From sequence record NC_049462.1: a stretch of 64,000 bases of DNA. One strand, written 5' to 3'. This DNA comes from Klebsiella phage Magnus. The translations under genes were made by a program, and so were the position numbers. Positions 1 through 64,000 of this stretch are shown piece after piece (within the stretch, counting starts at the first letter, position 1; every line of letters starts with the position of its first letter). The notes beneath the pieces were generated by a model. The model was not told the origin of the DNA. It ran no database searches and saw only the letters and a list, made by a program, of their open reading frames with translations.

Positions 1-818
1 TGCTAAGAAATTTGCTGTCCGTTTCTGGAGCAATTTTCTGTATCGCCTCCCCTGATTTAAATACCCCCATCAATTGGGGGTATTTTCTTATGAACGCACA
101 AATTTATGACGCCCTTGAACAAGGCAATGCATTTAACAATCCTCTCCCGGGATTCTCTGCTACTTCTCAGACGTTAATCACCAGTGGCCAACAAAGTATA
201 GCAGGCATTACAAGCATCCCGGATACGTCCGTTCAGGCGGCGATAACCGCTGGTGGTTTGACTCCTGCTAAACTGAATACCATGAACACCATGTACGGGA
301 CTGCCAATACTGGGATCGGGACTCTGAATTCTTATGGTGACCAGACCGTTAATGAGGCATACAATAGGATCGGAACTTCAGTATCCTATAAATCCGGCCT
401 CAAAAGTATTGAACGAGAACCCACCAACTGCGATTTGATTAACAACGCATTCGGTGTCGTACAGACACTCGGTCGTCAATGGTTGACTGCAATGGAGGAT
501 GCCTTATCTCCAATAACAGACAAAGTCCAAGAACTGTATGATCTCGCCAAACAAGGCGCGGCGGCGGGGTTGGCCAAAATACAGGCATTAGCCTCGCAGG
601 TCAACGGATTAATCAATGATGCTGTAGCAAAGGTGAATGGTGTTATTCAGAACATCACTGATGGGATAGCTGCTGAGTTAGCCCATATCGAAGACATGGT
701 GAAGAAGTGTCTTAATTTCTCCTTTGCTAATGTTCTTGGTGAATGGGCAAAAGATCTTTGCGCTGGCGGTGTCATCAACAATATCGGTTCTAATGATCTG
801 AAAAATGCCCTGAAATGA
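1..818 (+). CDS. 3' part of an ORF that runs open to the window edge (first in-frame alternative start TTG at 12). Hypothetical protein, possibly virion/fiber-associated.
   Basis: Open frame from the window start. Ser/Thr/Gly/Asn-rich N-part and Ala/Leu-rich helical C-part (AKQGAAAGLAKIQALASQVNGLINDAVAKVNG). No recognisable catalytic motif. Confidence 0.3.
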   Translation, partial: LRNLLSVSGAIFCIASPDLNTPINWGYFLMNAQIYDALEQGNAFNNPLPGFSATSQTLITSGQQSIAGITSIPDTSVQAAITAGGLTPAKLNTMNTMYGTANTGIGTLNSYGDQTVNEAYNRIGTSVSYKSGLKSIEREPTNCDLINNAFGVVQTLGRQWLTAMEDALSPITDKVQELYDLAKQGAAAGLAKIQALASQVNGLINDAVAKVNGVIQNITDGIAAELAHIEDMVKKCLNFSFANVLGEWAKDLCAGGVINNIGSNDLKNALK

Positions 819-1505
819 TCAGGGCACAGTCCTTGCTGGCAGAACTCCCACTGGCTCAATACCTTCCACCAGAAGGGAGTTCACGCCTACATCGCTCAAC
901 CTAATCCATATCTTCCCACCAGGCTTAATTTCAAAAACGTTCATTTCATTCCCAACCGCTTCATTATTCACAAATACACCTTGTGTTGCTATCCTTACAG
1001 GTTTCTTCGTGTTGTTTGTGATTTGAAATGTAACAGTTATATCCGTGGTCAGATTAACTCCCTGTCTCATGGTGTAACGTTTTATTTTGTCGTAGAAAGA
1101 TGGGTTGAATGTGATGATGATGCTGTTGTTCTGGGAGTAATAAATACTTGCTGACAAGTAAGGAATTTTGCCTTCTTCCCCTTTGCGTAAAAGAGGGATG
1201 GTGGTTTTCCAGTATGGTCGCAAAGTGTCTTTATTATCAAAACAACCGACAGGCTGGAGATTTTGGAAACTTTGAAACAAAATAGTGGCCTCATCCAGCA
1301 TGGATTTTTCACATTTGTTACTGTCTGTTGAAATGGTTACTGGTACAACACGGACATCAGTATCCCAGAGGTCACTAACGGAAATGATGGGCGTGACGAA
1401 AATACGGCAACTTGTCAATACAAGTACCATAAAAATCACCACAATCCATCTTCTGATTCCGCGCATCAGGGACACAATTATTCTCCACGGTAAAGGTGCT
1501 AACAA
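819..1505 (-). CDS. Hypothetical protein, putative lipoprotein.
   Basis: N-terminal hydrophobic segment followed by a lipobox-like LTSC (VIFMVLVLTSCRIF). Diverges from the neighbouring + strand gene. Confidence 0.35.
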   Translation of the reverse strand: MLAPLPWRIIVSLMRGIRRWIVVIFMVLVLTSCRIFVTPIISVSDLWDTDVRVVPVTISTDSNKCEKSMLDEATILFQSFQNLQPVGCFDNKDTLRPYWKTTIPLLRKGEEGKIPYLSASIYYSQNNSIIITFNPSFYDKIKRYTMRQGVNLTTDITVTFQITNNTKKPVRIATQGVFVNNEAVGNEMNVFEIKPGGKIWIRLSDVGVNSLLVEGIEPVGVLPARTVP

Positions 1506-2005
1506 TGTCTACTTCAGTCCAATTTAAACATGACAACCCAAATTATGCAGCATCCGATAAGTGGCGCTTAACTATCGGTGACCTGATATTGTTATCCCGC
1601 TCTGTACACGATTTTAGCATACCAGGCGTGTATTCCGAGGGCATCGATGGGCCTTCGCCCGGTTCAGTGCTCAACACGATCCCTTCTGAACGTTTAACAT
1701 ATGATCCCATCGTATTTACGTTCGTTATCGATGAGGATTGGGTAAACTGGGAAACCATCTACAACTGGATAGCCAGTAACGCCGCCGCTGATATGGCTGT
1801 TAGCAAAGATATCACCATAGAATTACTCAACAACATGAACCGCCCGGTTGGCCTGCAACTTCTGTTGGAAGAAGCACGTCCAACTGCACTGGACAACGTT
1901 CTTGTTGATGTAGACGCTTCTGTTCCCCAATTAGTTACAACGGTGACTTTCAAGTATCTGAAACTGACACCGACCCGTGTTGTCCGCGAAATTGATAAAG
2001 AATGA
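1496..2005 (+). CDS. Hypothetical protein (probable ATG start at 1505).
   Basis: ORF with an in-frame ATG at 1505. No recognisable motifs. Confidence 0.4.
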   Translation: MLTMSTSVQFKHDNPNYAASDKWRLTIGDLILLSRSVHDFSIPGVYSEGIDGPSPGSVLNTIPSERLTYDPIVFTFVIDEDWVNWETIYNWIASNAAADMAVSKDITIELLNNMNRPVGLQLLLEEARPTALDNVLVDVDASVPQLVTTVTFKYLKLTPTRVVREIDKE

Positions 2006-2021
2006 GTTATAATAGAGAGAG

Positions 2022-2507
2022 TTGAAAAGGTGGGAATATTTTATGGAAGTTAACAACACTCAATATCAAACGATGTCTATAGAGGACATCATGGCTGAAC
2101 TGGATCCACTGATTACGGTTGATCCGGCTGATCGTAATTTAGATCAGATTTCGTTGAAGATCGGGCGTTCCTTTATGACAGTGCAGCGGCATTACATTCG
2201 TGAAGGGCGTTATCTGGAATACCTGACTGGGCGGTTTAAACAGATTGATGTTTATCTGCGCAGGTATTATGCCGGGGAATTACCTGCGCAATCGTATCGC
2301 GAACGCCCTCTCAACAACAAACCACTGAAAACTGATCTGCCTCTATGGGTTCAGGCCGACGATATGTATATCGAGATGTCCGGGCTTCTACAAGAACAGA
2401 AAGCGAAGGTGAAATTCATCGAAAGTTGTTTGGATCGTTTGAACAAGCTGGGTTATGAAGTGAAGAATGCCATAGATTGGAGAAAATACATGGATGGCGG
2501 TTACTAA
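2022..2507 (+). CDS. Hypothetical protein.
   Basis: ORF; its stop overlaps the next gene's start (TAATG). Confidence 0.4.
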   Translation: MKRWEYFMEVNNTQYQTMSIEDIMAELDPLITVDPADRNLDQISLKIGRSFMTVQRHYIREGRYLEYLTGRFKQIDVYLRRYYAGELPAQSYRERPLNNKPLKTDLPLWVQADDMYIEMSGLLQEQKAKVKFIESCLDRLNKLGYEVKNAIDWRKYMDGGY

Positions 2508-3253
2508 TGAGCCAACTCCAGGTACTCAAGAAGATCAACAATATTGAGGAACGTCAATATACATTTCAGCAGTACGAATTACCGTACAAGGAGCTGACTT
2601 GTGTAACGAACGAGAATGGACGCCATTACGTTTCCCCAACAGGGGTGAAGTTAACCTCTGTAACAACAATGTTGGGGCGTACCAGTGACCATACATGGTT
2701 GGATGCCTGGGTCGAAAGGCTTGGAGTTGAACAAGCAGCAATTGAAGCACAAAGATGCGCTGATAGGGGAGAGGCAGTGCATCTTGCTTGTGAATTATAT
2801 CTGAAGAATGCGCCGATGAAAGATGTTGTGGCCGCCGCCGGACAATATCTGTTCATGTTCATGCAATTGTTTCCCTATCTGAATCGCATGACAAAGATAT
2901 ATGCCCAGGAAATACCTCTATATAGCGAAGTATTGGGCTTGGCCGGGCGTGTGGATTTAATCGGGGTGTACAACGGAACCCCAGCAATTATCGACTTCAA
3001 GACTTCCAATACTCTGAAAACCAGGGACATGATAGAGGATTACAGCATACAATTGTGTCTGTATTCAGTTATGTTTCAACAGATGTTTAATGTCAAAATC
3101 GAGCGTCTCATCAACATTATATCCAATGAGAATGGTTTACTGCCGACAGTAATAGAATTCCACAGAAAAGATATTCTCCCAAAAATGTTCGAGCGTGTCC
3201 GTTTATATCACCGTATGGACAAGGAACAGAATGGAATCTGGGCAGACCGCTAA
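2507..3253 (+). CDS. PD-(D/E)XK-type nuclease-like protein.
   Basis: D...D/E-x-K arrangement: GRVDLIGV ... IIDFKTSN. Start is coupled to the upstream stop. Confidence 0.45.
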   Translation: MSQLQVLKKINNIEERQYTFQQYELPYKELTCVTNENGRHYVSPTGVKLTSVTTMLGRTSDHTWLDAWVERLGVEQAAIEAQRCADRGEAVHLACELYLKNAPMKDVVAAAGQYLFMFMQLFPYLNRMTKIYAQEIPLYSEVLGLAGRVDLIGVYNGTPAIIDFKTSNTLKTRDMIEDYSIQLCLYSVMFQQMFNVKIERLINIISNENGLLPTVIEFHRKDILPKMFERVRLYHRMDKEQNGIWADR

Positions 3254-3280
3254 ATACTCCATATAATTGGGAGGATTGGT

Positions 3281-4798
3281 ATGGCCGACATTTCTGTGAC
3301 CAAAGTGAACGAAGTCCGTATGCGTGTGCATGCTGAAGCAGGGATCTATGAAGAACTAAATGATTACTTCAAATTTGAAGATCCCAACTTTCTGCCTAAT
3401 CCTTTCAGCAAATGGGATGGCGTCGTCCGCCTATTTACCAAATCTTCCGGCCTGATTGACATCGGTCTTCTGTTTGAACTCTTCAAATTTTGTAAGACCA
3501 ACGGTTATTCACTTGACGTGGATCCTGCATTGAAATATATCCAGGACATCCCTGACAATGAAATCCATGATTTCTGTAATAATTTGAAAACACAAATTCG
3601 CACAGAATCTGGGGAATACATTGATGCTGAAGTTCGGCAGTATCAATTCGATTCCATCGCCACTGCCATGAGGCAATCTCGCTGCGTCCTCGAGCTGGCT
3701 ACAAGTGCCGGTAAATCCTTTATTCTTTATGTGATGGCCCGTTACTACAGGGAAAGGCGAGAAGCGCTCGAAAGTAATCTGAGGACGCTTATCGTTGTTC
3801 CTTCCGTACACCTTGTAAGACAATTGTACGAGAACTTCGAAGAATATAGCCATGGACAATCCTGGAACCCGTTCTACCAGGTACAAACCATATGCGAAGG
3901 TGCAACCCGCAATATTGATAAACCCATCACAATTTCCACATGGCAAGGCATACAAGACCAGCCAAAGGATTGGTTTCATCAGTTTGGCGATATCATTGTT
4001 GATGAAGTGCATACTTCAAAGTCAGATAAACTTTCTTATATCCTCAACAACTGCATAAATGCTGACCAACGCCTCGGGGTTACTGGTACTTTGGCGAACA
4101 CTAAAGTTGCTGGTCTGCAGGTGGTATCCCACTTTGGTGCCTATCACAAGATCATCACGGCTCGAGAACTGATAAGTATGGGATATGCGGCTGATATTAA
4201 AATCCGGATGATAGAATTGAAACACAGATTGGCCGACGCTATTGATATGCATGGTGCCGATTATCAGAAAGAAATGGAATATTTGATATCGAACGAAGTT
4301 AGAAACCGGCTTATCGCCAAGATGGCTTTAACATTAAAGGGTAACGTCGCCATCATGTTCGAACGTATTGATGCCCACATGATGATCGTGTATGACATCC
4401 TCAAAGAAATAAAGCCAAACGTATTTGTCATCAACGGGGAGGTCAAATCAGCAGACCGCATGCAAATACAAAGGGCGATAGAAGAAGGTGAGGATATTAC
4501 TCTGTTGGCATCTTATGGAACGATGCAACAAGGGGTTTCTATAAAGAAACTTCATCATCTGGTATTGGCACACCCAAGCAAATCATATATCCGCGTCATC
4601 CAGACTCTTGGACGATTGATGCGTCAGCACTCAACAAAAGACGTGGCACTCATATGGGATTTGGTAGACAATTTGAGTTATAATGGGAGTTACAATCATG
4701 CGTTGCGTCACTCTCACGAGCGATACAAATTCTATTTGACAGAGCGCCACCCTGTAGAATTGAAAAGAGTGGCGCTGGAAGATTATTTGGGGTCTTGA
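3281..4798 (+). CDS. uvsW: UvsW-like SF2 DNA/RNA-DNA helicase.
   Basis: N-terminus NPFSKWDGVVRLF resembles T4 UvsW NPRFRYGNWDGRIRLL. Walker A TSAGKS, DEVH box (IIVDEVH). Length 505 aa, close to T4 UvsW. Confidence 0.85.
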   Translation: MADISVTKVNEVRMRVHAEAGIYEELNDYFKFEDPNFLPNPFSKWDGVVRLFTKSSGLIDIGLLFELFKFCKTNGYSLDVDPALKYIQDIPDNEIHDFCNNLKTQIRTESGEYIDAEVRQYQFDSIATAMRQSRCVLELATSAGKSFILYVMARYYRERREALESNLRTLIVVPSVHLVRQLYENFEEYSHGQSWNPFYQVQTICEGATRNIDKPITISTWQGIQDQPKDWFHQFGDIIVDEVHTSKSDKLSYILNNCINADQRLGVTGTLANTKVAGLQVVSHFGAYHKIITARELISMGYAADIKIRMIELKHRLADAIDMHGADYQKEMEYLISNEVRNRLIAKMALTLKGNVAIMFERIDAHMMIVYDILKEIKPNVFVINGEVKSADRMQIQRAIEEGEDITLLASYGTMQQGVSIKKLHHLVLAHPSKSYIRVIQTLGRLMRQHSTKDVALIWDLVDNLSYNGSYNHALRHSHERYKFYLTERHPVELKRVALEDYLGS

Positions 4799-5166
4799 TC
4801 CACATAGGCGGGCGTTGGCTCGCCTTCTTCACTGTCGTCAACCAAACCCAGGAATGCGTCGATACTATCACAACAACGTTGTAACAGTTCCGGCTTGATG
4901 GTTTTGTTGATGACCGCCTGATTTTTGTTGATGAGAGGGAACACTTTTAATTCGCCGAAGTTGCTCATATTGACGATCGCAACATAAAGCCCTGGCTTGG
5001 TATTACCCGACAGGAATGAGAATGGGACTTCCTTGGCAGTGTCTGATTTCGTTTCATCAACTAAAACTTTCAAAAGAGTAGTGCTTGTTGTCTCACTACC
5101 CAATTTCCGGCTTGCCATATCTCCGTGGCTGTACCCTACGGCATAGATTGCTACTAGTTGTTTCAT
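4783..5166 (-). CDS. Hypothetical protein.
   Basis: ORF on the minus strand, convergent with uvsW. No motifs recognised. Confidence 0.3.
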   Translation of the reverse strand: MKQLVAIYAVGYSHGDMASRKLGSETTSTTLLKVLVDETKSDTAKEVPFSFLSGNTKPGLYVAIVNMSNFGELKVFPLINKNQAVINKTIKPELLQRCCDSIDAFLGLVDDSEEGEPTPAYVDQDPK

Positions 5167-5489
5167 GCTATTCGTCTCGTGTTGTTTGCATCCTTATATA
5201 ATAGTCTCATGTTATGTTTAGACCAATTTAAAATAATTTGCCTTTCGGATTAAAAAGTCCTTTCTTGTTGAACAAATCCGTCGTACTATACGAGTTGTGA
5301 GCTTTGCGAGCAACGAGTATTAGGGGTTTACGAGCGAAGCGAGTTGATTAATATAAATTAATAGATTAATCTATTTCGTTAATAATTTGCGCGCGAAGAG
5401 ATTTAACACTTGTTCTATATCCCCAAATGGGCGATACTAAATTGCGTCAACAACATGACTTGACTTCACTATATCTTGAGGATACATAA

Positions 5490-6158
5490 ATGCAAGAAAT
5501 TACTCTGTCGGAACGCACTCTGCAACTTCTGGCTAACTTTGAAACCATCTGCCCGTCTATCGTCCTGACTCCTGGCAAAAAGCTGCGTACCGTAAATGAC
5601 GCATCGACGGTTATCGCCATCGCCGATATTGACGAAGACTTCCCGTTCGAATTCCCGATCCTCGATCTAACCAAGCTGCTGGCCATCCAGCGCCTGCCGA
5701 GTTTCAAGAGCGGTAAGATCGAAATGTACGAAGATCACGTGCTGCTCAAAGGCGAAAACTCTCAACTGCAATTCTGGCGCTCGGCCAAAGAACTGACCAC
5801 AGTTCCGGCTGATACCATCGATCTGCCGTCGGTTGATTTCGAAGCAACTGTATCGCCGGAAAAAATGAAAGAGCTGATCCGCGCGTGTTCTACTCTGGGC
5901 CACAAAACTGTCCGCATGGTCGCCAGCGGCGGCAAAACCCGTCTGGTGGGTACTACTCCGGCGATCGACAATTCCAACGATTACACCGTTGAATTGGGCG
6001 AAACTGCGCTGGGTGATTTCTCCATGCCGATCGACGTTGTCAACCTGAAAATGATCGAAGGCAACTATACTATCCGCGCCTGCACTGAAATGCAGCTGGT
6101 CAATTTCCAATCGGTCGACGGCACCATCAACTATTACGTCGGCATGCAGCTGGAATAA
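5490..6158 (+). CDS. 45: Sliding clamp (T4 gp45-like).
   Basis: 222 aa with SD GAGGA. Sits directly upstream of the gp44/gp62 clamp-loader genes as in T4. Has a C-terminal acidic tail. Confidence 0.8.
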   Translation: MQEITLSERTLQLLANFETICPSIVLTPGKKLRTVNDASTVIAIADIDEDFPFEFPILDLTKLLAIQRLPSFKSGKIEMYEDHVLLKGENSQLQFWRSAKELTTVPADTIDLPSVDFEATVSPEKMKELIRACSTLGHKTVRMVASGGKTRLVGTTPAIDNSNDYTVELGETALGDFSMPIDVVNLKMIEGNYTIRACTEMQLVNFQSVDGTINYYVGMQLE

Positions 6159-6192
6159 TCTTCAATATCTATCTGTTGCTTTAATATCGTTG

Positions 6193-6217
6193 CAGGGGCG
6201 GAAAGCCCCTGTATTTT
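6193..6217 (+). terminator. Rho-independent terminator after gene 45.
   Basis: caggggc-ggaaa-gcccctg followed by a T-run. Confidence 0.6.
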
Positions 6218-6243
6218 GAAACGCATCATCTAAAGAGGCTGTA

Positions 6244-7242
6244 ATGTCTAATATCACAATCGTTGGTGACCAATACGCATGGGAAAACAAATATCGTCCG
6301 GATAATCTGGATGAGATCGTACTCCCTCGGGACGTCCGTGCCAAGATCCATGGCTATATCACTGGTGGTAATGGCAACATCCCGTCAATGCTGTTCTACT
6401 CACCGAAACCGGGTACTGGTAAGACCACGACTGCTCTGGCGGTTTGTAATGAAATCGGCTGCGTCAAGCCGCTGATGATCAACGCATCCCTGGACAACAA
6501 CATCGACACCATCCGCGACAAAGTTATCCAGTATTCGACTGGCGTCAGCGTATATGGCGGACGGAAAGTCGTTATCCTGGATGAAGCCGAGCGCCTGTCT
6601 ATGGCCGCTCAGGAATCGTTGAAAGGTATTATCGAGAAGGTGAGCAAAAACTGCTCGTTTATCCTCACCACCAACTCCAAATCCCGTCTGAACGAACCGC
6701 TGGTTTCCCGCTGCCGTGAAATCGACTTCATCTGGACCGACAAAGAAGCACATGAAGTGCAGCTACAGTTCATGCGGCGCTGTGCTGAAATCCTTGCTGC
6801 TGAAAACGTCGAAGTCGATCTGAAAGTCCTCGGCCGGATCATTCCTCAGTTCTTCCCGGACAACCGTAAGATCATGGGCATCTTGCAAGACAATGCCTCC
6901 ACCTACGGAAAAATTGATGAACGCGCTTTGGCCGTCGTCAACGCAGGCGGTATGCGCCAGCTGGTTGAAGAGATGAAGGCCAACAATTGGGCTGGCGTTC
7001 GGCAATGGGTGACTGATAATCAGAACTATATCGGTGATGATTTTTATTCACGTTTCTTCCAGTTCTGTGTACCACAAGACAAAAGCAAACCCCGCTTGTT
7101 GGCCGACAATTCTAGCATCGTGGATATGGTTGCTCTGTGTGGTCAGGCACAAATAGAGCATCGCCAAGCTGGAGATGTATGGCTCCATGCGGTTTACTTC
7201 CTGACTAATGTCATGATCACCATGAGTAACAAATGGAGCTAG
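6244..7242 (+). CDS. 44: Clamp loader large subunit (gp44, RFC-like AAA+).
   Basis: N-terminus WENKYRPDNLDEIVLP (RFC box). Walker A PKPGTGKTT, DEAE box (ILDEAERL), SRC motif (SRCREI). Confidence 0.9.
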   Translation: MSNITIVGDQYAWENKYRPDNLDEIVLPRDVRAKIHGYITGGNGNIPSMLFYSPKPGTGKTTTALAVCNEIGCVKPLMINASLDNNIDTIRDKVIQYSTGVSVYGGRKVVILDEAERLSMAAQESLKGIIEKVSKNCSFILTTNSKSRLNEPLVSRCREIDFIWTDKEAHEVQLQFMRRCAEILAAENVEVDLKVLGRIIPQFFPDNRKIMGILQDNASTYGKIDERALAVVNAGGMRQLVEEMKANNWAGVRQWVTDNQNYIGDDFYSRFFQFCVPQDKSKPRLLADNSSIVDMVALCGQAQIEHRQAGDVWLHAVYFLTNVMITMSNKWS

Positions 7243-7245
7243 ACT

Positions 7246-7668
7246 ATGGCTGGTCCTTCTTTATTTGATTTCTTAGGCGCCATAAACAACACTAAAGAAA
7301 ATTTGTTAGAGACAGATGATCCCGATGTTTTGAAGGCGTTTGACCCGTTCATGATTCGAAGAGGTTTAGCTCAGAGCGAAGACACGCTGGTGATTGCACA
7401 AAAAATGAACTTGTTGCACAAGTGCAGTCCTTGGATGCAGTGGAACATGGCGTTCCATACCGTTCAGGCCAGGAAAAGATATCCAAAATGGGCCAAAAAA
7501 GGTCCGCTCGACCCTGATATTCAGATGTTGTCTGAATATTATTACATTAGCCATGAAAAGGCATCAGAGTATCTCAAATTTCTTCCAAAAGAAGCACTGG
7601 CCGAGATCAGGAAGAAAGTTGAGTTGTCTAACAGCAACGAGAAAGCGAAGCCGCGCAAGGCTAAGTAG
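7246..7668 (+). CDS. 62: Clamp loader small subunit (gp62-like).
   Basis: GAINN and KRYPKWAKK match T4 gp62 GAINN...KRYGKWAK. Position immediately after gene 44. Confidence 0.7.
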   Translation: MAGPSLFDFLGAINNTKENLLETDDPDVLKAFDPFMIRRGLAQSEDTLVIAQKMNLLHKCSPWMQWNMAFHTVQARKRYPKWAKKGPLDPDIQMLSEYYYISHEKASEYLKFLPKEALAEIRKKVELSNSNEKAKPRKAK

Positions 7669-7696
7669 TTAAAATCATTAATGAAGGAGTTTGGTC

Positions 7697-8161
7697 ATGG
7701 CGCGCAATACGCTCGACATCTTAAAACTGACTGCGGTCGACGATGAGGCCAGCATCGTCGATTGTATGGTCGAAGTTGAACTGAACCAAGATAAACCAGG
7801 GATTTTCCTGGGTATCAAGGAAACACTGAGCCGAATCGGGGTTAATACTCGTCAAGAGCCTGAAACCCTGTACCAGACCTGCCATATCCTCCACAAATCT
7901 GGCAAGTATTTTATCGTTCATTTCAAGCATCTGTTTATGCTGGATGGACATTACAACGGCTTTCAGCGTGAAGATGTCCTGCGTATGAATCGAATCATTC
8001 GTCTTCTGGAGCAGTGGAAGATGATCAAGGTTCTGCATCCGGAACAAGTGACCGAATGCGCCGACATGTCCCGTATCAAAGTTGTGAAACACGATCAGAT
8101 CGCCGATTGGAAACTGGTCCCCAAATATATCATTCGCCCATCTCGGGCCAAAAGCGAATAA
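7697..8161 (+). CDS. regA: RegA translational repressor (ATG at 7697; a TTG alternative lies at 7691).
   Basis: LYQTCHILHKSGKYFIVHFKHLFMLDG and DWKLVPKYIIRP align with T4 RegA (LYQSCHILQKKGLYYIVHFKEMLRMDG ... EWKLVPKYTI). About 25 aa N-terminal extension relative to T4. Confidence 0.85.
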   Translation: MARNTLDILKLTAVDDEASIVDCMVEVELNQDKPGIFLGIKETLSRIGVNTRQEPETLYQTCHILHKSGKYFIVHFKHLFMLDGHYNGFQREDVLRMNRIIRLLEQWKMIKVLHPEQVTECADMSRIKVVKHDQIADWKLVPKYIIRPSRAKSE

Positions 8162-8177
8162 CTGGAGTCGCTATATT

Positions 8178-9062
8178 ATGACAACTACATTTAGTAAGAA
8201 CGTGAGACTGAATCTGGCTTTTGGTAATGCTAAAGGGGACGTAACCGCCCCCGACTTTAGCAAAATTCGCAATCAGGCGAAACTCGTGTTGGAAGAAACC
8301 AAAGAACTCCTGGAAGCGGCGTATTTTGACCATGACGTTGTTGTCAATTTCCAGGCCACTCCAAAACCGAGTAACAACGAAATATATTCTGACCCCAATG
8401 CCAAAGTGAATGCTATGCGCCTCATTATGGATTCCCAGGGCGATATCACAACGGTCAACGACGGCGTGGCTCACATCGCCGGTTTCGACGGCAACGAATG
8501 CTTGCAGCGTGTCTACACGTCCAATATGAGCAAATTCATCCGTTCTGAAGATGAAGTCGGTCCGGCGCTGGATTATTACTATTCTCGCGGTTTCCCGGAA
8601 GGCCAGCTGCGTGTTGAAGGTGAATTCCCTCAGGCATGCATCAAGGTCAATGAGACCGTGATGTGGAACGGCAAAGAATATCCGGCGAATAAATTCCTGA
8701 AGAACATGGCCGTCTTCCAGGAACCGGATTTCAGTGATATGCTGACGAGTACTCCATTACAACAGGTGAAAGCCATCATCGCCAGCAGCGTTGTTGAACC
8801 GGGTAAAGCGTACATCGATAAAGAGAATGGTGTCGCTTACTTCCACATCAACGACCTCCGCCAGTTCCTGGAAACTTCTGCGGGGTTTGGTACGACTCAA
8901 GAACTGGCTAATGTAGATGGCCAGACTGAGAGTTATGTCCCGGTCTACCATGTTAGTGATGATTCGTATCCGGAACTGAACGGTTATTGGGCTGCTAACG
9001 TTCGTGTGTTCGTCTACTCCCCATACAATCCGGAAGTCACGCAGCTGACCCGTATCGATTAA
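8178..9062 (+). CDS. Hypothetical protein.
   Basis: 294 aa with a good SD. The N-part KLVLEETKELLEA weakly recalls the EExxE motif of all-alpha NTP pyrophosphohydrolases (MazG / T4 gp56-like). This is not established. Confidence 0.45.
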   Translation: MTTTFSKNVRLNLAFGNAKGDVTAPDFSKIRNQAKLVLEETKELLEAAYFDHDVVVNFQATPKPSNNEIYSDPNAKVNAMRLIMDSQGDITTVNDGVAHIAGFDGNECLQRVYTSNMSKFIRSEDEVGPALDYYYSRGFPEGQLRVEGEFPQACIKVNETVMWNGKEYPANKFLKNMAVFQEPDFSDMLTSTPLQQVKAIIASSVVEPGKAYIDKENGVAYFHINDLRQFLETSAGFGTTQELANVDGQTESYVPVYHVSDDSYPELNGYWAANVRVFVYSPYNPEVTQLTRID

Positions 9063-9085
9063 GTCATTCCACGTTTCAATATACA

Positions 9086-9108
9086 ACAGAGGCTATAATG
9101 GCCTCTGT
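9086..9108 (+). terminator. Hairpin with loop TATAATG followed by a T-run (terminator with an embedded -10-like hexamer).
   Basis: acagaggc-TATAATG-gcctctgt tttcg. TTCAAT lies 13 nt upstream of TATAAT. The hairpin ends 26 nt before the ATG at 9134. Confidence 0.6.
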
Positions 9109-9133
9109 TTTCGTATTCTAAGAAGAGGATACC

Positions 9134-10363
9134 ATGAAAGATAAACCGTCAGACATCCAATATTGCGGTGTCCGTGAAGATAAAATCAAAACAGCTGATC
9201 CTGTCCTCAGCCCTTTCCATCGCAAGCTGTCCTATGATTGGATGAATGAACGTTACAAAATCCACGTAAGAAAGGACGTCCAGAGTCTTCCTGCTCCCTG
9301 GACGGAAAATGAGATACTACGGCAGGTCAAGTTTTGTAACGTCCGGAGAGAGCACGACAGGCAGTCTCAGCACCTCATCCGGAATATCGTTGATAATAAG
9401 AACCTGACTCTGGCGGACAAGATGTTCAACTGCCTTCTGTTCCGTATGTTCAATATGTGGGATCCCATCCAGCATGTTCTAGAAGGTCCGGTCTCCATCA
9501 ATGATTTCCGTAATATCAATTTGGACCGAACTCGTGAACGATTTGCGGACTTTGACAAAAAAGGCGGCGTGACGTTCACTAATGCTTTCAACACAGGCGG
9601 CTTGAAGCAATGCCTGGCTTTTCCTGAACTGGCCGTGACTGGTAAGCCAGCCAGCCCCAGCAAAATGATGGTGAAAGTATTTGAGAAAGAAGGGCCGATG
9701 AAGTTTTATGTCGGGGAAATGAAATACAAAGATGCCAAGACTCTGGCCGAAGCAAATCCGGAAACAGTTGTGATCGAAGGCTGGGAACCGCATATGGGAA
9801 TGCGTGTTGTCCGATTCCTGAAAGCGTTTGTTACCCATAATCCTCATTTCTTCCATGCGTTGTTGGGGTTCAATTCACCACTATCTGTTTATGAAGAACT
9901 GCTTAACAAAGTTGAAGGCCTCGGTCCATTCTTGGCATATCAGATTTGGGTTGACTTCACATACAATCCGGATTATCCGTTCAGTGAAAACCATTTCACT
10001 ATCGCCGGGCCGGGGTGCCGCGCCGGGATTGATCTGTTGTTCCTGGACAAAGATGGTATGACCCACGAAGAGTGTATCTTCTGGCTCCGTGATAACCAGG
10101 ATCAGGTCTACGGGCAATATGGTTATGTTCGTGAACAATTCTGGTCGGCTGAAGCACCGGAAGATCAATGCATGAACGTCATGCAGCTGGAAAATATGTT
10201 CTGTGAACTGAGCAAATATACCCGTTGTGTCGAGGCTGTCATGCGTGGTGAGAAGCCTCGTGGTAAGGTTGGATATGACGGAAGCGGCGATTATAAAAAG
10301 CGTTGCGACGAAGTTGTTCTCAACCGTGGTTCTGTCAATCTTCTGGAAAGGATGAAGAAATGA
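9134..10363 (+). CDS. Hypothetical protein (409 aa).
   Basis: Strong SD AGAGGA. No motif I can assign; conserved-looking block GPFLAYQIWVDFTYNPDYPF. Confidence 0.5.
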   Translation: MKDKPSDIQYCGVREDKIKTADPVLSPFHRKLSYDWMNERYKIHVRKDVQSLPAPWTENEILRQVKFCNVRREHDRQSQHLIRNIVDNKNLTLADKMFNCLLFRMFNMWDPIQHVLEGPVSINDFRNINLDRTRERFADFDKKGGVTFTNAFNTGGLKQCLAFPELAVTGKPASPSKMMVKVFEKEGPMKFYVGEMKYKDAKTLAEANPETVVIEGWEPHMGMRVVRFLKAFVTHNPHFFHALLGFNSPLSVYEELLNKVEGLGPFLAYQIWVDFTYNPDYPFSENHFTIAGPGCRAGIDLLFLDKDGMTHEECIFWLRDNQDQVYGQYGYVREQFWSAEAPEDQCMNVMQLENMFCELSKYTRCVEAVMRGEKPRGKVGYDGSGDYKKRCDEVVLNRGSVNLLERMKK

Positions 10364-10700
10364 GTTGGAAATTATTCAAGTTACGCAAAGCCACAGATGA
10401 ATTTCTACTGGAAGCTCGTATGCAAGGTCGTCTTGTGTACACGCCTTATCCAGGAACCACGCGCTTTTGCAATACGTTAAGAAAACAGAATTCTGTTTCT
10501 GGCCCTAGAAGATTGATGAACCAGGGAATGTTGGCATACAACTCTGGGGATACCCGGCCTTGTGACGGTGGGAAGATAATCTGAACCAATATGATACTGG
10601 AATAAAGTTTTCAATAACTGTAATCGGGGTATATTGACCTCACTTTAACGAAGCGCCTCAACCGGGGCGCACATTTGAACTGAAACAGGAAGACTATATC

Positions 10701-12731
10701 ATGTCAGATTTTAAACCCTTCGCAGTTGCTGTAAAGAATCAAATCACCGCGATGTCCAGCAATGGCCTGTACATGACTTCGGTTGACAAAGACGCCCTGT
10801 GGGATCTGTATCTGTCGTCTTTCCCGGAAGGCACCAACAACATCTACCGTGAGCGCACCGAGCACGATTGCACCTGCTGCAAGCAATTCATCCGTAATAT
10901 CGGCGGCGTCGTATCGATTGACGCTGATCTGAACCTGGTCACTGTGTGGGACAGTGTTAATCTGGGCAACGAATATGACGTGGTGGCAGCGGCGCTGGCC
11001 AAGTATGTCAAGCAGCACAATATCGTGGGCGTATACTTCAACGATTCGTCTAAAGTCGGCGTTGAAAGCAACCATGAAATGGGTGAAAACGGTAAAGTCC
11101 GCACCTACAACCATTTCCACGCAACGCTGGAAGGCAAATTTGTTCTCCGCGCCGATACTATCGCATCCAGAAAAGGTGAAATCTGGCAGTCGATTGAAGT
11201 CTTTGAGCGCGGGTTGCGTGAACTGACTCTGGAATCGGCTGAGATCGTACTGGAACTCATCGACCAGAACTCCCTGTATCGTGGCGAAGAGCATCGTGCT
11301 GCTATCCAGAGCTTTATCCAAAGCAAAAATGAATACGCACAAATTCCGTCGACTCTGAAACAACTCTGGGCTTGGCGTACTGGCTGGATGTCGAATAACC
11401 ATAAGCCGTTCGGCATCCGAAATAACGTCATCGGCACGTTATTAATCGATCTGTCTGGTGGCGTGGATCTGGAAAAGGCGGTTAAGTCATTTGAAACCAA
11501 AGTGGCACCGACCAACTACCGCCGCCCGACTGCTCTGGTGACTAAGGGTATGATCGAGCAAGCGCAGAAAAAAGTTGCTGAACTCGGCCTGACCGACTCG
11601 CTCGGACGCCGCTTTGCCACCTACGACGACCTGACCATCAACAACGTTCTGTTCGCTGATTTGGCTGCGCAGAAGGCGATGGATCCGTTTGCCCAGCTGG
11701 CTCAGGAAGTGAAAGTGTCGGAGAAATCCCTGGGTAAAATCGAAGAGATCAGTGCCGACGACTTTGTCAAAAACGTACTGCCGAAGGCGCATTCTATGGA
11801 AGTCCTCTTTGAGGGTTCCCATACTGGTAATCTGATGTCGTTGGTGGCACCGCAAACTGCAGGCGCACCTGGCCTCTTCAAATGGAATAACAACTTCTCC
11901 TGGTCATATAATGGTGAAGTTGCCGATTCCATCAAAGAGCGCGTGAAGGCCGCTGGCGGTAATGTGGATTCGTTCCTGCGTGTGTCTCTGGCCTGGTTCA
12001 ACAACGATGACCTGGACCTGCACATGTATACACCGCAGCGTGAACATATCTACTTCCACACTCGCGAATCCCGTTCTACGGGCGCCAAGCTGGACGTTGA
12101 TATGAACGGCATGGATGGTATCAACGCAGAACGCAAGCCCGTTGAGAACATCTTCTTCAGCGATGAAAGCAAGCTGAAAGACGGTGTGTATCAGTTCGTG
12201 GTGGACAATTATAACCAACGTGAAACTATCGACACCGGGTTTATCATCGAAGTCGAATACAAAGGTGATCTGAAGCGCTATTCCTGCGAAAAAGGTCTGA
12301 AGCAGAAACAGCAGTTCGCGGTAGTTGAACTTCATGTCAAAAATGGCAAAGTCGTTGACGTTCAGACTCCACTGACGCCGACTGCTGGCGTTGAGACTGA
12401 AGTATGGGGCATCCGTACACAGAACTTCCAGAAAGTGCAGCTGGTTCTGAACTCACCGAACCATTGGGATGGTGAACAGACAGGCAACCGCCACTTGTTC
12501 TTTATCCTGGAAGGCTGTGTGAACCCGGTCGGAACCCGCGGATTCTACAACGAATATCTGAAGCCGGAACTGGCACCGCATGGTAAGGTTTTTGAAATGC
12601 TTGGCGCTAAAATGAAAACAGCACCAAGTGATAACCAACTGAGCGGCCTGGGCTTCTCTTCCACTCAGCGCAACCATGTTCTGGTGAAGGTAAGTGGCTC
12701 GTTCAACCGTGTAGTCAAAGTCGTCTTTTAA
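10701..12731 (+). CDS. Hypothetical protein (676 aa).
   Basis: Strong SD and high-GC codon usage like the core genes. N-terminal Cys cluster HDCTCCKQF. No family recognised. Confidence 0.5.
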   Translation: MSDFKPFAVAVKNQITAMSSNGLYMTSVDKDALWDLYLSSFPEGTNNIYRERTEHDCTCCKQFIRNIGGVVSIDADLNLVTVWDSVNLGNEYDVVAAALAKYVKQHNIVGVYFNDSSKVGVESNHEMGENGKVRTYNHFHATLEGKFVLRADTIASRKGEIWQSIEVFERGLRELTLESAEIVLELIDQNSLYRGEEHRAAIQSFIQSKNEYAQIPSTLKQLWAWRTGWMSNNHKPFGIRNNVIGTLLIDLSGGVDLEKAVKSFETKVAPTNYRRPTALVTKGMIEQAQKKVAELGLTDSLGRRFATYDDLTINNVLFADLAAQKAMDPFAQLAQEVKVSEKSLGKIEEISADDFVKNVLPKAHSMEVLFEGSHTGNLMSLVAPQTAGAPGLFKWNNNFSWSYNGEVADSIKERVKAAGGNVDSFLRVSLAWFNNDDLDLHMYTPQREHIYFHTRESRSTGAKLDVDMNGMDGINAERKPVENIFFSDESKLKDGVYQFVVDNYNQRETIDTGFIIEVEYKGDLKRYSCEKGLKQKQQFAVVELHVKNGKVVDVQTPLTPTAGVETEVWGIRTQNFQKVQLVLNSPNHWDGEQTGNRHLFFILEGCVNPVGTRGFYNEYLKPELAPHGKVFEMLGAKMKTAPSDNQLSGLGFSSTQRNHVLVKVSGSFNRVVKVVF

Positions 12732-12766
12732 GTTAAAATACAACCGAATTCATAGAGGATACAAAA

Positions 12767-13138
12767 ATGTTTGATAAAGCAACCCGTCTGAAACTGCGTT
12801 TCAACTCCAACAAAGGCATGCTGTCCGTTGAGCAGGTGTGGGATCTGAGCCTGACTGCTCTGAACGAAATGGCGAAAGGTCTGAACCGCGAACTGAAAGC
12901 TGCTGCGGTTGACGATGAAGATTTCATCGGTAACAATACCGCTGTTGATTCTCAGCTGCAACTGCGCTTTGACATCGTCAAAAGCATCATCAGCACCAAG
13001 CTGAAAGAGCGCGACGACACCCTGTCCGCTGCAGAAAAACGTGAGCACAACCAGGCCATCCTGGAACTCATCAAGAAGAAACAGCAGGAAGAGCTGGCGG
13101 GCAAATCTGTTGAAGAACTGCAAGCCCTGCTGAAATAA
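12767..13138 (+). CDS. Hypothetical protein (123 aa). Its last ~11 codons are duplicated downstream of nadV.
   Basis: SD AGAGGA. C-terminus ...SVEELQALLK. Confidence 0.5.
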   Translation: MFDKATRLKLRFNSNKGMLSVEQVWDLSLTALNEMAKGLNRELKAAAVDDEDFIGNNTAVDSQLQLRFDIVKSIISTKLKERDDTLSAAEKREHNQAILELIKKKQQEELAGKSVEELQALLK

Positions 13139-13182
13139 ATCCGTCAACTCCGGTATTAACAACCCCGCCCTGTGCGGGGTTT
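13102..13182 (+). repeat. Direct repeat copy 1: 33-nt core plus terminator hairpin.
   Basis: caaatCtgttgaagaactgcaagccctgctgaa (13102-13134), then 26 nt, then aaccccgccCtgtgcggggttt (13161-13182). Confidence 0.8.
13161..13182 (+). terminator. Rho-independent terminator.
   Basis: aaccccgcc-ctgt-gcggggtt followed by T-rich sequence. Confidence 0.7.
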
Positions 13183-13236
13183 CAATTTGTGTATCGCAGT
13201 ATAATACATATGTAAACTAAACTATGGGGCTACGTT

Positions 13237-14091
13237 ATGTTTCGTTTGAGATTGAACGACCAAGATGTGTTCTACAAACACTTCACCTTTCCGGGCGGTG
13301 AGGAACATATCAAGATTCAAAAGGCGGGTATCCCTGTTGGTAAAATCCAGACAGTGGTAATTGACGCCCACATTAAATCGTCAGCAGACTTCATTGAGCT
13401 GGCACTGTTGGTGAATGCCGTGCGCGGCCTGGGTAATGTCGACCGACTGACAACATTTCATGCTTATATCCCTTATTTTCCATATGCCCGTCAGGATCGT
13501 CATTGCGACTTTGGTGAACCTCTTTCGGTGAAGTGGGCAGCAGAGTTCATCAATAGTATGAACTTTGACCGTGTGGCTATCAAAGACCCTCACAGCCATG
13601 TTGTGTCTTCTTTGATCAACAACGTCCATGTTGTCCCGCAAGATTACATTGCTCGCCAGTACCTGGGATGGTTCATCCGTGGAAACAACGCTGTGTTAGT
13701 AGCCCCTGACGGTGGCGCGGCGAAGAAGACTGAAACCCTCAGCCTATCGCTGGATGGCGTTCCTGTTGTCTACGGACATAAGAACCGCGACACCAAGACA
13801 GGCGAGATCATTGGGGTGAGTATTACAAACCCTGAACTGATCAAAGACCGCTATCTGGTTGTGGTAGATGATATCTGTGACGGCGGGCGAACGTTTGTTG
13901 AGCTGGGCAAAGAGCTTCAGAAGCACGAGCCTAAGCACATGACCCTCTTCGTTACCCACGGCATTTTCAGCAAAGGCCTCTCTGTGTTCGACGGGATCTA
14001 CGATGCTGTGTATGCCGACACTGTCTGGTGGGAGAACATCACTGCCGACGGTCTTCCATTCAAAACTGAAAATACAGGACGTGTAAAATGA
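13237..14091 (+). CDS. prs: Ribose-phosphate pyrophosphokinase family protein (Prs-like; alternatively an ADPR-PP synthetase of NARP1 type).
   Basis: PRPP synthetase motifs: FPYARQDRH (PP-binding loop), LVVVDDICDGGRTF (PRPP-binding site). 284 aa. Confidence 0.75.
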   Translation: MFRLRLNDQDVFYKHFTFPGGEEHIKIQKAGIPVGKIQTVVIDAHIKSSADFIELALLVNAVRGLGNVDRLTTFHAYIPYFPYARQDRHCDFGEPLSVKWAAEFINSMNFDRVAIKDPHSHVVSSLINNVHVVPQDYIARQYLGWFIRGNNAVLVAPDGGAAKKTETLSLSLDGVPVVYGHKNRDTKTGEIIGVSITNPELIKDRYLVVVDDICDGGRTFVELGKELQKHEPKHMTLFVTHGIFSKGLSVFDGIYDAVYADTVWWENITADGLPFKTENTGRVK

Positions 14092-15740
14092 GCATGCGCC
14101 ACTTAGATCCAATCCATGCAATCGACTTCTACAAATCAGGGCACATCTATCAATTTCCTGAAGGTAGCGAGCTGGTGTTCTCCAACGGAACTCCACGCTC
14201 CAACAAACTGTTCAACTCCCACCTGCCGAAGAACGGCGTGGTGGTCTGGGGTATCCAGGGCTTCATGACCTGGTTCCACGAACTGTTTGATGAAGCGTTC
14301 TTCCAGCGCCCAAAGGCCAAGGTGCTGAAGAAGTATGCCCGTCGAATGAACAAAGTTCTCGGACCAGGCCGCGTTGGGACAGAGCATATCGAAGCCCTGC
14401 ACGACCTCGGCTACCTGCCTATCGAAGTCCGCGCTCTACCCGAAGGCACCATGTGCCCGTATGGTGTTCCAGTATATGTGATGTTCAACACCTTGCCGGA
14501 GTTCTACTGGCTGACCAACTATCTGGAGACGGTGTTCAGCTCTGAGATCTGGAAGCCGATGACGAACGCAACCATTGCCCTGCATTACAAGGCGCTGATG
14601 GTGAAAGCCGCTATCGCTACAGGCGTGTCGCCGGACCATTGGTTCATCGACTACCAAGGCCACGACTTCTCCTTCCGTGGTATGAGCGGGTGGCATGACG
14701 CGGCGTCTTCCGGTTCTGGCCATCTGGTGTTCTTCAAAGGCACCGACACCAACCCTGCCCTGGACTTCGTTGAAGAGTATTATGGCGCGGATATCGATGA
14801 AGACTATGTCGTTGCTGGCTCTGTTGCAGCCACCGAACACGCCGTGATGTGCATGGGCACGAAAGATGGCGAATTCGAAACCTTCCGCCGCCTGGTACAG
14901 GACGTGTATCCTGATGGCATCGTCAGTATCGTTTCTGATGCATGGGATTACTGGCAGGTCATCGACGACTATCTGCCGCGCCTCAAAGATATCATCATGG
15001 CGCGTAATGGCAAAGTTGTGATCCGCCCCGACTCTGGTGACCCAGTGCATATCGTCGGTGGTTATCGCGTCGAAGAATTTTGCAATGAGCAGGATTTTTA
15101 CGATAACGACCCACGTGAAGAAACTGAAGTTATCTATCTCAAAGAAGAAAACAGATACCATATTCTGGAACAATATCAGTTTAATCAGATCGGGGAAGAG
15201 ATTTCTCGTTCAGAAGCGGTCGGTTCTATCCAGCGCCTATGGGAGATCTTTGGCGGAACCCAGACCGAAACGGGCCACTTCCTGTTGGATGAGCATATCG
15301 GCCTGATCTACGGTGATTCCATTACCCTGAGCCGTGAAGATCAGATCTTTGCTCGTCTGGCTGAACGTAATTTCGCTTCCATCAACGTAGTGTTCGGTAT
15401 CGGTTCCTATACTTACCAGATGAACACCCGTGATAGTACCGGGACGGCGGTGAAAGCAACGGCTGGGAAGGTCAACGGTGAATTCCGTGAGATTTTCAAA
15501 GAACCGAAGACTGACAAAGGTGGTACGAAGAAATCTGCGCGTGGTTTCCTTAAAGTCATTAAAGACTCTCAGGGTAAACTAGTGTTGGTTGACGGTATCA
15601 CCTTTGATCAGGTGCAAGACGCCGACAACCAGCACCAGCTGGTGTATCGTGATGGCAAGTTCTTCAACACCCAAACTCTGGAAGAAGCGCGTTTTCGTGC
15701 CGCTCCTCTGGTGGAAGAATTGGCATCACAAATATGTTGA
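14088..15740 (+). CDS. nadV: Nicotinamide phosphoribosyltransferase family protein (NadV/NAMPT-like; alternatively a Namat).
   Basis: NAMPT-family features: N-terminus DFYKSGH, GTEHIEALHDLGYLP, RPDSGDP, YGDSIT. Start overlaps the prs stop (ATGA). 550 aa. Confidence 0.75.
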   Translation: MSMRHLDPIHAIDFYKSGHIYQFPEGSELVFSNGTPRSNKLFNSHLPKNGVVVWGIQGFMTWFHELFDEAFFQRPKAKVLKKYARRMNKVLGPGRVGTEHIEALHDLGYLPIEVRALPEGTMCPYGVPVYVMFNTLPEFYWLTNYLETVFSSEIWKPMTNATIALHYKALMVKAAIATGVSPDHWFIDYQGHDFSFRGMSGWHDAASSGSGHLVFFKGTDTNPALDFVEEYYGADIDEDYVVAGSVAATEHAVMCMGTKDGEFETFRRLVQDVYPDGIVSIVSDAWDYWQVIDDYLPRLKDIIMARNGKVVIRPDSGDPVHIVGGYRVEEFCNEQDFYDNDPREETEVIYLKEENRYHILEQYQFNQIGEEISRSEAVGSIQRLWEIFGGTQTETGHFLLDEHIGLIYGDSITLSREDQIFARLAERNFASINVVFGIGSYTYQMNTRDSTGTAVKATAGKVNGEFREIFKEPKTDKGGTKKSARGFLKVIKDSQGKLVLVDGITFDQVQDADNQHQLVYRDGKFFNTQTLEEARFRAAPLVEELASQIC

Positions 15741-15810
15741 AGAACTGCAAGCCCTGCTGAATAGCCAGCTGCCTTCGGCGCGATAATGAACCCCGCCATG
15801 TGCGGGGTTT
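15729..15810 (+). repeat. Direct repeat copy 2: 33-nt core (1 mismatch) plus terminator hairpin (1 mismatch).
   Basis: caaatAtgttgaagaactgcaagccctgctgaa (15729-15761), then 27 nt, then aaccccgccAtgtgcggggttt (15789-15810). Confidence 0.8.
15789..15810 (+). terminator. Rho-independent terminator after nadV.
   Basis: Hairpin aaccccgccatgtgcggggttt + attttag. Confidence 0.7.
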
Positions 15811-15826
15811 ATTTTAGGTGAAGAAT

Positions 15827-16204
15827 ATGAAACCAGTTATTTGTGATTATTGTGGGAAGGCAGCGATACTCGTTAGTGGCGACGCAATATACCCCCACCG
15901 CCCGGATCTTAACCACCTTCAATTCTGGGCTTGTGAGCCTTGCGATGCAAGAGTCGGTTGCCATCCTAACACAGGGGGCATTCCCCTCGGGAGCCTGGCT
16001 AATGCCGAATTGCGCAAAGCGAGAAACAAGGCGCATAACTGTTTTGATCCTCTTTGGAGAGAAGGTGGTATGAGCCGTGGACAGGCATACCAATGGCTGT
16101 CTGAACAACTCGGTCTACCGAAGTCCAAATGTCATATAGGACAATTCGATATCCACACGTGCACAAAAGTCGTTGGCTTGTGCAGCCTTTATTGGAGTAT
16201 GTAA
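15827..16204 (+). CDS. Zinc-finger domain protein (DUF3268-like).
   Basis: CDYCG...CEPCDARVGCHPNTGGIPLGSLA...HNCFDPLW. Resembles the zinc-finger-containing domain family common in phages and prophages. AT-richer than neighbouring genes. Confidence 0.55.
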   Translation: MKPVICDYCGKAAILVSGDAIYPHRPDLNHLQFWACEPCDARVGCHPNTGGIPLGSLANAELRKARNKAHNCFDPLWREGGMSRGQAYQWLSEQLGLPKSKCHIGQFDIHTCTKVVGLCSLYWSM

Positions 16205-16957
16205 ATGTCTAACAGAACTGGTATTAAACTCAATCCAGAAATCCTTAAATCCCATATCGCGGAAGTTATCTATGAAGACCGCGAAGTGGGAGGGCATCGT
16301 GTTATCACTTGCCATTTGAAAATGGATAACGGATTTGTCGTTTGGGGAAAGGATAGCTCAACATCTATTGACCCCAAAAATTTCGATGAAGAATTGGGCA
16401 AGAAATTGGCATACGATAAGACTTTCTCTCAATTGTGGGAACTGGAAGCATATCGGGCTATGGTTGTCCAAGATTTCATTGGTAAGACAACTGAAGAACC
16501 GTTTATAAAACTTGAAGATTATATTGAAGAAAGTAAGACAATGCAAGTATCCGGTTGGGACTATCGGAATGGTGTAGCCACCGCATATTCTATTAGATCA
16601 ATTAAAAGAAGTAAATTTGGATTGTTGGATTACATCAGCATTTGTCTTTACAAAACTGATAATAAAAAACATGATGATATCAATAATTCGAAAGAAATAC
16701 AGAAAGCAAAGGATTTCATCAGATCTTATATGAATCACACTGAAATTAATAGCCAGTTTGTAATTCATATCGCAAAACTTTGTTGGGCTGCTCGGTCAGC
16801 GGTTGTGGACACTACACCTTCTTGGGAAGATTCTAAAGAAACAGATCGCCAAGATATGTGCGAAACGGTTAAAAAATTACTGTTATCCCCCAGCGATTAT
16901 CAACCAAAAGATAATTTGTTGAAATTGTTTTGGGCGATTGTGTCCCAATTCCGATAA
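16205..16957 (+). CDS. Hypothetical protein. The N-terminal ~110 aa resemble the phage Gp49/Gp66-like family.
   Basis: ITCHLKMDNGFVVWGKDSSTSIDPKNFDEELGKKLAY pattern. AT-rich; C-terminal half unrelated. Confidence 0.4.
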   Translation: MSNRTGIKLNPEILKSHIAEVIYEDREVGGHRVITCHLKMDNGFVVWGKDSSTSIDPKNFDEELGKKLAYDKTFSQLWELEAYRAMVVQDFIGKTTEEPFIKLEDYIEESKTMQVSGWDYRNGVATAYSIRSIKRSKFGLLDYISICLYKTDNKKHDDINNSKEIQKAKDFIRSYMNHTEINSQFVIHIAKLCWAARSAVVDTTPSWEDSKETDRQDMCETVKKLLLSPSDYQPKDNLLKLFWAIVSQFR

Positions 16958-17021
16958 CAAAACCGGGTTCAATATACGTTCGGGCATATAATATCCTAGT
17001 GTTAAACAGTGGAGAAGATTT

Positions 17022-17378
17022 ATGTCGATCAAAATGAAAGGTGCCGAGTTTAAAGCATACTACGATGACTCAGAGTATTGGGTTCAGGATGCTTGGCATG
17101 ATTATCACAACATAAAGGTTAATGGCGAATATATTGAAGATATTGAAACTGAGAATATTCCCGACGACGCTGATGTGGTTATTGAGTCGGGGATAGTTTA
17201 TATTCCCATCAGAAGTGAATCCGGTTATGAAGAAAAAGAAATCCAACTGGTCACACACTTCAAGAACTGGCGCAAACTGCAGAAATTTTCTACTATCGTT
17301 GTCGTAGTTGAGAAAGACAAAGCTGAAGAAATTATAGCCTCAATTAAAACGATGCCGGGCGTCAATACCGTCAAGTGA
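17022..17378 (+). CDS. Hypothetical protein.
   Basis: ORF with SD GGAGAAG; acidic. Confidence 0.4.
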   Translation: MSIKMKGAEFKAYYDDSEYWVQDAWHDYHNIKVNGEYIEDIETENIPDDADVVIESGIVYIPIRSESGYEEKEIQLVTHFKNWRKLQKFSTIVVVVEKDKAEEIIASIKTMPGVNTVK

Positions 17379-17521
17379 GGCGATAATGGATTCCTGTCTA
17401 TTAGATCCCGAGAACGTTCTTGTGGTTGAAATTGAAAACAACAAGCCGTTCATTTTGAAAATGTTGGAGAAGGATAATAATCCTGAAACCAATCCTAAAC
17501 TATCCCAAAAGGGGAATAACG

Positions 17522-19720
17522 ATGATTGAATCATTAGAATTTAAGAATGCCACACAGACGGTTGCTCCTTCCAATCACGTCATCGTCGTTGACATTTCTT
17601 ATTCCATGTGCTATGCGCTGCCGAAACTGCGCCAGCACCTGAAAGAAAACCTGCCCTCTCTGGTTAAGCCGGAAGACACCATCAGTATTCTGTACTTCTC
17701 TTCTCGTGGCGACTTCGGTACTGTGTTCGCTGGGCGCCAGGTCAGAAACGCATCTGACCTGAGTGAGCTGGGCAAACTGATCGATCGCTTCCTGCAACCG
17801 ACGGGCTGCACCGGATTTGTTGAGCCGCTCAAGCTGGCTATCGAAACCGCCAACGATCTGAAAAAGTCCGGCGTCATCAATTCCCTGGTGTTCATGACCG
17901 ACGGCTATGACAACTGCTGGCGTTCCAGTGAAATCCTGGCCGTTGCTGAGCAGCTGCCAAAAGCATACGACAACATCACCCTGATCGAATACGGCTGGAA
18001 CTGCAACCGCGAACTGCTGCAGAAAATGGCTGAGTGCTCTGGTGCAACCCATGTATTCGCCGAAGGCCAGGAAGAATATCAGACCGAACTGGAAACAGCG
18101 ATGGTTTCTGTCGCTCCGCGCGTTCGCGTTGATTTCAGCGTCATCTATTCCTATGCCGTTTATATCGAAAACGGGATTCCGACCATCCTGGCCGCCCAGT
18201 CTGATGAAGACCATCCTATCAATTACGTCAACATCCCTGAGAGCGTCTCTAAGCTGTGGGTTGTTGATCCTGATATGATCGACCAACTGGATAACCTGGC
18301 GGACGTTGAAGCGGCATATGTGCTGGCTCTCTTTGGCGTGCATACTATGGATGCCGACCTGGTGTGGGCCGCGCTGAAAAAGACTGGCGATGTGCGCTTC
18401 ATTAAACAGTACACCAACTGCTTCACCAAGCAGGATTATTCCAACATCAAAACTGACATTACAGCAGCGATTGTAGACCCGGCGCTGCGCGGTGTGGACG
18501 GTATCGATTACAATCTGGTGCCGCCGGAAGACGCAACTACTGTTGTTGATGTTCTGACTTACCTGGCGGGAGCAGACGCACAACTGGTTGTTGACCATCC
18601 CCTGTTCTCTTACAAGCGGATCGGTCGCGGTACGGTACAAAAAGCCGACGATACCGAAGACAAGCTGGCGGCAGAAATTGCCGAAGCCAAATCTAAAGAA
18701 GAGCGTAAAGCGCTGGCCCTGAAACTGGCTGAACACGAAGACTGGACTCCTGTGTTTGAGCCAGTGAAAGGCGCGGGCGTTCCCATCAGCAATCTGGTTT
18801 ACAACTCCGCCCGCCCGAACATCAGTCTGCAGACTGTGCAAAACGGGACCGTCATCATTCCGAAGTTCGCCCAAAAGAAATACGATCTGCCGGAATCTAT
18901 TGACACATGGCAGTGGAAGAACTACACCATCGTCAAAGACGGTATCATCCATATGAAGACCCTTCCTGTGGTCTGCTCGGCTGAAACCGTATCTGAACTG
19001 GTTAGCAAAGGCGTTGAAGTTTACGGCGGGCCGGAAGTGTTCATCGTAAATCTGGGCAGCGTTCCTCTGGTTAACCGCGCGATGGTTAAGAACATCAGCG
19101 CCGCGCAGTTCTTTGCTGACCATGTCCGTCTGGAATCCCTGAAAGCCAAGCAGAAGGTTCTCAAATACTTCCGTGACGAACTGGTTGGGAAAGGTAATGC
19201 CGTGGGCCTGGCGGGCAAATACGGTGCCGAAGCGGCTGAGTTTCTGTCTGCGAATGGCATCCGCGATTACGGCTTCTCTCCGAAGACCGCTTCGGTTGAG
19301 TCTACTGATTTCTACATGAGCCGCGAACTCAATGTGAAGATCAAAGGCGCTTCCTCTCTGCCGTCAATTGCCGCCGTTCTGAAGAAACAGGCAGACAACA
19401 AAAAGCTGAACGCAGCTGATCAGCTGATCGCTAATGCGCTGGCAGAATACAACGCCTTTGTCAAATCTCCGGCGGTGACTGCAGTCCCGGAAGCAACGCA
19501 GGCCAAGATCATTGAATCTTGGATCAGTGACGCTGCCAAGGCCGCAATCACCCAAGTGCGTGAGCTGAACAAGACCCTGTCCAAATCCCTGTATGCCATC
19601 GTTGCTGGCCATGGCTGGTTCACCGACCTGGATCTGGAAGAGTCCACCATGGAAGTGGAAGTTGACGGTGTGAAATACACCGTCAGCGCAGTGCTGGAAG
19701 AGAAAGAGATCAAAATCTAA
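17522..19720 (+). CDS. von Willebrand factor A (vWA) domain protein, 732 aa.
   Basis: MIDAS residues: VVDISYSM (DxSxS) ... PTGCTG ... FMTDGYDN. High-GC codon usage. Long C-terminal region of unknown function. Confidence 0.65.
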   Translation: MIESLEFKNATQTVAPSNHVIVVDISYSMCYALPKLRQHLKENLPSLVKPEDTISILYFSSRGDFGTVFAGRQVRNASDLSELGKLIDRFLQPTGCTGFVEPLKLAIETANDLKKSGVINSLVFMTDGYDNCWRSSEILAVAEQLPKAYDNITLIEYGWNCNRELLQKMAECSGATHVFAEGQEEYQTELETAMVSVAPRVRVDFSVIYSYAVYIENGIPTILAAQSDEDHPINYVNIPESVSKLWVVDPDMIDQLDNLADVEAAYVLALFGVHTMDADLVWAALKKTGDVRFIKQYTNCFTKQDYSNIKTDITAAIVDPALRGVDGIDYNLVPPEDATTVVDVLTYLAGADAQLVVDHPLFSYKRIGRGTVQKADDTEDKLAAEIAEAKSKEERKALALKLAEHEDWTPVFEPVKGAGVPISNLVYNSARPNISLQTVQNGTVIIPKFAQKKYDLPESIDTWQWKNYTIVKDGIIHMKTLPVVCSAETVSELVSKGVEVYGGPEVFIVNLGSVPLVNRAMVKNISAAQFFADHVRLESLKAKQKVLKYFRDELVGKGNAVGLAGKYGAEAAEFLSANGIRDYGFSPKTASVESTDFYMSRELNVKIKGASSLPSIAAVLKKQADNKKLNAADQLIANALAEYNAFVKSPAVTAVPEATQAKIIESWISDAAKAAITQVRELNKTLSKSLYAIVAGHGWFTDLDLEESTMEVEVDGVKYTVSAVLEEKEIKI

Positions 19721-19764
19721 TCAACTGTGCCGGGGAAACCCGGCCTTTTCATAAGGTATACCAA

Positions 19765-20088
19765 ATGTCTAAGAATGTGTCTTATATCGATGTCATGCGC
19801 TTCCTTGTCCAGTATGCAAGCGACAATCTGAATATGGAACTGTGGCGTGAGAAGAAACACTCCGTAACAATACAATCCGCGATTGAAAAAATCGAAGACC
19901 AGCTGGATACCCTGGCTCCTCTGCGCGTCAAAGAACATCTGGGTGGCGATGAACTTGACGCGATAGAAATCATCATGGAACTGGAAGAAGAATATGATGT
20001 AGAGATCACGGATCATTGGATCGGGTCTCACCAAGACGACCCAACCCTGGGTGAATTGGCTGAACACGTGGTTCACCTATTAAAATAA
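19765..20088 (+). CDS. Acyl carrier protein-like protein with the phosphopantetheinyl-Ser replaced by Glu.
   Basis: HLGGDELDAIEIIMELEEEYDVEI aligns with E. coli ACP [24 protein letters not shown]. The DSL serine position is E. Confidence 0.65.
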   Translation: MSKNVSYIDVMRFLVQYASDNLNMELWREKKHSVTIQSAIEKIEDQLDTLAPLRVKEHLGGDELDAIEIIMELEEEYDVEITDHWIGSHQDDPTLGELAEHVVHLLK

Positions 20089-20099
20089 TTTTGAAGTTG

Positions 20100-20160
20100 G
20101 CTTTACTTCTTCAATAAATGATTTAATATTAATTTTGTAGGGCGGGAACGGCTCCCGCCT
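20100..20160 (+). promoter_or_regulatory. Promoter-like box plus stem-loop (PeSL-like element).
   Basis: gCTTTACTtCTTCAATAAAtgatttaatattaat followed by the hairpin ggcgggaacggctcccgcc. It sits 20-80 nt upstream of the 20182 ATG. Confidence 0.45.
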
Positions 20161-20181
20161 GATTGAAGAAGGTGCTATATT

Positions 20182-20397
20182 ATGGCTATATCACAAATTG
20201 TCGACCTCACCCCGTTTTGCCTCAACAATATTTCAAATCCTAAATTAGTCTTGTACAAGGACCCAACTAATTTTTGTTGGTTAGCAAGCTGCGACACCCA
20301 CAACGGAAGGCGTGCTGTTTGGGATTTCCCCGCGACCGATGAGGGGCGCATACTTGCTATACGCAAATTGGAATCAGAAAATTCTAAACGCGGGTGA
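20182..20397 (+). CDS. Hypothetical small protein.
   Basis: ORF, SD GAAGGTG. Confidence 0.35.
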   Translation: MAISQIVDLTPFCLNNISNPKLVLYKDPTNFCWLASCDTHNGRRAVWDFPATDEGRILAIRKLESENSKRG

Positions 20398-20639
20398 TGG
20401 ATATGTCGAATAAGAAAGTCGAAACCACGGTTGAAATTGAAAAGAATTGGGGTTTCCTGCGTGCTAAAGGTTTCCGCCGTGTGTATGCTGCGAAGGAAGT
20501 CTACGTCCAGCGTAAGGACGTTATCATTAGCAAGAAGGGTAAGTCCTGGGTGGCCGAAGAAGTGGACGAAGACGGCATCGTAGGCAAGATTAAGGCCAAG
20601 GCTGAAATCCTCTTCGCTCTTCTGAAGCAAATCAATTAA
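20397..20639 (+). CDS. Hypothetical small protein.
   Basis: ORF coupled to the upstream stop; basic. Confidence 0.35.
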   Translation: MDMSNKKVETTVEIEKNWGFLRAKGFRRVYAAKEVYVQRKDVIISKKGKSWVAEEVDEDGIVGKIKAKAEILFALLKQIN

Positions 20640-20651
20640 AATCAATAACAC

Positions 20652-20674
20652 GGGCGGGGTATGATTGCCCCGTC
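20652..20674 (+). terminator. Hairpin terminator with a TATGAT-containing loop.
   Basis: cgggcgggg-tatgattg-ccccgtc followed by tatttg. Confidence 0.5.
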
Positions 20675-20698
20675 TATTTGAAACGCAGGATTCATATC

Positions 20699-21067
20699 AT
20701 GAAAAAGTTAATCATCGCCTTGTCTCTGGTGTCTCTTTCTTTCGCCGCCCATGCTGATCGTGTGGTAAAAGGCATCTCGTTTGACGGGAAATATTCCTTC
20801 CAGGCGTTTGGTGCCGACCTGGTATTGACCCAAGGTAAAAAGACCGTTTATCGTTGCAAATACGATGAAACGATCCGTGGGATAGATAAGGCCAATGACC
20901 CGTATATTCTGGATATTTACCAGTGTGGTCAAAAAACCCTGGGCGTAAAAACTTTCGGTCGAATTGAAGACGGCGGATGGGTAACGGTTTTGGCAACTGT
21001 CAATAACAAAACTGTGGAAGTTTTCCAGAAACCGTTCAATATTTACACTGAGGCGAATTCATTATGA
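20699..21067 (+). CDS. Secreted protein with signal peptide (ATG at 20699).
   Basis: MKKLIIALSLVSLSFAAHA signal peptide. Four Cys residues. Confidence 0.5.
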   Translation: MKKLIIALSLVSLSFAAHADRVVKGISFDGKYSFQAFGADLVLTQGKKTVYRCKYDETIRGIDKANDPYILDIYQCGQKTLGVKTFGRIEDGGWVTVLATVNNKTVEVFQKPFNIYTEANSL

Positions 21068-21363
21068 TCAAGAACCCAAGTATTCATGATGCGGTGACAA
21101 ATATTGTCAGAAGGGAATTTGATTGTCTAAGGGTTCCGGCTCGGCGTATTACTCGCTTATTGGAGGCGAAAGTCGCCATTGAAGAAGGTGATACTAAATC
21201 TGCAATGTTGTCGATGTTGGAAGTGATTGTCCGGTTGTCTGATGATGACAATGTTAAATCTGTAGACGATCTAACAAAACTTCTAAACACAACAATTCAG
21301 GTTCGTTTAGATACAGGACCATTCACCTTACGTGAACTGATCAAAGAAGGGGTTGGAAAATGA
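21064..21363 (+). CDS. Hypothetical protein.
   Basis: ORF coupled to the upstream gene. Confidence 0.35.
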   Translation: MIKNPSIHDAVTNIVRREFDCLRVPARRITRLLEAKVAIEEGDTKSAMLSMLEVIVRLSDDDNVKSVDDLTKLLNTTIQVRLDTGPFTLRELIKEGVGK

Positions 21364-21536
21364 TTATTAATTGGGAATTAGTCGGCTTGGTGCTCAGCAT
21401 TATTTTCGGCTTGGTGGGTGTAATTTGGGTAATCATTGGCATCTGGTTCTATCGTTTCTTCACCAAATATGAGAAACGCGATGCTGAACGCCGGGCGCGT
21501 CAGGATGATATTCGAAATCGCCGGGAGAACTGGTGA
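21360..21536 (+). CDS. Small membrane protein (58 aa). Not in the ORF track because it is under 60 aa.
   Basis: ATG overlaps the upstream stop (AATGA). One TM segment LVGLVLSIIFGLVGVIWVIIGIWFY, then a basic tail. Confidence 0.4.
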   Translation: MIINWELVGLVLSIIFGLVGVIWVIIGIWFYRFFTKYEKRDAERRARQDDIRNRRENW

Positions 21537-21649
21537 TGGAAGAAAATGTCTGGCATGTCATTGGCGGCAATCTTCTGGGTATTCTGATCGTCTGGTTCTG
21601 TTATTGGTTTGGTGGCAAACTGGCTAAATTTTTCCACGGGCGTGACTAA
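21536..21649 (+). CDS. Small membrane protein (37 aa).
   Basis: ATG overlaps the upstream stop (TGATG). TM segment VIGGNLLGILIVWFCYWFGG. Confidence 0.3.
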   Translation: MEENVWHVIGGNLLGILIVWFCYWFGGKLAKFFHGRD

Positions 21650-21681
21650 CTAAGGGATAACTCCATATCCCGAGGTGTGCC

Positions 21682-22131
21682 ATGTTTCTGACTTCCTTTA
21701 TCGACTGGATGAATATCATCAATGGCCTGAGGATTCCTGTGGGAAACCTCGGGCTTTCTCGTTCTTCTATGCCACAAATTGACGCTGATAAACAGCAAGA
21801 CTTTCATGATTATCTGGAAGACAACGGCGTCACTATCGATGCATCTCAAGTTCCGATCCGGTCATTGCGTCTGACCCAGAACGAAATCAACAAAATGAAA
21901 GTCTGGAAGATAATGAAACAGATCCGAAACAAGAAGCCGATGGGCCGGGTTTGGGTGTCGTCAGACAATTACGTCGTGGATGGTTCTCATCGGTTCGTCG
22001 CCGCTCTGAATATGGATGGGAAGCAGCGCATGAAGGTCTACAAAGTTGATATGCCTGCCATGGAATTTGTCAAATTAGCTCGACAATTCAATGGTGTGCG
22101 CTACCGGACAGTTTCAGATAATCGATTCTGA
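21682..22131 (+). CDS. ParB/Srx-like nuclease domain protein.
   Basis: VVDGSHRFVAAL matches the ParB N-terminal domain core (DGhHRxxAa). Preceded by an IRSLRLTQNEI segment. Confidence 0.5.
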   Translation: MFLTSFIDWMNIINGLRIPVGNLGLSRSSMPQIDADKQQDFHDYLEDNGVTIDASQVPIRSLRLTQNEINKMKVWKIMKQIRNKKPMGRVWVSSDNYVVDGSHRFVAALNMDGKQRMKVYKVDMPAMEFVKLARQFNGVRYRTVSDNRF

Positions 22132-22209
22132 ATAAAGATTCTTATTGAATTCCTTTACTCAATAAACCTCCCGAACTACTATTTCCTCAATGAACAAGAG
22201 GGAATCACC

Positions 22210-22896
22210 ATGAAACGTTTAATCCTTGGGGTGCTGCTGGCTGGACTGGCGCTCCCCGCCGCTGCCAAACTGAACTCCACAGGTGAGAAACTGTGGGAAG
22301 ATCTTTCTTACTGTGCTGGATGGTCTCAGGCTGTCGCCATAGACAAGACTGGTTCTATCGAGAACTTTTCTGAATTGTGGAACACAGGCAACGTATCTGA
22401 CGCTGTTGTCAACGCCGGAATTGAATTTAATCGATACAAACAAGGAGCCTATAATCTTAAAGGCTACCTGAATGACGATAAATTCAACAAAGGTGGGATG
22501 GATGCCTCAGATTTGATCATGACCGGGCGTATGGGGACGGCAGGACGGATTCAGGTTAGACAATGCCGTTCTCTCCCCATCCCGGCGCTTCAGAAAGGTG
22601 TCAACATCGGGCGTCGCCATCTTGATCTCATTAATGATGGGAACCAGTGCGTCAAAGTATTTGAATACAGTGCCGATCAGATCAATGATCCTAAATTGAA
22701 GAAAGAATGGCGGACACGCGCTCTGGAACTTCGTGCTTGGCTGGTCGACAATGATCGTTATCATCAAGACCGGGTTGATGCCGGACTGAAAGATTTATCG
22801 ACCAATTTGTCTGTGAATCTGGATGACCCACGACTGTCCCGGGAACTTCAGCAGACTCGTATTGACTGTGAAAATATGATGAAGGAGAACGAATGA
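22210..22896 (+). CDS. Secreted protein with signal peptide.
   Basis: MKRLILGVLLAGLALPAAA signal peptide. SD GAGGGA. Confidence 0.5.
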   Translation: MKRLILGVLLAGLALPAAAKLNSTGEKLWEDLSYCAGWSQAVAIDKTGSIENFSELWNTGNVSDAVVNAGIEFNRYKQGAYNLKGYLNDDKFNKGGMDASDLIMTGRMGTAGRIQVRQCRSLPIPALQKGVNIGRRHLDLINDGNQCVKVFEYSADQINDPKLKKEWRTRALELRAWLVDNDRYHQDRVDAGLKDLSTNLSVNLDDPRLSRELQQTRIDCENMMKENE

Positions 22897-23240
22897 TGCG
22901 TGTGAAAAAGTCGACTATCATAATCTTCTACCTGGCATTCGTTGCAGTCTTTGTGGTCTGGGCAAGCAATGCGTTGGCAGTCCCGGCGAACAATCTGAAC
23001 AAATGCGCTGCATGGCTGTCAACGTATCAACAGTTCCATCCTGACGATAAAGATACTTCTATTTTGCTTTCCGATTTTGAAGGTGAAATGAAACGTTTGG
23101 ACCAGTACAGTACTGACCAGATTGAGAATGCTCTGGATTTACCAATGATGGATTCCGCAGCAGATAACAGTCACCAAACTGCTGTAGACCTGTCATATTG
23201 CCGTGAGATTGCGATTAACTTTACCCGTAATCAAAAATAA
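22893..23240 (+). CDS. Secreted/membrane-anchored small protein.
   Basis: N-terminal hydrophobic segment IIIFYLAFVAVFVVWASNALA. Coupled start. Confidence 0.45.
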   Translation: MMRVKKSTIIIFYLAFVAVFVVWASNALAVPANNLNKCAAWLSTYQQFHPDDKDTSILLSDFEGEMKRLDQYSTDQIENALDLPMMDSAADNSHQTAVDLSYCREIAINFTRNQK

Positions 23241-23289
23241 AATCGGGTTAAAATTTAGGCTCTAACTGAAAATGACCGGAGTACTTTAA

Positions 23290-24030
23290 ATGACCGACAA
23301 CGAAATTGCCCAGATCATTAAGCAGCATTCCCGTTTTGCTCCGGATGCTGCTAATGTCATCATAGTGCACAAAGACGGACGTGTATTCTTTGCTGAAAAA
23401 TTTGAGCAAGGGAGCCAGTTCTGGGATGCGAGCACGATGCTTCCACGTACCCTACAAGGTATCATCTACTCCTGTTCTCTGGTAGCGAAGCGGAGCGATG
23501 CTGGTCATTGGGTTAGTGTTAATGATCTCGGTGGCATTATGGGTGGAAAAGAATATCCGACCAAACGCTCCCCGCCGCCTTATGTCAAAGAACAGATGTC
23601 CAAGATTACCAATCGTCCAAGACCGACCCCGAAAGCACCGAAATTCGAAGTCGTTCCTGCAACGGCGGTAGAAACAAAACCAGCCAAAAAGGATACTGAT
23701 TGGCGTTCTGGATTTATCGGGGTTAAAGAATTGGATCGCGAACGTAATCCTCGCAATCATCCATTGTTCGTGTCAATACGGACTGATGGTAAAATCATCC
23801 TGAGCAAAGGTCTTCTGGATAAAATCGATGGTAATTTTGATTTTCTGGTGTCTAAGGATCGGAAGGTCATTGCCCTGGTGAAAAACGGTTCTATGTATAA
23901 TATGAACAAATCGGGGAATTACTCTCACAAAGGTCTGCCCAAGTATCTCAAGTTCCCAGAAGATTCCGGTACAGTTCGAATCTATATGGACTGGGACCAA
24001 GAAAAGAACGCATTTATCGGCAGTCTATAA
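23290..24030 (+). CDS. Hypothetical protein.
   Basis: ORF with SD. Confidence 0.4.
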   Translation: MTDNEIAQIIKQHSRFAPDAANVIIVHKDGRVFFAEKFEQGSQFWDASTMLPRTLQGIIYSCSLVAKRSDAGHWVSVNDLGGIMGGKEYPTKRSPPPYVKEQMSKITNRPRPTPKAPKFEVVPATAVETKPAKKDTDWRSGFIGVKELDRERNPRNHPLFVSIRTDGKIILSKGLLDKIDGNFDFLVSKDRKVIALVKNGSMYNMNKSGNYSHKGLPKYLKFPEDSGTVRIYMDWDQEKNAFIGSL

Positions 24031-24034
24031 TATC

Positions 24035-24057
24035 GGGGCGGTTATAATGACCGCCTC
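24035..24057 (+). terminator. Hairpin with loop TATAATG.
   Basis: ggggcggt-TATAATG-accgcctc ttt. It ends 22 nt before the ATG at 24079. Confidence 0.6.
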
Positions 24058-24078
24058 TTTGATTTGAAGGAATATATT

Positions 24079-24789
24079 ATGCACAATGTAACAAAACTCT
24101 ATCCGATCATTATCGGTGCCGATCAAGGGCACCTGCATTTATCTGAACCCTCATATATCGCCTATGCCCGCGCCGGGGGATCTCGATATGTATATTGTGA
24201 ACATGACCATGGGCGTGGTACAGGCCTCCTTCACTATACGGTGAACGACACTACAATGGTCCCTCTGGCCCCAGAAGACGTCGTGTTGGCCCGGCGCATT
24301 TACATTGAATTTAATGCAATGCACAACAACGAAATAGACGCTCGTTATCATGCCATGCGTTCTATGGAGGGGCGAGATTGTATTTATCGTATTGATCATT
24401 TTTCTGAATTTAGCCAGTCTATAGATTGGTTCATTTCTGACAAGATCTTGGGTGAAAGGATCATCACAACTCCTTGGGCACATGCCGAACAACTTCGTGT
24501 CTCCACAGACGCATACAAAGAAGTTGATACCCTGTGCAACAAATTCCGCATTTCTGTAACCTGCAACCAGGACCTGGGTGAAGAGATCCAATGGAAAGCA
24601 CAGTCCCCACATTTTAGTGATATGGAAATGTGGGCTGAAACCCGTTCCCGTGCTGTTGTTCAATTAGTTCTGTGGGCATTCTACCAGCGTACCCCATTCT
24701 CTTACATGGGGCAGAAAACGATTGATGAAATTCTGAAATCTCATAAAGTCGAGATTGTTGAAGATTTAATGGGTTGGAGCGCATTATGA
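24079..24789 (+). CDS. Hypothetical protein.
   Basis: ORF; SD GAAGGA 7 nt upstream. Confidence 0.4.
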   Translation: MHNVTKLYPIIIGADQGHLHLSEPSYIAYARAGGSRYVYCEHDHGRGTGLLHYTVNDTTMVPLAPEDVVLARRIYIEFNAMHNNEIDARYHAMRSMEGRDCIYRIDHFSEFSQSIDWFISDKILGERIITTPWAHAEQLRVSTDAYKEVDTLCNKFRISVTCNQDLGEEIQWKAQSPHFSDMEMWAETRSRAVVQLVLWAFYQRTPFSYMGQKTIDEILKSHKVEIVEDLMGWSAL

Positions 24790-25061
24790 GCATGCTATTT
24801 GATGTCTATCTGGTTCATATCGCCGCTAGTCAATCCCAACGTTCTTTCTTCGTGCTGTTGCCAGCAGATAAAGGTATGGGTATTGATGACTTATCTACCC
24901 TGGAGCACCAGTTCTTCCAACGTTGGAAAGACTTGGGGCACCTTGTTAATTTCAACAAATTGACTGATGAGATCGCCGCGCAAGAAAGTGACGGTCTTCG
25001 ACTTCTTTCACGGTCTGAATTACAACTAATCAGGAGTAAACATGAGCAGCCGTATTTTTAA
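24786..25061 (+). CDS. Hypothetical protein.
   Basis: Coupled ATGA overlap. Confidence 0.35.
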   Translation: MSMLFDVYLVHIAASQSQRSFFVLLPADKGMGIDDLSTLEHQFFQRWKDLGHLVNFNKLTDEIAAQESDGLRLLSRSELQLIRSKHEQPYF

Positions 25062-25368
25062 TCTAAAATTCCGCGTTTGGCACGTCCCTCAGGTGCCGGG
25101 GAAAATGTTTACAGTTGAAGTTCCGACGTATGCTGAAGCTGAACGTTTGAAATCGTCGCTGGCTGATTATGATCTGTTCCAGTATCAGAACAACATCAAA
25201 CCAGATTATTGCAACGCCAGCGGTATTCAGATTTATCAACACGACCTAAATGATGCCGAGTTGATCGAAATGGGCCTTGAAGATCGTTGGGTGGATATCG
25301 AGGATGACAAAGATCTGCAGGATTATCTAGATCACCTCCGTTCTACTGGTTGGGAAATAAAATCATGA
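25042..25368 (+). CDS. Hypothetical protein.
   Basis: SD AGGAGT. Confidence 0.4.
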   Translation: MSSRIFNLKFRVWHVPQVPGKMFTVEVPTYAEAERLKSSLADYDLFQYQNNIKPDYCNASGIQIYQHDLNDAELIEMGLEDRWVDIEDDKDLQDYLDHLRSTGWEIKS

Positions 25369-25679
25369 CCATGATCAGTTCATATATCGTTCAAAAGGGT
25401 GATACCCTTATGGGGATCTGTATGAAATTTTATTCAGATCCATACATGTATTCAGATATAGCGAAGTACAACAATATCATTGACCCAAACAAAATTTGCG
25501 TCGGCCAGCTGATTAAATTCCCCCGGCCTGTCAATGACCCACAAACAGTCGTTATCCCGGTAGAACCCACTCAGAAATGTTTGGATGCTATCGCAGGCTT
25601 ATTCCAGGAAGGATTTTGTGATGGTCGTATAGAAAGAGATATTTATGCCGTCATAGTGAGTTCGGCTCTGAACCAATAA
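25365..25679 (+). CDS. LysM domain protein.
   Basis: YIVQKGDTLMGICMKFY...YNNIIDPNKICVGQLIKFP matches the LysM consensus. Confidence 0.6.
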   Translation: MTMISSYIVQKGDTLMGICMKFYSDPYMYSDIAKYNNIIDPNKICVGQLIKFPRPVNDPQTVVIPVEPTQKCLDAIAGLFQEGFCDGRIERDIYAVIVSSALNQ

Positions 25680-25796
25680 TTTATTGGGAATCGGCAAATA
25701 AGTGCTTTATTCAATAATTTTTGTTAGGTAAGCTGTAATCCTCTTGTAGTGAACACAGAAGTAAACGTTTAACATAAACCAACTGGAGTAATCCGA

Positions 25797-26075
25797 ATGA
25801 ATCGTCAAGATTTTATCGCACATATCGCCCAAACTCAGGGTGTGACCAAAACCGAAGCTGAAAAAACTGTCGCGTCCTTTATCGCTGGTATCAACTCTGC
25901 CGTCGCTGCTGGCCAATCCGTTCAACTCGTCGGGTTCGGCACCTTCGAAGTGAAACATCAGGAAGCCCGCGCTGGCCGCAACCCGCTGACCGGAGCTGCG
26001 CTGACAATCGAAGCGAAAAATGTCGTCAAATTCAAAGTCGGCGAAACTCTGAAAAACGTCGCCAACGGCAAATAA
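25797..26075 (+). CDS. HU/IHF-family DNA-binding protein.
   Basis: MNRQDFIAHIAQ...VQLVGFGTFEVKHQEARAGRNPLTG...KFKVG: a canonical HU fold signature, 92 aa. Confidence 0.85.
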   Translation: MNRQDFIAHIAQTQGVTKTEAEKTVASFIAGINSAVAAGQSVQLVGFGTFEVKHQEARAGRNPLTGAALTIEAKNVVKFKVGETLKNVANGK

Positions 26076-26126
26076 AACAAATTCGGCCAGTACCAGGCGC
26101 ACTGCGCAGGCAGGTACAAAGAGGAA

Positions 26127-26150
26127 GCCGGGGTAATCCCCGGCTTTTTC
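26127..26150 (+). terminator. Rho-independent terminator.
   Basis: gccgggg-taat-ccccggc ttttt. Confidence 0.75.
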
Positions 26151-26200
26151 GTTCTTGGGATTCGGGTAAACTATACTGACACCCCCAAAGGAGAAATCAA

Positions 26201-27922
26201 GTGACAGCATTTAACCAGCATGCCAAAGCGCTGGATACTCTTCGCAGAGAAATACCGATAGAAGAAATCCAGAAATTGGCCGAACGATATTTTCCATATG
26301 ACCACGCCAACCCCGGCCAAATGGAATGTATTGTTGAAGCCACAGATGCTTTGGCCAATAAGAAATTCAAACACGTGATTATCGAAGCTCCTACCGGAGT
26401 CGGTAAATCCCTCATCGGCACAACTATCCATCAGGTGTTGCGCCATCTTGTGCTTGAAGCAAACCCCTATGGCCAATTCCGTACATCCATTTCCACGCCG
26501 ACCAAAGGTCTACAAGATCAGTATGCGGCTGAAAAGGCTGTTGCTATCGATATCCTGAAAGGCAAGAAGAATTACCGCTGCCATATGCACCCGGATATCT
26601 ATTACAACGCAGTGCAATGCCGTATCGCTTGCCGGGATGGGCATTGTAGTAAGAGGCGTTGCCCCTATGTCCAGGCACGTAATCTCTGGACCAACATCTC
26701 TTCATTACGCTGCACAAACGCAGCCATGATGATAGAAATGTGCACCACCATTTGTATGAAGCCAGAAAACCGGGCCGACATGCTTATTTTGGATGAGTGC
26801 CATAAAATGCCCTCTACGCTCCTGGACCATACGATCATGGAATACAATACGAAGGTATTGGAAGGACTGAGATCGTTGCCTCAGGGGAAGGATATCGTCC
26901 AGGCAGTGGTTGAGATTGTATCCCATTGCAAAGACTATGAATTGGGCAAGCTGTATTCCCTTGATGGTTATCTGTTCGACCGTTTTGTGGACTTGTTAGG
27001 AAAGGTGGAAGCCATTTTAACAGAACTGCATGAACTCGTTGAAGATGACCGCCTGACCGAAGCCCAGGTAATGAAGCTGGCCGATATTATCGACACCCTC
27101 CACAACCTATCTGACTATTGTGGTATCATGTCACAGACCCAGGCGAGTACATTTATTGTACAAGAGAAAGGAGAAGAATTCATCCGCTTCAAACCTGTTA
27201 TGGCATCGGATGTGTCTGAATTCGGCCTTTTCCGCAAAGCCGATTATCACGTGCATATGTCTGCAACCATCTGTGGTATTGATGCGTATGCCCGCTCCTT
27301 GGGTATTCGCCCTGGGCAGTACCATAAGATACAGATAGGGAACCCGATCCCGATTGAGAATCGCAAAGTCAATTACATGCCGGTTATGAAAATGACCAAC
27401 AACATGGGTGACTATGAGATGCGTCAGCTGGCCGGGTTTGTTGATGAGATCATCCAATTCCACCAAGGGCAATCCGGCATCATTCATACGGTGAGTTATG
27501 ACCGGGCGCTGGCGATACAGAAGTTCAGCAAATATCGGAACATCATCCACGTACCCAGGACCCGCAAGGCTCTGATGGAACTGATGGATAACGCTTTCCG
27601 TACGAAGACGCCTTGCATCATTGCCAGCCCGGCTATGGAAGAAGGATATGACTTCAAAGGGGATTACAGTCGTTTCCAGATTCTTATCAAGGTGCCATAT
27701 GATTACCTTGGTGACCCATTAGTTGCGCATATCAACTCTGTGGACCCATCGGCGTATTTCCGGAATGCCATACTGCGTATCATACAAATGTGTGGGCGTT
27801 CGGTCAGGGGCGTGAACGACTGGGCCGCGACATACATCCTGGATTCGTCATTTGAATCCTTGATGATGCGCAACCCAGAGTTCTTTCCAACTTGGTTTAC
27901 CGAGGCAGTGTTTGAAGTTTAA
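26201..27922 (+). CDS. DinG/XPD-like SF2 helicase with Fe-S cluster domain (GTG start).
   Basis: Walker A EAPTGVGKS. Four-Cys cluster CHMH...CRIACRDGHCSKRRCPY between the helicase motifs. DECH box LILDECHKM. Confidence 0.7.
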   Translation: MTAFNQHAKALDTLRREIPIEEIQKLAERYFPYDHANPGQMECIVEATDALANKKFKHVIIEAPTGVGKSLIGTTIHQVLRHLVLEANPYGQFRTSISTPTKGLQDQYAAEKAVAIDILKGKKNYRCHMHPDIYYNAVQCRIACRDGHCSKRRCPYVQARNLWTNISSLRCTNAAMMIEMCTTICMKPENRADMLILDECHKMPSTLLDHTIMEYNTKVLEGLRSLPQGKDIVQAVVEIVSHCKDYELGKLYSLDGYLFDRFVDLLGKVEAILTELHELVEDDRLTEAQVMKLADIIDTLHNLSDYCGIMSQTQASTFIVQEKGEEFIRFKPVMASDVSEFGLFRKADYHVHMSATICGIDAYARSLGIRPGQYHKIQIGNPIPIENRKVNYMPVMKMTNNMGDYEMRQLAGFVDEIIQFHQGQSGIIHTVSYDRALAIQKFSKYRNIIHVPRTRKALMELMDNAFRTKTPCIIASPAMEEGYDFKGDYSRFQILIKVPYDYLGDPLVAHINSVDPSAYFRNAILRIIQMCGRSVRGVNDWAATYILDSSFESLMMRNPEFFPTWFTEAVFEV

Positions 27923-28686
27923 TAACCAGCAATAAATGACAGGCGACATTTGAGATTCGGTGCCAGGGATGTCAGGGATATGATCATATCATCGCTGTCC
28001 ATACTGTACTCAATTGTCGCCAGTTTCTGGGTTTGAACATTGTTGTATTCACTGTAGATCAAGTCCTCACCACGGAAACCGATTTTTCCATCTGTATCTT
28101 GCCAATGACCTTGTGTTTTGTCATACACATGGACACGGAATTCTACCATATGGAAAAGCGCTTTCGGTATACTTTTCAATATACTGGTGCCCACGACTGG
28201 GATCTCAATATTTGAATCATTGGCCCCGCCTTCATAAACTGGCGTCCAATTGAATATAGGATCACCACCAGCGACCGGAGTCCTTTTCCAATATTGGAAT
28301 TCCGGGTTCCCTGAATCGTTTTTCTGCAATAATATGACTTCGCCACCTGTAAAATTGGTGGTGTCAATATCGTCTCTTGCTAAAATATCCGCCGGGGAGC
28401 CGATAAATTTCCAGCCATCACGATCCAATAATGACTTATAATAGTCTGTGAAAACGTTGCTGTCGCCAGCATTGTTGATTGCGTCTTTGAGACCTTCTCC
28501 TGTGACCATCTCATTGACTTTCAACCACATGTTTTTGACCGCAGACGCTGCCGCAACCTGGCCTGGTGTACCGCCTGCAGTGTAGTCATAGATGATGTCT
28601 ACATTCTGTATTGCGGTATGTATGGACAGGAGAAGTCGTTCGATTTCAGCTGCGGTTAAACTGAAACGATAAGAACGTTCAGCCAT
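27919..28686 (-). CDS. Hypothetical protein on the minus strand (256 aa, start MAERSYRF).
   Basis: Lone minus-strand ORF with SD GAGGA. Gly/Asp/Asn/Thr-rich, predicted beta-rich C-part. Confidence 0.45.
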   Translation of the reverse strand: MAERSYRFSLTAAEIERLLLSIHTAIQNVDIIYDYTAGGTPGQVAAASAVKNMWLKVNEMVTGEGLKDAINNAGDSNVFTDYYKSLLDRDGWKFIGSPADILARDDIDTTNFTGGEVILLQKNDSGNPEFQYWKRTPVAGGDPIFNWTPVYEGGANDSNIEIPVVGTSILKSIPKALFHMVEFRVHVYDKTQGHWQDTDGKIGFRGEDLIYSEYNNVQTQKLATIEYSMDSDDMIISLTSLAPNLKCRLSFIAGY

Positions 28687-28727
28687 AATAATGTCCTCAT
28701 GATAAACAAGTTTGGAGTATTTATATC

Positions 28728-29267
28728 GTGATTGAAATTTACACTGACGGCGCTTCATCGCCACAAACCACACAAGCGGCGGGATGGGCCTTTGCAGTCA
28801 GCCCGATTTCTGGCGGGGTACAATGGAATGTATTCTATGGTTATTTGCCGCCGCCTTCCACAAATAATATAGCAGAACTCTTGGGCGTTATTAATGCTCT
28901 GAAACTCCTTTGGAAATTTTCGGGTTGTGGTGAGCGTAATATTCCCAAAGCGACGATTATATCTGACAGCCAGTATGTCATCAATAGTGCCACCAAATGG
29001 CGTTCGAAATGGGAATATGAGGGCATGCCTCCCAAGAATACTGAATTGCTTCTTGATTTGTTCAATATGTATGACAAAGTTTGTTCAATTTGTGAACTTG
29101 AACTAAAATGGGTCAAAGGTCATGCGGGTACAATCGGCAACGAAATTGCGGATCAGTGGAGTGTCCGGGCCAAAGAAAATAGCAGTATGGTCCTGGAAAA
29201 TGAACGATTTCGCGTCAAGAAAGTCGTCGGTTCATTCAATCAATTTATCGGTATCTCTGAGGGTTAG
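28728..29267 (+). CDS. rnh: RNase H (RNase HI type).
   Basis: IEIYTDGAS...NNIAELLGVINAL...KGHAGTIGNEIAD matches the RNase HI catalytic motifs. Confidence 0.8.
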   Translation: MIEIYTDGASSPQTTQAAGWAFAVSPISGGVQWNVFYGYLPPPSTNNIAELLGVINALKLLWKFSGCGERNIPKATIISDSQYVINSATKWRSKWEYEGMPPKNTELLLDLFNMYDKVCSICELELKWVKGHAGTIGNEIADQWSVRAKENSSMVLENERFRVKKVVGSFNQFIGISEG

Positions 29268-29270
29268 ATC

Positions 29271-30041
29271 ATGGGCATGAATTTCGTAGACAGAGGGGAA
29301 AACGTCACCAAATATTTCACTGACGAAGACAATGAGCGTGTCATCGCAATATTACGTGACTGGATACCCGGAAGGAAAAAGGCGATAGCCGAAGGGAAGC
29401 CCCTACCCAAGATCCCAAATTATGTGGCCACTAAAGTCCATATGATCATCCAGAAAATGAGTACCCGCTACAACTACAGAGATTATCCTTTCCGTGAAGA
29501 TATGGTGAGCGATGCCGTCGCCAATATTCTTCGATATTTACACACCTTCGACGTCAGCCATGTCGGCAAGAAAGGGAAGATCAATTTCTTCTCTTGGGTC
29601 ACCATGTGTGCTGATCGTTCATTCGCCCGCAAACTGACAATCGAAGAAGAACACACATATATCAAATTGCGTTCATTCGAAGACGCGGGTGGCTTTGCGG
29701 CGTTCAGTGATGATCCGGACTTCCAGACTCAGACATTTGTTGACAACACTGGGATTACAATGGATTTTCGTGAGCGCATAGGCCACTTCGAAAATAAGAA
29801 AGAATCACAGCGTGAAAAGGAAAGACAAAAACAAGCCGACCTCAAAGAAGACGAAAAGAACAAAAAGATTCCAAAAGGTATACTTCAATGTCTTCGTGGA
29901 CCACAAAATAATGCTACCGCACAGGCCGAAGATGATTCAGAACAAGACTTCGGCAAAACCCAATTCAGCCTTGAAGAAATAATGGATAGCCCTACGCTGC
30001 TATCCGAATTATCAGGAGAAAAGAATAATGGCGATTGCTAA
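29271..30041 (+). CDS. 55: Late-transcription sigma factor gp55-like.
   Basis: ATKVHMIIQKMSTRYNYRDYPFREDMVSDAVANILRYLHTFD aligns with T4 gp55 [42 protein letters not shown]. Acidic C-terminal extension. Confidence 0.75.
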   Translation: MGMNFVDRGENVTKYFTDEDNERVIAILRDWIPGRKKAIAEGKPLPKIPNYVATKVHMIIQKMSTRYNYRDYPFREDMVSDAVANILRYLHTFDVSHVGKKGKINFFSWVTMCADRSFARKLTIEEEHTYIKLRSFEDAGGFAAFSDDPDFQTQTFVDNTGITMDFRERIGHFENKKESQREKERQKQADLKEDEKNKKIPKGILQCLRGPQNNATAQAEDDSEQDFGKTQFSLEEIMDSPTLLSELSGEKNNGDC

Positions 30042-31146
30042 GATCGGCGATTTACACATCGGGAGCCGCAATGGCTCTCGTTATGTTCGTGACTTCATTA
30101 AGAATTATCTCATCAACTATTTCATTCCTGAACTCGTTGATGCCGATATCAAAGAAGTCTGGCAATTCGGTGATACATTTGATGTCCGCAAATTCATGTA
30201 TGGGCGCGACAAAGATTGGCTAAAAGATGAGTTGGTCCCGGCTCTGCGCGCTGCTGGTATCAAATGGAATGGTCTGATCGGCAACCATGACATTACTTTG
30301 GAAGAGTCCAACCGCATCAACTGGCCTTCTTATTTGGTTGAACTTGCTCCCGATGTCTTTACTTACTACTCAGAACCGACGGAAGTTATGGTCGAGGGCA
30401 AAAAAGTTCTGGTGCTCCCGTGGATCAACAAAGAGAATTATGCGCGGTCGGTACAGATGTTGCAAGACACTGATGCAGAGTTCTGCTTTGCACACCTGGA
30501 ACTGGCTGGTTTCAAAATGTATCAGTCCTCCACTTGTGACCATGGCCAGATCGATTTGTCTCTGTTGAGTAAGTTCACTCGTGTAGACACAGGACACTTC
30601 CACACCCGTTCGTTTGAAGGGAATGTTCAGTACCTGGGAACGCCGTATCATCTGACATGGGAAGACCACAAAGACGGGGATAACCGTGGATTCTACGTGG
30701 ACGACCTGACAGAAGGTGGTGAGCTGTTCATCCCCAACAACGCCAGCCAAACTCTATTCCGGTATGTGGAATATGATTACACCAAACTTTCATCTGATGA
30801 CGAAGGTAATTGGATTGATCCGGAATGGCTAAACACCAAGTTGGGTATTGAAGGACAGATCGTTAAGATTATCGTAACCAATCGCGATAATTCTAAACAT
30901 TACGAGAAGTTCTGTGATGCGATGAAGCGCTGTAAATGTATTGACTACAACTTCATCGATAAGACCGTGACCGTTTCGGCTGAAAAGGTTGAAGTCACCG
31001 AAGAAATGATCGCGACCGATGCCGTGGAAGTTCTGAAGAATGATATCCGCGCTGCCGACAATATCCAGCGCCCAGAATCGGTCTGTAAACTGGCCGAAGC
31101 ATTCTATACAGCCGCCCAACAACGTCTTAATACTCTGGATGCATAA
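30028..31146 (+). CDS. 47: Recombination nuclease subunit gp47 (Mre11/SbcD-like).
   Basis: Phosphoesterase motifs GDLHIG, GDTFD, GNHD, HFH. Confidence 0.85.
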   Translation: MAIAKIGDLHIGSRNGSRYVRDFIKNYLINYFIPELVDADIKEVWQFGDTFDVRKFMYGRDKDWLKDELVPALRAAGIKWNGLIGNHDITLEESNRINWPSYLVELAPDVFTYYSEPTEVMVEGKKVLVLPWINKENYARSVQMLQDTDAEFCFAHLELAGFKMYQSSTCDHGQIDLSLLSKFTRVDTGHFHTRSFEGNVQYLGTPYHLTWEDHKDGDNRGFYVDDLTEGGELFIPNNASQTLFRYVEYDYTKLSSDDEGNWIDPEWLNTKLGIEGQIVKIIVTNRDNSKHYEKFCDAMKRCKCIDYNFIDKTVTVSAEKVEVTEEMIATDAVEVLKNDIRAADNIQRPESVCKLAEAFYTAAQQRLNTLDA

Positions 31147-31148
31147 CG

Positions 31149-33476
31149 ATGACAGATATCCTTGAAAAATTTGGCAACCTGTTAAAAGAAGCTGCGACGC
31201 CGGAAGATATCCCGGTTCCATTTGATGTGCGTGGTGATGTTACCCACAAACTCACCTTCCGTAAGGGGCGGGCGAAGAACTTCCGTTCTATTGGTAATGA
31301 ATTCATGGAAATTGATTACCAACGAAACCCAGCAACCCTTGTTACATCTGATGATAATGGTGCCGGGAAATCCACTATGTTGGTCTGGCTGTTATTCTTT
31401 GTCCTGTACAACGATACATACAGCAAGAAAGAGAAGAAGGCCGGGCTGGTAAATTCTCAGAACAAAAAGGACTGCGTTGGTGAAGTAGAATTCGCCTGCC
31501 GGGGTAGTGAATGGAAGGTCCGCCGTGGGATCAAACCCGACTTCGTTGAAGTTCATCAGCTGGTTGACGGGGAATGGAAACAGGTTGTAAACGAAGCGGC
31601 TAAAGCCGACATGAACAAGTATATCGTCAACCTGATCGGCATCGACCAGAAGATGTTTGAGAACTCCCTGGTGTTGGGTAAAGAGAAATTCATCCCGTTC
31701 ACGGAAATGTATACGGCTGACCGCCGTACCATGGTAGAAGCGATATGGGATCTTGGTTTCTTCAGCCTGATGAATGAGGATGTTAAGGCAAAGATCAAGG
31801 TGCTCAACAAAACGTTGGAAGATATCTCCAATGAGTTTGGTATGAAAATGATTGATCATACCAACAAAAAGACGCAGCTGGCACAGATCATTGAATCTAA
31901 TAATCGTATCCAACAACAATCTGCTGAGATCCTTGAGCAGGAACGGATCCGGCTTTCCAGTCTGGATGCGGATATTTCTTCGTATCAAGATGAAATGGCC
32001 CGGCTACAGGAAGTCGAAGTCAACACCAAAAAGGAAATTGGTGAAGTAGAAAGTCGTCTCAATCAAGAATCTACTGAAGAGATAGAAAACCTAAAGGCAC
32101 AATATGCCGAGAAGATGAAAGCAGTAGATGACATTGCATCAGATAAAGCTGAGGACTATGAGCGTATAGAATTGTCTTCGGCTGAGCAGGCGCTTAACAA
32201 TATCCGAGACCAAGCCCGTAAGGTCACTGAACGCAAAAACGAAGTACTCAACCAGCGCAATGAGAATCTGAATGTTCTCAACGAAGCGATGGAAAGGATG
32301 CGTTATGGCGAAGGTTTCAGGATCAAATTCCAAACCGAAAAAGAAGGGTATCAGGAATCCATTCAGAAGTTCCATGATATGGGTACTTGCCCAACTTGCC
32401 AACAAGAAGTATCTGAAGAAGCTAAATCCCAGGTCCAATACGAAGGCAACATCAAAATTAAAGATGTAGATTCCCGTATTGAACGACTGGAAACTATGCT
32501 GGAAGAAATCAATACCACCATAGCAGAGCACAAAGCGAAGGATGATGAATTTGTTCGCCAAGTCGCTGAAATCGATGCTGAGTTAAGTTCTCTGCGAGAC
32601 CAAGCGGCAGAAGCGCATAATGGTATTGAAACGATTAAACGGGATATTCAAGAGTTCTACAAAACTGCTGAAATTGAGAAGGCTTCTCTTGACCGTGAAC
32701 TCAAATCTCAAATCCTGTCTAACCGCCAGGCGCTGAACACCAGGTTCGATGACATTACGGCATCATTACAACAAACGTTAGAGACAGCCTCTCAGGGACG
32801 CGCAACTGTCAAGGATAAGATCGGCGAGCTGAAAGCCCGTCGTGCCCCTCTCGTTGCTTCGATTGCCGATTTGGAGCGTAAACTATCCGTACAGCCGACT
32901 CTAACTGCCGACCTGGAAGCAGTCATTGCAGGTATTGAACAATCTCTGAAAGATCTGGAAGAACGGCGTCAAACGACAGATGAAGAACTTCAGGATCATA
33001 ATCATCTTCTCCACTTCTTGAAGGATGACCAGACCAAGGCCCGCATTATCTCCTTGTACCTGCCATTCTTGAATAAGAAGATCAATGAATATCTGGAAGG
33101 GATGAATATGTTCTTGGACATTTCTGTGGACGATACGTTTGATATCACCATGGGAACCGCCGGGCGTAAAGGGCAAAGTCTCTTCAGCTTATCTTCCGGT
33201 CAGCGCGTCCGTGTTAACATTGCCATCACCATGGCTCTGCGTGACGTCGCTAACCTGAAAGCATCTGTCCAATGTAACATACTGGTGTTTGACGAAGTGC
33301 TGGAGAACCTTTCTGAGCGCGGTGTACAAGAATGCATTGAGATGCTGAAATACAAATTCAGCAATAATAATCTCTTCGTCATCAGTCAACGTGAGCAGGA
33401 ATTCCAGGAATATTTTTCTAATAACATTCGTTATGGGCTGCGAAATGGTATGACCCAGGTGATCAGCAAGGAGTGA
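31149..33476 (+). CDS. 46: Recombination ATPase subunit gp46 (Rad50/SbcC-like).
   Basis: Walker A DDNGAGKSTM; long coiled-coil; zinc hook CPTC; signature LSSGQ; Walker B LVFDE. Confidence 0.85.
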   Translation: MTDILEKFGNLLKEAATPEDIPVPFDVRGDVTHKLTFRKGRAKNFRSIGNEFMEIDYQRNPATLVTSDDNGAGKSTMLVWLLFFVLYNDTYSKKEKKAGLVNSQNKKDCVGEVEFACRGSEWKVRRGIKPDFVEVHQLVDGEWKQVVNEAAKADMNKYIVNLIGIDQKMFENSLVLGKEKFIPFTEMYTADRRTMVEAIWDLGFFSLMNEDVKAKIKVLNKTLEDISNEFGMKMIDHTNKKTQLAQIIESNNRIQQQSAEILEQERIRLSSLDADISSYQDEMARLQEVEVNTKKEIGEVESRLNQESTEEIENLKAQYAEKMKAVDDIASDKAEDYERIELSSAEQALNNIRDQARKVTERKNEVLNQRNENLNVLNEAMERMRYGEGFRIKFQTEKEGYQESIQKFHDMGTCPTCQQEVSEEAKSQVQYEGNIKIKDVDSRIERLETMLEEINTTIAEHKAKDDEFVRQVAEIDAELSSLRDQAAEAHNGIETIKRDIQEFYKTAEIEKASLDRELKSQILSNRQALNTRFDDITASLQQTLETASQGRATVKDKIGELKARRAPLVASIADLERKLSVQPTLTADLEAVIAGIEQSLKDLEERRQTTDEELQDHNHLLHFLKDDQTKARIISLYLPFLNKKINEYLEGMNMFLDISVDDTFDITMGTAGRKGQSLFSLSSGQRVRVNIAITMALRDVANLKASVQCNILVFDEVLENLSERGVQECIEMLKYKFSNNNLFVISQREQEFQEYFSNNIRYGLRNGMTQVISKE

Positions 33477-33478
33477 TC

Positions 33479-33799
33479 ATGAAAGTCGTCCATTTCAAGA
33501 AGGAACCATATGACATCTACATCGGGAGACCCGGAAAATGGGGGAACCCGTTTGAGGTCAAATATCATGGGCGCGGTAATTGCATCGAATTATTTGAAGA
33601 TGATCTTTACCGACGCTTGATAAATGGAGATATCACGGAAGATGAACTCCTTGAATTGGACGGAAAGGTCTTAGGGTGTTGGTGTAAGCCGCGCCCTTGC
33701 CACGGTGATGTTTATGTCAAAGTGGTCAACCGTATTAAACTATTCCGATTGATGGGTAAATCCTTTGTAGAGCACTTGAGACAAACATATGGGAAATAA
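33479..33799 (+). CDS. DUF4326-like small protein with a Cys/His motif.
   Basis: YDIYIGRPGKWGNPF...GCWCKPRPCHGD. Start coupled to the gp46 stop. Confidence 0.45.
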   Translation: MKVVHFKKEPYDIYIGRPGKWGNPFEVKYHGRGNCIELFEDDLYRRLINGDITEDELLELDGKVLGCWCKPRPCHGDVYVKVVNRIKLFRLMGKSFVEHLRQTYGK

Positions 33800-34070
33800 C
33801 ATAGACGAAATATTCGAGGCATCAAAGATTGCATGTGACACCTGGAATAGCAATAACCCGAAGTTTCCTGTGGCCATTGGCGTTATTTCATACCATCTTG
33901 AAGGATACGTGATATTTGTTGACGGGAAAATCAACTTTTACCGTGATGGGCATGAATTCAACGGATTATTCAAGATCGGGAATTACAAAACTTCATTTGA
34001 TGACCCTATGGAACTGGTGTATGCCTGGTTAGAATGCATCGAAGAATGCTATAACGCCAAATTTGAATAA
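33789..34070 (+). CDS. Hypothetical protein.
   Basis: ORF. Confidence 0.35.
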   Translation: MGNNIDEIFEASKIACDTWNSNNPKFPVAIGVISYHLEGYVIFVDGKINFYRDGHEFNGLFKIGNYKTSFDDPMELVYAWLECIEECYNAKFE

Positions 34071-34167
34071 TGATAAAGGGCGCTAATTATCTGGTGCCCT
34101 TTATCTTTTAACCCTGTCAGGAGGCTCAATCGAGCTGCAAGTCGACAAACAAATAAGGAACGCCATC

Positions 34168-34785
34168 ATGACGATGACAACGTTGAAGGCCATGGCTGCT
34201 TTCGTGACCTTTACCATTGCCAGCGGGAGTGTGCACGCTTCCCAAAGTACATCACAATGTGACTATGATTTTTCTGAGCAACAACTATCCACCATGGCGA
34301 CTGCATACCACGTAGGCAAGTCCCAATCTCTTGGTTACACCCTGGCAGCTATATCCTGGAGAGAGTCCCGTGCGGGCGAAGACGTCGTGTCTATGCGATC
34401 TGGTATCAAAGCCGCCAATATGGGAGCATTTCAAAACAAAGTTCAAAGTGTTGGGGATCGGGAAGGATGTAAGAACAGAAAGTGCTATGCCAATGTGGCT
34501 GTGAAACTTTTGATTGATCAGGAGTATGCTGCCAACGCCGCGCTGGATGAGATGAATTTCTGGATGAACCAACATAATCAGAATGTACGCAAGTCTCTTT
34601 CATCGTATAATGCCGGGCACGCACACAACAGCAAATCGAATTCGTATGCTGCCGATGTAGTGAAGAAGGCTAAATATCTGCAAAGATGTGTGTCTTTCAA
34701 AGGCATTCCCGCGAGTTCGAAAGTTGATCCTCAGGTGATAGCCATGAACAAGCGCACTATAGAGAAACTCAAGAGGACGCGATAA
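34168..34785 (+). CDS. Secreted lytic transglycosylase (SLT domain) protein.
   Basis: Signal peptide AMAAFVTFTIASGSVHA. SLT motif AISWRESRAG...ANMGAFQ (ES catalytic Glu; GLMQ-like GAFQ). Confidence 0.55.
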   Translation: MTMTTLKAMAAFVTFTIASGSVHASQSTSQCDYDFSEQQLSTMATAYHVGKSQSLGYTLAAISWRESRAGEDVVSMRSGIKAANMGAFQNKVQSVGDREGCKNRKCYANVAVKLLIDQEYAANAALDEMNFWMNQHNQNVRKSLSSYNAGHAHNSKSNSYAADVVKKAKYLQRCVSFKGIPASSKVDPQVIAMNKRTIEKLKRTR

Positions 34786-35423
34786 TGAATATCACCCCAT
34801 CTCAAACAGGTTATGAGCACCTGATGGTCTTCCTGGCTATTCAGGGAGCCAAAGAGGGCATCATAACTTCAGAATACAGCGGGACCGTCCGCTTGATCGA
34901 CTACACGGCCAGCGAAGCATTTATCAAGAAATGTATCACGGCATGGACCAAATATGCCGTTGGGACTTACCCGTCCCCTCCTGCTGGAGAAATGTTATTT
35001 GTCGTGCCTACCCTGGCGACAACCGATACTGACGAGATCTTTGCCGATATGCTGTCCAAAGGATATCTGGCTTATGACACACAGCATGATATCTATGACT
35101 TCTCGGCCTTGAATCGAGTGTTCGGTTATACGATCACTTCTGAAGCGAATATCCCAGATTGGGGGATCCTGGCTTGGGGTAAAGATGGCCTTGGGGCGAC
35201 ATATGCTTCATCTGATGTTGGGCCAGTTCTTATTGATCCGGGCGTTACTATGGAGCAGTACCTTGCCCAATTCCCTCAGCATGGTGTAACGGGTAGCGAC
35301 ATCATTATCGTATACCCTGGTTCTAACGCCCTTGAGCGTCTTGTGTCCGGATGGGATCCACATCTGAAAGCGGTCGTAGAAGGTATCCGCTTCTACATCC
35401 CGGTAGTAAATCCCACAGCATAA
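34785..35423 (+). CDS. Hypothetical protein.
   Basis: ORF with SD AGAGGA. Confidence 0.4.
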   Translation: MNITPSQTGYEHLMVFLAIQGAKEGIITSEYSGTVRLIDYTASEAFIKKCITAWTKYAVGTYPSPPAGEMLFVVPTLATTDTDEIFADMLSKGYLAYDTQHDIYDFSALNRVFGYTITSEANIPDWGILAWGKDGLGATYASSDVGPVLIDPGVTMEQYLAQFPQHGVTGSDIIIVYPGSNALERLVSGWDPHLKAVVEGIRFYIPVVNPTA

Positions 35424-35435
35424 AATAATTCAATA

Positions 35436-35455
35436 AAAGGGGCTTCGGCCCCTTT
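35436..35455 (+). terminator. Rho-independent terminator.
   Basis: aaaggggc-ttcg-gcccctttt. Confidence 0.7.
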
Positions 35456-35531
35456 ACTTATTCAATAACTACCCCTATAATTCAATACATAAGCAGTACG
35501 ATGAAACAAATTGAAACGAAGGAACTACATT

Positions 35532-35867
35532 ATGACACAACTCAAGAACTTCACCTCCGATGACATGTTTGCCTTCCAGGGCGCGGAGCACTTTGCTGAC
35601 GGATCCGTACCTCGCATCTACTACTTCTCCGACGAAGAGATGGAAGCGTTCTTCGATCTGATGGAAAAAGACTACGAATCTGGCGACTTCGTTTATATCA
35701 TCCACCATGCTGAAGGCTTGTCCCTGGGCTGGACGGCCAACAGCGAGCCGGAAGAAGTGAACTTCCCAGAAGGCATCATGTCAGAGCGCATAGAATATCT
35801 GCTGGAAGCCCTGGATTCACACACCCTTCCGCTCTGGGCGATGTCTGTAGCCAAAGTTCAAAAATAA
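35532..35867 (+). CDS. Hypothetical acidic protein.
   Basis: ORF with SD AAGGA. Confidence 0.4.
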   Translation: MTQLKNFTSDDMFAFQGAEHFADGSVPRIYYFSDEEMEAFFDLMEKDYESGDFVYIIHHAEGLSLGWTANSEPEEVNFPEGIMSERIEYLLEALDSHTLPLWAMSVAKVQK

Positions 35868-35870
35868 GAT

Positions 35871-35890
35871 AAGGGGCTATAATGCCCCTT
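35871..35890 (+). terminator. Hairpin with loop TATAAT.
   Basis: aaggggc-TATAAT-gcccctt tcctttcg. Confidence 0.6.
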
Positions 35891-35941
35891 TCCTTTCGCT
35901 AATTAATGGAAACCGTCCGTTTTATTATCAGGAGAACCACC

Positions 35942-38719
35942 ATGTCTATACCGAACTTCTTAGATTTCATGAAAGAGCGCGACCAGTTGGACGAAGCGTT
36001 CAACTCAGCTCCTTATGAACTCACCATGGGCAAGAAAAATGCCGGGGACGTTTTCTTCACCTTCATCGATGAAGATGATAAAGAATACCGTATCCAATTC
36101 TATACCCCGCAAGGTCTGGGTAAAAACGTCCGCCAGGTCTTCATCGGACAGAAACGTGGTTCAGTTTATCCTGATGCCATCGCCCGTTTCAAGAACCCGA
36201 TGCGCGTTATCGCCAGCATGATCGAAGCCACCAAACAATTCATGGCGACGCCTCTGGGTAAGACTATCGATGGCTATGCCGTCAACTTCTCTAAGAAAGC
36301 GCTGGATCGTGGTATGACCCTGATCCCGAAAATCATTCGTCAATCCGGCCTCAAACAGAAACTGAACGTCATGGATCTGACCTACGCGCCTGTCCCTGAC
36401 CGTGGTTACGTTTGGCTGGTCAAAAAAGGAAAAGACCCGGCTCAGGTATTCGACGGTCCGAAGATGCAGGGTATCACCTGGGATGATCCAGACAAGGTCG
36501 GTGACGTCCCGGTTCAGAACAATATTCCGGATGTGGGGGCTTCATCTTCTGTTGATGATTCCAACGGATGGAAATTAACTTCAAACGGGGATCAGCCCAT
36601 GTTGATATGGGTTGGTAAGGAGAGAGGCCGCATGAACACGGCAAATATCGCTCCCCACTACAATGAGCCAGGCGTGTATGTTGGCGCATACATGAATGAG
36701 AAATCTGTGCGTGGGCAAAGTGCTGATTTCATCGCTCGTCAGTTGAAATTACCGCAAGTCCCTATCAGTATCCTGAATGATTTCACCACGGCGTCCACAA
36801 AATTTTGGAAAGGTTCTCAGCAGAAGTCCGCGCCAGCTGACTCCAACACCACTATTGGTGCTCGGGGTGTGGGAACCGGGGCTGGTTCTTCTGAAATCGA
36901 AGTCAACCGCGAGTGGTACAACAGCTCGGACACTGGTCTGGAGTTGAAGAGCGGGCGAGACCCGATTCGTGGAAACTACGTCCGCCTGATGAGCGGTTCG
37001 AAAGAAGTAGCCGCATTCTATGGTTATAATTTTGACAAATATCCAGACGGGGCTGAGGTATCTTGGAATATGAAGCGCGGCTTCACCAACCAAGACTTGG
37101 TCGGTGCGTCCATGACCAAACAGAAGAAAGGCATGTACGATCAGTACACTTTCAAGAAAGGTGCTCAGATAATTCTGGTGGTGGACGTTGACACCAGCAA
37201 TGACACCGGCAATGACACCAGCGATGAACTTACCAAATCCAAGTGGCTCAATTTACTGAATTACATTGGCTACAGTAAGGCAGCTGGCGGCAAATTGTTT
37301 GGTGATGATGAATACATCAAGAACTTCGTGAAAGACCGTTACAAACTGACTCTGTCAATTGCGCGACGTAATCAATCAGTCCAGATGTCTGTTAATGCCT
37401 GGAACGCAACAGCAGAAAAATGGGTAGCATTCCCGCCATCTGTGGGTGTGTTAGAAAATGTTGACATCAGCGATCCAAAACGATTCCCCAAGATTATTGA
37501 TGATTTTGTTCAAACAGCAACGGACTACGTTGAAAAGAACTTGGAGAACGTCGTCGTTGGTTGGTATAACAAAACGGCACCTGCTGGACAACCAGTATTG
37601 GAGTTCCGTGAGAAATCAGGTATGTATGGTGGTGGTATCAATGTGTTACCAAGTTCTGGCACCCCAGTATATGGTGTGTATTACGGTGCTTCCTCAAAAT
37701 TAAGATCCTTTGCAGAAGTGTCCGGCTCAGACTTGGGTGTCCTGGCCAAAACCTTGAAACTCCCACCGATTCCGTCTGGTGTGGCTAAAGAGTTTACGAA
37801 GGCGGCGACTGCCTGGTGGAAACAGAAAAATATCACCCCACCGAACACTGATTCTGGGGAACAATCCGTTTTGGATAATTTGAAGATACCACGTAACGCC
37901 ACGGTGTTTGGTGAGACTGTCAACGGTATGTCCATCACTTGGTCCGGCATCAATTTCCCGGAAACTGGGAAATATGGTGGTGCTGTATTGACAACTAATG
38001 TGACCTGCTACTATGATAAAGACAAAGTCGCATTCACGCCGATGATCTCCCAGAAAGGGCGGCTACTGAACAATCCGAAGACATATGAACTTCCTTTGAA
38101 GAAAACTATTGTTCAAGCCGTGATCGATGAAATTTCTTCGAAAATGGAAATTTTATCTCGGAATATGCAAACTCTGAAAAGCACGTCCTATAATCCGAAA
38201 CAAGTATTTTTGGACGACATTGTTGTCGACAACAACGGTTCAGTCCTTTGGCGCGGGCACGACATGGCTGATCGCCGCACTACTGAATTCATGTTGGGTA
38301 TCTTGAATGACGAAAATAGTCGTCTGGAGAAGGAGGGCGGCAAAGGGAAGACAGCTGCAGACCTGGCAACATATGCGGCGTCGATTGAAGAAAGTGCTCC
38401 AAAGGGGCGTGACCTTGATTGGCGGGTATACTTAACCAACAATGGCAATTCCCTGCAGGTTGATTGGGAAATTACTTTCCGCCGCAACACACACGTCGGC
38501 GCCATGAAGGAATTCAGCGCTCAGGTCTACCGTGGCAACCGTTATCTGGAAGACGTATATGCCGATGCTAAGAGCAGAGGCTATGCGCCGGAACAACCGA
38601 ACCTGATGGCGATGTCCGATGCTCAACGTAGCGATGACATGGCTATGATGAATGGCGAAGACGCATATTCCGAATACGAGCAGTCAATCGGCGGTAGTTT
38701 GAAAATTAATCTGAAGTAA
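35942..38719 (+). CDS. Large Alt-like/internal-head-protein-like protein with an internal ~70-aa duplication (ATG at 35942; an upstream ATG lies at 35906).
   Basis: The N-region PMRVIASMIEATKQFMATPLGKTIDGYAVNFSKKALDRGMTLIPKIIRQ resembles the T4 Alt N-region. Internal repeat: ARQLKLPQVPISILNDFTTASTKFWK vs AKTLKLPPIPSGVAKEFTKAATAWWK. Confidence 0.4.
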   Translation: MSIPNFLDFMKERDQLDEAFNSAPYELTMGKKNAGDVFFTFIDEDDKEYRIQFYTPQGLGKNVRQVFIGQKRGSVYPDAIARFKNPMRVIASMIEATKQFMATPLGKTIDGYAVNFSKKALDRGMTLIPKIIRQSGLKQKLNVMDLTYAPVPDRGYVWLVKKGKDPAQVFDGPKMQGITWDDPDKVGDVPVQNNIPDVGASSSVDDSNGWKLTSNGDQPMLIWVGKERGRMNTANIAPHYNEPGVYVGAYMNEKSVRGQSADFIARQLKLPQVPISILNDFTTASTKFWKGSQQKSAPADSNTTIGARGVGTGAGSSEIEVNREWYNSSDTGLELKSGRDPIRGNYVRLMSGSKEVAAFYGYNFDKYPDGAEVSWNMKRGFTNQDLVGASMTKQKKGMYDQYTFKKGAQIILVVDVDTSNDTGNDTSDELTKSKWLNLLNYIGYSKAAGGKLFGDDEYIKNFVKDRYKLTLSIARRNQSVQMSVNAWNATAEKWVAFPPSVGVLENVDISDPKRFPKIIDDFVQTATDYVEKNLENVVVGWYNKTAPAGQPVLEFREKSGMYGGGINVLPSSGTPVYGVYYGASSKLRSFAEVSGSDLGVLAKTLKLPPIPSGVAKEFTKAATAWWKQKNITPPNTDSGEQSVLDNLKIPRNATVFGETVNGMSITWSGINFPETGKYGGAVLTTNVTCYYDKDKVAFTPMISQKGRLLNNPKTYELPLKKTIVQAVIDEISSKMEILSRNMQTLKSTSYNPKQVFLDDIVVDNNGSVLWRGHDMADRRTTEFMLGILNDENSRLEKEGGKGKTAADLATYAASIEESAPKGRDLDWRVYLTNNGNSLQVDWEITFRRNTHVGAMKEFSAQVYRGNRYLEDVYADAKSRGYAPEQPNLMAMSDAQRSDDMAMMNGEDAYSEYEQSIGGSLKINLK

Positions 38720-38723
38720 ATGA

Positions 38724-38743
38724 TTAGCCCCTGCGGGGGCTAA
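38724..38743 (+). terminator. Rho-independent terminator.
   Basis: ttagcccc-tgc-gggggctaa. Confidence 0.6.
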
Positions 38744-38772
38744 TTATGAATAAATTCTTAGGAGATAAACCC

Positions 38773-39339
38773 ATGAAGACCTTTCTCGAATTCTTTACCG
38801 AACAAGCAGCGCAGCCTGTGACCCATGCTGGTGTACAGGGCAAAAGTGTTACCATCAAAAAGCAAGCTGACGGCACTCAGTGGTGCTCTGGTACTGTTAC
38901 CCAGATCACTCCGGACAACGCAGCTGACACCTATAACCTGGAGCTGACCGATGGTAATACCGTCAAAGCAGTGCTGACCCCGGACCAGGTACACGCGGTG
39001 TCTCAGGGACAGGAAGTCGTAGCCGTTCATGACGGTTTCGAATTCTTCTTTGGTAAGTCTGCTGACAAAGGCCAGGTCACTGAAGCATATGCTCAGGAAC
39101 TCGCCAATATGGACAAAATGATCGGTAAGGCGCTGGGCGTCGGTAAATCTCGCAAGAGCGGGCGTACCGAATTTGAATATTCGGGCATCCCCGGTATCGG
39201 CAAATCTGTTGCTATCGACTTCGGCGGCGAAGACGACCCGTATGTGATCGTCACCATGGGCGGAAAGCAACAGGACATCAGCAAAGGTAAAACGCTGGCT
39301 GTCGACATTGCCAAGTACCTGGGTGTCAAGCCTCAGTAA
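38773..39339 (+). CDS. Internal head protein-like (capsid-targeting sequence type N-terminus).
   Basis: N-terminus MKTFLEFFTE matches the T4 IP capsid-targeting sequence MKTYQEFIAE (LxE prohead-protease site). SD GGAGA. Confidence 0.5.
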   Translation: MKTFLEFFTEQAAQPVTHAGVQGKSVTIKKQADGTQWCSGTVTQITPDNAADTYNLELTDGNTVKAVLTPDQVHAVSQGQEVVAVHDGFEFFFGKSADKGQVTEAYAQELANMDKMIGKALGVGKSRKSGRTEFEYSGIPGIGKSVAIDFGGEDDPYVIVTMGGKQQDISKGKTLAVDIAKYLGVKPQ

Positions 39340-39357
39340 ATCTCCGGTTAGTAAACA

Positions 39358-39388
39358 ATCCCCCTTAAATACAGGGGGATTTCTTTTT
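39358..39388 (+). terminator. Rho-independent terminator.
   Basis: atccccct-taaataca-gggggat ttcttttt. Confidence 0.75.
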
Positions 39389-39403
39389 CTGAGGATGTTT
39401 AAA

Positions 39404-39757
39404 ATGGTCAATGCGAGCGCATTTATCAACCGTGGTCTGCTGGCGATAGCACACACCCATGCTCTCCACTTCGTCACGCATTCATATTCGAAACATAAGG
39501 CTCTCGGGGAGTTCTATGGCGACCTCGAGGACTTGCTGGATACCTTCACCGAAGCATATATCGGCGCGGGCGGGACTTATACTCCCGGATTCGAGAACAC
39601 AAAGTTGTTCAATCCAGACCCGATCCAATATATCCAGAGCATCGTTATCGACGTCGACGCCATTTATCGGCAGTGTGATTCTCATCTCCAAAATACGTTA
39701 GACGAGATCAAGACCCTTTGCTATCAGACGCTGTATAAACTGAAGCAACTGGCGTAG
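39404..39757 (+). CDS. Hypothetical protein.
   Basis: ORF with SD GAGGA. Confidence 0.4.
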   Translation: MVNASAFINRGLLAIAHTHALHFVTHSYSKHKALGEFYGDLEDLLDTFTEAYIGAGGTYTPGFENTKLFNPDPIQYIQSIVIDVDAIYRQCDSHLQNTLDEIKTLCYQTLYKLKQLA

Positions 39758-39818
39758 TCTATAGACCCCTCTGATAATATAATTGCCCATTATTTGTCAA
39801 CTATGGATAAAGATAAAG

Positions 39819-40427
39819 ATGGGCAAGATCTTCGTTCCAACTCATTTAGAAGGCTGTCAGATTTCAGCCAAATATCTTCACAAGCAGATGAATTGCGGTG
39901 CCGTATTTGTCGAACCGAATCCTCATACCAATTCTGAATCCCCTGATGCAATCGGTTTCCGCCCCGATGGGTGTAGTATTTTGATCGAGGTCAAAGTCAG
40001 CAGGGATGATTTCCGAGCAGATGCCAAGAAGCCTCATCGCATCAATCCTGAGCAGGGGATGGGCAGCTATCGTTTTTATGCATGTCCTGAGGGAGTCATC
40101 CGGATCGAAGATCTACCACCAAAGTGGGGGTTGTTCTATTTCACGCCTCGAAAATCATTGAAGGCTATCCATGTCCCCGACGTGCAGATATCTTCCCTGT
40201 ATTCCCCTCAGCACTATCTGAATATGATAGCCCGCCGAAGCCCGAATGGCAAGATGCCTCCTTATCTCCTCCATTATCAAAAGATGGTGGAAGACTTCGG
40301 CCATGTCGTAAAGAATACCGTCGCTGAACACAATATCCTCTATGGGGCTTGGCGCCAGCTCTGTATTGCTCAAACCCGTGGTGTGGCGTATACTGTCAAT
40401 GAGGTATTCCAGAGGCCAAACATATGA
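39819..40427 (+). CDS. PD-(D/E)XK nuclease-like protein.
   Basis: DAIGFRPDGCSILIEVKVSRDD (D...E-x-K). Confidence 0.4.
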   Translation: MGKIFVPTHLEGCQISAKYLHKQMNCGAVFVEPNPHTNSESPDAIGFRPDGCSILIEVKVSRDDFRADAKKPHRINPEQGMGSYRFYACPEGVIRIEDLPPKWGLFYFTPRKSLKAIHVPDVQISSLYSPQHYLNMIARRSPNGKMPPYLLHYQKMVEDFGHVVKNTVAEHNILYGAWRQLCIAQTRGVAYTVNEVFQRPNI

Positions 40428-41095
40428 ACTATAAAAGGATACACGACTCCATAATTTCCAGGGCGGTTAATCGGTCACTGCCTTCGGGTTACACAGAGAA
40501 ACATCATATCATTCCTCTTTCCATGGGTGGTAAAGATAGGAAATTTAATATGGTGGTTTTGACAGCGTCAGAACATTATATTGTGCATATGTTGTTGGCT
40601 AAGATGTTTGGTGAAGTTATGAACAAAGCATTTACCAAAATGAAACATCTTACATCCAATCCATCCAATAACAAGGAGTTTTCATTAAGAAGGGAAATGT
40701 TATGCACTATTTCTGGAAACAACGCTAAAACTGAAAGAAACAGAAAGGCTCATTCTGATAAAATAAAAGGCCGAAAACATACAGAAATTACGAAGAAATC
40801 TATTTCGGATTCTATGAAAGGGGTTAATAACCCAATGAAGGGGACCAGTCCTTGGAGAAATCCGACTAATATAAAACGGGGTTCTCATAAAAATTGGTTG
40901 ATAGCGGATAAAATATACGACAAATGGTGTAATAACAAATCTGTTAGAGTCATAGATTTACTCAATGGAAACGATATGCAGACTTCGTATACGACAGTTA
41001 CAACTATGAAATTGAAATTCGAAGCTGGCTGGGTTCCTAAAGAAGACGAAGATTGGATTGTCTTTGTCAAGGAGAACAAACGTGAAATTTCTTGA
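40424..41095 (+). mobile_element. Free-standing HNH homing endonuclease with NUMOD3-like DNA-binding repeats.
   Basis: HNH core EKHHIIPLSMGG...NMVVLTASEHYIVH. Repeats GRKHTEITKKSISDSMKG / NNPMKG (NUMOD3-like). AT-rich. Its 3' end overlaps the primase start. Confidence 0.75.
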
Positions 41096-42146
41096 TGAAC
41101 AATTTATCAATTATCTTGCCCCGAGATTGGAAAAATTTGTCTGGGAAAGAACTGGTTCCGTTGCGAAATTTCGTTGTCCCCTATGCGGCGATTCTCAAAA
41201 ACACGCCAGCAAACGTCGAGGACATTTCTTCTATGACCATGATGAAGATGTGTTTAGATTTAAATGTTTCAATTGCAATGAGATGAGCGGTTGGGCTTTT
41301 GAGTTCTGGTTGAAGAAATTTGATGACCGTCTGTACAGCGAGTACAGCATGGAGAAGTTTAAGGTCATGGGGGATACCCGCGCCCGCCCGGTACAGAAAC
41401 TGGCACCCTTGAAGAAACTGACACAGACGGCGCGTATCGGTCAACAAGTGGCGAAGCGGGATGAGGACCACCTCGGCAATATGATCCGACTAGATCTTCT
41501 TGACCCAACACATTTTGCTCGCCAATATGTGGAAGGCAGGGGAATGCCGGAGAGCGCTCTCTCTTTGTTGTATTTCAGCGAGAACTTTAGAAAAGATCTT
41601 CTTGATTTTGAAACTGACTCAGAGAAACAGAAGAAGATCCCTGATGACCCGAGATTGGTTATCCCCTTCTGGACTCAAGATGGTCGGATGAAGATTGTTC
41701 AGGGGCGCGCATTTGGTGATAACCTTCCAGAAGGGATGTTGCGGTATGCAACTGTCAAACCGCGAAACGAGGACACGAAGGTCTATGGCGAAGAACGCAT
41801 TTTGATGAACCGGGTGAAGTTAGTGGTTGAAGGGCCGCTGGATAGTCTCTTCTTACCAAATTGCTTGGCGACGGCAGATGCTGATCTATTGAGCGCCAAG
41901 GGGGACATCTATGTGCCTGACAACCAATATAGAAACCCGCAGGTCTGTGATGGCATCCAGAAAATGATTGACAAAGGCGTGAAGGTTGTTTTGTTCCCGC
42001 CAGAGATACATTGGAAGGATATCAACGATATGGTGAACCCTAGAAAGGGGAATATCCCGATACGTGACCTTCTGAAAATTATGGCCGACAATGTCTACCA
42101 GGGACTTGCGGCTTCCTTACGATTTGCCGATTTGAGGAAAGTGTGA
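41082..42146 (+). CDS. 61: DNA primase gp61-like (GTG start at 41082; the ORF track's TTG alternative is at 41058).
   Basis: Zinc ribbon FRCPLCGDSQKHASKRRGHFFYDHDEDVFRFKCFNCN aligns with T4 gp61 FRCPVCGDSKTDQNKARGWYYGDNNEGNIHCYNCN. Toprim VVEGPLDSL. Confidence 0.85.
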   Translation: MKFLDEQFINYLAPRLEKFVWERTGSVAKFRCPLCGDSQKHASKRRGHFFYDHDEDVFRFKCFNCNEMSGWAFEFWLKKFDDRLYSEYSMEKFKVMGDTRARPVQKLAPLKKLTQTARIGQQVAKRDEDHLGNMIRLDLLDPTHFARQYVEGRGMPESALSLLYFSENFRKDLLDFETDSEKQKKIPDDPRLVIPFWTQDGRMKIVQGRAFGDNLPEGMLRYATVKPRNEDTKVYGEERILMNRVKLVVEGPLDSLFLPNCLATADADLLSAKGDIYVPDNQYRNPQVCDGIQKMIDKGVKVVLFPPEIHWKDINDMVNPRKGNIPIRDLLKIMADNVYQGLAASLRFADLRKV

Positions 42147-42358
42147 TGGACATGAAAGAACTTGACAAGATGGATGACCAAGAGATCCTCCGGGGATACC
42201 AGCAAGCCCGAGCCGGGTATGTCCTCAGTGGGCATGAGTCGAAGAGTTTTGTTCACGGATGGCGTAATGGCATAGTTGATTCCGGGGCGTGTCAGCCTGA
42301 TGCTGATCAGATGGATACGGCAAGAAACTATCTGAAGCAACTACGCGAACAAAAATAA
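42146..42358 (+). CDS. Hypothetical small protein.
   Basis: Coupled TGATG overlap with primase. Confidence 0.35.
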   Translation: MDMKELDKMDDQEILRGYQQARAGYVLSGHESKSFVHGWRNGIVDSGACQPDADQMDTARNYLKQLREQK

Positions 42359-42436
42359 TTCTTCCCTCCAGGCCTCGTAGATAGAGGCCTCGTAAAATAA
42401 TTCAAAAATATTTTAAATTTTTATTGAAAAAGACTT

Positions 42437-42493
42437 TACTCTTCAATAAAGCTGGCCTATTATAGTTCACATAGGGCGGTAAACAACACCCCG
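42437..42493 (+). promoter_or_regulatory. Promoter-like box plus stem-loop (PeSL-like element), near-identical to the box at 20100.
   Basis: aCTTTACTCTTCAATAAAgctggccTATTAT followed by the hairpin agggcgg-taaacaacac-cccgcc. Preceded by two copies of the palindrome GAGGCCTC (42367-42390). Confidence 0.45.
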
Positions 42494-42538
42494 CCGAATG
42501 AAAAGTGAAAAGCACCAACTACATAATGAGGATTTAAC

Positions 42539-43027
42539 ATGAAAACTATCAAAACCATCATCACCAACGGCTCTGTATCTTTCGAACTGAACACCGAAGT
42601 TTCCAAAGCAGAAATGTTCCGCATTGCACAGGAAGCCGGTTTCCAGGGCGGTAAGACCTCCTTCATGAACCTGCTGAGCGGCAAAACTGAAACTGCTTGC
42701 GGCTTCACCATGAAAGACCAGATTGTGGTTGACCAGGCGGTAGTGGCTAAATCCTCTGACAAAGTCAGCATGCTGAAAATGTTTGGCCTGAACATCCACA
42801 TCGTCGAAGCGAAGACCGAAACCTACGGCACCCTGAACGTCGGCAAAGGCCGGGTGCAGCTGAACCCGCTGAACAACGGAACCTACTCGGTGATGGTATT
42901 CCCGAAAAAAGGCTACGACAACACAGATATCCTGAAAGCGGTCGGTGGTGATTCTAAATCTCAGTATGTCAAAATGGGCAAACTGACTCTGATCGAAGTA
43001 CAGAACATGATCGAGCGCCTGGCATAA
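42539..43027 (+). CDS. Hypothetical protein, probably abundantly expressed.
   Basis: Strong SD GAGGA at optimal spacing, high-GC codon usage, and flanking promoter-like and terminator elements. N-terminus MKTIKTIIT. Confidence 0.5.
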   Translation: MKTIKTIITNGSVSFELNTEVSKAEMFRIAQEAGFQGGKTSFMNLLSGKTETACGFTMKDQIVVDQAVVAKSSDKVSMLKMFGLNIHIVEAKTETYGTLNVGKGRVQLNPLNNGTYSVMVFPKKGYDNTDILKAVGGDSKSQYVKMGKLTLIEVQNMIERLA

Positions 43028-43079
43028 GTCGCTGAGGGGGAGGAAACTCCCCCATCCTGGAAAGATGAGGAATAAATCG

Positions 43080-43382
43080 ATGAATAAATTCAGCAGCACA
43101 GAAGCGACTAAGATTGCGGAAGAAACCGCACAATTACTGGCTTCACATACTTTAAAAAATTGGCAGATAGATACATGTTCCTTCTCCCAAATTGTCCTTT
43201 CTTGTGGGGATGTGTATGTTCAGCATCTACTCCCCACGAGATCTTGGCTTGCTGGTTTTAGAGAATATGACGACAATATTACCAGCGATTATGTTGATTC
43301 TGCAATAATGGCATACGAAGGTTTAAAGGCTGCTGTTGCAGAGTCCATTGACGAGTTGAAAGAAATTTACGACAATATGTAA
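43080..43382 (+). CDS. Hypothetical protein.
   Basis: ORF (an alternative ATG lies at 43065). Confidence 0.4.
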   Translation: MNKFSSTEATKIAEETAQLLASHTLKNWQIDTCSFSQIVLSCGDVYVQHLLPTRSWLAGFREYDDNITSDYVDSAIMAYEGLKAAVAESIDELKEIYDNM

Positions 43383-43451
43383 CGGAATTTCCTCGAGTGT
43401 AATTCACTTTCACTTTAAATACCTCTGCAAACATTGCGGAGGTATTTTCTT

Positions 43452-44246
43452 ATGGCCATTTTAAAGATTGGCAGCAAAGGTCTGGAAGTTAAGAATCTTC
43501 AGACCAGTCTCAACAAAATCGGGTTCAATCTGGTTGCCGATGGCATATTTGGTAAAGCGACTGACAACGCCGTCAGGGCAGTTCAGGCGGGTGCCGGACT
43601 CGTCGTTGATGGTATTGCTGGCCCCAAGACCATGTATGCTATACGCAACGCAGGGGAGTCTCATCAGGATCATCTGACTGAGGCTGACTTGATTGACGCT
43701 GCTCGTGAATTGTCTGTTGACCTTGCTAGCATCAAGGCAGTCAACCAAGTAGAATCGCGCGGTACTGGCTTCACCAAGTCTGGAAAGATTAAGACATTGT
43801 TTGAACGCCACATCATGTACAAAAAGCTGAATGCCAAGTTCGGTCAGGCAAAAGCCAATGCTCTGGCCCAGCTTTACCCGACGTTGGTTAACGCCAAAGC
43901 CGGGGGATACACAGGTGGAGACGCGGAGTTGGAACGACTCCATGGTGCAATAGCGATCGATAAAGATTGCGCCTACGAGAGCGCTTCCTACGGGTTATTC
44001 CAGATCATGGGGTTCAACTGTGTTATCTGCGGGTACGCAAATGCTGAGCAGATGTTCAACGACTTTCTCACTGGTGAACGTGCTCAGCTCATGGCATTTG
44101 TCAAGTTCATCAAGGCTGACGCCAATCTGTGGAAAGCATTGAAGGACAAGAATTGGGCTGAGTTTGCTCGGCGTTACAATGGCCCGGCGTATGCACAGAA
44201 CCAGTACGACACCAAGCTGGCTGCAGCATACAAATCATTCAGTTAG
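43452..44246 (+). CDS. Modular endolysin: N-terminal peptidoglycan-binding domain plus C-terminal N-acetylmuramidase (DUF3380-type), like Gp110 of Salmonella phage 10.
   Basis: PG_binding_1-like LQTSLNKIGFNLVADGIFGKATDNAVRAVQ...GIAGPKT. C-terminal GLFQIMGFN and the remaining muramidase region. Confidence 0.75.
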   Translation: MAILKIGSKGLEVKNLQTSLNKIGFNLVADGIFGKATDNAVRAVQAGAGLVVDGIAGPKTMYAIRNAGESHQDHLTEADLIDAARELSVDLASIKAVNQVESRGTGFTKSGKIKTLFERHIMYKKLNAKFGQAKANALAQLYPTLVNAKAGGYTGGDAELERLHGAIAIDKDCAYESASYGLFQIMGFNCVICGYANAEQMFNDFLTGERAQLMAFVKFIKADANLWKALKDKNWAEFARRYNGPAYAQNQYDTKLAAAYKSFS

Positions 44247-44250
44247 TCGA

Positions 44251-44272
44251 AGGCCGGAAACGGCCTTTTTCT
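44251..44272 (+). terminator. Rho-independent terminator.
   Basis: aggccg-gaaa-cggcct ttttcttt. Confidence 0.75.
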
Positions 44273-44352
44273 TTATCTATGACAGAGTTATGCTGGGCGC
44301 GTCGCTTAATTAAAGGTGATGAGATAACCCCTGTAGAAATAGGAAGGTTCAC

Positions 44353-45195
44353 ATGCAATCTGCGAGCAAAGTAGTATCCATGAAGCCAGCTGGTAAAACC
44401 AAATCAGCGCGCAAGAAAGAAGTAACCCAGCGCGAAGACGAATGGATGAAGTTCTCTAAAGGTGATTTCAAAATCGCTCCATTCCATGGCCTCTCTGACA
44501 ACCAGAATCTTGCCTACCAATCTGCCCTTGAAAACAATCTGACCATCACAATCGGACCTGCTGGTACGGGCAAATCATATTGCGGTGCTGCCGCTGCTAT
44601 CAAACATCTTATTGATCGCCGTGTCAGTAAAATCATCATCTCTCGTTCGCCGTTGCCAACCGGACAGACTGCGGGGTTCCGCCCCGGCGACACGTATGAA
44701 AAACTCGTTCCGTATCTGCGCCCGCTGATCGAAACCTTCAAGAAAGTGTTGAAGACCGATACTGGCAGCGACGGCTTCTTCAACTATCTGTGGGAGAAGC
44801 ACATCATCGAAATTCAGGATCTGGAGACGATCAAGGGTATGACCTTTGATGACGCCTTCCTGATTATCGAAGAGGCTCAGGAATGCGACATGGAGCAGCT
44901 GAAGAATCTTCTCACCCGTTCTTCTGACTCCACCTATGTGTTCGTCAACGGTGATATCAAGCAGTCGAACAAACGTCTGCGTGACAGCGCCCTTGACACG
45001 TATGTCAAAGCATTCCGTGACTTCAACCAGAAACTGAATGCCGGTACTCTGGCGGTCTATGGGGTAGAACCGGGGGACGCGTATCCTGAATGGGTTCAAC
45101 CTTTCAGTATCATCGAGTTCAACAAAGATGACCGTAACGGTCGCGGCAACTTTACCCGCCTGATGCTAGAGGTCAATGACCTGTACGACATTTAA
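44353..45195 (+). CDS. phoH: PhoH-like ATPase.
   Basis: Walker A GPAGTGKSY; Walker B LIIEEAQE. Typical PhoH length. Confidence 0.85.
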   Translation: MQSASKVVSMKPAGKTKSARKKEVTQREDEWMKFSKGDFKIAPFHGLSDNQNLAYQSALENNLTITIGPAGTGKSYCGAAAAIKHLIDRRVSKIIISRSPLPTGQTAGFRPGDTYEKLVPYLRPLIETFKKVLKTDTGSDGFFNYLWEKHIIEIQDLETIKGMTFDDAFLIIEEAQECDMEQLKNLLTRSSDSTYVFVNGDIKQSNKRLRDSALDTYVKAFRDFNQKLNAGTLAVYGVEPGDAYPEWVQPFSIIEFNKDDRNGRGNFTRLMLEVNDLYDI

Positions 45196-45214
45196 ATACC
45201 TCATCACCATTCCC

Positions 45215-45247
45215 CGCCGCCTTCAATCTATGAGGGCGGCGTATAAT
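45215..45247 (+). promoter_or_regulatory. Hairpin immediately followed by TATAAT, upstream of nrdA.
   Basis: cgccgcc(TTCAATctatgag)ggcggcg then TATAAT at 45242-45247. TTCAAT lies 14 nt upstream of TATAAT. ATG at 45282. Confidence 0.45.
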
Positions 45248-45281
45248 AACAACCTGCATATAACACAAACCGAGGATCTCT

Positions 45282-47564
45282 ATGATTAACGTCATTAAGA
45301 GGGACGGATCTTCTGTCTCCTTTGATATTGAAAAACTACACACCGTCGTTGAACGCGCTTGTGATGGGCTGGACGGGGTTTCAATGTCAGAGGTGATTGC
45401 AGCATCAAAGATCCAATTCACCGATAATATGAGAACCGACCGCATCCAGGATATTCTTATCCAGGCGGCTGCGTCTCTCATCTCTGTAGAAAAGCCGAAC
45501 TATCAGTATGTCGCAGCGCGTCTGAAGTCATACGATCTCCGCAAAATCGCCTATGGCCAGTACAAGCCGCCCCATCTGCTGGATATCTTTGTCAAGAACA
45601 TCAAACTCGGTAAATACGACCGGGAATTCCTGGATCTGTACACCACTGAAGAGTTTGATGAACTTCAGGCCACCATCAACCACAAACGCGATAAGAACTT
45701 CACCTGGGCGGCCATGGGCCAGCTGACTGAGAAGTACCTGTTGCGTGACCGTTCTCAAAAAGACAAGAAAGTCTATTGTGAAACTCCTCAGGTCATGTAT
45801 ATGGCGATTGCTATGGCGCTGTTCTCTAATTGGGACAAGGCCAGCCGCCTGGATATGATCAAAAAGTTCTACAATTATGCCAGCACAGGCAAATTCAGTC
45901 TTCCGACCCCCATCATGGCAGGCGTTCGTACCCCTACCCGTCAGTTCAGTTCATGCGTTCTTATCAAAACTGGCGACACGCTGGATTCCATCAACGCGAC
46001 AGCCAAATCTATCGTAGACTATGTGAGCAAGCGTGCTGGCATCGGTTTCGACGTTGGTGCAATTCGCGGTATCGGCAGTCCTATCCGGGGTGGAGAGATG
46101 GTCCACACTGGTCTGGTGCCATTCATCAAATATCTGACCGGGGCACTGAAGTCGTGCTCTCAGGGCGGTATTCGCGGTGGTGCTGCTACGGCTTATATCC
46201 CGCTGTGGCATTACCAGTTCGACGATGTCGTTGTGTTGAAGAACAACCGTGGTACGGAAGAAAACCGCGAGCGCCGTATCGACTATGGTATTCAGATCAA
46301 CCGCGTCATGTTTGAACGTCTGGTCAACAAACAACCTCTGTATTTGTTCGATCCGAAAGACAACATGGATATGTACGAGGCATATTTCAGCGACGTGGAT
46401 CAATTCCGTACTCTGTACGACAACATGATCAAAGCAGCAGACGCCGGGTTATGTCGAGCCAAGACACTCCAGGCTGAAGAAGTATTCCAGATGTTGCTGG
46501 ATCAGCGTTCCGATACCGGGCGCATTTACATCGCATTCGTTGATCACATGAACATGTATAGCCCGTTCAACCTCGACACGATTTACAGCTCGAATTTATG
46601 TCTGGAAATCGCGCTGCCGACTCGTGAGTTCCAACAATACGATGATGAAAGTGGTCGTATCGCTCTGTGTACTCTGGCATCATTCAACCTGACGGCGTTT
46701 GATGAGCCGACGGAAATGGAAGATGTGGCATTCGTATTAGTGTCCGCGCTGGACATGCTCCTCGAATATCAAGATTACCCGGCCCGCCAAGCCCGCCTGG
46801 CTGTTCAGGAATATCGTCCCCTGGGTATCGGTGTTGTCAACGTCGCTCACTTCCTGGCGCGGAACTTCACCGGATATGGTTCGCCCGCCGGGTTACAGTT
46901 GATCGATGAATGGATGGCACATCTTCACTATTATCTGGTTAAGGCATCCAACAAGCTGGCAGAAATGTTTGGCCCGTGTGGTAAAGAAACAATCCATTCA
47001 AGCGGTATGGTAACAGCTGACCTGGCCCCTCTGCCACTGGACATCCTCCCTAATGGCAAAAAGCCTGTTGGGGACGCATACGGTCTGGATTGGGATGGGT
47101 TAAAAAACAGGCTCGCCAAATTTGGTATCCGCAATGCTACCCTGTTGGCGATAGCCCCTACCGAAAGCTCCTCGCAGGTGCTGAATGCCACCAATGGGAT
47201 TGAGCCGCCGAAAGGCTTGGTGAGCATTAAGGCAAGCAAGGACGGCATCTACAAGCAAATCGTGCCGGATGTCGAAACCCTTGGGCCTATCTATGATCTC
47301 AAGTGGAACATGGAATGTATCGACTATCTGAAGACGGCGGCGGTGTTCCAGCGCTGGGTTGACCAATCTATCAGTACCAATACCTTCTATGATCCAGAGA
47401 AGTTCCCGGGAGGCAAGATCCCCCGCGCCAAGATGATGCAGGATATCCTTTCCTTCTATATGTGGGGAGGCAAGACTCTGTACTACAACACAAACAAAGA
47501 CTCCAAGGAAGATGAAGAGTTGAAAGCAGCAGAAGACCCCGGCTGCGATTCGTGCATCGTGTAA
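45282..47564 (+). CDS. nrdA: Ribonucleoside-diphosphate reductase alpha subunit (class Ia NrdA).
   Basis: ATP cone VIKRDGSSVSFDIEKL. Active-site NLCLEIALPT. C-terminal CDSCIV Cys pair. 760 aa. Confidence 0.95.
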   Translation: MINVIKRDGSSVSFDIEKLHTVVERACDGLDGVSMSEVIAASKIQFTDNMRTDRIQDILIQAAASLISVEKPNYQYVAARLKSYDLRKIAYGQYKPPHLLDIFVKNIKLGKYDREFLDLYTTEEFDELQATINHKRDKNFTWAAMGQLTEKYLLRDRSQKDKKVYCETPQVMYMAIAMALFSNWDKASRLDMIKKFYNYASTGKFSLPTPIMAGVRTPTRQFSSCVLIKTGDTLDSINATAKSIVDYVSKRAGIGFDVGAIRGIGSPIRGGEMVHTGLVPFIKYLTGALKSCSQGGIRGGAATAYIPLWHYQFDDVVVLKNNRGTEENRERRIDYGIQINRVMFERLVNKQPLYLFDPKDNMDMYEAYFSDVDQFRTLYDNMIKAADAGLCRAKTLQAEEVFQMLLDQRSDTGRIYIAFVDHMNMYSPFNLDTIYSSNLCLEIALPTREFQQYDDESGRIALCTLASFNLTAFDEPTEMEDVAFVLVSALDMLLEYQDYPARQARLAVQEYRPLGIGVVNVAHFLARNFTGYGSPAGLQLIDEWMAHLHYYLVKASNKLAEMFGPCGKETIHSSGMVTADLAPLPLDILPNGKKPVGDAYGLDWDGLKNRLAKFGIRNATLLAIAPTESSSQVLNATNGIEPPKGLVSIKASKDGIYKQIVPDVETLGPIYDLKWNMECIDYLKTAAVFQRWVDQSISTNTFYDPEKFPGGKIPRAKMMQDILSFYMWGGKTLYYNTNKDSKEDEELKAAEDPGCDSCIV

Positions 47565-47638
47565 GTTAGGTCTATATCTCACTGTGTTATATTATCAGGG
47601 GTGGAGCAATTCACCCCATTATCCATCAGGAAAGAATT

Positions 47639-48742
47639 ATGTCTGAACAAAAGCAATTTTCCGTTTTCGACCCGACATCGAATAACCAGGGACTCCCGTT
47701 CTTTGGTGATCCGGTATCAATCCAGCGTTATGACGTTGTTGCTTGGCCGTTTGTACAGAAGTGGTATGAAAAAGGCCTCAGCCAATTTTGGCGCCCGGAA
47801 GAAGTAGACATCACCAAAGACAAGGCGGATTTTGCCACTCTAAGCGATGGTGAAAAGCATATCTATTTCTCCAACCTGAAACGGCAGACCATGCTGGACT
47901 CTATCCAGGGCGCGGCCCCGTTTGAAGCATTCGGTGCCTGGGCTTCTACCCCGGAGGCGCAGTTCGCTATCCTGGAATGGACCCGCCAAGAGGCAATTCA
48001 CTCTCTGTCCTACACCCATATCCTACGCAACACGGTCAATGACCCTGGTATCGTGTTTGACCATGTGCTGGATGTTGCTGAGATCGTAGATTGTGCACAC
48101 CAAATCAGCACCTGCTACGATGAATCTGTGCGCTGGGCGGGTATGCGTATGGCGGGCCGGATCTTCACCCGTGAAGATATCATGAATGCCAAGCGGTCAT
48201 TCTGGCGATCCCTGTTTGCTGCCAACACGCTGGAAGGCATCCGCTTCTACGTTTCGTTTGCATGCTCCTGGGCATTCGTCCAATTCCTTCAAAAGATGGA
48301 AGGTAATGCGAAGATCATTCGCCAGATCGCCCGCGACGAGCAGGACCACCTGATCCTCACGCAGACATTCCTGAACCGTCTTCCGTTGATGGATCCGGAC
48401 TTTGCTGCCATTCGTGAAGAACTTCGTGCTGAGATGACGCAGATGTTCATGGATGTCGTGAATCAGGAAAAACAGTGGGCTGACTATCTGTTCAAAGAAG
48501 GTTCTATCCTGGGCTTGAACGCCAAGATCCTTCACCAGATGGTTGACTGGCTGGCGACCCACCGCATGGGTGCTATCGGCCATCCGTATCCTGGGGAACC
48601 GCGCAAAGACAATCCGGTGCCGTGGATTAACGACTGGCTAGATAATACTACAATGCAATACGCATTGCAGGAAGCAGAAGCTCCTGATTATCTGATGGGC
48701 ATACTGACTGGTTCAGTATCTGACGGTCTTAAATTTGCATAA
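47639..48742 (+). CDS. nrdB: Ribonucleoside-diphosphate reductase beta subunit (NrdB).
   Basis: Diiron/tyrosyl-radical region QEAIHSLSYTHIL; ferritin-like helices. 367 aa. Confidence 0.9.
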   Translation: MSEQKQFSVFDPTSNNQGLPFFGDPVSIQRYDVVAWPFVQKWYEKGLSQFWRPEEVDITKDKADFATLSDGEKHIYFSNLKRQTMLDSIQGAAPFEAFGAWASTPEAQFAILEWTRQEAIHSLSYTHILRNTVNDPGIVFDHVLDVAEIVDCAHQISTCYDESVRWAGMRMAGRIFTREDIMNAKRSFWRSLFAANTLEGIRFYVSFACSWAFVQFLQKMEGNAKIIRQIARDEQDHLILTQTFLNRLPLMDPDFAAIREELRAEMTQMFMDVVNQEKQWADYLFKEGSILGLNAKILHQMVDWLATHRMGAIGHPYPGEPRKDNPVPWINDWLDNTTMQYALQEAEAPDYLMGILTGSVSDGLKFA

Positions 48743-48751
48743 AGGTGAGAA

Positions 48752-48976
48752 ATGATTACGATCTATTCCAAACAAGGTTGTGCACAGTGTGTTACAGCTG
48801 AGAACATCTGTCGCATTCGCGGTATTGAGCATCGTATACTCAAACTTGAAAAGGACTACAAGTTGGAAGATCTACAAGCTCTGACGGGTAAGCAGCGCAT
48901 GTCTATGCCTGTAATCGTTCTCTCTGACCAGACTGTGACCGACGTTGCTGGTCTCGCCGCAAGCGTTAAACGCTGA
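48752..48976 (+). CDS. Glutaredoxin/NrdH-like redoxin.
   Basis: ITIYSKQGCAQCVTAE (CxxC). 74 aa, immediately downstream of nrdB. Confidence 0.7.
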   Translation: MITIYSKQGCAQCVTAENICRIRGIEHRILKLEKDYKLEDLQALTGKQRMSMPVIVLSDQTVTDVAGLAASVKR

Positions 48977-48983
48977 TCGTGAC

Positions 48984-49010
48984 AAGCCCCCAAAAGGGGG
49001 CTTTACTTTT
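48984..49010 (+). terminator. Rho-independent terminator.
   Basis: aagccccc-aaaa-gggggctt tacttttg. Confidence 0.75.
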
Positions 49011-49069
49011 GAAAAAGCCAGACCTATACTTCCTGTACATACCAAATATTGAATAGCAGGAACTACATC

Positions 49070-49525
49070 ATGTCGAACATCATCTTACGCAATCCCGGTC
49101 ATCATTTTGGATACATCCAACTCCCGTTGGTCATCGACACTTTATACCCTGAAGACAAAGAACAGATTTGTTGGTCTCCAGCGGCCCTCATTGAACGAGA
49201 GATATTCAAATCAGAAGTGGATGTCATGTACCGGTTTGGGGAAACGGGCAAATTGCAATATATGGGCAAGGCCACCGAGTTGCGAACCACCAGAGAACAA
49301 AGATTTCTTCGTATTGATACGACAAATTGCGAATTCTTTGTTCTTCTGAAGGAATATGTGACACGGAATCGCCCGGTTTCCCAGCACCGCCCGTTCTTGT
49401 CAAGTGTGCATATTGACAACTTTATCTCTGATGTTCACCTTGTGGCTTCTACTCTTCACGATGAAGAAACTGGTGTACCAAAGGACACAGTCTTAAATAT
49501 GGTTGTGATCACATTAGTGGAGTAA
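49070..49525 (+). CDS. Hypothetical protein.
   Basis: ORF; the ATG at 49070 follows AGGA. Confidence 0.4.
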   Translation: MSNIILRNPGHHFGYIQLPLVIDTLYPEDKEQICWSPAALIEREIFKSEVDVMYRFGETGKLQYMGKATELRTTREQRFLRIDTTNCEFFVLLKEYVTRNRPVSQHRPFLSSVHIDNFISDVHLVASTLHDEETGVPKDTVLNMVVITLVE

Positions 49526-49531
49526 GCCGCT

Positions 49532-49900
49532 ATGAGCGATTTAGTCTTGAATACCCAATTCCGTCTTCCTGTGGATTCTCTTGTCCCGTTTCAAATCATG
49601 AAACAGATGCTTGAAGAAGGCATGGAAGTTCCGTTAAAACATAATGGACAAGATATCGGGCGCTGTATGAGTTGCTCATTTCAGGATGATGCGTATTGGG
49701 CAATGGACTATAATGCTCAAATGCCAATTGAGGCTAACACACTCATGGAATTGGGTTTCATTTTCAAATTAAAACCACCAATCCGTTTATACGATATCAA
49801 GCCTGTAGTAATACAGATACCTGCTGGCAAATCAACTTACATGTACTTGATATCGCATTTTATGTTTTATGACGTTGCGCCGTCAGTTGGTCCGTTGTAA
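49532..49900 (+). CDS. Hypothetical protein.
   Basis: ORF with SD GGAG. Confidence 0.4.
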   Translation: MSDLVLNTQFRLPVDSLVPFQIMKQMLEEGMEVPLKHNGQDIGRCMSCSFQDDAYWAMDYNAQMPIEANTLMELGFIFKLKPPIRLYDIKPVVIQIPAGKSTYMYLISHFMFYDVAPSVGPL

Positions 49901-50263
49901 CCAGATGGTGTCAGTAATCGGTTCAGGATCATTCACGACGTTAAACGTAATGGTGACTGCCAGGGAATGGTAGTCATCAGACAGAGATACTTCGACAGAC
50001 TGTAGTTCTGCCCTCGGTTCATAAAGAGCAATAGCATCTTCAACTTTGTTCTTCACATCCACCTGAATAGTCGGCGTCGTGTTTTCCCCGAGCATCCCAT
50101 AAAGGCCAGCACCCATATCTGGTAGAGTCCGCCATTCGCCTGCCGACGACATAACAATATTCCGGACAGACTGTAACACAGCCCATTTCCCAGATTTCAT
50201 CGTGACGTCTTTGGTAACAGGATGCATCCCAAATTTTAGGTCCACATCTTTATAATCTTTCAT
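49883..50263 (-). CDS. 25: Baseplate wedge subunit gp25-like.
   Basis: ALYEPRAELQSVEVSLSDDYHSLAVTITFNVVNDPEPI aligns with T4 gp25 RNYEPRIDKLAVNVIPVYDDYTLIVEIRFSVIDNPDDI. Confidence 0.85.
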   Translation of the reverse strand: MKDYKDVDLKFGMHPVTKDVTMKSGKWAVLQSVRNIVMSSAGEWRTLPDMGAGLYGMLGENTTPTIQVDVKNKVEDAIALYEPRAELQSVEVSLSDDYHSLAVTITFNVVNDPEPITDTIWLQRTN

Positions 50264-50326
50264 GTTGAGGCTCCCTCAGCAGCACGGAGAGGCAGTATCC
50301 GCCTCTCCTGGTGTAATCGTATGGGG

Positions 50327-51949
50327 TTATTGGCTGGAACCAAAATTACCGCCATTGTCTTCCAGTTCTGGTTTGATATCGATAGTGCCCGGCCCTGTCG
50401 GTGACGCTGGGGTCGCACCACTAAGAGAACTGGCCCGGCCCGCGCCTTCGGCATATTTGATATTACCGTCGATGGTCTGGGCTACCGTCAATTTGTCAGC
50501 GATGATCTCGGACACGAGGATCTTAGGAACCTTCAACGTACCTGACACTTCTAACATCTGACAAACGATACGGAAAATATTCTGCGCCTGGATTTCGGCA
50601 AGCTGAGAATATTTCATCAAAGATGTCCCGGCAACTACGTGTGAATGATTGCTGGAATGAAGATGATAAACTTCGCCTGTCTTGCGCTGAACTTCCGTCC
50701 CACCAACGGTCAGGTTATGGTCGCGACCGACGTAATACCTTTTGTCGAACATCGCAATATCATAGTGGTCTTTTACTGATTTATTGACCACGTCACCGTT
50801 CGGTAACATTTGTTTATAGGAACCTGACTGGTGCATCCAATGAAGACGCTCACCGCCGGGCGTATCATCAACTTCCATAATATGTCCAGAACGGGAAGCC
50901 ATAACATTGTTGTACGGATATACTGAGCCGCCAGCGGATGGAACAATAGTTTCGCCTGTGTTATCGATATCCTGTACGCGACCAGATGGTGGTGGTGTCT
51001 GCTGTACTTTTGGAGTACGATCAGGAATAGGCTCAGACCATTTTCCATTCTGTTGCGCCGGGGATGCAGCAACTGTATTAGCCGGGCCGGGCCAACGATA
51101 ACCCAAAACTGAAGAACGGCTGAAACGGCTGACCTTCACACTGTCAGATTGGTTGCCCCCAAGGCACCACACATAATTCGCATCAAACTTCTGAACAAAC
51201 GCCACATGCCCAAAAGTCGGGTTGTTCCCTCGACGGAAAACGACCACTGCCCCATAACGGGGTTCAGACAAAGGAGAACCCCATTGAAGATATGAACGGG
51301 CCAAAGCAGATCGTGTAGATGTGAATCCAGCCTGGAGGAGAACCCAACCAACGAATGCAGCACACCAACTCACTTCGTCTTCAGATGCTCCAAGAGAAGT
51401 GGTTTTGTGATATTCTACAATCCTTGGGTTGTTGTTGAATTTACCAGCATATTCCTTCACACCCAATTCGCCTCGAGCGACAGTCATCCATTTTTCAGGA
51501 TCATACCCATCTTTGGGCGGCTCTGGGTCAGGTTGAGGTTCGTCTTCTATTTTTACAGGAACATCTGTAACAGCATTATATTTTTGACGTTCAATAGACT
51601 GCACAACCTGGCCGAGAGCCAACGGGTTGGTGTCAGAACCATTAACCTGGTTGGCTGCTGGCCACACCCACGCTATTCTCAAATTCTGGTATGCTTCGTC
51701 AAGGGCGAACCCCATGACTTCACTGTTGACAGTAATACCAGTCGGAGACCAGCCTAAACCTGCCGAGGACGCATTTGTTGCAGGCATCATGAGCACAGCC
51801 CATGGTAACAGCTCAGTAGGCAGGAGAGTAGTGTCTTGGGTGTGTACGCCGTATACACGGACGGCAACGCGCCCGTTTTCTTCGGGATCATTCACGTCTT
51901 CAACGCGCCCATAAAACCAACGCATATTTTCTAACATAGTGATGTCCAA
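50327..51949 (-). CDS. 5: Baseplate hub / cell-puncturing protein gp5-like with a CHAP peptidoglycan-hydrolase domain (TTG start per the ORF track).
   Basis: N-terminal gp5/VgrG OB-fold signature FYGRVEDVNDPEENGRVAVRVYGVH. CHAP domain Cys/His (VSWCAAFVGW ... FGHVAFV). C-terminal beta-strand-rich region. Confidence 0.7.
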   Translation of the reverse strand: MDITMLENMRWFYGRVEDVNDPEENGRVAVRVYGVHTQDTTLLPTELLPWAVLMMPATNASSAGLGWSPTGITVNSEVMGFALDEAYQNLRIAWVWPAANQVNGSDTNPLALGQVVQSIERQKYNAVTDVPVKIEDEPQPDPEPPKDGYDPEKWMTVARGELGVKEYAGKFNNNPRIVEYHKTTSLGASEDEVSWCAAFVGWVLLQAGFTSTRSALARSYLQWGSPLSEPRYGAVVVFRRGNNPTFGHVAFVQKFDANYVWCLGGNQSDSVKVSRFSRSSVLGYRWPGPANTVAASPAQQNGKWSEPIPDRTPKVQQTPPPSGRVQDIDNTGETIVPSAGGSVYPYNNVMASRSGHIMEVDDTPGGERLHWMHQSGSYKQMLPNGDVVNKSVKDHYDIAMFDKRYYVGRDHNLTVGGTEVQRKTGEVYHLHSSNHSHVVAGTSLMKYSQLAEIQAQNIFRIVCQMLEVSGTLKVPKILVSEIIADKLTVAQTIDGNIKYAEGAGRASSLSGATPASPTGPGTIDIKPELEDNGGNFGSSQ

Positions 51950-52262
51950 ATGTGTAGAGGATGTTGAAGATATTTATGCTCTGTCGAATATAATATTATA
52001 GGATGCGTCAGCATCCGTTGTATTTGATTTATTTGTTTCAACTCGCGTTGCTCGTGAAAGACCGTCTTACGCAGACAGCGCCCTTCCAATGCCAGGGAGG
52101 CATAAGGCGAGGAAACAACCATACAGCACAGAATGTCCGTAGAAAAACGATTTTTATTCCATCCTAAACATTCAATAGCTTAGAAGCCAGGAGTTTGTTC
52201 AGGAACAATGGCATTATAAGAAATTGCGTTCAAGAAACAACAAATAGACCTGTAAAACAAAT

Positions 52263-52295
52263 AAGCAATAAAAACCCCGCTCATGCGGGGTTTTG
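52263..52295 (-). terminator. Hairpin terminator between minus-strand genes (could act on either strand).
   Basis: aaaaccccgc-tcat-gcggggtttt ggttcttttt. Confidence 0.6.
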
Positions 52296-52441
52296 GTTCT
52301 TTTTAGCAAGACGAGCTTTCAATGTCTCTGTAAGCATATCAAGATGCCAGGGCATTAATTCGCTTATTTCAAATATGCTATAGCCTTGTGACTTCAATTC
52401 GTCACACATCACGAAGTAGGATAATAAATCAATTTCAAAAA

Positions 52442-53245
52442 TTAAATGAAAATCTCTTCAAGACTATTAAATTCGATCTTGTGCTCTTTACCGCAACCAG
52501 GACACTTAATCTTGGTTTCAAAATGAATGCGCGGTATTTTGGAAAAGAAATCGTCTTTAATTTTCTGGATAATATCCGTTTCCAGGTTATCGCCAACCCA
52601 TTGTACAAACTCATCACGAGTTTTCTTACGAGCAACTGCTACCTGAGGATCAATACCCGGTTCATTAGGGTCATCAAACCGCCAAACCTGACCGTCATCG
52701 TCATACAAACAATCGATGAATGTAGCAATGCTCTCTTCGATAGAAACCACTTTCTGAAGCACTCCAGCATCAGAGAAGGATGGTTGACGCATCTTGATGT
52801 GATAGCCGCCCGGCAGGTCGAAGCATTCTGTAAACCCCTCGACGCCCCGCGCCGCCACCTTGTCCAGAGGGATAGGCACAACGAGTTCTTGACCGCATGC
52901 TTCTAAATTGTCCCCAGGATAATCAGGATCAACAGAAGGAACTTTGATCTGGTTGTTGCATTTGTACCGGATTTTCATTACTTCACCGATTGATATACAA
53001 CGCATCCGAAGGAAAACTTCTTCTACAACACCGATCGGGAGTTTGGCAAATGGAACTCCAGCATCTACACAAGACGAAAATAATGATTCCATCGTTGCGA
53101 TACGTTCATCATCAGGAGTGTTTGGGTCAGCCACCTGAAGTAAAGAAGTTTGTTGCCCCGCAGTAAACGCGCGATACTTGATGACAGTAGGCCAAAATTG
53201 GCTTTTGAGCGTTCTTTCTGTACGAGGCAATGATGGTAAATTCAT
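52442..53245 (-). CDS. Hypothetical baseplate-region protein with a C-terminal zinc ribbon.
   Basis: Sits upstream of gp5 in the same minus-strand operon. C-terminal CPGCGKEH. Confidence 0.4.
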   Translation of the reverse strand: MNLPSLPRTERTLKSQFWPTVIKYRAFTAGQQTSLLQVADPNTPDDERIATMESLFSSCVDAGVPFAKLPIGVVEEVFLRMRCISIGEVMKIRYKCNNQIKVPSVDPDYPGDNLEACGQELVVPIPLDKVAARGVEGFTECFDLPGGYHIKMRQPSFSDAGVLQKVVSIEESIATFIDCLYDDDGQVWRFDDPNEPGIDPQVAVARKKTRDEFVQWVGDNLETDIIQKIKDDFFSKIPRIHFETKIKCPGCGKEHKIEFNSLEEIFI

Positions 53246-53290
53246 AATGTATCTCCACGGTATAATGTAGTCTTTTAATTAGGGGGATTT

Positions 53291-53872
53291 ATGGGTAGAA
53301 ACACTGATGGTATTGTTTGTGGAGTAGGAATAAATGATTCACAACAGAAGATTAGTGACATGCCGTCTGGGGTTCAAGTATACAACCGTTGGCGTCAAAT
53401 GATTTATCGTTGTTATGACCCAGAATATCTGAAATCTTCACCAACATATGCGGGGTGTTGGGTTTGTGAAGAGTGGCTAAGTTTTACAAATTTTTATCGT
53501 TGGTATATTAGTCATTATATGGTAGGTTATCATCTTGACAAGGATCTTTTGATTCCTGGTAATAGATGTTATTCCCCGGAAACTTGTATCTTTATTCCTC
53601 AATGGTTGAACTCATTCACTATAAATCGTAGTTCTAAACGCGGTTTATACCCAGTTGGGGTTTGTAAATTTGGAAACCGTTATAAATCTTATTGTAATGA
53701 CCCTTTTACGGGAAAGCAACGATATATTGGGTATTTTTCTACGCCGGAAGATGCACATCAGGCTTGGTTAGAAACTAAATTAAAATATTCTAAAGAACTA
53801 AAATCTTACATGGATGCCATAGATACACGTTTGTACCCCAATGTGGTTGAAATTATAAAGAAAATGAAATAA
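53291..53872 (+). mobile_element. AP2-domain homing-endonuclease-like protein (free-standing, AT-rich island).
   Basis: N-region YNRWRQMIYRCYDP...GCWVCEEWLSFTNFYRW, typical of phage HNH/AP2 homing-endonuclease-like proteins. AP2-like YIGYFSTPEDAHQAW. Local drop in GC. Confidence 0.55.
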
Positions 53873-53881
53873 GGAACGAAA

Positions 53882-54412
53882 ATGCATGGTTTCTGTTTTA
53901 GCCAGATCGGAGAGCAATTGACAATACTTCATCCTGATGCTGGTACTGATTTCTATTTATTCCTGTCGGATTATGCGAGACATTTGGGTGTAGACACCAT
54001 CGCGATGTCTAAAGATGATATGAAATTTGGTAAACTGGGAACAAAAGATTTATTGAGATATGGATTTAATGTCATTGTCGTAGATCCTGTCTATAGTCCT
54101 ATTCAGGATGAAGACGTTATACCCGTGGGTGTGCACAGGAATATTGAAACATTACACAAATATTATCCCGATTGCATCGTGATCGGAGAGATCATTCCGT
54201 ATTTTCATAAAAGAAGACGCCTTCAAACGATTAAAAGTTATTTTCAAGAAGGCCAAGCGTCCGTTATTATGGATGTCCTCACAAGTGGTTGGGTTGTTAA
54301 AAGTACGACTGGCAATAGCCAACAAATCAATTCCCGTGTATATGAATATGTGAAAGAACGAGACTACGAACTGGAGAATAGTAATGCAAAACGAAAAACG
54401 CGCCGATCTTGA
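53882..54412 (+). CDS. Hypothetical protein (AT-rich).
   Basis: ORF adjacent to the homing-endonuclease-like gene. Confidence 0.35.
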   Translation: MHGFCFSQIGEQLTILHPDAGTDFYLFLSDYARHLGVDTIAMSKDDMKFGKLGTKDLLRYGFNVIVVDPVYSPIQDEDVIPVGVHRNIETLHKYYPDCIVIGEIIPYFHKRRRLQTIKSYFQEGQASVIMDVLTSGWVVKSTTGNSQQINSRVYEYVKERDYELENSNAKRKTRRS

Positions 54413-54872
54413 GCAGTTGAAAACAGTTATCATCAATCGCCTAAAGGCCGTCGTCACCAACGATAAAGGTGAAGTCGCACCGGGGTTTGAAGGTATTTTC
54501 GATGAATTCCAAACCGACGACATGGGTAATCCGGTCATCCAAACCGTCGCCGGGATGATCATGATCGATAAAGAGATCCTGGAAAGCGGTTCTGTTCGTT
54601 ATTCACCGAACATGGGTGTTGAAGCCGAATCCCTCTGTTCCGAAGTGATGGACATTAACGAAGCGATCAGTGAAATCGGGTACAAACTGCTTATCTGTAC
54701 CGGCCATTACGTGGATCCTCAGGGGCAGATCGCTTATGGTGACGAAGCACGTAAAGTGAAACGTCACGTTGAAACTAGTGTTCTGCTGAACACCATCCGT
54801 GAGATGCAGAAAGAGCAGGAAAGCGTCAAGCCGCGCCTGATCCTGCCGGATAGCAAAATCGTCACCCGATAA
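54384..54872 (+). CDS. Hypothetical protein.
   Basis: ORF. Confidence 0.4.
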   Translation: MQNEKRADLEQLKTVIINRLKAVVTNDKGEVAPGFEGIFDEFQTDDMGNPVIQTVAGMIMIDKEILESGSVRYSPNMGVEAESLCSEVMDINEAISEIGYKLLICTGHYVDPQGQIAYGDEARKVKRHVETSVLLNTIREMQKEQESVKPRLILPDSKIVTR

Positions 54873-54910
54873 ATCGGTCTAAATACCCATAACACCAATG
54901 AAACTATGTT

Positions 54911-55522
54911 ATGGGTATTTTTATGAAATATTGCGGAATTGACTACTCTTATGGTTGCCCAGCGATTTGTGTCTGGGACGACAAAGATCCTTTGGAATTT
55001 AATTCCCTTCGCTTCTATGCATATTACACGGTAGAAAAATATTGTCGCCCTATTCGGCCGAACATCAGCATTATGAAGCAACCTGCATATTCCTCCCCTG
55101 AAGAAAGATTCTATAACATTTCCAAATGGGCAGAAGCTGTTCTTCTTACAGAGAAACCTGATTTCATAACCCTCGAGGGTTATGCGATGGGCAACTCTAA
55201 GAACTCCAATAATATATGCCAAACCGCTGAGAACACTTCTCTTTTGAAGCAAGCAATGCGCCGTAATAATATGGAATTCGAAATCATCACTCCTTCTTAT
55301 ACCAAAAAGAATTTCACAGGTAAGGGCACTGCTGACAAACTTGCTATGATAGCCCACTTCGAGAAGCTGTTCAACGTTAACATGCGCGGTATAATGGATA
55401 TGTTGGAAGTTAAAGATCCGAAGCCAATCGATGATCTTGTCGATGGGTTTGCCAATATGGTAGGCGGTTCTGCTTTCAAAGAGAATCATCCCGAATTTAA
55501 TTCTGAGGTGCACAATGGTTGA
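54911..55522 (+). CDS. RuvC-like Holliday junction resolvase (start possibly at the in-frame ATG 54923).
   Basis: KYCGIDYSYG (GID Asp), ITLEGYA (Glu), DDLVDGFANMV (C-terminal Asp pair), arranged as in phage RuvC-type resolvases. Confidence 0.5.
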   Translation: MGIFMKYCGIDYSYGCPAICVWDDKDPLEFNSLRFYAYYTVEKYCRPIRPNISIMKQPAYSSPEERFYNISKWAEAVLLTEKPDFITLEGYAMGNSKNSNNICQTAENTSLLKQAMRRNNMEFEIITPSYTKKNFTGKGTADKLAMIAHFEKLFNVNMRGIMDMLEVKDPKPIDDLVDGFANMVGGSAFKENHPEFNSEVHNG

Positions 55523-55811
55523 TTATTGGTTATTGGCGAATATTATCACGTTCGCATTATTGATGGCGACGGCGTTCGTTTGGTTAAAGGCGATGCTGAC
55601 ATTCTTGTCTTCGTTGGCGATGCAAATATCGTATTATTCTGTGACACCGCATGAAGACCAGAATATTCGGGCTGCTCAACAGAGCGAATATCTGTCCAAA
55701 TATGTTCATTTACGCGAACGCTCGGTCACAATCGTTTTGTTTTCCACAATGCTGTTTGCGGTTATCTTATTTGTACGATATGTAATGGAGGCCATCCATG
55801 CCGTTCTATGA
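55515..55811 (+). CDS. Small membrane protein (2 TM).
   Basis: LLANIITFALLMATAFVWL and VILFSTMLFAVILFV hydrophobic segments. Confidence 0.45.
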   Translation: MVDYWLLANIITFALLMATAFVWLKAMLTFLSSLAMQISYYSVTPHEDQNIRAAQQSEYLSKYVHLRERSVTIVLFSTMLFAVILFVRYVMEAIHAVL

Positions 55812-56043
55812 TTATGCATGCAAAGGATGTGGTCATTTTTTCAGCCAGCGCAAGACCTGTGCTGAGCGCCATACTCCTGAACTTGATCCCTGCAGCGAAT
55901 GTGGTGGTCAGATTTCTATGGTAATTGGCGCTCCAAAAATCGTTTCCGGTGTCCGTGGTCCTCAATCTGCTCCGGACGGGTTCAAAGATGTTCTTCGGCA
56001 GATCAAGAAGACATCGGGTAAGGGGAACACAATCGATGTCTGA
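55798..56043 (+). CDS. FmdB-family zinc-ribbon protein.
   Basis: MPFYDYACKGCGHFF...CSECGG. Confidence 0.55.
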   Translation: MPFYDYACKGCGHFFSQRKTCAERHTPELDPCSECGGQISMVIGAPKIVSGVRGPQSAPDGFKDVLRQIKKTSGKGNTIDV

Positions 56044-56278
56044 CGGACAAATCGCTCAGGTGTTGACGCCTGATTCATTTTCAGAGATGGTATTGATGCG
56101 CGCGCAGACCACCAGGGAAAGCCTCCTGGAAACAATGGCCAGCGTGTGCGAAGAGTATGATATCGAGGAATCTAAGATTCGCAAGATGATTACACCGCCT
56201 CTGTTATCCCGTTTAACAGCTGAGTGCGCTGATGCTCGTTTGTTGAAAGGTGAACTGAAATCCAAGAAAATTTTATAG
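56038..56278 (+). CDS. Hypothetical small protein.
   Basis: ATG at 56038 within ORF 55925..56278. Confidence 0.3.
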
Positions 56279-56287
56279 GTTGTTAAA

Positions 56288-56527
56288 ATGACTAAAGAAC
56301 AAGTCTACAAATTGATTAAGGCCCAAGGCTTCTTGCCTGGTGTTACCCGCTGGCGTGTGGGTAGTCTTAACGAGCACGAAGACCAAACTGACCGGATCAA
56401 ATTCACGACTCCGGAAGGCGGTGTGTATGTTGTGGAATACCACACTCACACCGATGCCAAACGCACTTTGTCTGACGTGTTCGATATTATTGAGATTAAC
56501 CCGAAAGAACAAATACTTCGCGGTTAA
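56288..56527 (+). CDS. Hypothetical small protein.
   Basis: ORF. Confidence 0.35.
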   Translation: MTKEQVYKLIKAQGFLPGVTRWRVGSLNEHEDQTDRIKFTTPEGGVYVVEYHTHTDAKRTLSDVFDIIEINPKEQILRG

Positions 56528-56540
56528 ATCAATCAAATAT

Positions 56541-56562
56541 GCGGGGGTATAATTACTCCCGC
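56541..56562 (+). promoter_or_regulatory. Hairpin with loop TATAATTA in the gene 32 leader region.
   Basis: gcggggg-TATAATTA-ctcccgc. About 60 nt upstream of the gp32 ATG. A second small GC hairpin lies at 56592-56606. Confidence 0.5.
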
Positions 56563-56623
56563 TGTGAAAGAAATATTGTGTACAGAATAGCCCCCTGGGG
56601 CGATACTATCGAGGAAAGAAAGA

Positions 56624-57670
56624 ATGTCTAGCTTATTTGATCGTCTGAAGCAATCCCGTGGTCAGCAATCTGACGCTCTGCAAAAACGTCTGGAACAACA
56701 GGGCCAGCGTTCGGCTGCAGCAAAGGATCCGCGTATCTGGAAATGGACCTGGAACAAGGAAGGTATTTCCGAAAACATCATCCGTTTTCTCCCTATCCCG
56801 CTGGTAGATCTGAAAGCACAGGAAGAAGGCAAGATCGATGCTGAGCAGATTCTTACTCCGGTTGCGATGATCATGCGTCATTCCTTCCAAGGTAAGGGCG
56901 GCTGGTACATCGAAAACTCTCCTCAGACCTTCGGCCACGAAGATCCGGTGCGTGATCATGATCGCCCGCTGTGGGCGCAACAAAAAGAGACCAACGACGA
57001 AAAACTGAAAGAAGTTCTCAAAGGTCGTCTCCCGAACACCAAGTATTATGCCAACATTCTGGTGATCAAGGATGTTAACTCCCCAGAAAACAACGGCAAA
57101 GTATTCCTGCTGGAATTCGGCCCGGCGATTAAGAAATTTTTAGACGCGGCCCAGAACCCGAAATTCGCTACTGATCCGAAGTTTGATCCGTTTGATATGT
57201 GGGGCGGCGCCAACCTGATTCTTAACCTGGTTGGTGAGAAACGCAAATTCGGAAATTGGGAAGGTCTCGTCCCACTAATGGATAACGTGAAATGGGATGC
57301 GGTTTCTTCCCTGGGCGGCGAAGGTGAAGAAGGCGATAAGTACAAAGAAGACATCTGGGAAAAAGAACACAGCCTGTTTGAGTTCTTCAACCCGGCCAAC
57401 TTCAAATCGTACGAAGAACTGGAAAAGCGTCTGCGTAAAGCCCTGGCTATCCCGGACAGCCAGCCACTGGTAGAAAGTGGTGCAGCAACTGTCGCTACGG
57501 CTCCGGTACATCAGGAACCGCAACGCCCGACGGCTCAGGATAGCCTGAACCAGCAGCAGTCTCAGCCGTCGCAAGCGCAGCAGAGCGTTCAGACTCCTTC
57601 TTCTACTGGCGCTGATGCTAAGCATACATCGTCTCTGGACGAGTTCGAGCAATTCCTGAAACGTGAATAA
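56624..57670 (+). CDS. 32: Single-stranded DNA-binding protein gp32.
   Basis: YYANILVIKDVNSPENNGKVFLLEFG aligns with T4 gp32 [26 protein letters not shown]. Acidic C-terminus ...SSLDEFEQFLKRE. Confidence 0.9.
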   Translation: MSSLFDRLKQSRGQQSDALQKRLEQQGQRSAAAKDPRIWKWTWNKEGISENIIRFLPIPLVDLKAQEEGKIDAEQILTPVAMIMRHSFQGKGGWYIENSPQTFGHEDPVRDHDRPLWAQQKETNDEKLKEVLKGRLPNTKYYANILVIKDVNSPENNGKVFLLEFGPAIKKFLDAAQNPKFATDPKFDPFDMWGGANLILNLVGEKRKFGNWEGLVPLMDNVKWDAVSSLGGEGEEGDKYKEDIWEKEHSLFEFFNPANFKSYEELEKRLRKALAIPDSQPLVESGAATVATAPVHQEPQRPTAQDSLNQQQSQPSQAQQSVQTPSSTGADAKHTSSLDEFEQFLKRE

Positions 57671-57676
57671 CAACAC

Positions 57677-57699
57677 AAAGCCCCTTCGGGGGCTTTATT
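57677..57699 (+). terminator. Rho-independent terminator after gene 32.
   Basis: aaagcccc-ttc-ggggcttt attg. Confidence 0.75.
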
Positions 57700-58117
57700 G
57701 AGATCCTATATCATGAAATCCATCTTCGTAAAAATTTGCTCTATTCTGATATCTATCCTGGTTGTTGTGTCCCTGGTTTCCGGTTATGTCGATATCGGAA
57801 TCCCACCATTTGATGGTCTTGGGGTGGCGCTGGTTTACGTCAACATCGTGTTGTTGATATTGTTATCTATATTTCTTTTGTTCACTTTGGCGGAAGGTGG
57901 TAAATCCATTCTGAAGCAAGAAAAATTATTGGGTCAAAAGACATCATATGCGTGGCGTAATACAGAGTCAGCGATCATATTCGTTGTAGTGGCGTTGACA
58001 GGACATATTATAACCGCTGTGTTGTATGCCATCGCAATTCTCATCTATCGGGCGTTTGAATATACCGCCCGCCTAGAATACAAAAAGTTGACTACCGTAA
58101 GTGGTAACGAAAAATAA
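57698..58117 (+). CDS. Multi-pass membrane protein (about 4 TM).
   Basis: Four long hydrophobic segments (SILISILVVVSLVSG, VALVYVNIVLLILLSIFLLF, IIFVVVALTGHIITAVLYAIAILIY). Confidence 0.5.
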   Translation: MRSYIMKSIFVKICSILISILVVVSLVSGYVDIGIPPFDGLGVALVYVNIVLLILLSIFLLFTLAEGGKSILKQEKLLGQKTSYAWRNTESAIIFVVVALTGHIITAVLYAIAILIYRAFEYTARLEYKKLTTVSGNEK

Positions 58118-58118
58118 G

Positions 58119-58145
58119 AAAAGCCCCAAAAGGGGCTTTTTAATT
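58119..58145. terminator. Bidirectional terminator between convergent genes.
   Basis: aaaagcccc-aaaa-ggggctttt; T/A runs on both sides. Confidence 0.7.
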
Positions 58146-59147
58146 GCTGGCGACTCTCTTCAACATCCCCAACAGACTACTTTTTTCGGACGCCGTCAGG
58201 TTGTCATTGCCGAGAATATCCCTCTGGATGCCGATCGAGATGCGCTCGAAGTCGGCCAGGCTTATTCCCGCCATATTGTTTACCAATTGATCGAGTTGCT
58301 TGTAGGCAAGAAGGGCTTCACCCGTGAAGTTGCCTTGCTCGAGCTTCTTATAAAGCTGCCCGGCCTTTGACGCAGCGGTTTCCCAATCTCCGGAAGCAAG
58401 AGCATCAGCAATACCCAGAGGAAGAAAGTCGCTGGCGAGGCTGCGTGTTTCATATTCTGTCTCCGATAGGACTTTGTTGTATGAGAATGAAATATTGTAT
58501 TGGTTAAATTGATCTGTGGCACCTTTGTCAAGTTCAATAGACGAGAAGTTTACAGGATGCGCTTCAACAATATAAACCCGGTGGACAACCTGATCTTCTG
58601 TGTCCAATTGTTCAATGCAAATATCGGTTACAAAATCTTCGTAATAACCCATCTTTGTAGTGAGAGGATCGAAGATTAAATTCTTCCATTTGTCCATAAC
58701 AGACTTTTCATAATAGTCATTGGCCAAAAGGAATGAGAGTTCCAAATCAACGTTTGATTTGTTATTCGGCATTTTGATATGGTTGCCGTTATTATTCATA
58801 GGTGTCGTGTCGATACCGACACCTGGCAATGACGCAACCATACACATCATTTGGAGAGAACGAGAAGTTTGGTTTGTCCCTCCAAAGAATGCGTTTACGA
58901 TACGCGCTGTGGAACGGAACAAGTCGCCAAATGACGTTGTATCTGAGGTGTACGCTTGACCATCATTGGCTAATGTAGCATTAGAGTCAAAGATGCCTGC
59001 AGGCAAGGGGATAGTCACCTGGAATCTGTTCTTCCTTGACAGACCGCGCTGCAACATCTGTGTAATAAAATTGCGATAGTCTTCCACGATGAGGACTCCA
59101 CTTAAATAATAGATCTGAAGGTATTTATAGGAGTTGACAAATGGCAA
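58140..59147 (-). CDS. Baseplate tail-tube cap/initiator (gp48/gp54-like).
   Basis: KNRFQVTIPLPAG resembles T4 gp48 IFNRFKVNFGNLP. Further loose matches: DKWKNLIFDP/DAWVELISGN and HRVYIVEAHPVNFSSIELD/NQRLEHVWPSEVGEIKYSYSS. Confidence 0.5.
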   Translation of the reverse strand: MPFVNSYKYLQIYYLSGVLIVEDYRNFITQMLQRGLSRKNRFQVTIPLPAGIFDSNATLANDGQAYTSDTTSFGDLFRSTARIVNAFFGGTNQTSRSLQMMCMVASLPGVGIDTTPMNNNGNHIKMPNNKSNVDLELSFLLANDYYEKSVMDKWKNLIFDPLTTKMGYYEDFVTDICIEQLDTEDQVVHRVYIVEAHPVNFSSIELDKGATDQFNQYNISFSYNKVLSETEYETRSLASDFLPLGIADALASGDWETAASKAGQLYKKLEQGNFTGEALLAYKQLDQLVNNMAGISLADFERISIGIQRDILGNDNLTASEKSSLLGMLKRVASN

Positions 59148-59848
59148 AGAATGCGATGGGTGAAGAAGATCCGCTGCTGCTTCCAGCCGAAATGGATGCT
59201 CCCGAATTGGTGAAGCGCTACATCCGAAAGTACCGCCAGCACTTCGGGGCCGAAGCCAAGCGTAATATTCGCCGCTCCCACGTGTGGTTCATGGAACGTG
59301 TGTCTAAGGATGCCAACCTGACCCCACAGCATATGATGAAAGCATTTGCTGAGAACAAGCGCCCGGTACAGGGTGTCCGCTATATGATCGGACGCATGTT
59401 CTATTTCAAATATGATGCCCTGACAAAAGAAGAGTTGCCATACTGGGACATGTATCCCTTGGTATTTTTCTTCAATTTTGCCAAGGGGGATGGGATTAAT
59501 TTTGGTGAGCGTGGCGTGACTTATCTGTGGGGGCTTAACCTTCATTATCTTCCACCAAAACTCCGGCTTTTGGTATTTGAAGACCTGATTAAATTGAGGA
59601 ATGAAAGGGCATATCGTTCCAAAACCCGTTTGCGATTAACGTGGGATGCATTGAAACGGTTCGCCAACCATCCTCTGTATGAACATTGCGTCAAACTTTA
59701 CAGGGCTGATCGGTTCAGAACACAGCTTTATGAAATCGAACCACAATATTGGGAAGTTGTCCTCTTTATGCGTACTGCACGCTTCCAGAAACAAAGCCAG
59801 GCCAGCGTCTGGAAGGATGCTCGCATGCGCCATAAACCCAAAAAGTGA
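59141..59848 (+). CDS. Hypothetical protein (possibly virion-associated).
   Basis: Divergent from the gp48-like gene; basic. No motif recognised. Confidence 0.4.
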   Translation: MAKNAMGEEDPLLLPAEMDAPELVKRYIRKYRQHFGAEAKRNIRRSHVWFMERVSKDANLTPQHMMKAFAENKRPVQGVRYMIGRMFYFKYDALTKEELPYWDMYPLVFFFNFAKGDGINFGERGVTYLWGLNLHYLPPKLRLLVFEDLIKLRNERAYRSKTRLRLTWDALKRFANHPLYEHCVKLYRADRFRTQLYEIEPQYWEVVLFMRTARFQKQSQASVWKDARMRHKPKK

Positions 59849-59914
59849 TTAGTTCTATAACCCGTTTGCAGCGATAATTCGCGAACGGGTTCCCTTCAAC
59901 AATGAGGCTTTACA

Positions 59915-60649
59915 ATGTCTACTATTTATCGTATTCTCGGTATTGAATTTACACCGGCTCGTCTTGACGCAACACATCCGTTATCTAAAGGAAAGACTGG
60001 TTTTGAAATCGGCCGGGATTCTTTCTACAAAAACGGTAAAGTGCCCCCGACTTTTGCTTCCATGATTCGTGCTATGGGAATCAGCGAAGATTCAGAAGCC
60101 GAATATGATATGAAAGACCTGCTACGCATCGGCGATAGTGAAACAATCGACTTCGTGCAGGATTTTATCACAGGATGGTCGCACTCCAGTGATTTGAAGA
60201 ATAAGGCTAACAAAACGTTGGGCTGTTTTTCATATGCGGTTGAATATCTCTGTTCAAGAAGCCAAACAATTGAATTCTTCAGGGACGATCTGTTATCGGC
60301 TCTTGGTGAATCCGATTTGAGGTTAGTGGATTCTGAAAACCGTGATTCTAACCTGCGTGACGCGATTGAATCCAATGAAGTTCATATCGTCAAGGAACGC
60401 AATATCTTTTTCGGTGGGACCCAGGGGTTCAAGATCCACCCTGACCTGGTTTACACTGACGAAGTTTGCCGTACTCTCACGAAGTTCTTCGGCAAAATTA
60501 ATGATTCGTTATATGTCGCTATCGCTTTGATTATGCAAGAAGAACATTTCGAATCCAAAGTTCGCCAAATTCGTGAACACGTGATCGCAGGAAGTGATTT
60601 CAGATTGACCGAACCAAGTGAAATGCCCAATTTCTTTGATAAAAAATAA
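59915..60649 (+). CDS. Hypothetical protein.
   Basis: ORF. Confidence 0.4.
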   Translation: MSTIYRILGIEFTPARLDATHPLSKGKTGFEIGRDSFYKNGKVPPTFASMIRAMGISEDSEAEYDMKDLLRIGDSETIDFVQDFITGWSHSSDLKNKANKTLGCFSYAVEYLCSRSQTIEFFRDDLLSALGESDLRLVDSENRDSNLRDAIESNEVHIVKERNIFFGGTQGFKIHPDLVYTDEVCRTLTKFFGKINDSLYVAIALIMQEEHFESKVRQIREHVIAGSDFRLTEPSEMPNFFDKK

Positions 60650-60667
60650 TCTGCCGCGCGCCTGGAG

Positions 60668-60985
60668 ATGTCTATGAGAAGGTATTTGAGGCTTAATACA
60701 GTTCTAGAATCATTGATAGAATTTTATATCTTACAACATCTCCGTTCAGGAAACGAGCACATTGACGACTTCCTCTTGTATGATCACCAGATAACGATCC
60801 ATTCAGTTGAAGTCGTTGATGACGATCTGCTCCTGGCCAACATAGAGCACAGTCTGTATGACAACCAGGCGGGTAAATATTGTGCTCCGGCATTTTCTCA
60901 GGTAGAGATAACACCATGCTGGCCTGCCGAAAAAGTTTTCAATATAGACGATGTGGTTTATGATGAAGCGAACTCTTTCAGATAG
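60668..60985 (+). CDS. Hypothetical protein.
   Basis: ORF. Confidence 0.35.
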   Translation: MSMRRYLRLNTVLESLIEFYILQHLRSGNEHIDDFLLYDHQITIHSVEVVDDDLLLANIEHSLYDNQAGKYCAPAFSQVEITPCWPAEKVFNIDDVVYDEANSFR

Positions 60986-61122
60986 AGGGTTGTGAAGAAA
61001 GTTTGTTATCTGAACATTCTTTTTATAGAAAGTGGTTTACAATCTTCAAAACTACAGTATAGTTGAAAACAAGCGAAACGGCTTTGTCAGCCGACCGATT
61101 TACAACATATAGGATCTACACT

Positions 61123-62034
61123 ATGTCTTACATTCTCCATATTGAGTCCGGCCTGAAATTTGATATTGAAGGTAAAACTGCGTCTGACGTCCAGTCCGAA
61201 ATCAAAGACGCTGGTCTGCTGATCGGTAACGTAACCATCCGCCGTATGCTTGACGGCGTCCTGCAAAGTGCCAACGGGTTTGAGCTGATCGATTCCCTGT
61301 CTCAAGAAGAGCAGGAAGAAACCCTGGAGGCTCTCGACCGTGCGAAGGCCGAAGAAGTCCAGCCGACTGACGTTGCTGGCGTGAAAGAAGGCGCTGGCGC
61401 TGCCACTCCGGTTATTGACGCCAAAGAAACCGTTGACCAGCCGGAAGCGGAACAAACTGCAAACTCCGAAGAATCTACGGAAACTGCTGAACAGGCTGAC
61501 CCGCAGGAAGTAGAAGCTGTGGCAAACGCAGATGAAGTCCGCCGCCGTATCCTGGGCACTAACGTGGCAGAAGCGCTGGCCGAAGGTGGCAATGCCGCCG
61601 AAGACGCTTCCCTGGCCGCGAAATCTAAGCTGACCAACCTGACCCCGGCAGTTGCGCCGGAAGATCGCAAACGTCGCCATAACAAACGCGAAGAAATGGT
61701 TGAAGCCGCACGTTCTTCCAATTTCGGCGCGATCCTGGCAGCAGTAGAAGCAGGCGTCATTCCGGGTGTTTACCTGAGCTATGTCAATCCGGATATGCGC
61801 TGGTTCCAGTTCCCGGTCACCGACCTGGCTGATAAAGAAAACCCGCATGCGCGGACTAACACCTACGTCGATCTGGCGCCGATCACTTCCGGCGGCTGGG
61901 GTTTCAGTCTGTACGTGAAAGGTAAATCTTTCACCAAACGCCAGAAAATCAAAGAGACCGATGCGGAATCTCTGGTTAAAGCGATCAATGAATGGTTGCC
62001 GGGCGCTCTGGAAGAAGCCAAAAACGCAGGCTGA
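61123..62034 (+). CDS. Hypothetical acidic Ala/Glu-rich protein (ATG at 61123).
   Basis: High-GC, low-complexity acidic middle region (EEVQPTDVAGVKEGAGAATPV...). Could be scaffold or internal-protein-like. Confidence 0.4.
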   Translation: MSYILHIESGLKFDIEGKTASDVQSEIKDAGLLIGNVTIRRMLDGVLQSANGFELIDSLSQEEQEETLEALDRAKAEEVQPTDVAGVKEGAGAATPVIDAKETVDQPEAEQTANSEESTETAEQADPQEVEAVANADEVRRRILGTNVAEALAEGGNAAEDASLAAKSKLTNLTPAVAPEDRKRRHNKREEMVEAARSSNFGAILAAVEAGVIPGVYLSYVNPDMRWFQFPVTDLADKENPHARTNTYVDLAPITSGGWGFSLYVKGKSFTKRQKIKETDAESLVKAINEWLPGALEEAKNAG

Positions 62035-62062
62035 TTTTAAATCAGATTCCGTTCAATAGACG

Positions 62063-62089
62063 AAGGGGCTGCTATAATAGCAGCCTCTT
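62063..62089 (+). terminator. Hairpin with loop TATAATA.
   Basis: aaggggctgc-TATAATA-gcagcctctt ttg. TTCAAT lies 15 nt upstream of TATAAT. Ends 20 nt before the ATG at 62109. Confidence 0.6.
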
Positions 62090-62108
62090 TTGTTTATTGG
62101 GGCTTTGT

Positions 62109-62771
62109 ATGTCTTATACGATCAAAGGTCTGTTGAAAAGACCTGTCCATTTGTTCCATAAACCGCCTGCCGTTGTCGGGGAATACCCGGCAAGAGGAGA
62201 GCTTTATTATGTCAAAGGCTCCAACGGTAGTGGCAAGTCTACCGTTCCGTCCTGGATGGCGGAGAATGATCCTCAGGCATATGTCGTGACCCACAATGGT
62301 AAGGTGATGCTGACCGTTTGCCCATCATTTAATATCATCTGTGTTGGTAAGTACGACAAATCGAAATCCAAAGGGGTTGACTCTCTAAAAGACACAGAAC
62401 AGATGCTATTCGCTGTGTCTATCACCGAGCAACCTGAATACATCGGGTATGATGTGATCTTTGAAGGTATTATCCCTGCTACTTTGCTCAATACGTGGAT
62501 TGAACGTCTAAACCGCCCGACCCGCCGCCTTGTGGTTCTGTTCTTGGATACCCCCAAGGAAGTATGCCTGGCACGTGTGAGTTCTCGCAATGGTGGTGAA
62601 GACTTCAAACACGAACTCGTCCTGGAGAAATGGAAGCGTGTCAACTCTCACCGAGAGCGGCATAAAGAGTTGTTCCCTAACATTCCTGCGGGTATGATGA
62701 AGTCTAATGGTCTGACCGTTGATCAGGCCGTATCTGCGTTTCTCAATCGTGATTTTGGGAGTATTGATTGA
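62109..62771 (+). CDS. P-loop kinase, candidate 5-hydroxymethyluracil DNA kinase (5-HMUDK-like) or other polynucleotide/nucleotide kinase.
   Basis: Walker A YYVKGSNGSGKST. About 220 aa. Immediately upstream of, and coupled to, the TS-family gene. Confidence 0.45.
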   Translation: MSYTIKGLLKRPVHLFHKPPAVVGEYPARGELYYVKGSNGSGKSTVPSWMAENDPQAYVVTHNGKVMLTVCPSFNIICVGKYDKSKSKGVDSLKDTEQMLFAVSITEQPEYIGYDVIFEGIIPATLLNTWIERLNRPTRRLVVLFLDTPKEVCLARVSSRNGGEDFKHELVLEKWKRVNSHRERHKELFPNIPAGMMKSNGLTVDQAVSAFLNRDFGSID

Positions 62772-63814
62772 TGGAAATTTTTGCTTTAAACAACAACGAC
62801 ATGCTGAAGAAAGCTGTCCTGGCTATTCGTGAACATGGGATTGAGTCTGATCCCGGTAATGCGGAGATTAATACTGATGGCACCCGGTTTCTTGATGGCG
62901 TGACCATAACCGTCTCGGACATCCGTGACCGCTGGCTTTCCGTTGAAGGTCGCAATTCTTCTGCGCTGGCTGCTATTGGCGAGACCTTCTGGGTTCTGTC
63001 AGGCCGCAATGACATCCGTTTCCTTTCCCGAGTACTCCCCCGCGCGGCCAACTTCTCTGACGATGGTGTAACCTGGCGCGGCGCGTATGGCCCACGCCTG
63101 TACAATCACGGGCAGCTGGATAGCGTTATCAGCCGTCTACGCAAGAATCCAAATACCCGCCAGGCGTATCTGACAATCTACGACCCGGCGCTGGACTCTG
63201 ATGAAGGTTTGGCTGCTCATAATGAAACAGGCGAAGCCAAGACCAAGGACATGATCTGTAATCTGGCTCTTTTGTTCTCTATTACAAACGGCTGTCTGAA
63301 CATGACTGTCATCAACCGTAGCCAGGATGTTCTTTGGGGAATGTCTTCGATTAACTTCATTGAATTCTCTATTCTTCAAGAAGTGATCGCTAATGTTTTG
63401 GGCGTTAATGTCGGCCAGTACAAGTTGTTCTCCAACAATCTTCATTACTACAACAATGAAGTAAGTCGTAAACAGCTTGGTGGTATCACCTGGAAAACAC
63501 AAACTTCTACTGGAGGCCTGGTGTGTTCTTTGCTGTCTTTCAATCGTGACAAAGTAAAGAACCAGAACGACATCCGCAACCTGTTCCTGGGCGTCCTACA
63601 CCATTGCGATATCGGAAGCGACTTTGGTGAAGTCCGGGAGCATCTTTCTCAGTTTGATGCTGACAAAGGGCTTATGCTAGATATGGCTTATTGTCTATGG
63701 TGTCGCCTAAACGATTCGAAGATCGATAAACGCAGCATTGCTGATGACGGTTTACGGACAGCATTAATGCATTCTTCGGTTGATCGGAAATATATTTGGG
63801 GACAAGGCGAATGA
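62771..63814 (+). CDS. Thymidylate-synthase-family enzyme, probably a dUMP hydroxymethylase (alternatively a divergent thymidylate synthase).
   Basis: DMICNLALLFSITNGCLNMTVINRSQDVLWGMSSINFIEFSIL aligns with the TS active-site region [41 protein letters not shown]: catalytic Cys, the RS(A/Q)D motif, and Asn conserved. RQAYLTIYDP corresponds to RRIIVSAWNP. Confidence 0.75.
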   Translation: MEIFALNNNDMLKKAVLAIREHGIESDPGNAEINTDGTRFLDGVTITVSDIRDRWLSVEGRNSSALAAIGETFWVLSGRNDIRFLSRVLPRAANFSDDGVTWRGAYGPRLYNHGQLDSVISRLRKNPNTRQAYLTIYDPALDSDEGLAAHNETGEAKTKDMICNLALLFSITNGCLNMTVINRSQDVLWGMSSINFIEFSILQEVIANVLGVNVGQYKLFSNNLHYYNNEVSRKQLGGITWKTQTSTGGLVCSLLSFNRDKVKNQNDIRNLFLGVLHHCDIGSDFGEVREHLSQFDADKGLMLDMAYCLWCRLNDSKIDKRSIADDGLRTALMHSSVDRKYIWGQGE

Positions 63815-64000
63815 TGTATCCTAATCTTGAATTTTTCACGGGGCGCAAGCGCTCCGGTAAGGACTTCTGCCTGGAGTCCATTATTGAAGCAGACCGGGGT
63901 ATCCGTGTCGTTCATCGTCTTTCTTTCTCTGATGAGTTGCGCCGGGTGGCCAATTACATTTACCCTTGGCTCCCGGTTGACGTAGATGATTCCATCAAGG
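63811..64000 (+). CDS. 1: dNMP kinase (T4 gp1-like), 5' part; runs off the window end.
   Basis: FFTGRKRSGKDFCLESIIEADRG aligns with T4 gp1 FLSGVKRSGKDTTADFIMSNYSA. ATGA overlap with the upstream gene. Confidence 0.65.
   Translation, partial: MMYPNLEFFTGRKRSGKDFCLESIIEADRGIRVVHRLSFSDELRRVANYIYPWLPVDVDDSIK

Follow-up and report, generated by a model that had tools for sequence, protein, structure and literature searches.

A GC-rich hairpin that lies between a stop codon and the next start codon and carries TATAAT in its loop, as at 9086, raises the question of whether it ends the transcript that arrives from upstream, starts the transcript of the gene downstream, or does both with the same letters. 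The earlier note had listed five such hairpins in the window (the whole 64-kb stretch of DNA that was analysed), together with a degenerate copy near 20652-20674 and a variant before nrdA in which a hairpin is followed by TATAAT. On re-reading the sequence, all five TATAAT-loop hairpins were present at the positions listed there, and so were the degenerate copy and the nrdA variant (Table 1).

Table 1. Coordinates, letters and surroundings of the TATAAT-loop hairpins and of related elements in the window
Feature	Span	Strand	Upstream box	Hairpin	TATAAT or equivalent	Hairpin letters	Surroundings	Basis or folding
Element 1	9075..9112	+	TTCAAT 9075-9080	9085-9109	loop TATAAT 9094-9099	AACAGAGGC-tataatg-GCCTCTGTT	U-tract after hairpin; stop at 9062 (22 nt before); ATG 9134 (24 nt after), gene for 5-hmdU DNA kinase helical-domain protein	sequence read
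Element 2	24026..24066	+		24035-24057	loop TATAAT 24043-24048	GGGGCGGT-tataatg-ACCGCCTC; one G·T	extra TATAAT 24026-24031 overlapping stop codon of upstream gene; U-rich tail; next ATG 24079	sequence read
Element 3	35857..35898	+	TTCAAA 35857-35862	35871-35890	TATAAT 35878-35883, entire loop	AAGGGGC-tataat-GCCCCTT	upstream stop 35867, 3 nt away; U-tract moderate; conserved start 35942 with AGGAG ribosome-binding site	sequence read
Element 4 (gene 32 leader)	56528..56562	+	ATCAAT 56528-56533	56541-56562	loop TATAAT 56548-56553	GCGGGGG-tataatta-CTCCCGC; one G·T	gp32 ATG 56624	sequence read
Element 5	62052..62100	+	TTCAAT 62052-62057	62062-62090	loop TATAAT 62073-62078	GAAGGGGCTGC-tataata-GCAGCCTCTTT; contains G·T pairs	strong U-tract TTTTGTTTATT; ATG 62109, 5-hmdU DNA kinase	sequence read
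Degenerate member	20641..20675	+	ATCAAT 20641-20646	~20650-20675	loop TATGAT 20660-20665		ATG 20699	-17.8 kcal/mol, z -3.6
nrdA register variant	45215..45247	+	TTCAAT 45222-45227, in loop and stem	45215-45241	-10 TATAAT 45242-45247, adjoining 3' arm		without U-tract; kept in relatives	-21 kcal/mol
Register variant	13161..13205	+	TTCAAT 13181-13186	terminator hairpin 13161-13181	TATAAT 13200-13205		T-tail of hairpin runs into TTCAAT; ATG 13237	
Hairpin-free motif copy	16968..16992	+	TTCAAT-N13-TATAAT					motif search

The search that the note had proposed, for GC-stem hairpins with TATAAT loops and their positions relative to gene starts, was run on the 64-kb window and found the motif beyond chance. 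TATAAT occurs 27 times on the + strand of the window, and 4/27 occurrences lie in the loops of perfect stems, or 5/27 when G·U pairs are allowed; in 300 dinucleotide-preserving shuffles, with stems of >= 6 bp, the corresponding means were 0.05 and 0.37. None of the 15 TATAAT on the - strand of the window is in a hairpin loop under strict pairing, and permuted versions of the hexamer's six letters are seldom found in hairpin loops of the window. The hairpins fold as RNA with z-scores of -3.6 to -7.8 (-5.9 at 9086, -4.0 at 24035 and -7.8 at 62063) and free energies of -12.5 to -19.8 kcal/mol. Other terminator-like hairpins in the window have loops of 4-5 nt (GAAA, TTCG, AAAA, TAAT, CCTGT), so that loops of 6-8 nt are special to the hairpins that bear the hexamer. 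A scan of the entire window against Rfam at gathering thresholds gave no family match. The observation of TATAAT-loop hairpins is real and highly non-random.

All five hairpins are on the coding (+) strand, in intergenic gaps of 48-96 nt, where they start 3-27 nt past a stop codon and end about 19-61 nt before the next start. The note had put them 16-62 nt before a gene start; the upstream position stands, and the lower bound of 16 nt does not, since it was counted to a non-conserved ATG at 35906 and the conserved start is 35942. Most of the elements precede core genes, namely gp32 and two genes of the 5-hmdU DNA kinase family.

Which phage these elements belong to bears on what they can be compared with. 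The earlier note had drawn its comparisons from T4 and T4-type phages. The window is instead 87-89% identical to the Klebsiella phages Menlow and 0507-KN2-1 (Ackermannviridae, Taipeivirus) and ~72% identical to ViI-like phages of Salmonella and E. coli; judged by these identities, the source phage is a ViI-like, Taipeivirus-like member of the Ackermannviridae and not T4 proper.

On the promoter side, the loops of all five hairpins hold the exact hexamer TATAAT, which is the sigma-70 -10 consensus, and manual reading found no TTGACA-like -35 at 16-18 nt at any of the five. A canonical sigma-70 scan of 8-25 kb returned 34 weak sites (22.3 +/- 4.9 expected), among which 9094 and 24043 are both missing; a promoter call therefore cannot rest on a -35 of the TTGACA type. 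A different box is present: TTCAAT, or a version with one mismatch, stands 13-15 nt before the loop hexamer in 4/5 hairpins, the hairpin at 24035 having no TTCAAT box upstream of its loop. In the window as a whole, TTCAAT-N13-15-TATAAT has five exact copies (9075, 13181, 16968, 45222, 62052) where 0.07 would be expected, all of them + strand sites that precede genes; four of these had been pointed out before (9075, 45222, 62052 and 13181) and are confirmed, and 16968 is a further one. Two of the five exact copies are TATAAT-loop hairpins (9086 and 62063), and the hairpins at 35871 and 56541 have a box with one mismatch. The copy at 16968 is a promoter motif that exists without any stem. It also coincides with an indel boundary in the relative 2974650499.

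The motif itself has been described as one conserved in the Viunalikevirus/Ackermannviridae group: TTCAAT[N14]TATAAT and CTAAATAcCcc are listed, in a paper on a different Ackermannviridae phage, as two "unique regulatory motifs" of the Ackermannviridae, the origin of the motif being left unstated (PMC7283392). The -10 hexamers at 9086, 62063, 45242, 13200 and 16987 belong to exact matches to it with N13-15, and the taxon is the same; read in this way, the loop hexamer is the -10 of the Ackermannviridae motif in 4/5 hairpins, with 24043 as the exception. The literature searched treats TTCAAT[N14]TATAAT purely as a pattern of letters and contained no mention of its spacer and -10 often doubling as one arm and the loop of a terminator hairpin, and the searches returned no usable Ackermannviridae transcriptome or mapped promoters.

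We compared orthologous regions of ~20 related genomes (IMG/VR), taking 110 nt upstream of each gene. At 9086, a core of 21 nt, CAGAGGCTATAATGGCCTCTG, is identical and occurs once per genome in 17 Ackermannviridae genomes from four genera, and the protein next to it is only 67-97% identical across the relatives that keep this invariant core. In the distant relative L021 this site has a stem of unrelated sequence (aagaggagc-TATAATa-ggctcctctt, with TTCAAT 15 nt upstream), which reads as a complete replacement of the stem with the layout retained. Stems are likewise unrelated between lineages at the 13161 site, where TTCAAT...TATAAT always comes after them. For the stem at 62063, Klebsiella types have GGGGC/GCCTC and Salmonella types GGAGC/GCTCC, the intermediates having G·U pairs; in nine distinct orthologs 99/99 cells are paired, and each of the four variable pairs is G·U or compensatory. 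Variation at this site is sparse, and 286/500 shuffles equalled the real orthologs in the covariation count. Since the covariation at 62063 is too sparse, the structural case rests on the independent stems, on the replacement of a stem and on the asymmetry between G·T and A·C pairs described below.

The remaining sites differ in which part is kept. At 24035, which lies in a segment absent from some relatives, Salmonella-type relatives have TTCAAT-N14-TATTAT, with TATTAT inside the hairpin loop. At 35871 the hairpin is always present among the relatives and its loop reads TATAAT, TATAAC, TTCG or CTGAC, so that here the hairpin is constant and the putative promoter optional. The converse pattern is found at the gp32 site (56541): the boxes TCAAT-N14-TATAAT occur in all relatives compared, whereas the stem is a feature of the Klebsiella types that the Salmonella-type genomes L024-L031 lack, so that here the putative promoter is constant and the hairpin optional. 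Together, the patterns at these sites imply that the terminator and promoter functions are separable and have repeatedly been merged. The loop hexamer is invariant among orthologs at three sites. In cp19, a close relative with a complete genome, there are seven perfect TTCAAT-N13-15-TATAAT motifs, in four of which (4/7) a hairpin loop contains the -10; one of the four has - strand orientation and precedes a start on that strand (20137), which indicates that the feature tracks gene orientation and that its copy number is low.

The elements are probably compact overlaps of an intrinsic terminator with a promoter, of the type known as PeSL (see below) and set on the known Ackermannviridae motif, although both termination and initiation are inferred here from the layout. 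The "fused terminator-promoter unit" that the earlier note had considered fits the comparative evidence, in which the parts come apart in relatives. Under this reading, the hairpin would serve as the intrinsic terminator of the upstream + strand transcript and would be built round the promoter of the downstream gene, whose spacer would form the 5' arm, whose -10 hexamer would form the loop, and whose discriminator and start region would form the 3' arm and the U-tract. RNA coming from upstream would have both arms, fold and be released at the U-tract (in 4/5 elements). RNA from the embedded promoter would be predicted to start ~5-8 nt past the hexamer, within the 3' arm, and, being made without the 5' arm, would presumably escape termination. 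An element of ~45 bases could in this manner insulate neighbouring transcription units, with terminator, promoter and leader packed into a gap of 48-96 nt.

How far the elements have the parts of an intrinsic terminator depends mainly on the letters after the stem. A clear U-tract follows the hairpins at 9086, 24035 and 62063, a moderate one follows 35871, and none follows 56541; the statement that each hairpin is followed by a T-run accordingly holds for 4/5 and fails at 56541, where the next letters are TGTGAAAG. The U-rich tails of these four hairpins are comparable to those of plain terminators in the window. By its letters 56541 does not look like a canonical terminator, and termination at 56541 and 35871 is doubtful because the U-tract is absent from the one and moderate at the other. 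A terminator consensus scan of 8-25 kb ranked 24035 top and had both 24035 and 9085 within its best three sites, and the Menlow GenBank record labels the ortholog of 9086 as a terminator.

It could be asked whether these are plain intrinsic terminators with A/U-rich loops that merely resemble a -10, and from which nothing is initiated. All five follow stop codons, U-tracts are found in four, a canonical -35 is absent, and a TTCG loop suffices in relatives at 35871. The GC-rich arms that flank the hexamer would also hinder the melting of a promoter: a GC-rich discriminator generally weakens open-complex formation, and the discriminator of the putative promoters is the GC-rich 3' arm of the hairpin. 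(The thymidines of ViI-like phages are, moreover, hypermodified, which may bear on recognition of the -10.) We nevertheless consider plain terminators unlikely, as the exact hexamer TATAAT appears five times where permuted versions of its letters are rare in loops, the loops are 6-8 nt long against 4-5 nt elsewhere, and TTCAAT stands at a fixed distance in 4/5. Furthermore, three sites keep their loop unchanged across genera, and at gp32 the loop is retained despite the loss of the stem.

The system that the elements resemble most closely in their architecture is the promoter-early stem-loop, or PeSL, of T4-like phages. PeSL elements are known from RB49/phi1, PST/T4 and nt-1/KVP40 (PMC2839356; Comeau et al. 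2014, PMC4122927), and in RB49/phi1, according to Arbiol et al. (2010, PMC2839356), each combines a stem-loop terminator with a strong sigma-70-like promoter in the gap between two genes. That paper, in which promoter and terminator activity were tested, counts stem-loops that overlap the -10 box among the two arrangements found most often, and such stem-loops are seen in the phi1 sequence (e.g. ggcgggTAATAATcccgcc and gggtgtatatCATAATacaccc); the resemblance to PeSL drawn in the earlier note is upheld by both. Elements of both kinds are intergenic, join a -10 that is perfect or nearly so to a G/C-rich stem-loop which terminates, or here would terminate, upstream transcription, and sit between the upstream stop and the downstream Shine-Dalgarno sequence and ATG. 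Other registers occur in both, with the stem around the -35, upstream of the -35 or downstream of the -10, and in both some elements are found at indel junctions.

There are also differences from PeSL. The family is Ackermannviridae here and Straboviridae there; the box is TTCAAT at 13-15 nt here, as against TTGACA at 17 nt, and the PeSL -35 (TTGACA/TTTACW/TTGYVH at ~17 nt) is found in none of the five elements. PeSL are near-identical repeats of 70-100 bp, whereas the elements here are single-copy orthologous sites with unrelated stems that form no repeat family and number ~7 in the entire cp19 genome. Most of them precede core genes, whereas PeSL precede orphan ORFs, and for PeSL the promoter activity, the terminator activity and the excision of mini-circles have been demonstrated, whereas the elements here are known from sequence. 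PeSL are concentrated in hyperplastic regions and at junctions of insertion, deletion or replacement; of the elements here, 35871 is an exact junction, 24035 lies in a variable segment, and 9086, 56541 and 62063 lie in the conserved core.

These comparisons also bear on the second suggestion of the earlier note, that the elements are recombination-prone regulatory cassettes. In a stronger form of it they would be true, mobile PeSLs whose main role would be gene shuffling by recombination between copies. The breakpoint of homology with four relatives falls exactly at 35871/35872, a gene-replacement junction, and a nearby hairpin (35436-35455) has the identical stem AAGGGGC/GCCCCTT. An 80-bp repeat that includes a terminator is found on both sides of a 2.6-kb cassette, and 6/56 clusters of indel boundaries lie <= 4 nt from the edge of a GC hairpin against 0.68 for random positions, a baseline that is not matched for intergenic location. 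There is thus partial support for the view that, like PeSL, the hairpins of this genome are frequently found where a gene has been inserted or replaced. However, shuffling as the primary role of the five elements is quite improbable, given that no common stem sequence or repeat family unites them, that the 9086 core is single-copy in each genome, and that the three elements of the conserved core have no adjoining indel among the five closest relatives. What survives of the suggestion is the breakpoint at 35871 and the general coincidence of GC hairpins with indel edges; that the five are copies of one repeated, mobile cassette is rejected on the unrelated stems and the single-copy core, and three of them have no rearrangement next to them.

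The asymmetry of their mismatches bears on whether the inverted repeats act as RNA or as DNA. Among 23 distinct hairpin sequences, the internal non-Watson-Crick pairs comprise 11 G·T and 0 A·C (~six independent events), and in 5/5 elements RNA of the + strand folds more stably, the - strand fold being weaker by 0.1-6 kcal/mol. G·T without A·C, combined with the stronger + strand fold, argues for an RNA hairpin in + sense transcripts and against a cruciform or an operator read in duplex DNA; the hairpins thus point to RNA structures and not to DNA cruciforms. In a hairpin DNA promoter both strands form the hairpin, and here each G·T of the + strand becomes an A·C mismatch on the - strand.

It is very unlikely that the inverted repeats are DNA operators, at which a dimeric protein, of phage or host, would recognise the palindrome and so repress or activate the promoter. 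A palindrome centred on the -10 box is in the classical position for an operator, and the 9086 stem has stayed invariant across genera although the adjacent protein has diverged. Against this, the stems share no common half-site and are wholly different between sites, they covary or are replaced at the same site, and G·T without A·C has no sense for the recognition of duplex DNA; the U-tracts and the location after stop codons would also go unexplained. The idea that an extruded cruciform or single-strand hairpin offers an unpaired -10 to the polymerase, as in the early promoters of phage N4, had been raised in the earlier note as a cruciform -10; it draws on the way in which sigma-70 recognises the -10, namely unpaired on the non-template strand, and on the precise location of the hexamer in the loop, but is scarcely credible, because the G·T pairs in 3/5 stems (never A·C) give A·C on the other strand and its weaker folds, 16968 has the same promoter motif without a hairpin, the gp32 stem is dispensable in relatives, and stems of 6-11 bp with loops of 6-8 nt extrude poorly. 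The reading of the UAUAAU loop as a site of RNA processing or a target of RegA/RegB was also considered, and nothing in the data points there.

If the hairpins are fused terminators and promoters, the question becomes what reads the TTCAAT box. TTCAAT at 13-15 nt falls outside normal sigma-70 geometry, so that the polymerase of the host may not act on these sites unaided. The middle promoters of T4 are similar in having a box centred near -30, 13-15 nt from an excellent -10, with no canonical -35, and in the class of the downstream genes (replication and nucleotide metabolism). They differ in the box itself, which is TTCAAT here and the MotA box (a/t)(a/t)(a/t)TGCTTtA at -30 in T4, and homologs of MotA, AsiA, Alt and ModA are reported to be absent from ViI-like phages (PMC3184105). 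The resemblance to T4 middle promoters that the earlier note had seen in the spacing accordingly holds for the geometry and fails for the MotA box, in phages reported to be without MotA/AsiA.

One extension, which we hold only tentatively and regard as rather doubtful, is that the TTCAAT(-30)/TATAAT sites make up a factor-dependent "middle" promoter class of the Ackermannviridae, in which each ~45-nt element is a temporal switch. TTCAAT would then be read by a phage protein analogous to MotA/AsiA in function and without sequence similarity to them. Before the factor appeared the element would only terminate, leaving genes of replication and DNA hypermodification (gp32, 5-hmdU DNA kinases) silent, and afterwards it would fire. 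The elements would be more interesting if the TTCAAT box did need a phage factor. It is also conceivable that, with the U-tract coinciding with the start region of the promoter, polymerase set free at the U-tract might re-initiate there directly.

ViI-like phages are widely used in biocontrol against Salmonella, E. coli, Klebsiella and Dickeya, and the elements offer a testable picture of how these phages organise pre-late transcription. In the 2011 genome paper on the ViI-like phage CBA120, the authors reported that they were unable to identify the early and middle promoters of these phages (PMC3184105). In the genomes compared here, the conserved TTCAAT-N14-TATAAT motif is often physically fused with the preceding terminator, and this merging means that annotators should not label such sites only as "terminator", which is how the Menlow record has it. 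The same design has been described before in T4-like phages and is no new kind of mechanism; what is gained is the extension of the PeSL design principle from the Straboviridae to a second family. Its occurrence in two families points either to convergence, under pressure to keep transcription units compact and insulated, or to a trait of old common origin.

A related arrangement is found at late promoters. In T4, the late promoters of genes e, soc, 49 and I-TevI are enclosed in hairpins that mask the ribosome-binding site. The proposed elements would be like these in that the promoter's own transcript, made without the 5' arm, escapes the effect of the hairpin while read-through RNA is affected. 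They differ in that the effect in T4 is occlusion of the Shine-Dalgarno sequence, whereas here it would be termination, with the start codon 19-61 nt further on and provided with its own ribosome-binding site. The T4-like version is also seen in the window: the late-type motif TAAATACC forms the 5' arm of hairpins at 58-93, 43416-43455 (endolysin) and 54880-54925, and the 3' arm of these hairpins holds the Shine-Dalgarno sequence right before the ATG, which we take to be the arrangement known for T4 lysozyme and soc.

The start codons of the small ORFs at 20184, 20702, 35535 and 40427 coincide exactly with breakpoints of homology to relatives, and the intergenic leaders preceding them (…ctatattATG, …catatcATG and …ctacattATG) are kept while the ORFs behind them are replaced in relatives. 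Judged from these breakpoints, the exchange of cassettes, both in the variable region at ~19.7-26 kb and elsewhere, is ORF-precise. An insertion at a gene start is found in a Salmonella phage Marshall-like contig (L011, 9338-9420), where an HNH homing-endonuclease gene lies directly after the ATGAAA start of the ortholog of the gene at 9134 and takes over its leader; the loop of the leader hairpin there reads TAAAAT, not TATAAT.

Coordinates of features in the window
Feature	Position	Description
gp44 (clamp loader) site	6161-6211	TTCAAT-N13-TTTAAT, then GGAAA-loop hairpin
Thymidine-hypermodification gene	9134-10363	Pfam HMUDK_hel, E 4e-80
Thymidine-hypermodification gene	62109-62771	Pfam HMUDK_HMUD1, E 8e-106
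Leader hairpin	~10653-10700	GCGCC…GGGGCGC, before 676-aa gene (ATG 10701)
80-bp direct repeat	13102-13182 and 15729-15810	
Complex intergenic region	35421-35532	TTCAAT, TTCG-loop hairpin, second TTCAAT, TATAAT
Late-type motif hairpins	58-93, 43416-43455, 54880-54925	11-14 bp, -17 to -18 kcal/mol
Small second hairpin	56590-56601	GCCCC-CT-GGGGC, gp32 5' leader

At the gp44 site, the GGAAA-loop hairpin of the window sits at the predicted transcript start, whereas the equivalent place in a more distant relative (L021, 932-953) holds a TATAAT-loop hairpin (ggcggggTATAATagccccgc), a difference that shows registers turning over. The complex intergenic region contains a TTCG-loop hairpin (AAAGGGGC/GCCCCTTT), and 416 nt further downstream an identical stem recurs in a TATAAT-loop hairpin. 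The second TTCAAT of the region lies just 9 nt from a TATAAT; jointly, the elements of this region bracket a 111-aa ORF that is absent or replaced in other relatives.

A cassette of 2.6 kb lies between the two copies of the 80-bp repeat, which comprise a gene 3' end and the terminator AACCCCGC-cNtgt-GCGGGGTT, and are 97% identical in the first 33 nt and 95% identical in the terminator part. It carries genes for ribose-phosphate pyrophosphokinase and nicotinate/nicotinamide phosphoribosyltransferase, and of the five relatives closest to the phage, three give no BLAST match to it.

Behind both of the two best-conserved TATAAT-loop elements, Pfam places the downstream gene in the thymidine-hypermodification pathway. 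The putative promoters of these DNA modification genes are T-rich boxes, themselves located in DNA with modified thymidines.

Three hairpins include ribosome-binding sites. All three have the late-type motif (c/t)TAAATACC as their 5' arm and a Shine-Dalgarno sequence within the 3' arm (GGGGGTATTT, GGAGGTATTT, GGGTATTT), a few nt 5' of the ATG; one of the genes behind them is the endolysin ortholog, whose hairpin, overlapping the ribosome-binding site, is annotated as a "terminator" in the record of the relative Menlow. By analogy, the arrangement looks like the T4 lysozyme/soc scheme, under which the ribosome-binding site would be hidden in read-through RNA and the late transcript would begin within the hairpin.

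Two further leader hairpins are maintained despite sequence divergence. The small hairpin of the gp32 leader is present in all relatives compared, with varying loop and stem (gcccgaaggggc, gccctgaggggc); it may belong to an operator for the autoregulation of gp32. Upstream of the 676-aa gene, relatives of the Klebsiella and Salmonella types have different stem sequences, each still complementary, and a strongly conserved stretch (TTTGAACTGAAACAGGAAGACTA) lies 3' of the hairpin.

Follow-up and report, generated by a model that had tools for sequence, protein, structure and literature searches.

Morons, in the concept of Hendrix and Juhala, are classically found in temperate phages, and their base composition is often distinct. 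Modular shuffling by promoter-early stem-loops (PeSLs) has been described in T4-type phages (Arbiol et al. 2010, PMC2839356; Comeau et al. 2014, PMC4122927), where the PeSLs are present in ~50 dispersed copies per genome and carry sigma-70 consensus promoters. The NARP1 pathway rebuilds NAD+ from ADP-ribose and nicotinamide, defeating NAD+-depleting defence (Osterman et al., bioRxiv 10.1101/2024.02.11.579819; PMC12774641; PMC13586617). Variable presence of NAMPT/RPPK genes in Agtrevirus was noted earlier (PMC10791037, PMC11721090), and our literature searches found no earlier description of the junctions of this operon.

The locus described here lies in a 64-kb window, the whole stretch of DNA that was analysed, from a Klebsiella phage of the genus Taipeivirus (Ackermannviridae); all features given below are on the + strand. 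The window carries a prs-nadV operon between two direct repeats of ~80 bp. Our comparisons with related phages suggest that these repeats are very probably a recombination scar, left when prs-nadV was re-joined behind a 123-aa gene in one Klebsiella Taipeivirus sublineage.

The operon and its neighbours

The 123-aa gene (12767..13138), from whose 3′ end the repeat derives, belongs to phrog_2018 (E = 2e-47) and has no assigned function. It has tblastn matches in 419 phage records and is conserved in the Ackermannviridae and in many other phages; at synonymous sites it is 68% identical to its SKML-39 counterpart, and the 676-aa gene upstream of it 48%. Downstream lie the prs-like gene (13237..14091, 284 aa, Pfam Pribosyltran and Pribosyltran_N) and the nadV-like gene (14088..15740, 550 aa), whose ORFs overlap by ATGA. 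These are followed by a Zn-finger gene (15827..16204, 125 aa from its ATG; DUF3268, Pfam PF11672, E = 3e-40), which in relatives from three genera natively follows the 123-aa gene, and by a 250-aa gene of the N4 gp49 / Sf6 gp66 family (16205..16957, Pfam PF13876), the second gene of the displaced module.

The operon most likely encodes the known NARP1 pathway, with the prs-like gene probably specifying Adps, its first enzyme, and the nadV-like gene Namat, its second. As in NARP1, a Prs-like gene precedes a Nampt-like gene in a two-gene operon, the Pfam domains of both are those given by Osterman et al., and the genes carry the misannotation described by the same authors. The Nampt-like protein is far nearer to the SpbetaL1 Namat (PDB 9W5X/9W5W, E = 6.6e-136, 457 bits) than to any Nampt (mammalian Nampt structures, 3e-51), although it has a ~55-aa insertion relative to that Namat. 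The Prs-like protein is short and falls under every curated NCBIfam Prs cutoff (106.5 vs 113 for the broadest model), its best PDB Prs match being weak (E = 1e-17); these comparisons were with Prs models and structures. The Ackermannviridae version of the pathway is predicted from sequence.

A promoter-like motif, TTCAAT-N13-TATAAT, is located upstream of prs (13181..13205) and moves with the operon: it is also present upstream of prs in May, Bullseye and SKML-39, there behind another hairpin. A second such motif (16968..16992) lies upstream of a 118-aa gene. Motifs of this type occur four times on the + strand of the window, against 0.03 expected. An 8-bp G+C hairpin directly abuts the one at repeat copy 1, and a stem-loop or a short inverted repeat adjoins or overlaps each of the other three sites (TTCAAT-N12-14-TATAAT). 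The motif departs from the sigma-70 consensus, and a generic sigma-70 scan did not call it at the operon; generic promoter and terminator scans showed no enrichment over shuffles and did not call the second hairpin described below. The promoter and terminator roles of the elements flanking the operon are predicted from sequence.

Structure of the repeat

The two copies lie ~2.63 kb apart, each comprising a 33-nt core and a 22-nt hairpin. Core copy 1 (13102..13134) codes for the C-terminus of the 123-aa protein (...K S V E E L Q A L L K), and copy 2 (15729..15761) is the right junction of the operon; they agree at 32 of 33 bases, with C/A at the sixth. The hairpin AACCCCGCC(C/A)TGTGCGGGGTTT follows 26 and 27 nt past the core, at 13161..13182 and 15789..15810. 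Spacer 1 (13135..13160) consists of a, the TAA stop and atccgtcaactccggtattaac, and spacer 2 (15762..15788) of tagccagctgccttcggcgcgataatg; only 9 of 27 aligned positions are identical, compared with 97% of the core and 95% of the hairpin. This is the architecture put forward in the original prediction, a near-identical core and hairpin around unrelated spacers, although some of its details need amending. It had included the stop codon of the 123-aa gene in the repeat, whereas the core ends ...ctgctgaa and excludes that TAA (13136-13138); copy 2 reads on as aaTAGcc. It had also placed copy 2 right after the nadV stop and called it non-coding, but the first 12 nt of copy 2 are the last three sense codons of nadV and its stop (15738-15740), and only the remainder is non-coding. 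The reading frames at the core differ (caa ata tgt TGA of nadV in copy 2 vs aaa tct gtt gaa in copy 1).

Hairpin 1 is the native intrinsic-terminator-like hairpin of the 123-aa gene, with an 8-bp G+C stem (-14.0 kcal/mol). Hairpin 2 is a second copy of this terminator, with the native T-run TTTATTTT kept and the stem extended to 11 bp (-16.9 kcal/mol). The core and hairpin patterns each occur at these two sites only in the 64-kb window (0.00 expected in shuffles), where one 73%-similar hairpin also lies, at 52272. When the window was compared with itself, this was the sole near-perfect long direct repeat, every other being at most 86% identical. The chance that the repeats reflect coincidental similarity or an assembly artefact is close to nil, given the expectation from shuffles and the presence of the two-copy structure in 19 independently sequenced phages from several countries.

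Native position of the operon and empty sites

The ancestral order in other Ackermannviridae is the 123-aa gene, hairpin A, (the Zn-finger gene), the gp49-like 250-aa gene, hairpin B with a promoter, prs, nadV, the nadV terminator and the 118-aa gene. This native operon site, ~1.2 kb further downstream and with its own upstream hairpin/promoter and terminator, is found in Agtrevirus and Taipeivirus and as a relic in Limestonevirus. The native nadV end with its own terminator is present in SKML-39 (Agtrevirus), in May, Bullseye and KFM-TASP06 (Taipeivirus) and in the relic of phiDP23.1 (Limestonevirus), and the hairpin of the 123-aa gene is conserved 3′ of that gene in Taipeivirus, Agtrevirus, Kuttervirus and Limestonevirus. 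Since the operon is resident elsewhere in the family, the event would have been a relocation or an exchange among relatives. No donor carrying the window-type operon allele at the native position was found among the relatives compared.

The empty site anticipated by the original prediction exists in IME250 and HMGUkp5, where the 123-aa gene is followed by one repeat/hairpin and the Zn-finger gene (layout 123 / ZnF 250 / 118). Other empty layouts are 123 / 250 / 118 in T765, FKP14 and cp19 and 123 / 118 in KWBSE43-6, and the operon is absent from PhaxI and phiMAM1. cp19 and Menlow are near-isogenic, with 99.1% identity in the left flank and 97.9% in the right, the difference between them being the operon and one copy of the repeat; HMGUkp5, which lacks the operon, is 97.9% identical in the right flank to the window and Madison. 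In cp19 the copy-1 spacer and C-loop hairpin are joined directly to the 250-aa gene, and this phage could be either an ancestral recipient or the product of repeat-mediated operon loss. KFM-TASP06 and TTM-TASP117, both error-prone 'partial genome' records, have the left junction only and a Bullseye-like nadV 3′ half, and could be secondary recombinants rather than intermediates.

The junctions at base level

Both microhomologies were read directly from the aligned junctions. At the right junction the nadV 3′ end tcaCAAATCTGataa is joined to the 123-aa gene 3′ end ggCAAATCTGttgaa at a 7-8-nt microhomology (CAAATCTG, bases 13102-13109 of copy 1), giving nadV ...tcaCAAAT followed by ...CAAATCTGttgaagaactgcaagccctgctgaa of the 123-aa gene; this microhomology with nadV's own 3′ end fixes the left edge of the 33-nt repeat. 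Natively, nadV ends ...ELASQI* (tgataac), followed by its own terminator, aaggggagg..cccct. Here it has lost that terminator and gained one Cys codon and a new stop from 123-aa gene sequence read out of frame. Downstream of it now lie the final ~25 nt of the 123-aa gene, then the spacer, terminator hairpin and native downstream genes that belong to the 123-aa gene. At the left junction the 3′ T-run of the 123-aa gene hairpin passes directly into the putative operon promoter (TTTCAATTT instead of native TTTNTTTT), with microhomology at the T-run (GGGGTTT vs GGCGTTT), and hairpin A occupies the exact former place of hairpin B.

The fused nadV end is found in 19 Taipeivirus genomes, and the same 19 carry the left junction. 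Matches across the nadV/copy-2 joint come from 22 records only, which represent these 19 distinct phages and are all from Klebsiella Taipeivirus. In more than 100 Ackermannviridae records, the match to window positions 15690-15830 begins only at 15729/15730, at their own junction between the 123-aa and Zn-finger genes. The junction base is A in 11 of 11 genomes read, where the parental sequences have C or T, which points to a single origin of the right junction. Copy 2 matches 123-aa gene sequence that is coding and conserved family-wide, and hairpin 2 retains its native link to the Zn-finger gene, whose ribosome-binding site lies directly downstream; no promoter motif follows this hairpin. 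As read from these alignments, copy 2 is the native junction between the 123-aa and Zn-finger genes, duplicated. Hairpin 2, annotated as a terminator in one record (Madison), now serves as the predicted terminator-like hairpin of the operon.

The aligned junctions and empty sites support the claim that the junction was duplicated by recombination that set the two-gene module beside the 123-aa gene. They do not support an insertion between that gene and its original terminator, because the terminator is in both copies and copy 2 is the native junction, nor a fresh acquisition from outside, the operon being already resident ~1.2 kb downstream in the family. The window-type order (123 / prs nadV / ZnF 250) is common to 19 genomes and might be taken as ancestral, with the May/SKML-39 order derived, or the repeat might be an old in-frame duplication of the 123-aa C-terminus. 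We consider both readings very improbable, since the chimeric nadV end consists of 123-aa gene coding sequence in another reading frame, three genera have the native nadV end and terminator, the stop in copy 2 has decayed and further substitutions have followed, and the 19 genomes are one closely related set with operons 96-100% identical. The original prediction had reserved an ancient in-frame duplication for the case that all relatives share both copies with copy 2 conserved as coding sequence; both copies are in these 19 genomes only, and copy 2, which is out of frame, is decaying.

Transposons and insertion sequences are recognized by a transposase gene, terminal inverted repeats and a short (2-14 bp) exact duplication. 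Direct repeats do flank the cassette, and homing endonuclease genes lie a few kb upstream in some relatives, as might be expected if a dedicated mobile element (a transposon, an integron-like cassette or a homing endonuclease) had left the repeat, either as its attachment site or by duplicating its target. However, no transposase, integrase or endonuclease gene was found in or beside the cassette among ORFs or by Pfam and PHROG, and there are no terminal inverted repeats. In addition, 80 bp far exceeds a typical target-site duplication, the 26-27 nt in the middle of the copies are unrelated, and the repeat is an ordinary gene end plus terminator found once in every relative. We give such an element very little credence.

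Proposed formation of the scar

The left junction most likely formed first, by a deletion that would have removed the genes between two terminator T-runs. The right junction would then have arisen in a single unequal crossover with a co-infecting relative that lacked the operon, as an illegitimate crossover between the nadV 3′ end and the 123-aa gene 3′ end on the second genome copy. With two parents, the spacers would be unrelated from the start. The spacer of copy 1 derives from another lineage variant of a hypervariable spacer, also present in the empty-site phage cp19, and spacer 2 is homologous to the native spacers of the empty-site phages T765, FKP14 and HMGUkp5.

The main alternative is a one-step insertion into a single operon-free genome by template switching. 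Replication would stall at the terminator hairpin, switch to a co-infecting operon-bearing phage at GG(G/C)GTTT, copy the promoter, prs and nadV, and switch back at CAAATCTG, 80 nt upstream of the point of departure, yielding a true target duplication. Such a process would account for the microhomology at both junctions, and empty recipients resembling cp19 and HMGUkp5 exist. It also fits the intergenic region between the 250-aa and 118-aa genes, which in the window is of the untouched 'empty' type (near-identical in T765, more diverged in IME250) and in comparison with relatives shows no trace of former operon presence. However, it predicts spacers identical at birth, which is hard to reconcile with their divergence beside a nearly unchanged core and hairpin, and the copy-1 spacer type was found in 0 of 11 copy-2 sequences read. 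We therefore regard one-step insertion as unlikely and favor the two-parent crossover.

Probable later exchange and decay

Behind the identical right junction, copy 2 leads into the Zn-finger and 250-aa genes, the 250-aa gene, or a 57%-identical variant of the latter, and the spacer types are mosaic; KP6F1 is a hybrid. Within 13033-13109 the window changes from a left flank resembling that of IME250 (96%) to an operon resembling that of Madison (99%). Breakpoints among relatives fall at the 3′ end of the hairpin (the left junction; cp19 vs Menlow; the Zn-finger vs 250-aa partner) and within the final ~100 nt of the 123-aa gene, in keeping with the original suggestion of recombination between short terminator/promoter-stem-loop sequences. 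The conserved gene end and hairpin thus appear to act as short homologous-recombination joints at which relatives gain, lose and re-partner the operon. The spacer swaps behind one shared junction would need crossovers in only ~25 nt of homology, which is plausible for T4-like recombination.

Synonymous-site identity of the operon is 62-70% with the Agtrevirus allele but 52-60% with the allele of May, a phage of the same genus, whereas the backbone shows the reverse (48% Agtrevirus vs 65-80% May), which argues for horizontal movement of the operon. In spacer 2 the stop of the 123-aa gene has decayed (aaataaatcc to aatagcca), and KP6F1 and KP6 have 2-4 further substitutions in the 33 nt of copy 2; these changes argue that copy 2 is neutral and decaying in some lineages.

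Discussion

The locus resembles PeSL shuffling in its predicted composite terminator-hairpin/promoter boundaries between non-essential genes of a hyperplastic region, and in that indels and replacements among close relatives end in these elements. Direct repeats surround the module, so that loop-out is possible in principle, and copy 1 is a stem-loop abutting a promoter-like motif. However, the repeats are not a dispersed promoter-stem-loop family: the hairpin occurs twice and the promoter motif four times in 64 kb, not in ~50 dispersed copies. In further contrast to PeSLs, a promoter motif is lacking at copy 2, half of the repeat belongs to the coding region of a conserved gene, and the founding junctions lie at 4-8-nt microhomologies and not between pre-existing repeats.

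The operon is moron-like as an accessory unit of promoter-like motif, genes and terminator-like hairpin, which some genomes carry and others, close relatives included, lack between one and the same pair of conserved genes (cp19 vs Menlow; HMGUkp5 vs the window and Madison). Its junctions arose through illegitimate recombination, after which homologous recombination in the flanks spread them. As to signals of its own, the promoter-like motif accompanies the operon at both genomic positions; the predicted terminator in the window is borrowed from the 123-aa gene, the operon's own having been lost at the crossover. Unlike classical morons, the operon is in a virulent phage, was already resident at a neighbouring site in the family, and has a G+C content (0.45-0.56) that matches the left flank (0.47-0.53); low G+C (0.34-0.40) is a property of the neighbouring 250/118/47 module.

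The scar is a new example of known phage module shuffling, with no new element or mechanism, and extends the terminator/promoter-associated shuffling of T4-type phages to the Ackermannviridae. It provides a base-pair-resolved natural history of a known anti-defence operon moving within this family, with its founding junctions at microhomologies, the homologous exchange that followed at the gene end and terminator, pairs of near-isogenic phages with and without the operon, and neutral decay of the scar. A tentative further idea, which we think possible but do not favor, is that the duplicated gene end and terminator made the NARP1 operon a self-contained and recombination-portable cassette, looping out via the ~80-bp repeats (possibly as PeSL-like mini-circles) and re-entering relatives that have the 123-aa gene end and hairpin. 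If so, phage populations would rapidly gain or lose NAD+ rescue as host defences change, and the cp19/Menlow pair would be a snapshot of such gain or loss. The family includes therapeutic-candidate phages of Klebsiella, Salmonella and E. coli, and its "NAMPT/RPPK" annotations should be read as probable NARP1. Operon presence varies at the strain level and may affect performance on hosts with NAD+-depleting defences, and the flanking repeats may render the operon unstable during passage.

Results

Direct repeats of about 80 bp had been predicted on either side of the prs-nadV pair, and their placement was confirmed. The 33-nt cores lie at 13102-13134 (copy 1) and 15729-15761 (copy 2) and agree at 32/33 positions; the hairpin AACCCCGCC(C/A)TGTGCGGGGTTT follows 26 and 27 nt past the core (hairpin 1, 13161-13182; hairpin 2, 15789-15810), and the spacers between are unrelated, with 9/27 positions identical. 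No further copy of core or hairpin was found in the 64-kb window, where shuffles give an expectation of 0.00 matches, and the core is the sole near-perfect long direct repeat there. A third hairpin at 52272-52293 (AAACCCCGCTCATGCGGGGTTT then TGGTTCTTTTT), 73% similar and without a flanking 33-nt core, is probably an unrelated intrinsic terminator that shares the stem design.

The stop codon of the 123-aa gene, which the original prediction had counted as part of the repeat, falls outside the 33 nt. Copy 2 had been taken to be non-coding, and most of it does appear largely neutral; however, the final codons of the nadV ORF (14088-15740) are caa ata tgt TGA, which places its last three sense codons and its stop inside copy 2, in a frame that differs from that of copy 1 (aaa tct gtt gaa). 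A 65-aa ORF at 15589-15786 (...VEELQALLNSQLPSAR) would give copy 2 a coding function, but this was rejected because the frame is not conserved across relatives: the TAA is intact in Menlow-type phages, and there are substitutions in KP6 and KP6F1.

The region shares 97-98% identity with Klebsiella phages UPM 2146, Madison, 0507-KN2-1 and Menlow (Ackermannviridae, Taipeivirus). Mapping of the window's proteins by tblastn to 20 related loci showed that the interval from the 123-aa gene to a ~730-aa gene, both conserved, is a hot spot in which at least seven layouts occur. The operon directly follows the 123-aa gene in the window, Madison and 0507-KN2-1 (then the Zn-finger gene and the gp49/66-family 250-aa gene, then the 118- and 47-aa genes), in Menlow, Trex and FKP10 (then the 250-, 118- and 47-aa genes), and in KFM-TASP06 and TTM-TASP117 (then the 118- and 47-aa genes). 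It stands behind the Zn-finger and 250-aa genes in May and Agtrevirus SKML-39, and between the 250-aa gene and the 118-/47-aa genes in Bullseye. Operon-free layouts run from the 123-aa gene to the Zn-finger, 250-aa and 118-aa genes (IME250, HMGUkp5), to the 250-aa and 118-aa genes (T765, FKP14, cp19), or straight to the 118-aa gene (KWBSE43-6); the operon is absent too from Kuttervirus PhaxI and Miltonvirus phiMAM1. At 7433-8716 of its locus, L013, the Dickeya phage phiDP23.1 (Limestonevirus) retains decayed remnants: 65 aa of the Zn-finger gene, 91 aa of the 250-aa gene, and nadV residues 441-549, which are 94% identical and still have the native terminator. The operon formerly stood there and has since eroded. 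An IMG/VR search with the 123-aa protein returned only five loci, all of them copies of GenBank phages, and so did not widen the sample.

The 250-, 118- and 47-aa genes form a low-G+C island (window ~16200-17600; 0.34-0.40 against ~0.50), which suggests an origin distinct from that of operon and backbone. A divergent 250-aa allele is auto-annotated 'anti-CRISPR protein' in FKP14 (locus L011, 7441-8190) and FKP10 (locus L015, 4638-5387); we saw no evidence for an anti-CRISPR role of this allele.

Taipeivirus, Agtrevirus, Kuttervirus and Limestonevirus relatives share the order of 123-aa gene, hypervariable spacer of ~20-27 nt and the same hairpin, and whichever gene comes next stands 3′ of that hairpin; in phiMAM1, which is more distant, another hairpin follows the 123-aa gene. 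The shared hairpin is thus a terminator-like element proper to the 123-aa gene (hairpin A). The native operon, behind the 250-aa gene, has another hairpin (gacgcctggtatatttgctgggcgtt) upstream, adjoining a promoter-like TTCAATTTGTG..TATAAT, and its nadV ends ...tca CAA ATC TGA taa, after which comes nadV's own terminator aaggggaggagactcccctgtttt. At the window's right junction the sequence is tcaCAAATAtg|ttgaagaactgcaagccctgctgaa…, in which CAAATCTG of nadV is fused to the identical CAAATCTG found at 13102-13109 in a 123-aa gene, so that the "33-nt repeat" starts at a 7-8-nt microhomology. The crossover here deleted nadV's own terminator, gave nadV one extra Cys codon and another stop, and carried in the 3′ tail of the 123-aa gene with its spacer and hairpin, along with the Zn-finger gene that natively lies downstream of them. 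The left junction is gcggGGTTT|CAATTTGTG in the window and ctggGCGTTT|CAATTTGTG in the donor layout, one terminator's T-run having been substituted for the other's. Literature searches found no description of this junction structure.

When 141 nt across the right joint were searched against 50,697 phage records, 22 records aligned across it, representing 19 distinct phages, all Klebsiella Taipeivirus; the same 19 carry the left junction. More than 100 other Ackermannviridae records match only from window 15729/15730 on, the match falling at each record's own 123-aa→Zn-finger junction. The mismatch position is A in 11/11 junctions read and C or T in the parental sequences, and the shared A argues for one founding event. 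Exact-pattern scans with this base left free found the chimeric junction in Menlow only in IMG/VR and zero times in metagenomes, with no pre-"A" intermediate. The native nadV end is seen in three genera, and copy 2 is out of frame and decaying: its TAA has been lost (aaataaatcc → aatagcca), and KP6F1 and KP6 have 2-4 additional substitutions. It follows that the window-type order is derived and that copy 2 is a largely neutral scar, save for the 12 nt lent to nadV and the terminator hairpin.

The window's copy-2 spacer is of the T765/FKP14/HMGUkp5 type. Its copy-1 spacer is another lineage variant, found also in the operon-free cp19 and in 0/11 of the copy-2 sequences read. The differing spacer types are better explained by a crossover of two different parental genomes than by duplication within one. 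In such a crossover one parent would have had hairpin A already fused to the promoter, and the other would have been without the operon. KFM-TASP06, which combines the left junction only with a native nadV end, shows such a first parent to be viable, although it may be a later recombinant because the 3′ half of its nadV is Bullseye-like; as the nadV 3′ half of TTM-TASP117 is Bullseye-like too, and both records are low-quality partial genomes, the two phages were downgraded as clean intermediates.

The repeats serve as recombination joints. In cp19 the copy-1 spacer and the C-loop hairpin are fused straight to the 250-aa gene; cp19 and Menlow are 99.1% and 97.9% identical over 1.5 kb on each side, and what separates them is the operon and a single copy of the repeat, the joint lying within the hairpin. 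Downstream of the identical nadV junction stand, depending on the phage, the Zn-finger and 250-aa genes, the 250-aa gene, or a 57%-identical variant of it, behind copy-2 spacers and hairpin loops that differ or are hybrid. The window itself is a mosaic: its left flank (10701-13109, the 676-aa gene plus the greater part of the 123-aa gene) is IME250-like at 96% nt identity, against 81-86% for the remaining relatives (Madison 83.5%), and operon and right flank from 13109 rightwards are Madison-like at 99%, with the switch located at 13033-13109, towards the 3′ end of the 123-aa gene. Synonymous identity to SKML-39 is 68% in the 123-aa gene, 48% in the upstream gene and 22-36% in the downstream modules, so that the 123-aa gene stands out as an island of conserved nucleotide sequence, which would favour crossovers there. 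At synonymous sites the operon is 62-70% identical to SKML-39 against 48% for the backbone, and the trend is opposite for the same-genus May and Bullseye (operon 52-60%, backbone 65-80%). This incongruence indicates that the operon was transferred across lineages, and purifying selection alone was rejected as the source of its high cross-genus identity.

Pfam assigns one operon protein as PRPP-synthetase-like and the other to the NAPRTase family. NadV matches PDB 9W5X/9W5W, the Namat of phage SpβL1, with E = 7e-136, and true Nampt with 3e-51; the Prs-like protein, which is short, falls under all curated Prs cutoffs. Osterman et al. (bioRxiv 10.1101/2024.02.11.579819) showed that a gene pair with just these Prs and Nampt annotations is NARP1, in which Adps forms ADPR-PP and Namat joins it with nicotinamide to give NAD⁺, overcoming NAD⁺-depleting defences. 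The 'Prs-NadV' pair (13237-15740) is thus most likely a NARP1 anti-defence operon (Adps + Namat). Variable presence of NAMPT/RPPK and a possible anti-defence role have already been published for Agtrevirus (PMC10791037, PMC11721090).

NadV carries an AT-rich insertion of ~55 aa relative to SpbetaL1 Namat and Nampt (residues ~322-378, window ~15050-15230), at which its PDB and Pfam alignments break; near it, window-type nadV has 56-78% nt identity to the SKML-39, May and Bullseye alleles, against 80-95% elsewhere in the gene. The PHROG profile phrog_12872 (547 positions) is chimeric, resembling the Prs-like protein at 1-222 and the C-terminal half of NadV at 219-547, which implies a prs::nadV deletion-fusion in some phages or a mis-called ORF.

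Generic sigma-70 and terminator scans gave no more hits than shuffles and missed both the operon promoter motif and hairpin 2, so the putative promoter and hairpin calls are based on comparative conservation, motif enrichment and folding. TTCAAT-N12-14-TATAAT, spaced more closely than a normal -35/-10 pair, occurs at four sites in the window (0.03 expected), all on the + strand. A clear stem-loop adjoins or overlaps three of them: at 9075-9099 the -10 box lies within the loop, 13181-13205 adjoins hairpin 1, and at 45222-45247 the stem spans TTCAAT; just weak 3-bp pairing is visible at 16968-16992. These sites look like a promoter class specific to the phage and PeSL-like in architecture.

Discussion

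The cassette-insertion reading of the original prediction was largely right, subject to the corrections given above. Among known systems, PeSL-mediated module shuffling in T4-type phages (PMC2839356, PMC4122927) comes closest. The boundaries here resemble that system in that a stem-loop adjoins a promoter-like motif; unlike it, the elements here are not dispersed in multiple copies, and the founding junctions arose at microhomologies rather than at pre-existing repeats. The moron or mosaic-joint picture fits in general, however the operon has no compositional signature. Transposon or integron features of the cassette were not present. Ordinary phage recombination, illegitimate plus homologous, is the mechanism, and the cargo is an anti-defence pathway that was already known; what the locus offers is an unusually well-resolved example, with near-isogenic plus/minus pairs.

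Follow-up and report, generated by a model that had tools for sequence, protein, structure and literature searches.

NARP1, in which NAD+ is rebuilt by an Adps and a Namat enzyme, is defined operationally by the adjacency of the two genes (Osterman et al.). Phage Adps enzymes group apart from canonical bacterial Prs (Osterman et al., Fig. 3C), and for 97% of their clade a Namat homologue lies no more than ten genes away (Osterman et al.). The system encoded by genes 79-80 of the coliphage Bas63 (JohannRWettstein) counters SIR2-HerA, as genetic experiments showed (Osterman et al., 2024). The conversion of ADP-ribose (ADPR) and ATP to ADPR-PP and AMP, without PRPP, has been demonstrated only for the orthologues of the Bacillus phage SPbetaL1, whose Adps and Namat were both purified, and of the Vibrio phage ICP1, for whose Adps apo, substrate and product structures are available (PMC13586617). 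The core Adps-Namat pair also occurs in extended forms, NARP1-AP with the Macro-domain phosphatase Adpp and NARP1 containing RyDEP. NARP2 (KVP40-type NadV and NatV) and NARP3 (NadR-like and PnuC-like) likewise restore NAD+ during infection, and NARP2 also uses a Nampt-family enzyme; the Prs-like partner, however, is specific to NARP1.

The phage considered here is a Klebsiella phage of the Ackermannviridae (Taipeivirus), and the window (the whole 64 kb stretch that was analysed) is 98% identical to phage UPM 2146. It carries a Prs-like gene followed by a Nampt-like gene, which very probably form a minimal two-gene NARP1 operon rebuilding NAD+ via Adps and Namat. This reading rests on clade membership, diagnostic and catalytic residues, operon anatomy and the lack of an Nmnat or NadR domain in the genome, while the chemistry and the counter-defence phenotype are predicted from the orthologues of SPbetaL1, Bas63, FADO and ICP1. 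Bas63, which like this phage infects Enterobacteriaceae, has the same gene order, but its proteins are 33% (Adps) and 46% (Namat) identical to those described here and its genes lie 45 nt apart instead of overlapping. Since near-identical proteins of the sister phages 0507-KN2-1, Menlow, UPM 2146 and cp16 appear in the published Adps table with the entry "Namat within 10 genes = Yes" (Osterman et al., Table S1), and since a 2024 review of the Ackermannviridae proposed the NAMPT/RPPK pair as an evasion of NAD+ depletion, the module counts as known: the literature already covers the pathway with its enzymes and their structures, as well as its occurrence in this phage group.

In the proposed mechanism, NAD+ would be cleaved to ADP-ribose and nicotinamide by SIR2-HerA, DSR1/2, type I Thoeris or SEFIR. 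Adps would then transfer pyrophosphate from ATP to the terminal ribose of ADP-ribose. In the Namat reaction, nicotinamide would displace the pyrophosphate from the resulting ADPR-PP, so that NAD+ would form directly, with neither NMN as an intermediate nor any need for an Nmnat. By analogy with the characterised systems, a minimal NARP1 should make Klebsiella Taipeivirus intrinsically resistant to SIR2-HerA, DSR, type I Thoeris and SEFIR. Because the cassette, unlike NARP1-AP and the RyDEP-containing systems, has no Adpp phosphatase or other third gene, sensitivity to aRES-type defence, which makes ADPR-1''-phosphate, is predicted. Taipeivirus phages are therapy candidates against carbapenem-resistant K. 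pneumoniae, and the presence of NARP1 is useful for phage choice against defence-rich strains, while adding no new biology.

Organisation and family matches of the gene pair

A pair of Prs-family and NAMPT-family genes overlapping by ATGA, with the motifs FPYARQDRH and VVDDICDGGRTF, had been described in the first-pass annotation; both reading frames are exactly as stated there, and both motifs were found (Table 1). The start codon of ORF B (ATG, 14088-14090) overlaps the stop codon of ORF A (TGA, 14089-14091), the ribosome binding site of ORF B lies within the 3' end of adps, and the sequence of this junction is the same in UPM 2146, May, allotria and MK-13. Through the ATGA, adps and namat are translationally coupled.

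Table 1. Features of the adps-namat cassette (positions refer to the window)
Feature	Position	Strand	Description
Direct repeat, copy 1	13102..13188	+	Last 37 nt of upstream gene P (12767-13138) and hairpin T1; terminator-like 5' cassette boundary
Hairpin T1, copy 1	13161-13182		AACCCCGCCCTGTGCGGGGTTT
Conserved upstream region	13183..13236	+	CAATTTGTGTATCGCAGTATAAT; putative promoter, TATAAT at 13200-13205
adps RBS	13226-13229		GGGG; position per Madison annotation
ORF A (adps)	13237-14091	+	Predicted Prs-like ADP-ribose pyrophosphate synthetase, 284 aa
Coupling junction	14076..14091	+	AGGA RBS 14076-14079 and ATGA 14088-14091
ORF B (namat)	14088-15740	+	Predicted Nampt-like nicotinamide ADP-ribose transferase, 550 aa
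Selectivity-clamp loop (SCL)	14193..14243	+	namat aa 36-52, PRSNKLFNSHLPKNGVV; definition from PMC12774641
Namat insertion	15066..15215	+	namat aa 327-376; acidic, lineage-variable, 50 aa
Selectivity-clamp helix (SCH)	15402..15434	+	namat aa 439-449, GSYTYQMNTRD; consensus from PMC12774641
Direct repeat, copy 2	15729..15814	+	Gene P 3'-end relic, spacer and hairpin T1

ORF A matches Pribosyltran (PF00156, 4e-09), Pribosyltran_N (PF13793, 8e-07), phrog_619 (6e-91) and Prs entries of the PDB (best 1e-17). Against the ribP_PPkin model TIGR01251 it reaches 106.5 bits (1e-30), under the curated cutoff of 113, and against the other NCBIfam Prs models about 50-95 bits, where the cutoffs are about 300-540. 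ORF B matches NAPRTase (PF04095, 3e-32), phrog_448 (4e-194) and NF006629 (3e-142), the last over its cutoff. The family scores of both proteins are far beyond chance.

Adps and Namat signatures in the two proteins

In a neighbour-joining tree of 20 taxa, ORF A lies on the Adps side of the split between 14 Adps-type and 6 canonical Prs sequences, together with the four validated enzymes of Bas63, SPbetaL1, FADO and ICP1. The split is found in 89% of 500 bootstraps, counted on bipartitions, a value that comes from a distance method (not maximum likelihood) on a small sample and that may be an underestimate, since the distance formula returned NaN for the most divergent pairs. The identity of ORF A to the validated Adps enzymes is 22-33%, with 33% for ICP1. 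Among Adps enzymes the remodelled PP loop, or donor site (C215-S220 in ICP1), is kept and differs from the Prs motif DD[MI]IDTGGT (PMC13586617). In ORF A this loop (D211-F220) reads DDICDGGRTF, identical to that of Bas63 Adps (DDICDGGRTFVE), where E. coli Prs has DDMIDTGGTL. The loop of ICP1 is also of the DDICDG type but has Ala-Ala at positions 218-219 in place of Gly-Arg, and SPbetaL1 has the Gram-positive variant DDLSSFGGTF. The catalytic lysine of the beta-hairpin, K182, aligns with K185 of ICP1 and K162 of SPbetaL1 in a hairpin of the Adps type (K.RD.KTGEI), and F18, R85, H119, D158, D211, D212 and D215 are conserved, so that F18, R87, H121, D161, K185, D212, D213 and D216 of ICP1 all have identical counterparts. 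Unlike ICP1, ORF A has Cys90 at the position of Phe92, which is not kept in Bas63 or SPbetaL1 either, and Glu222 at that of Phe223.

Loss of the C-terminal alpha11-alpha12 filament and regulatory module of PRPS serves as an Adps criterion (PMC13586617). As in ICP1, this module is missing from ORF A, which stops about 30 residues short of Prs and has no ..LLAEAIRRI..SVS.LF motif, present in 6/6 Prs sequences. A Namat gene lies directly downstream, well within the ten-gene distance typical of the Adps clade.

The best PDB match of ORF B is SPbetaL1 Namat (9W5X/9W5W, E = 7e-136; about 50% identity), the closest solved structure, compared with 3e-51 for human NAMPT. It is 46-50% identical to the Namats of Bas63, ICP1, JD007 and SPbetaL1 and 27-29% to NadV of RB16, phiAS4 and CcrSwift; across 2045 phage records, tblastn identities to ORF B fall into two groups that match Namat and NadV. 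The catalytic core is conserved throughout, with F194, R197, D220, H251 (in ATEH), R313, D315 and G409-D410 for F189, R192, D215, the catalytic His, R306, D308 and G360-D361 of SPbetaL1, including the residues that contact NAD+ there. Its dN/dS of 0.01-0.03 indicates strong purifying selection and therefore a functional enzyme, for which a preference for ADPR-PP with direct formation of NAD+ is predicted from the orthologues. The alignment to characterised enzymes that had been called for earlier thus groups both proteins with NARP1, and the proposed choice of NARP1 over NadV/NatV salvage is borne out by ORF A, in the Adps clade with its donor-loop signature, and by ORF B, in the Namat clade.

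ORF B and Bas63 Namat also share the position of an insertion, after RPDSGDPVHIV.GY, which is about 98 aa long in Bas63 and 50 aa here; the Namats of SPbetaL1 (491 aa), ICP1 and Staphylococcus have no counterpart. The fast divergence of this segment, with a dN/dS of 0.15-0.45, is a minor new detail. Positive selection was rejected, as these values are below 1; diversifying selection is not demonstrable on this basis, and the pattern is attributed to relaxed constraint or segment exchange. The surface insertion seems to have been exchanged between lineages.

Alternative routes to NAD+ and the selectivity clamp

The first-pass annotation had seen no NMNAT in the window and had proposed a search of the remaining genome. 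In a scan with CTP_transf_like (PF01467) at E<=0.01, the 143 ORFs (110-560 aa) taken from the window and the rest of UPM 2146, the nearest relative, gave no match, while all three positive controls in the full set of 146 proteins (the Nmnat of CcrSwift, and NadD and NadR of E. coli) were recovered. This upholds the statement for the window and extends it to the other part of the UPM 2146 genome, whose annotation lists neither a cytidylyltransferase nor an Nmnat. A phmmer search of the six-frame window and UPM 2146 with NadD, NadR, CcrSwift Nmnat and the phiAS4 "nucleotidyltransferase" gave a best E of 0.2, but was discounted because the queries miss one another and the phiAS4 protein is unlike an Nmnat. 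Enterobacterial hosts can make NAD+ from NMN with their own NadR or PncC. The missing phage Nmnat is therefore weaker evidence than was assumed at first, and the argument for NARP1 is carried by the clade and motif evidence, as read from the protein sequences.

A NARP2 (Nampt with Nmnat) or NARP3 (NadR-like with PnuC) system whose partner lies elsewhere in the genome has a negligible chance of being correct, as nothing beyond the common Nampt-family fold speaks for it; the empty domain scan, which for NARP3 covered the NMN adenylyltransferase domain of the NadR-like enzyme, the low identity of ORF B to NadV-type enzymes and its lack of the GGGLLQ motif refute it within the sensitivity of the HMM, and Osterman et al. 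found no phage with both NARP1 and NARP2. Ordinary NMN salvage, in which ORF A would make PRPP from ribose-5-phosphate, ORF B would make NMN out of PRPP and nicotinamide, and host NadR or PncC/NadD/NadE would finish NAD+, finds more in its favour. Pfam, NCBIfam and GenBank label the pair as ribose-phosphate pyrophosphokinase and nicotinamide/nicotinate phosphoribosyltransferase, the host enzymes mean that a phage Nmnat is not strictly required, Leu41 and Met445 in the clamp are less specific for adenine than the residues of validated Namats, and characterised Namat enzymes, when given PRPP in vitro, can also form NMN, so that some NAD+ might be made from NMN by way of host NadR or PncC. As the main route it is nevertheless very improbable, since ORF A stays under the curated cutoff of every NCBIfam Prs model, with a rewired PP loop and without the Prs C-terminal module, and since SPbetaL1 Namat supplied with both ADPR-PP and PRPP gave NAD+ as its sole product.

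A minimal NARP1 thus stays the preferred reading, and within it the clamp of ORF B bears on how strictly the donor would be selected. In Namat enzymes an extended SCL (the beta1-beta2 loop) provides an adenine-stacking residue, either Arg40 or a Lys/Tyr followed by the stacking residue, and the SCH has the signature GSX-phi-X-phi-X-phi-TRD with positions 3 and 7 aromatic "most often", position 7 usually being Tyr or Phe (PMC12774641). The SCL of ORF B is long and Bas63-like (PRSNKLFNSHLPKNG; type TPRS[DN]K.FNS.L), unlike the short loop of NadV, and its SCH fits the framework GSX.X.X.TRD with Tyr441 at position 3, the NadV equivalent GGGLLQ.V.RD being absent. However, two of the three adenine-stacking positions are non-aromatic: Lys40 is followed by Leu41, where Bas63 has Trp43, and position 7 is Met445, where Bas63 has Tyr494 and SPbetaL1, with Arg40 in its loop, has Tyr396. 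These non-aromatic positions in the Ackermannviridae Namat, taken from the alignment, appear as a minor new detail. Double mutants of the SPbetaL1 clamp are 2.4- to 16.6-fold less active and lose NAD+ synthesis, and R40A/F392G, the one tested for NMN, keeps NMN synthesis; in view of this loss, selectivity for ADPR-PP in ORF B might be weaker or otherwise achieved. A NARP1 variant of relaxed specificity, whose Namat would meaningfully use PRPP or another ADPR derivative besides ADPR-PP, has in its favour these SPbetaL1 mutants, the invariance of Leu41 and Met445 in 6/6 intact Ackermannviridae copies from three genera and the Met that phiAS4 NadV likewise has at the position-7 equivalent. It is nonetheless improbable, because the long SCL and 10 of the 11 SCH positions follow the Namat pattern, the published consensus does not demand an aromatic residue, Phe42 next to Leu41 could stack instead, and a bona fide Adps-type partner would be pointless unless ADPR-PP were the main substrate. 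Also unlikely is the broader idea that the aliphatic clamp and the insertion together may reflect either an altered donor selectivity, extending to PRPP or modified ADPR, or an arms-race interface with a Namat-sensing or Namat-inhibiting host factor.

Boundaries and mobility of the cassette

The two genes have a conserved upstream region of their own, in which TATAAT resembles a -10 element, and a hairpin terminator closes the operon. The upstream region is also found before Adps in May, allotria and MK-13, where the preceding gene is a different one, and thus travels with the cassette. As a sigma-70 scan upstream of adps called no promoter and found no -35 at 16-18 nt, the TATAAT is a putative -10 only.

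Within the early/replication region, the cassette occupies a plastic segment next to genes for thymidine hypermodification. Its flanking genes include phrog_2018, a DUF3268 protein (15818-16204) and an N4-gp49-family protein (Phage_gp49_66, 16205-16957), the latter two by hmmscan. The upstream ORFs at 10701-12731 and 12767-13138 gave no hmmscan match, and the two large flanking proteins gave none in Pfam or in a PDB sequence search. No Macro (PF14519, PF01661, PF20016) or RyR domain was detected by hmmscan among two genes on each side, a method less sensitive than the HHpred used by the original authors.

The cassette has moved to a different place in this lineage, and an 87-nt direct repeat flanks it there. 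The second copy contains a 33-nt relic of gene P, 97% identical to copy 1, that encodes the last codons of Namat and its stop (..SQIC*), followed by a diverged spacer, a copy of hairpin T1 (15789-15810) and then TTTATTTT. The T1 motif occurs twice in the 64 kb, with 0.07 occurrences expected by chance. The copy behind namat serves as the cassette terminator, and the Madison annotation also places a terminator at the namat 3' end. In the Dickeya phages (Limestoneviruses) the cassette has been lost; this loss and the relocation with its direct repeat are minor new details, and both are expected of an accessory counter-defence module. The earlier description of the locus as an accessory island is therefore fair, given the plastic region and the moved or lost cassette in related lineages. 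The terminator-flanked repeats suggest that NARP1 may move, or be lost, as a promoter-to-terminator cassette by microhomology recombination.

The gene pair and its assignment

ORF A and ORF B, the candidate genes for an ADP-ribose pyrophosphate synthetase (Adps) and a nicotinamide ADP-ribose transferase (Namat), were described in the first-pass annotation as a Prs-family and Nampt-family pair with an ATGA overlap, and both reading frames, their overlap and their families are as described. At the junction the start of ORF B overlaps the stop of ORF A, with an AGGA ribosome-binding site ahead. ORF A matches Prs families (Pribosyltran, 4e-09; Pribosyltran_N, 8e-07; phrog_619, 6e-91; TIGR01251 at 1e-30, under its curated cutoff) and ORF B Nampt/NAPRTase families (PF04095, 3e-32; NF006629, 3e-142; phrog_448, 4e-194). 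Over the 2.7-kb region, identity is 98.2% with Klebsiella phage UPM 2146 and 97-98% with Madison, Menlow, 0507-KN2-1 and others, all of them Ackermannviridae of the genus Taipeivirus; among the matches listed, Salmonella (Kuttervirus) and Shigella (Agtrevirus) relatives match at about 88-89%.

Coordinates of the features discussed (window positions unless stated otherwise)
Feature	Position	Detail
MazG-like pyrophosphatase gene	8178-9062	upstream of cassette
5-hmdU DNA kinase (helical-domain protein)	9134-10363	upstream of cassette
Conserved 676-aa protein	10701-12731	phrog_1735; upstream of cassette
Gene P (123-aa ORF)	12767-13138	upstream of cassette
Direct repeat, copy 1	13102-13188	gene P 3' end and terminator hairpin AACCCCGCCCTGTGCGGGGTTT
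Hairpin T1	13161-13182	
TATAAT	13200-13205	5' of adps
ORF A (adps candidate)	13237-14091	+ strand; 284 aa
Ribosome-binding site AGGA	14076-14079	ahead of ORF B
ATGA overlap	14088-14091	
ORF B (namat candidate)	14088-15740	+ strand; 550 aa
Namat residues 1-326	14088-15065	2352-3329 in the allotria locus
Leu41 codon	14208-14210	
Acidic 50-aa insertion in Namat	15066-15215	aa 327-376; after RPDSGDPVHIVGGY
Met445 codon	15420-15422	
Direct repeat, copy 2	15729-15814	33 nt at 97% identity, diverged spacer, hairpin at 95% identity
DUF3268 zinc-finger protein	15818-16204	E 3e-40; GTG start; downstream
N4-gp49-family protein	16205-16957	downstream of DUF3268
118-aa ORF		follows gp49-family gene
Conserved 732-aa protein	17522-19720	phrog_2426; downstream of cassette
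Acyl carrier protein	19765-20088	PP-binding, phrog_4154; few genes downstream of cassette
Decayed region in Ds23CZ	3868-5317	Ds23CZ locus coordinates

Adps were delimited as a phage clade inside the Prs family with a Namat neighbour in almost all members (Osterman et al.), and sequence criteria were also drawn from the ICP1 Adps structures (PMC13586617). When ORF A was aligned with four validated Adps (Bas63, SPbetaL1, FADO, ICP1), nine further Adps-type sequences from Table S1 of Osterman et al. and six canonical Prs including that of E. coli, it was placed within the Adps group, the split between canonical Prs and Adps being recovered in 89% of 500 neighbour-joining bootstraps. In the alignment F18, R85, H119, D158, K182, D211, D212 and D215 of ORF A correspond to F18, R87, H121, D161, K185, D212, D213 and D216 of ICP1. 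The ribose-5-phosphate loop, which the first-pass annotation had singled out for inspection, proved to be of the rewired Adps type, with the PP loop DDICDGGRTF shared with Bas63 Adps rather than the DDMIDTGGTL of canonical Prs. The catalytic hairpin (K.RD.KTGEI) is Adps-type as well, and the alpha11-alpha12 C-terminal module present in every Prs of the alignment is missing. ICP1 Phe92 is replaced by Cys90, and Bas63 and SPbetaL1 also lack a conserved Phe at this position.

The top solved-structure match of ORF B is 9W5X/9W5W (E 7e-136; human NAMPT, 3e-51), the SPbetaL1 Namat with nicotinamide and with NAD+ bound. Identity is 46-50% to the Namats of Bas63, ICP1, Staphylococcus phage JD007 and SPbetaL1 and 27-29% to NadV of RB16, phiAS4 and CcrSwift, and the same Namat-like and NadV-like groups emerged from tblastn against 2045 phage records. 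The catalytic core is fully conserved, with both Arg313 (equivalent to R306) and the histidine of ATEH in place; the loop of the selectivity clamp is long and resembles that of Bas63, and the Namat-specific motif of the selectivity-clamp helix (GSX.X.X.TRD; PMC12774641) reads GSYTYQMNTRD, its NadV counterpart being GGGLLQ.V.RD. At position 7 of this motif Met445 replaces the Tyr or Phe of other Namats, and Lys40 is followed by Leu41, where Bas63 has Trp, and then by Phe42. Two of the clamp's three adenine-stacking positions are aliphatic, and both residues are invariant in the intact Ackermannviridae copies compared (6/6, from Taipeivirus, Kuttervirus and Agtrevirus). Since the published consensus is aromatic only "most often" and since Phe42 follows Leu41, these two features were counted neither for nor against the Namat assignment. 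Residues 1-326 are 100% identical to those of Salmonella phage allotria at a synonymous divergence of about 0.44, and judged from this comparison purifying selection on this part is unusually strong for an accessory gene.

NARP1 or NAD salvage

By homology, ORF A would convert ADPR and ATP to ADPR-PP and ORF B would join ADPR-PP with nicotinamide to give NAD+, which would replenish what SIR2-HerA, DSR1/2, type I Thoeris or SEFIR had cleaved. Enzymes of SPbetaL1 and ICP1 have been demonstrated to perform this chemistry; the counter-defence phenotype has been shown for Bas63, FADO and SPbetaL1. The alternatives are NARP2, in which Nampt pairs with an Nmnat, and NARP3, with a NadR-like enzyme. 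The window had been noted to lack a visible Nmnat, an observation that holds there and in the rest of UPM 2146: in a Pfam scan of 143 ORFs of 110-560 aa covering both, CTP_transf_like matched the three positive controls (CcrSwift Nmnat, E. coli NadD and NadR) and 0/143 ORFs. NARP2 and the NadR-like NARP3 enzyme are excluded within the sensitivity of the HMM, but a very divergent Nmnat could escape, since the CcrSwift control scored just E 1e-3. Neither an insensitive phmmer search nor the complete-genome annotation of UPM 2146 yielded an Nmnat. Because enterobacterial hosts process NMN themselves, this absence is supportive and not decisive, and it is the clade and motif evidence that discriminates, at the level of sequence, between NARP1 and salvage. 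The NARP1 (Adps plus Namat) reading of the first-pass annotation is supported by the Adps grouping, the PP loop, the Namat-level identity and the framework of the clamp-helix motif, and the pair very probably constitutes a functional NARP1. Its operon form is minimal, with two genes; neither a Macro domain (Adpp) nor a RyR domain (RyDEP) was found in the two genes on either side, and the prediction is accordingly that the phage would not counter aRES.

NARP1 was defined by Adps-Namat adjacency, with 859 counted in the phage data set used, and the "Adps homologs" of Supplementary Table 1 include entries from Klebsiella phages 0507-KN2-1, Menlow, UPM 2146 and cp16, all marked "Yes" for "Namat within 10 genes" (Osterman et al.); ORF A differs from these four proteins by one to a few residues. 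Citing that work, a 2024 Ackermannviridae review suggested that the NAMPT and RPPK genes of the family serve to evade NAD+ depletion. In view of these table rows and the review, the assignment is a correct re-identification of a known, catalogued system, to which the substituted clamp residues, the variability of the insertion and the relocation between repeats add modestly.

Relocation and loss of the cassette

A direct repeat of about 87 nt flanks the Adps-Namat cassette on both sides, and the last Namat codons and stop come from copy 2. The hairpin motif occurs twice in the 64 kb window (0.07 expected by chance). In May, allotria and MK-13 the gene order is P-T1-DUF3268-gp49fam-Adps-Namat-T2 (with no gene P detected in the locus of allotria), and the repeat is single-copy in May and MK-13, where gene P falls inside the locus compared. 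The window, UPM 2146 and Madison instead have P-T1-Adps-Namat-(P relic + T1)-DUF3268-gp49fam, the cassette and the DUF3268-gp49fam pair having exchanged positions. Since copy 2 is collinear with the P-T1-DUF3268 junction of May, the order in the window is the derived one. Both new joints lie at microhomologies, one at GGGGTTT/GGCGTTT followed by CAATTTG, the other at CAAATCTG, present both in gene P and at the 3' end of Namat, where the Namat C-terminus changed from ..SQI* to ..SQIC* and gained one codon (Cys550). A promoter scan called none upstream of adps; about 55 nt 5' of adps, including the TATAAT, are kept in all four lineages and travelled with the genes, so that the unit behaves like a self-contained cassette running from putative promoter to terminator. 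The arrangement resembles, and no more than resembles, the modular shuffling via repeated promoter/stem-loop elements in T4-type phages.

In the Dickeya Limestonevirus Ds23CZ the region has decayed: adps is gone, Namat codons 441-549 are all that survives of Namat (93.6% identity with the window), and the genes for the 676-aa, DUF3268 and gp49-family proteins persist as fragments. A remnant CDS still carries the annotation "nicotinamide phosphoribosyltransferase". Presence/absence variation of the NAMPT and RPPK genes inside Agtrevirus was already reported in the 2024 review.

The Namat insertion and the neighbouring genes

Bas63 Namat carries an insertion of about 98 aa at the site of the acidic insertion of ORF B, whereas the SPbetaL1, ICP1 and JD007 Namats lack it. 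With May, allotria and MK-13 the window shares 26-27% identity across the insertion, the flanks being at 96-100% (residues 1-326) and about 96% (residues 373-550); TEV.....N.YH is retained as a central motif. Its synonymous divergence from allotria reaches about four times the value in the flanks, and dN/dS is 0.01-0.03 in the Namat core and 0.15-0.45 in the insertion, values at which positive selection is not demonstrated. Sequence comparison indicates that the insertion is under relaxed constraint, and it is probably subject to segment exchange between lineages.

No link to NAD or ADPR was detectable among the flanking genes, and the 676-aa and 732-aa proteins had no Pfam match and no PDB sequence match; in allotria the latter is annotated as "putative vWa containing protein". 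The DUF3268 ORF has an annotation in UPM 2146 and in May but none in Madison. The MazG-like pyrophosphatase and the 5-hmdU DNA kinase helical-domain protein form a thymidine-hypermodification gene set of the kind typical of ViI-like phages, and a batch scan of ORFs from the window and UPM 2146 also gave matches to HMUD2, HMUDK_HMUD1 and amino-acid:DNA transferase (ADDT).
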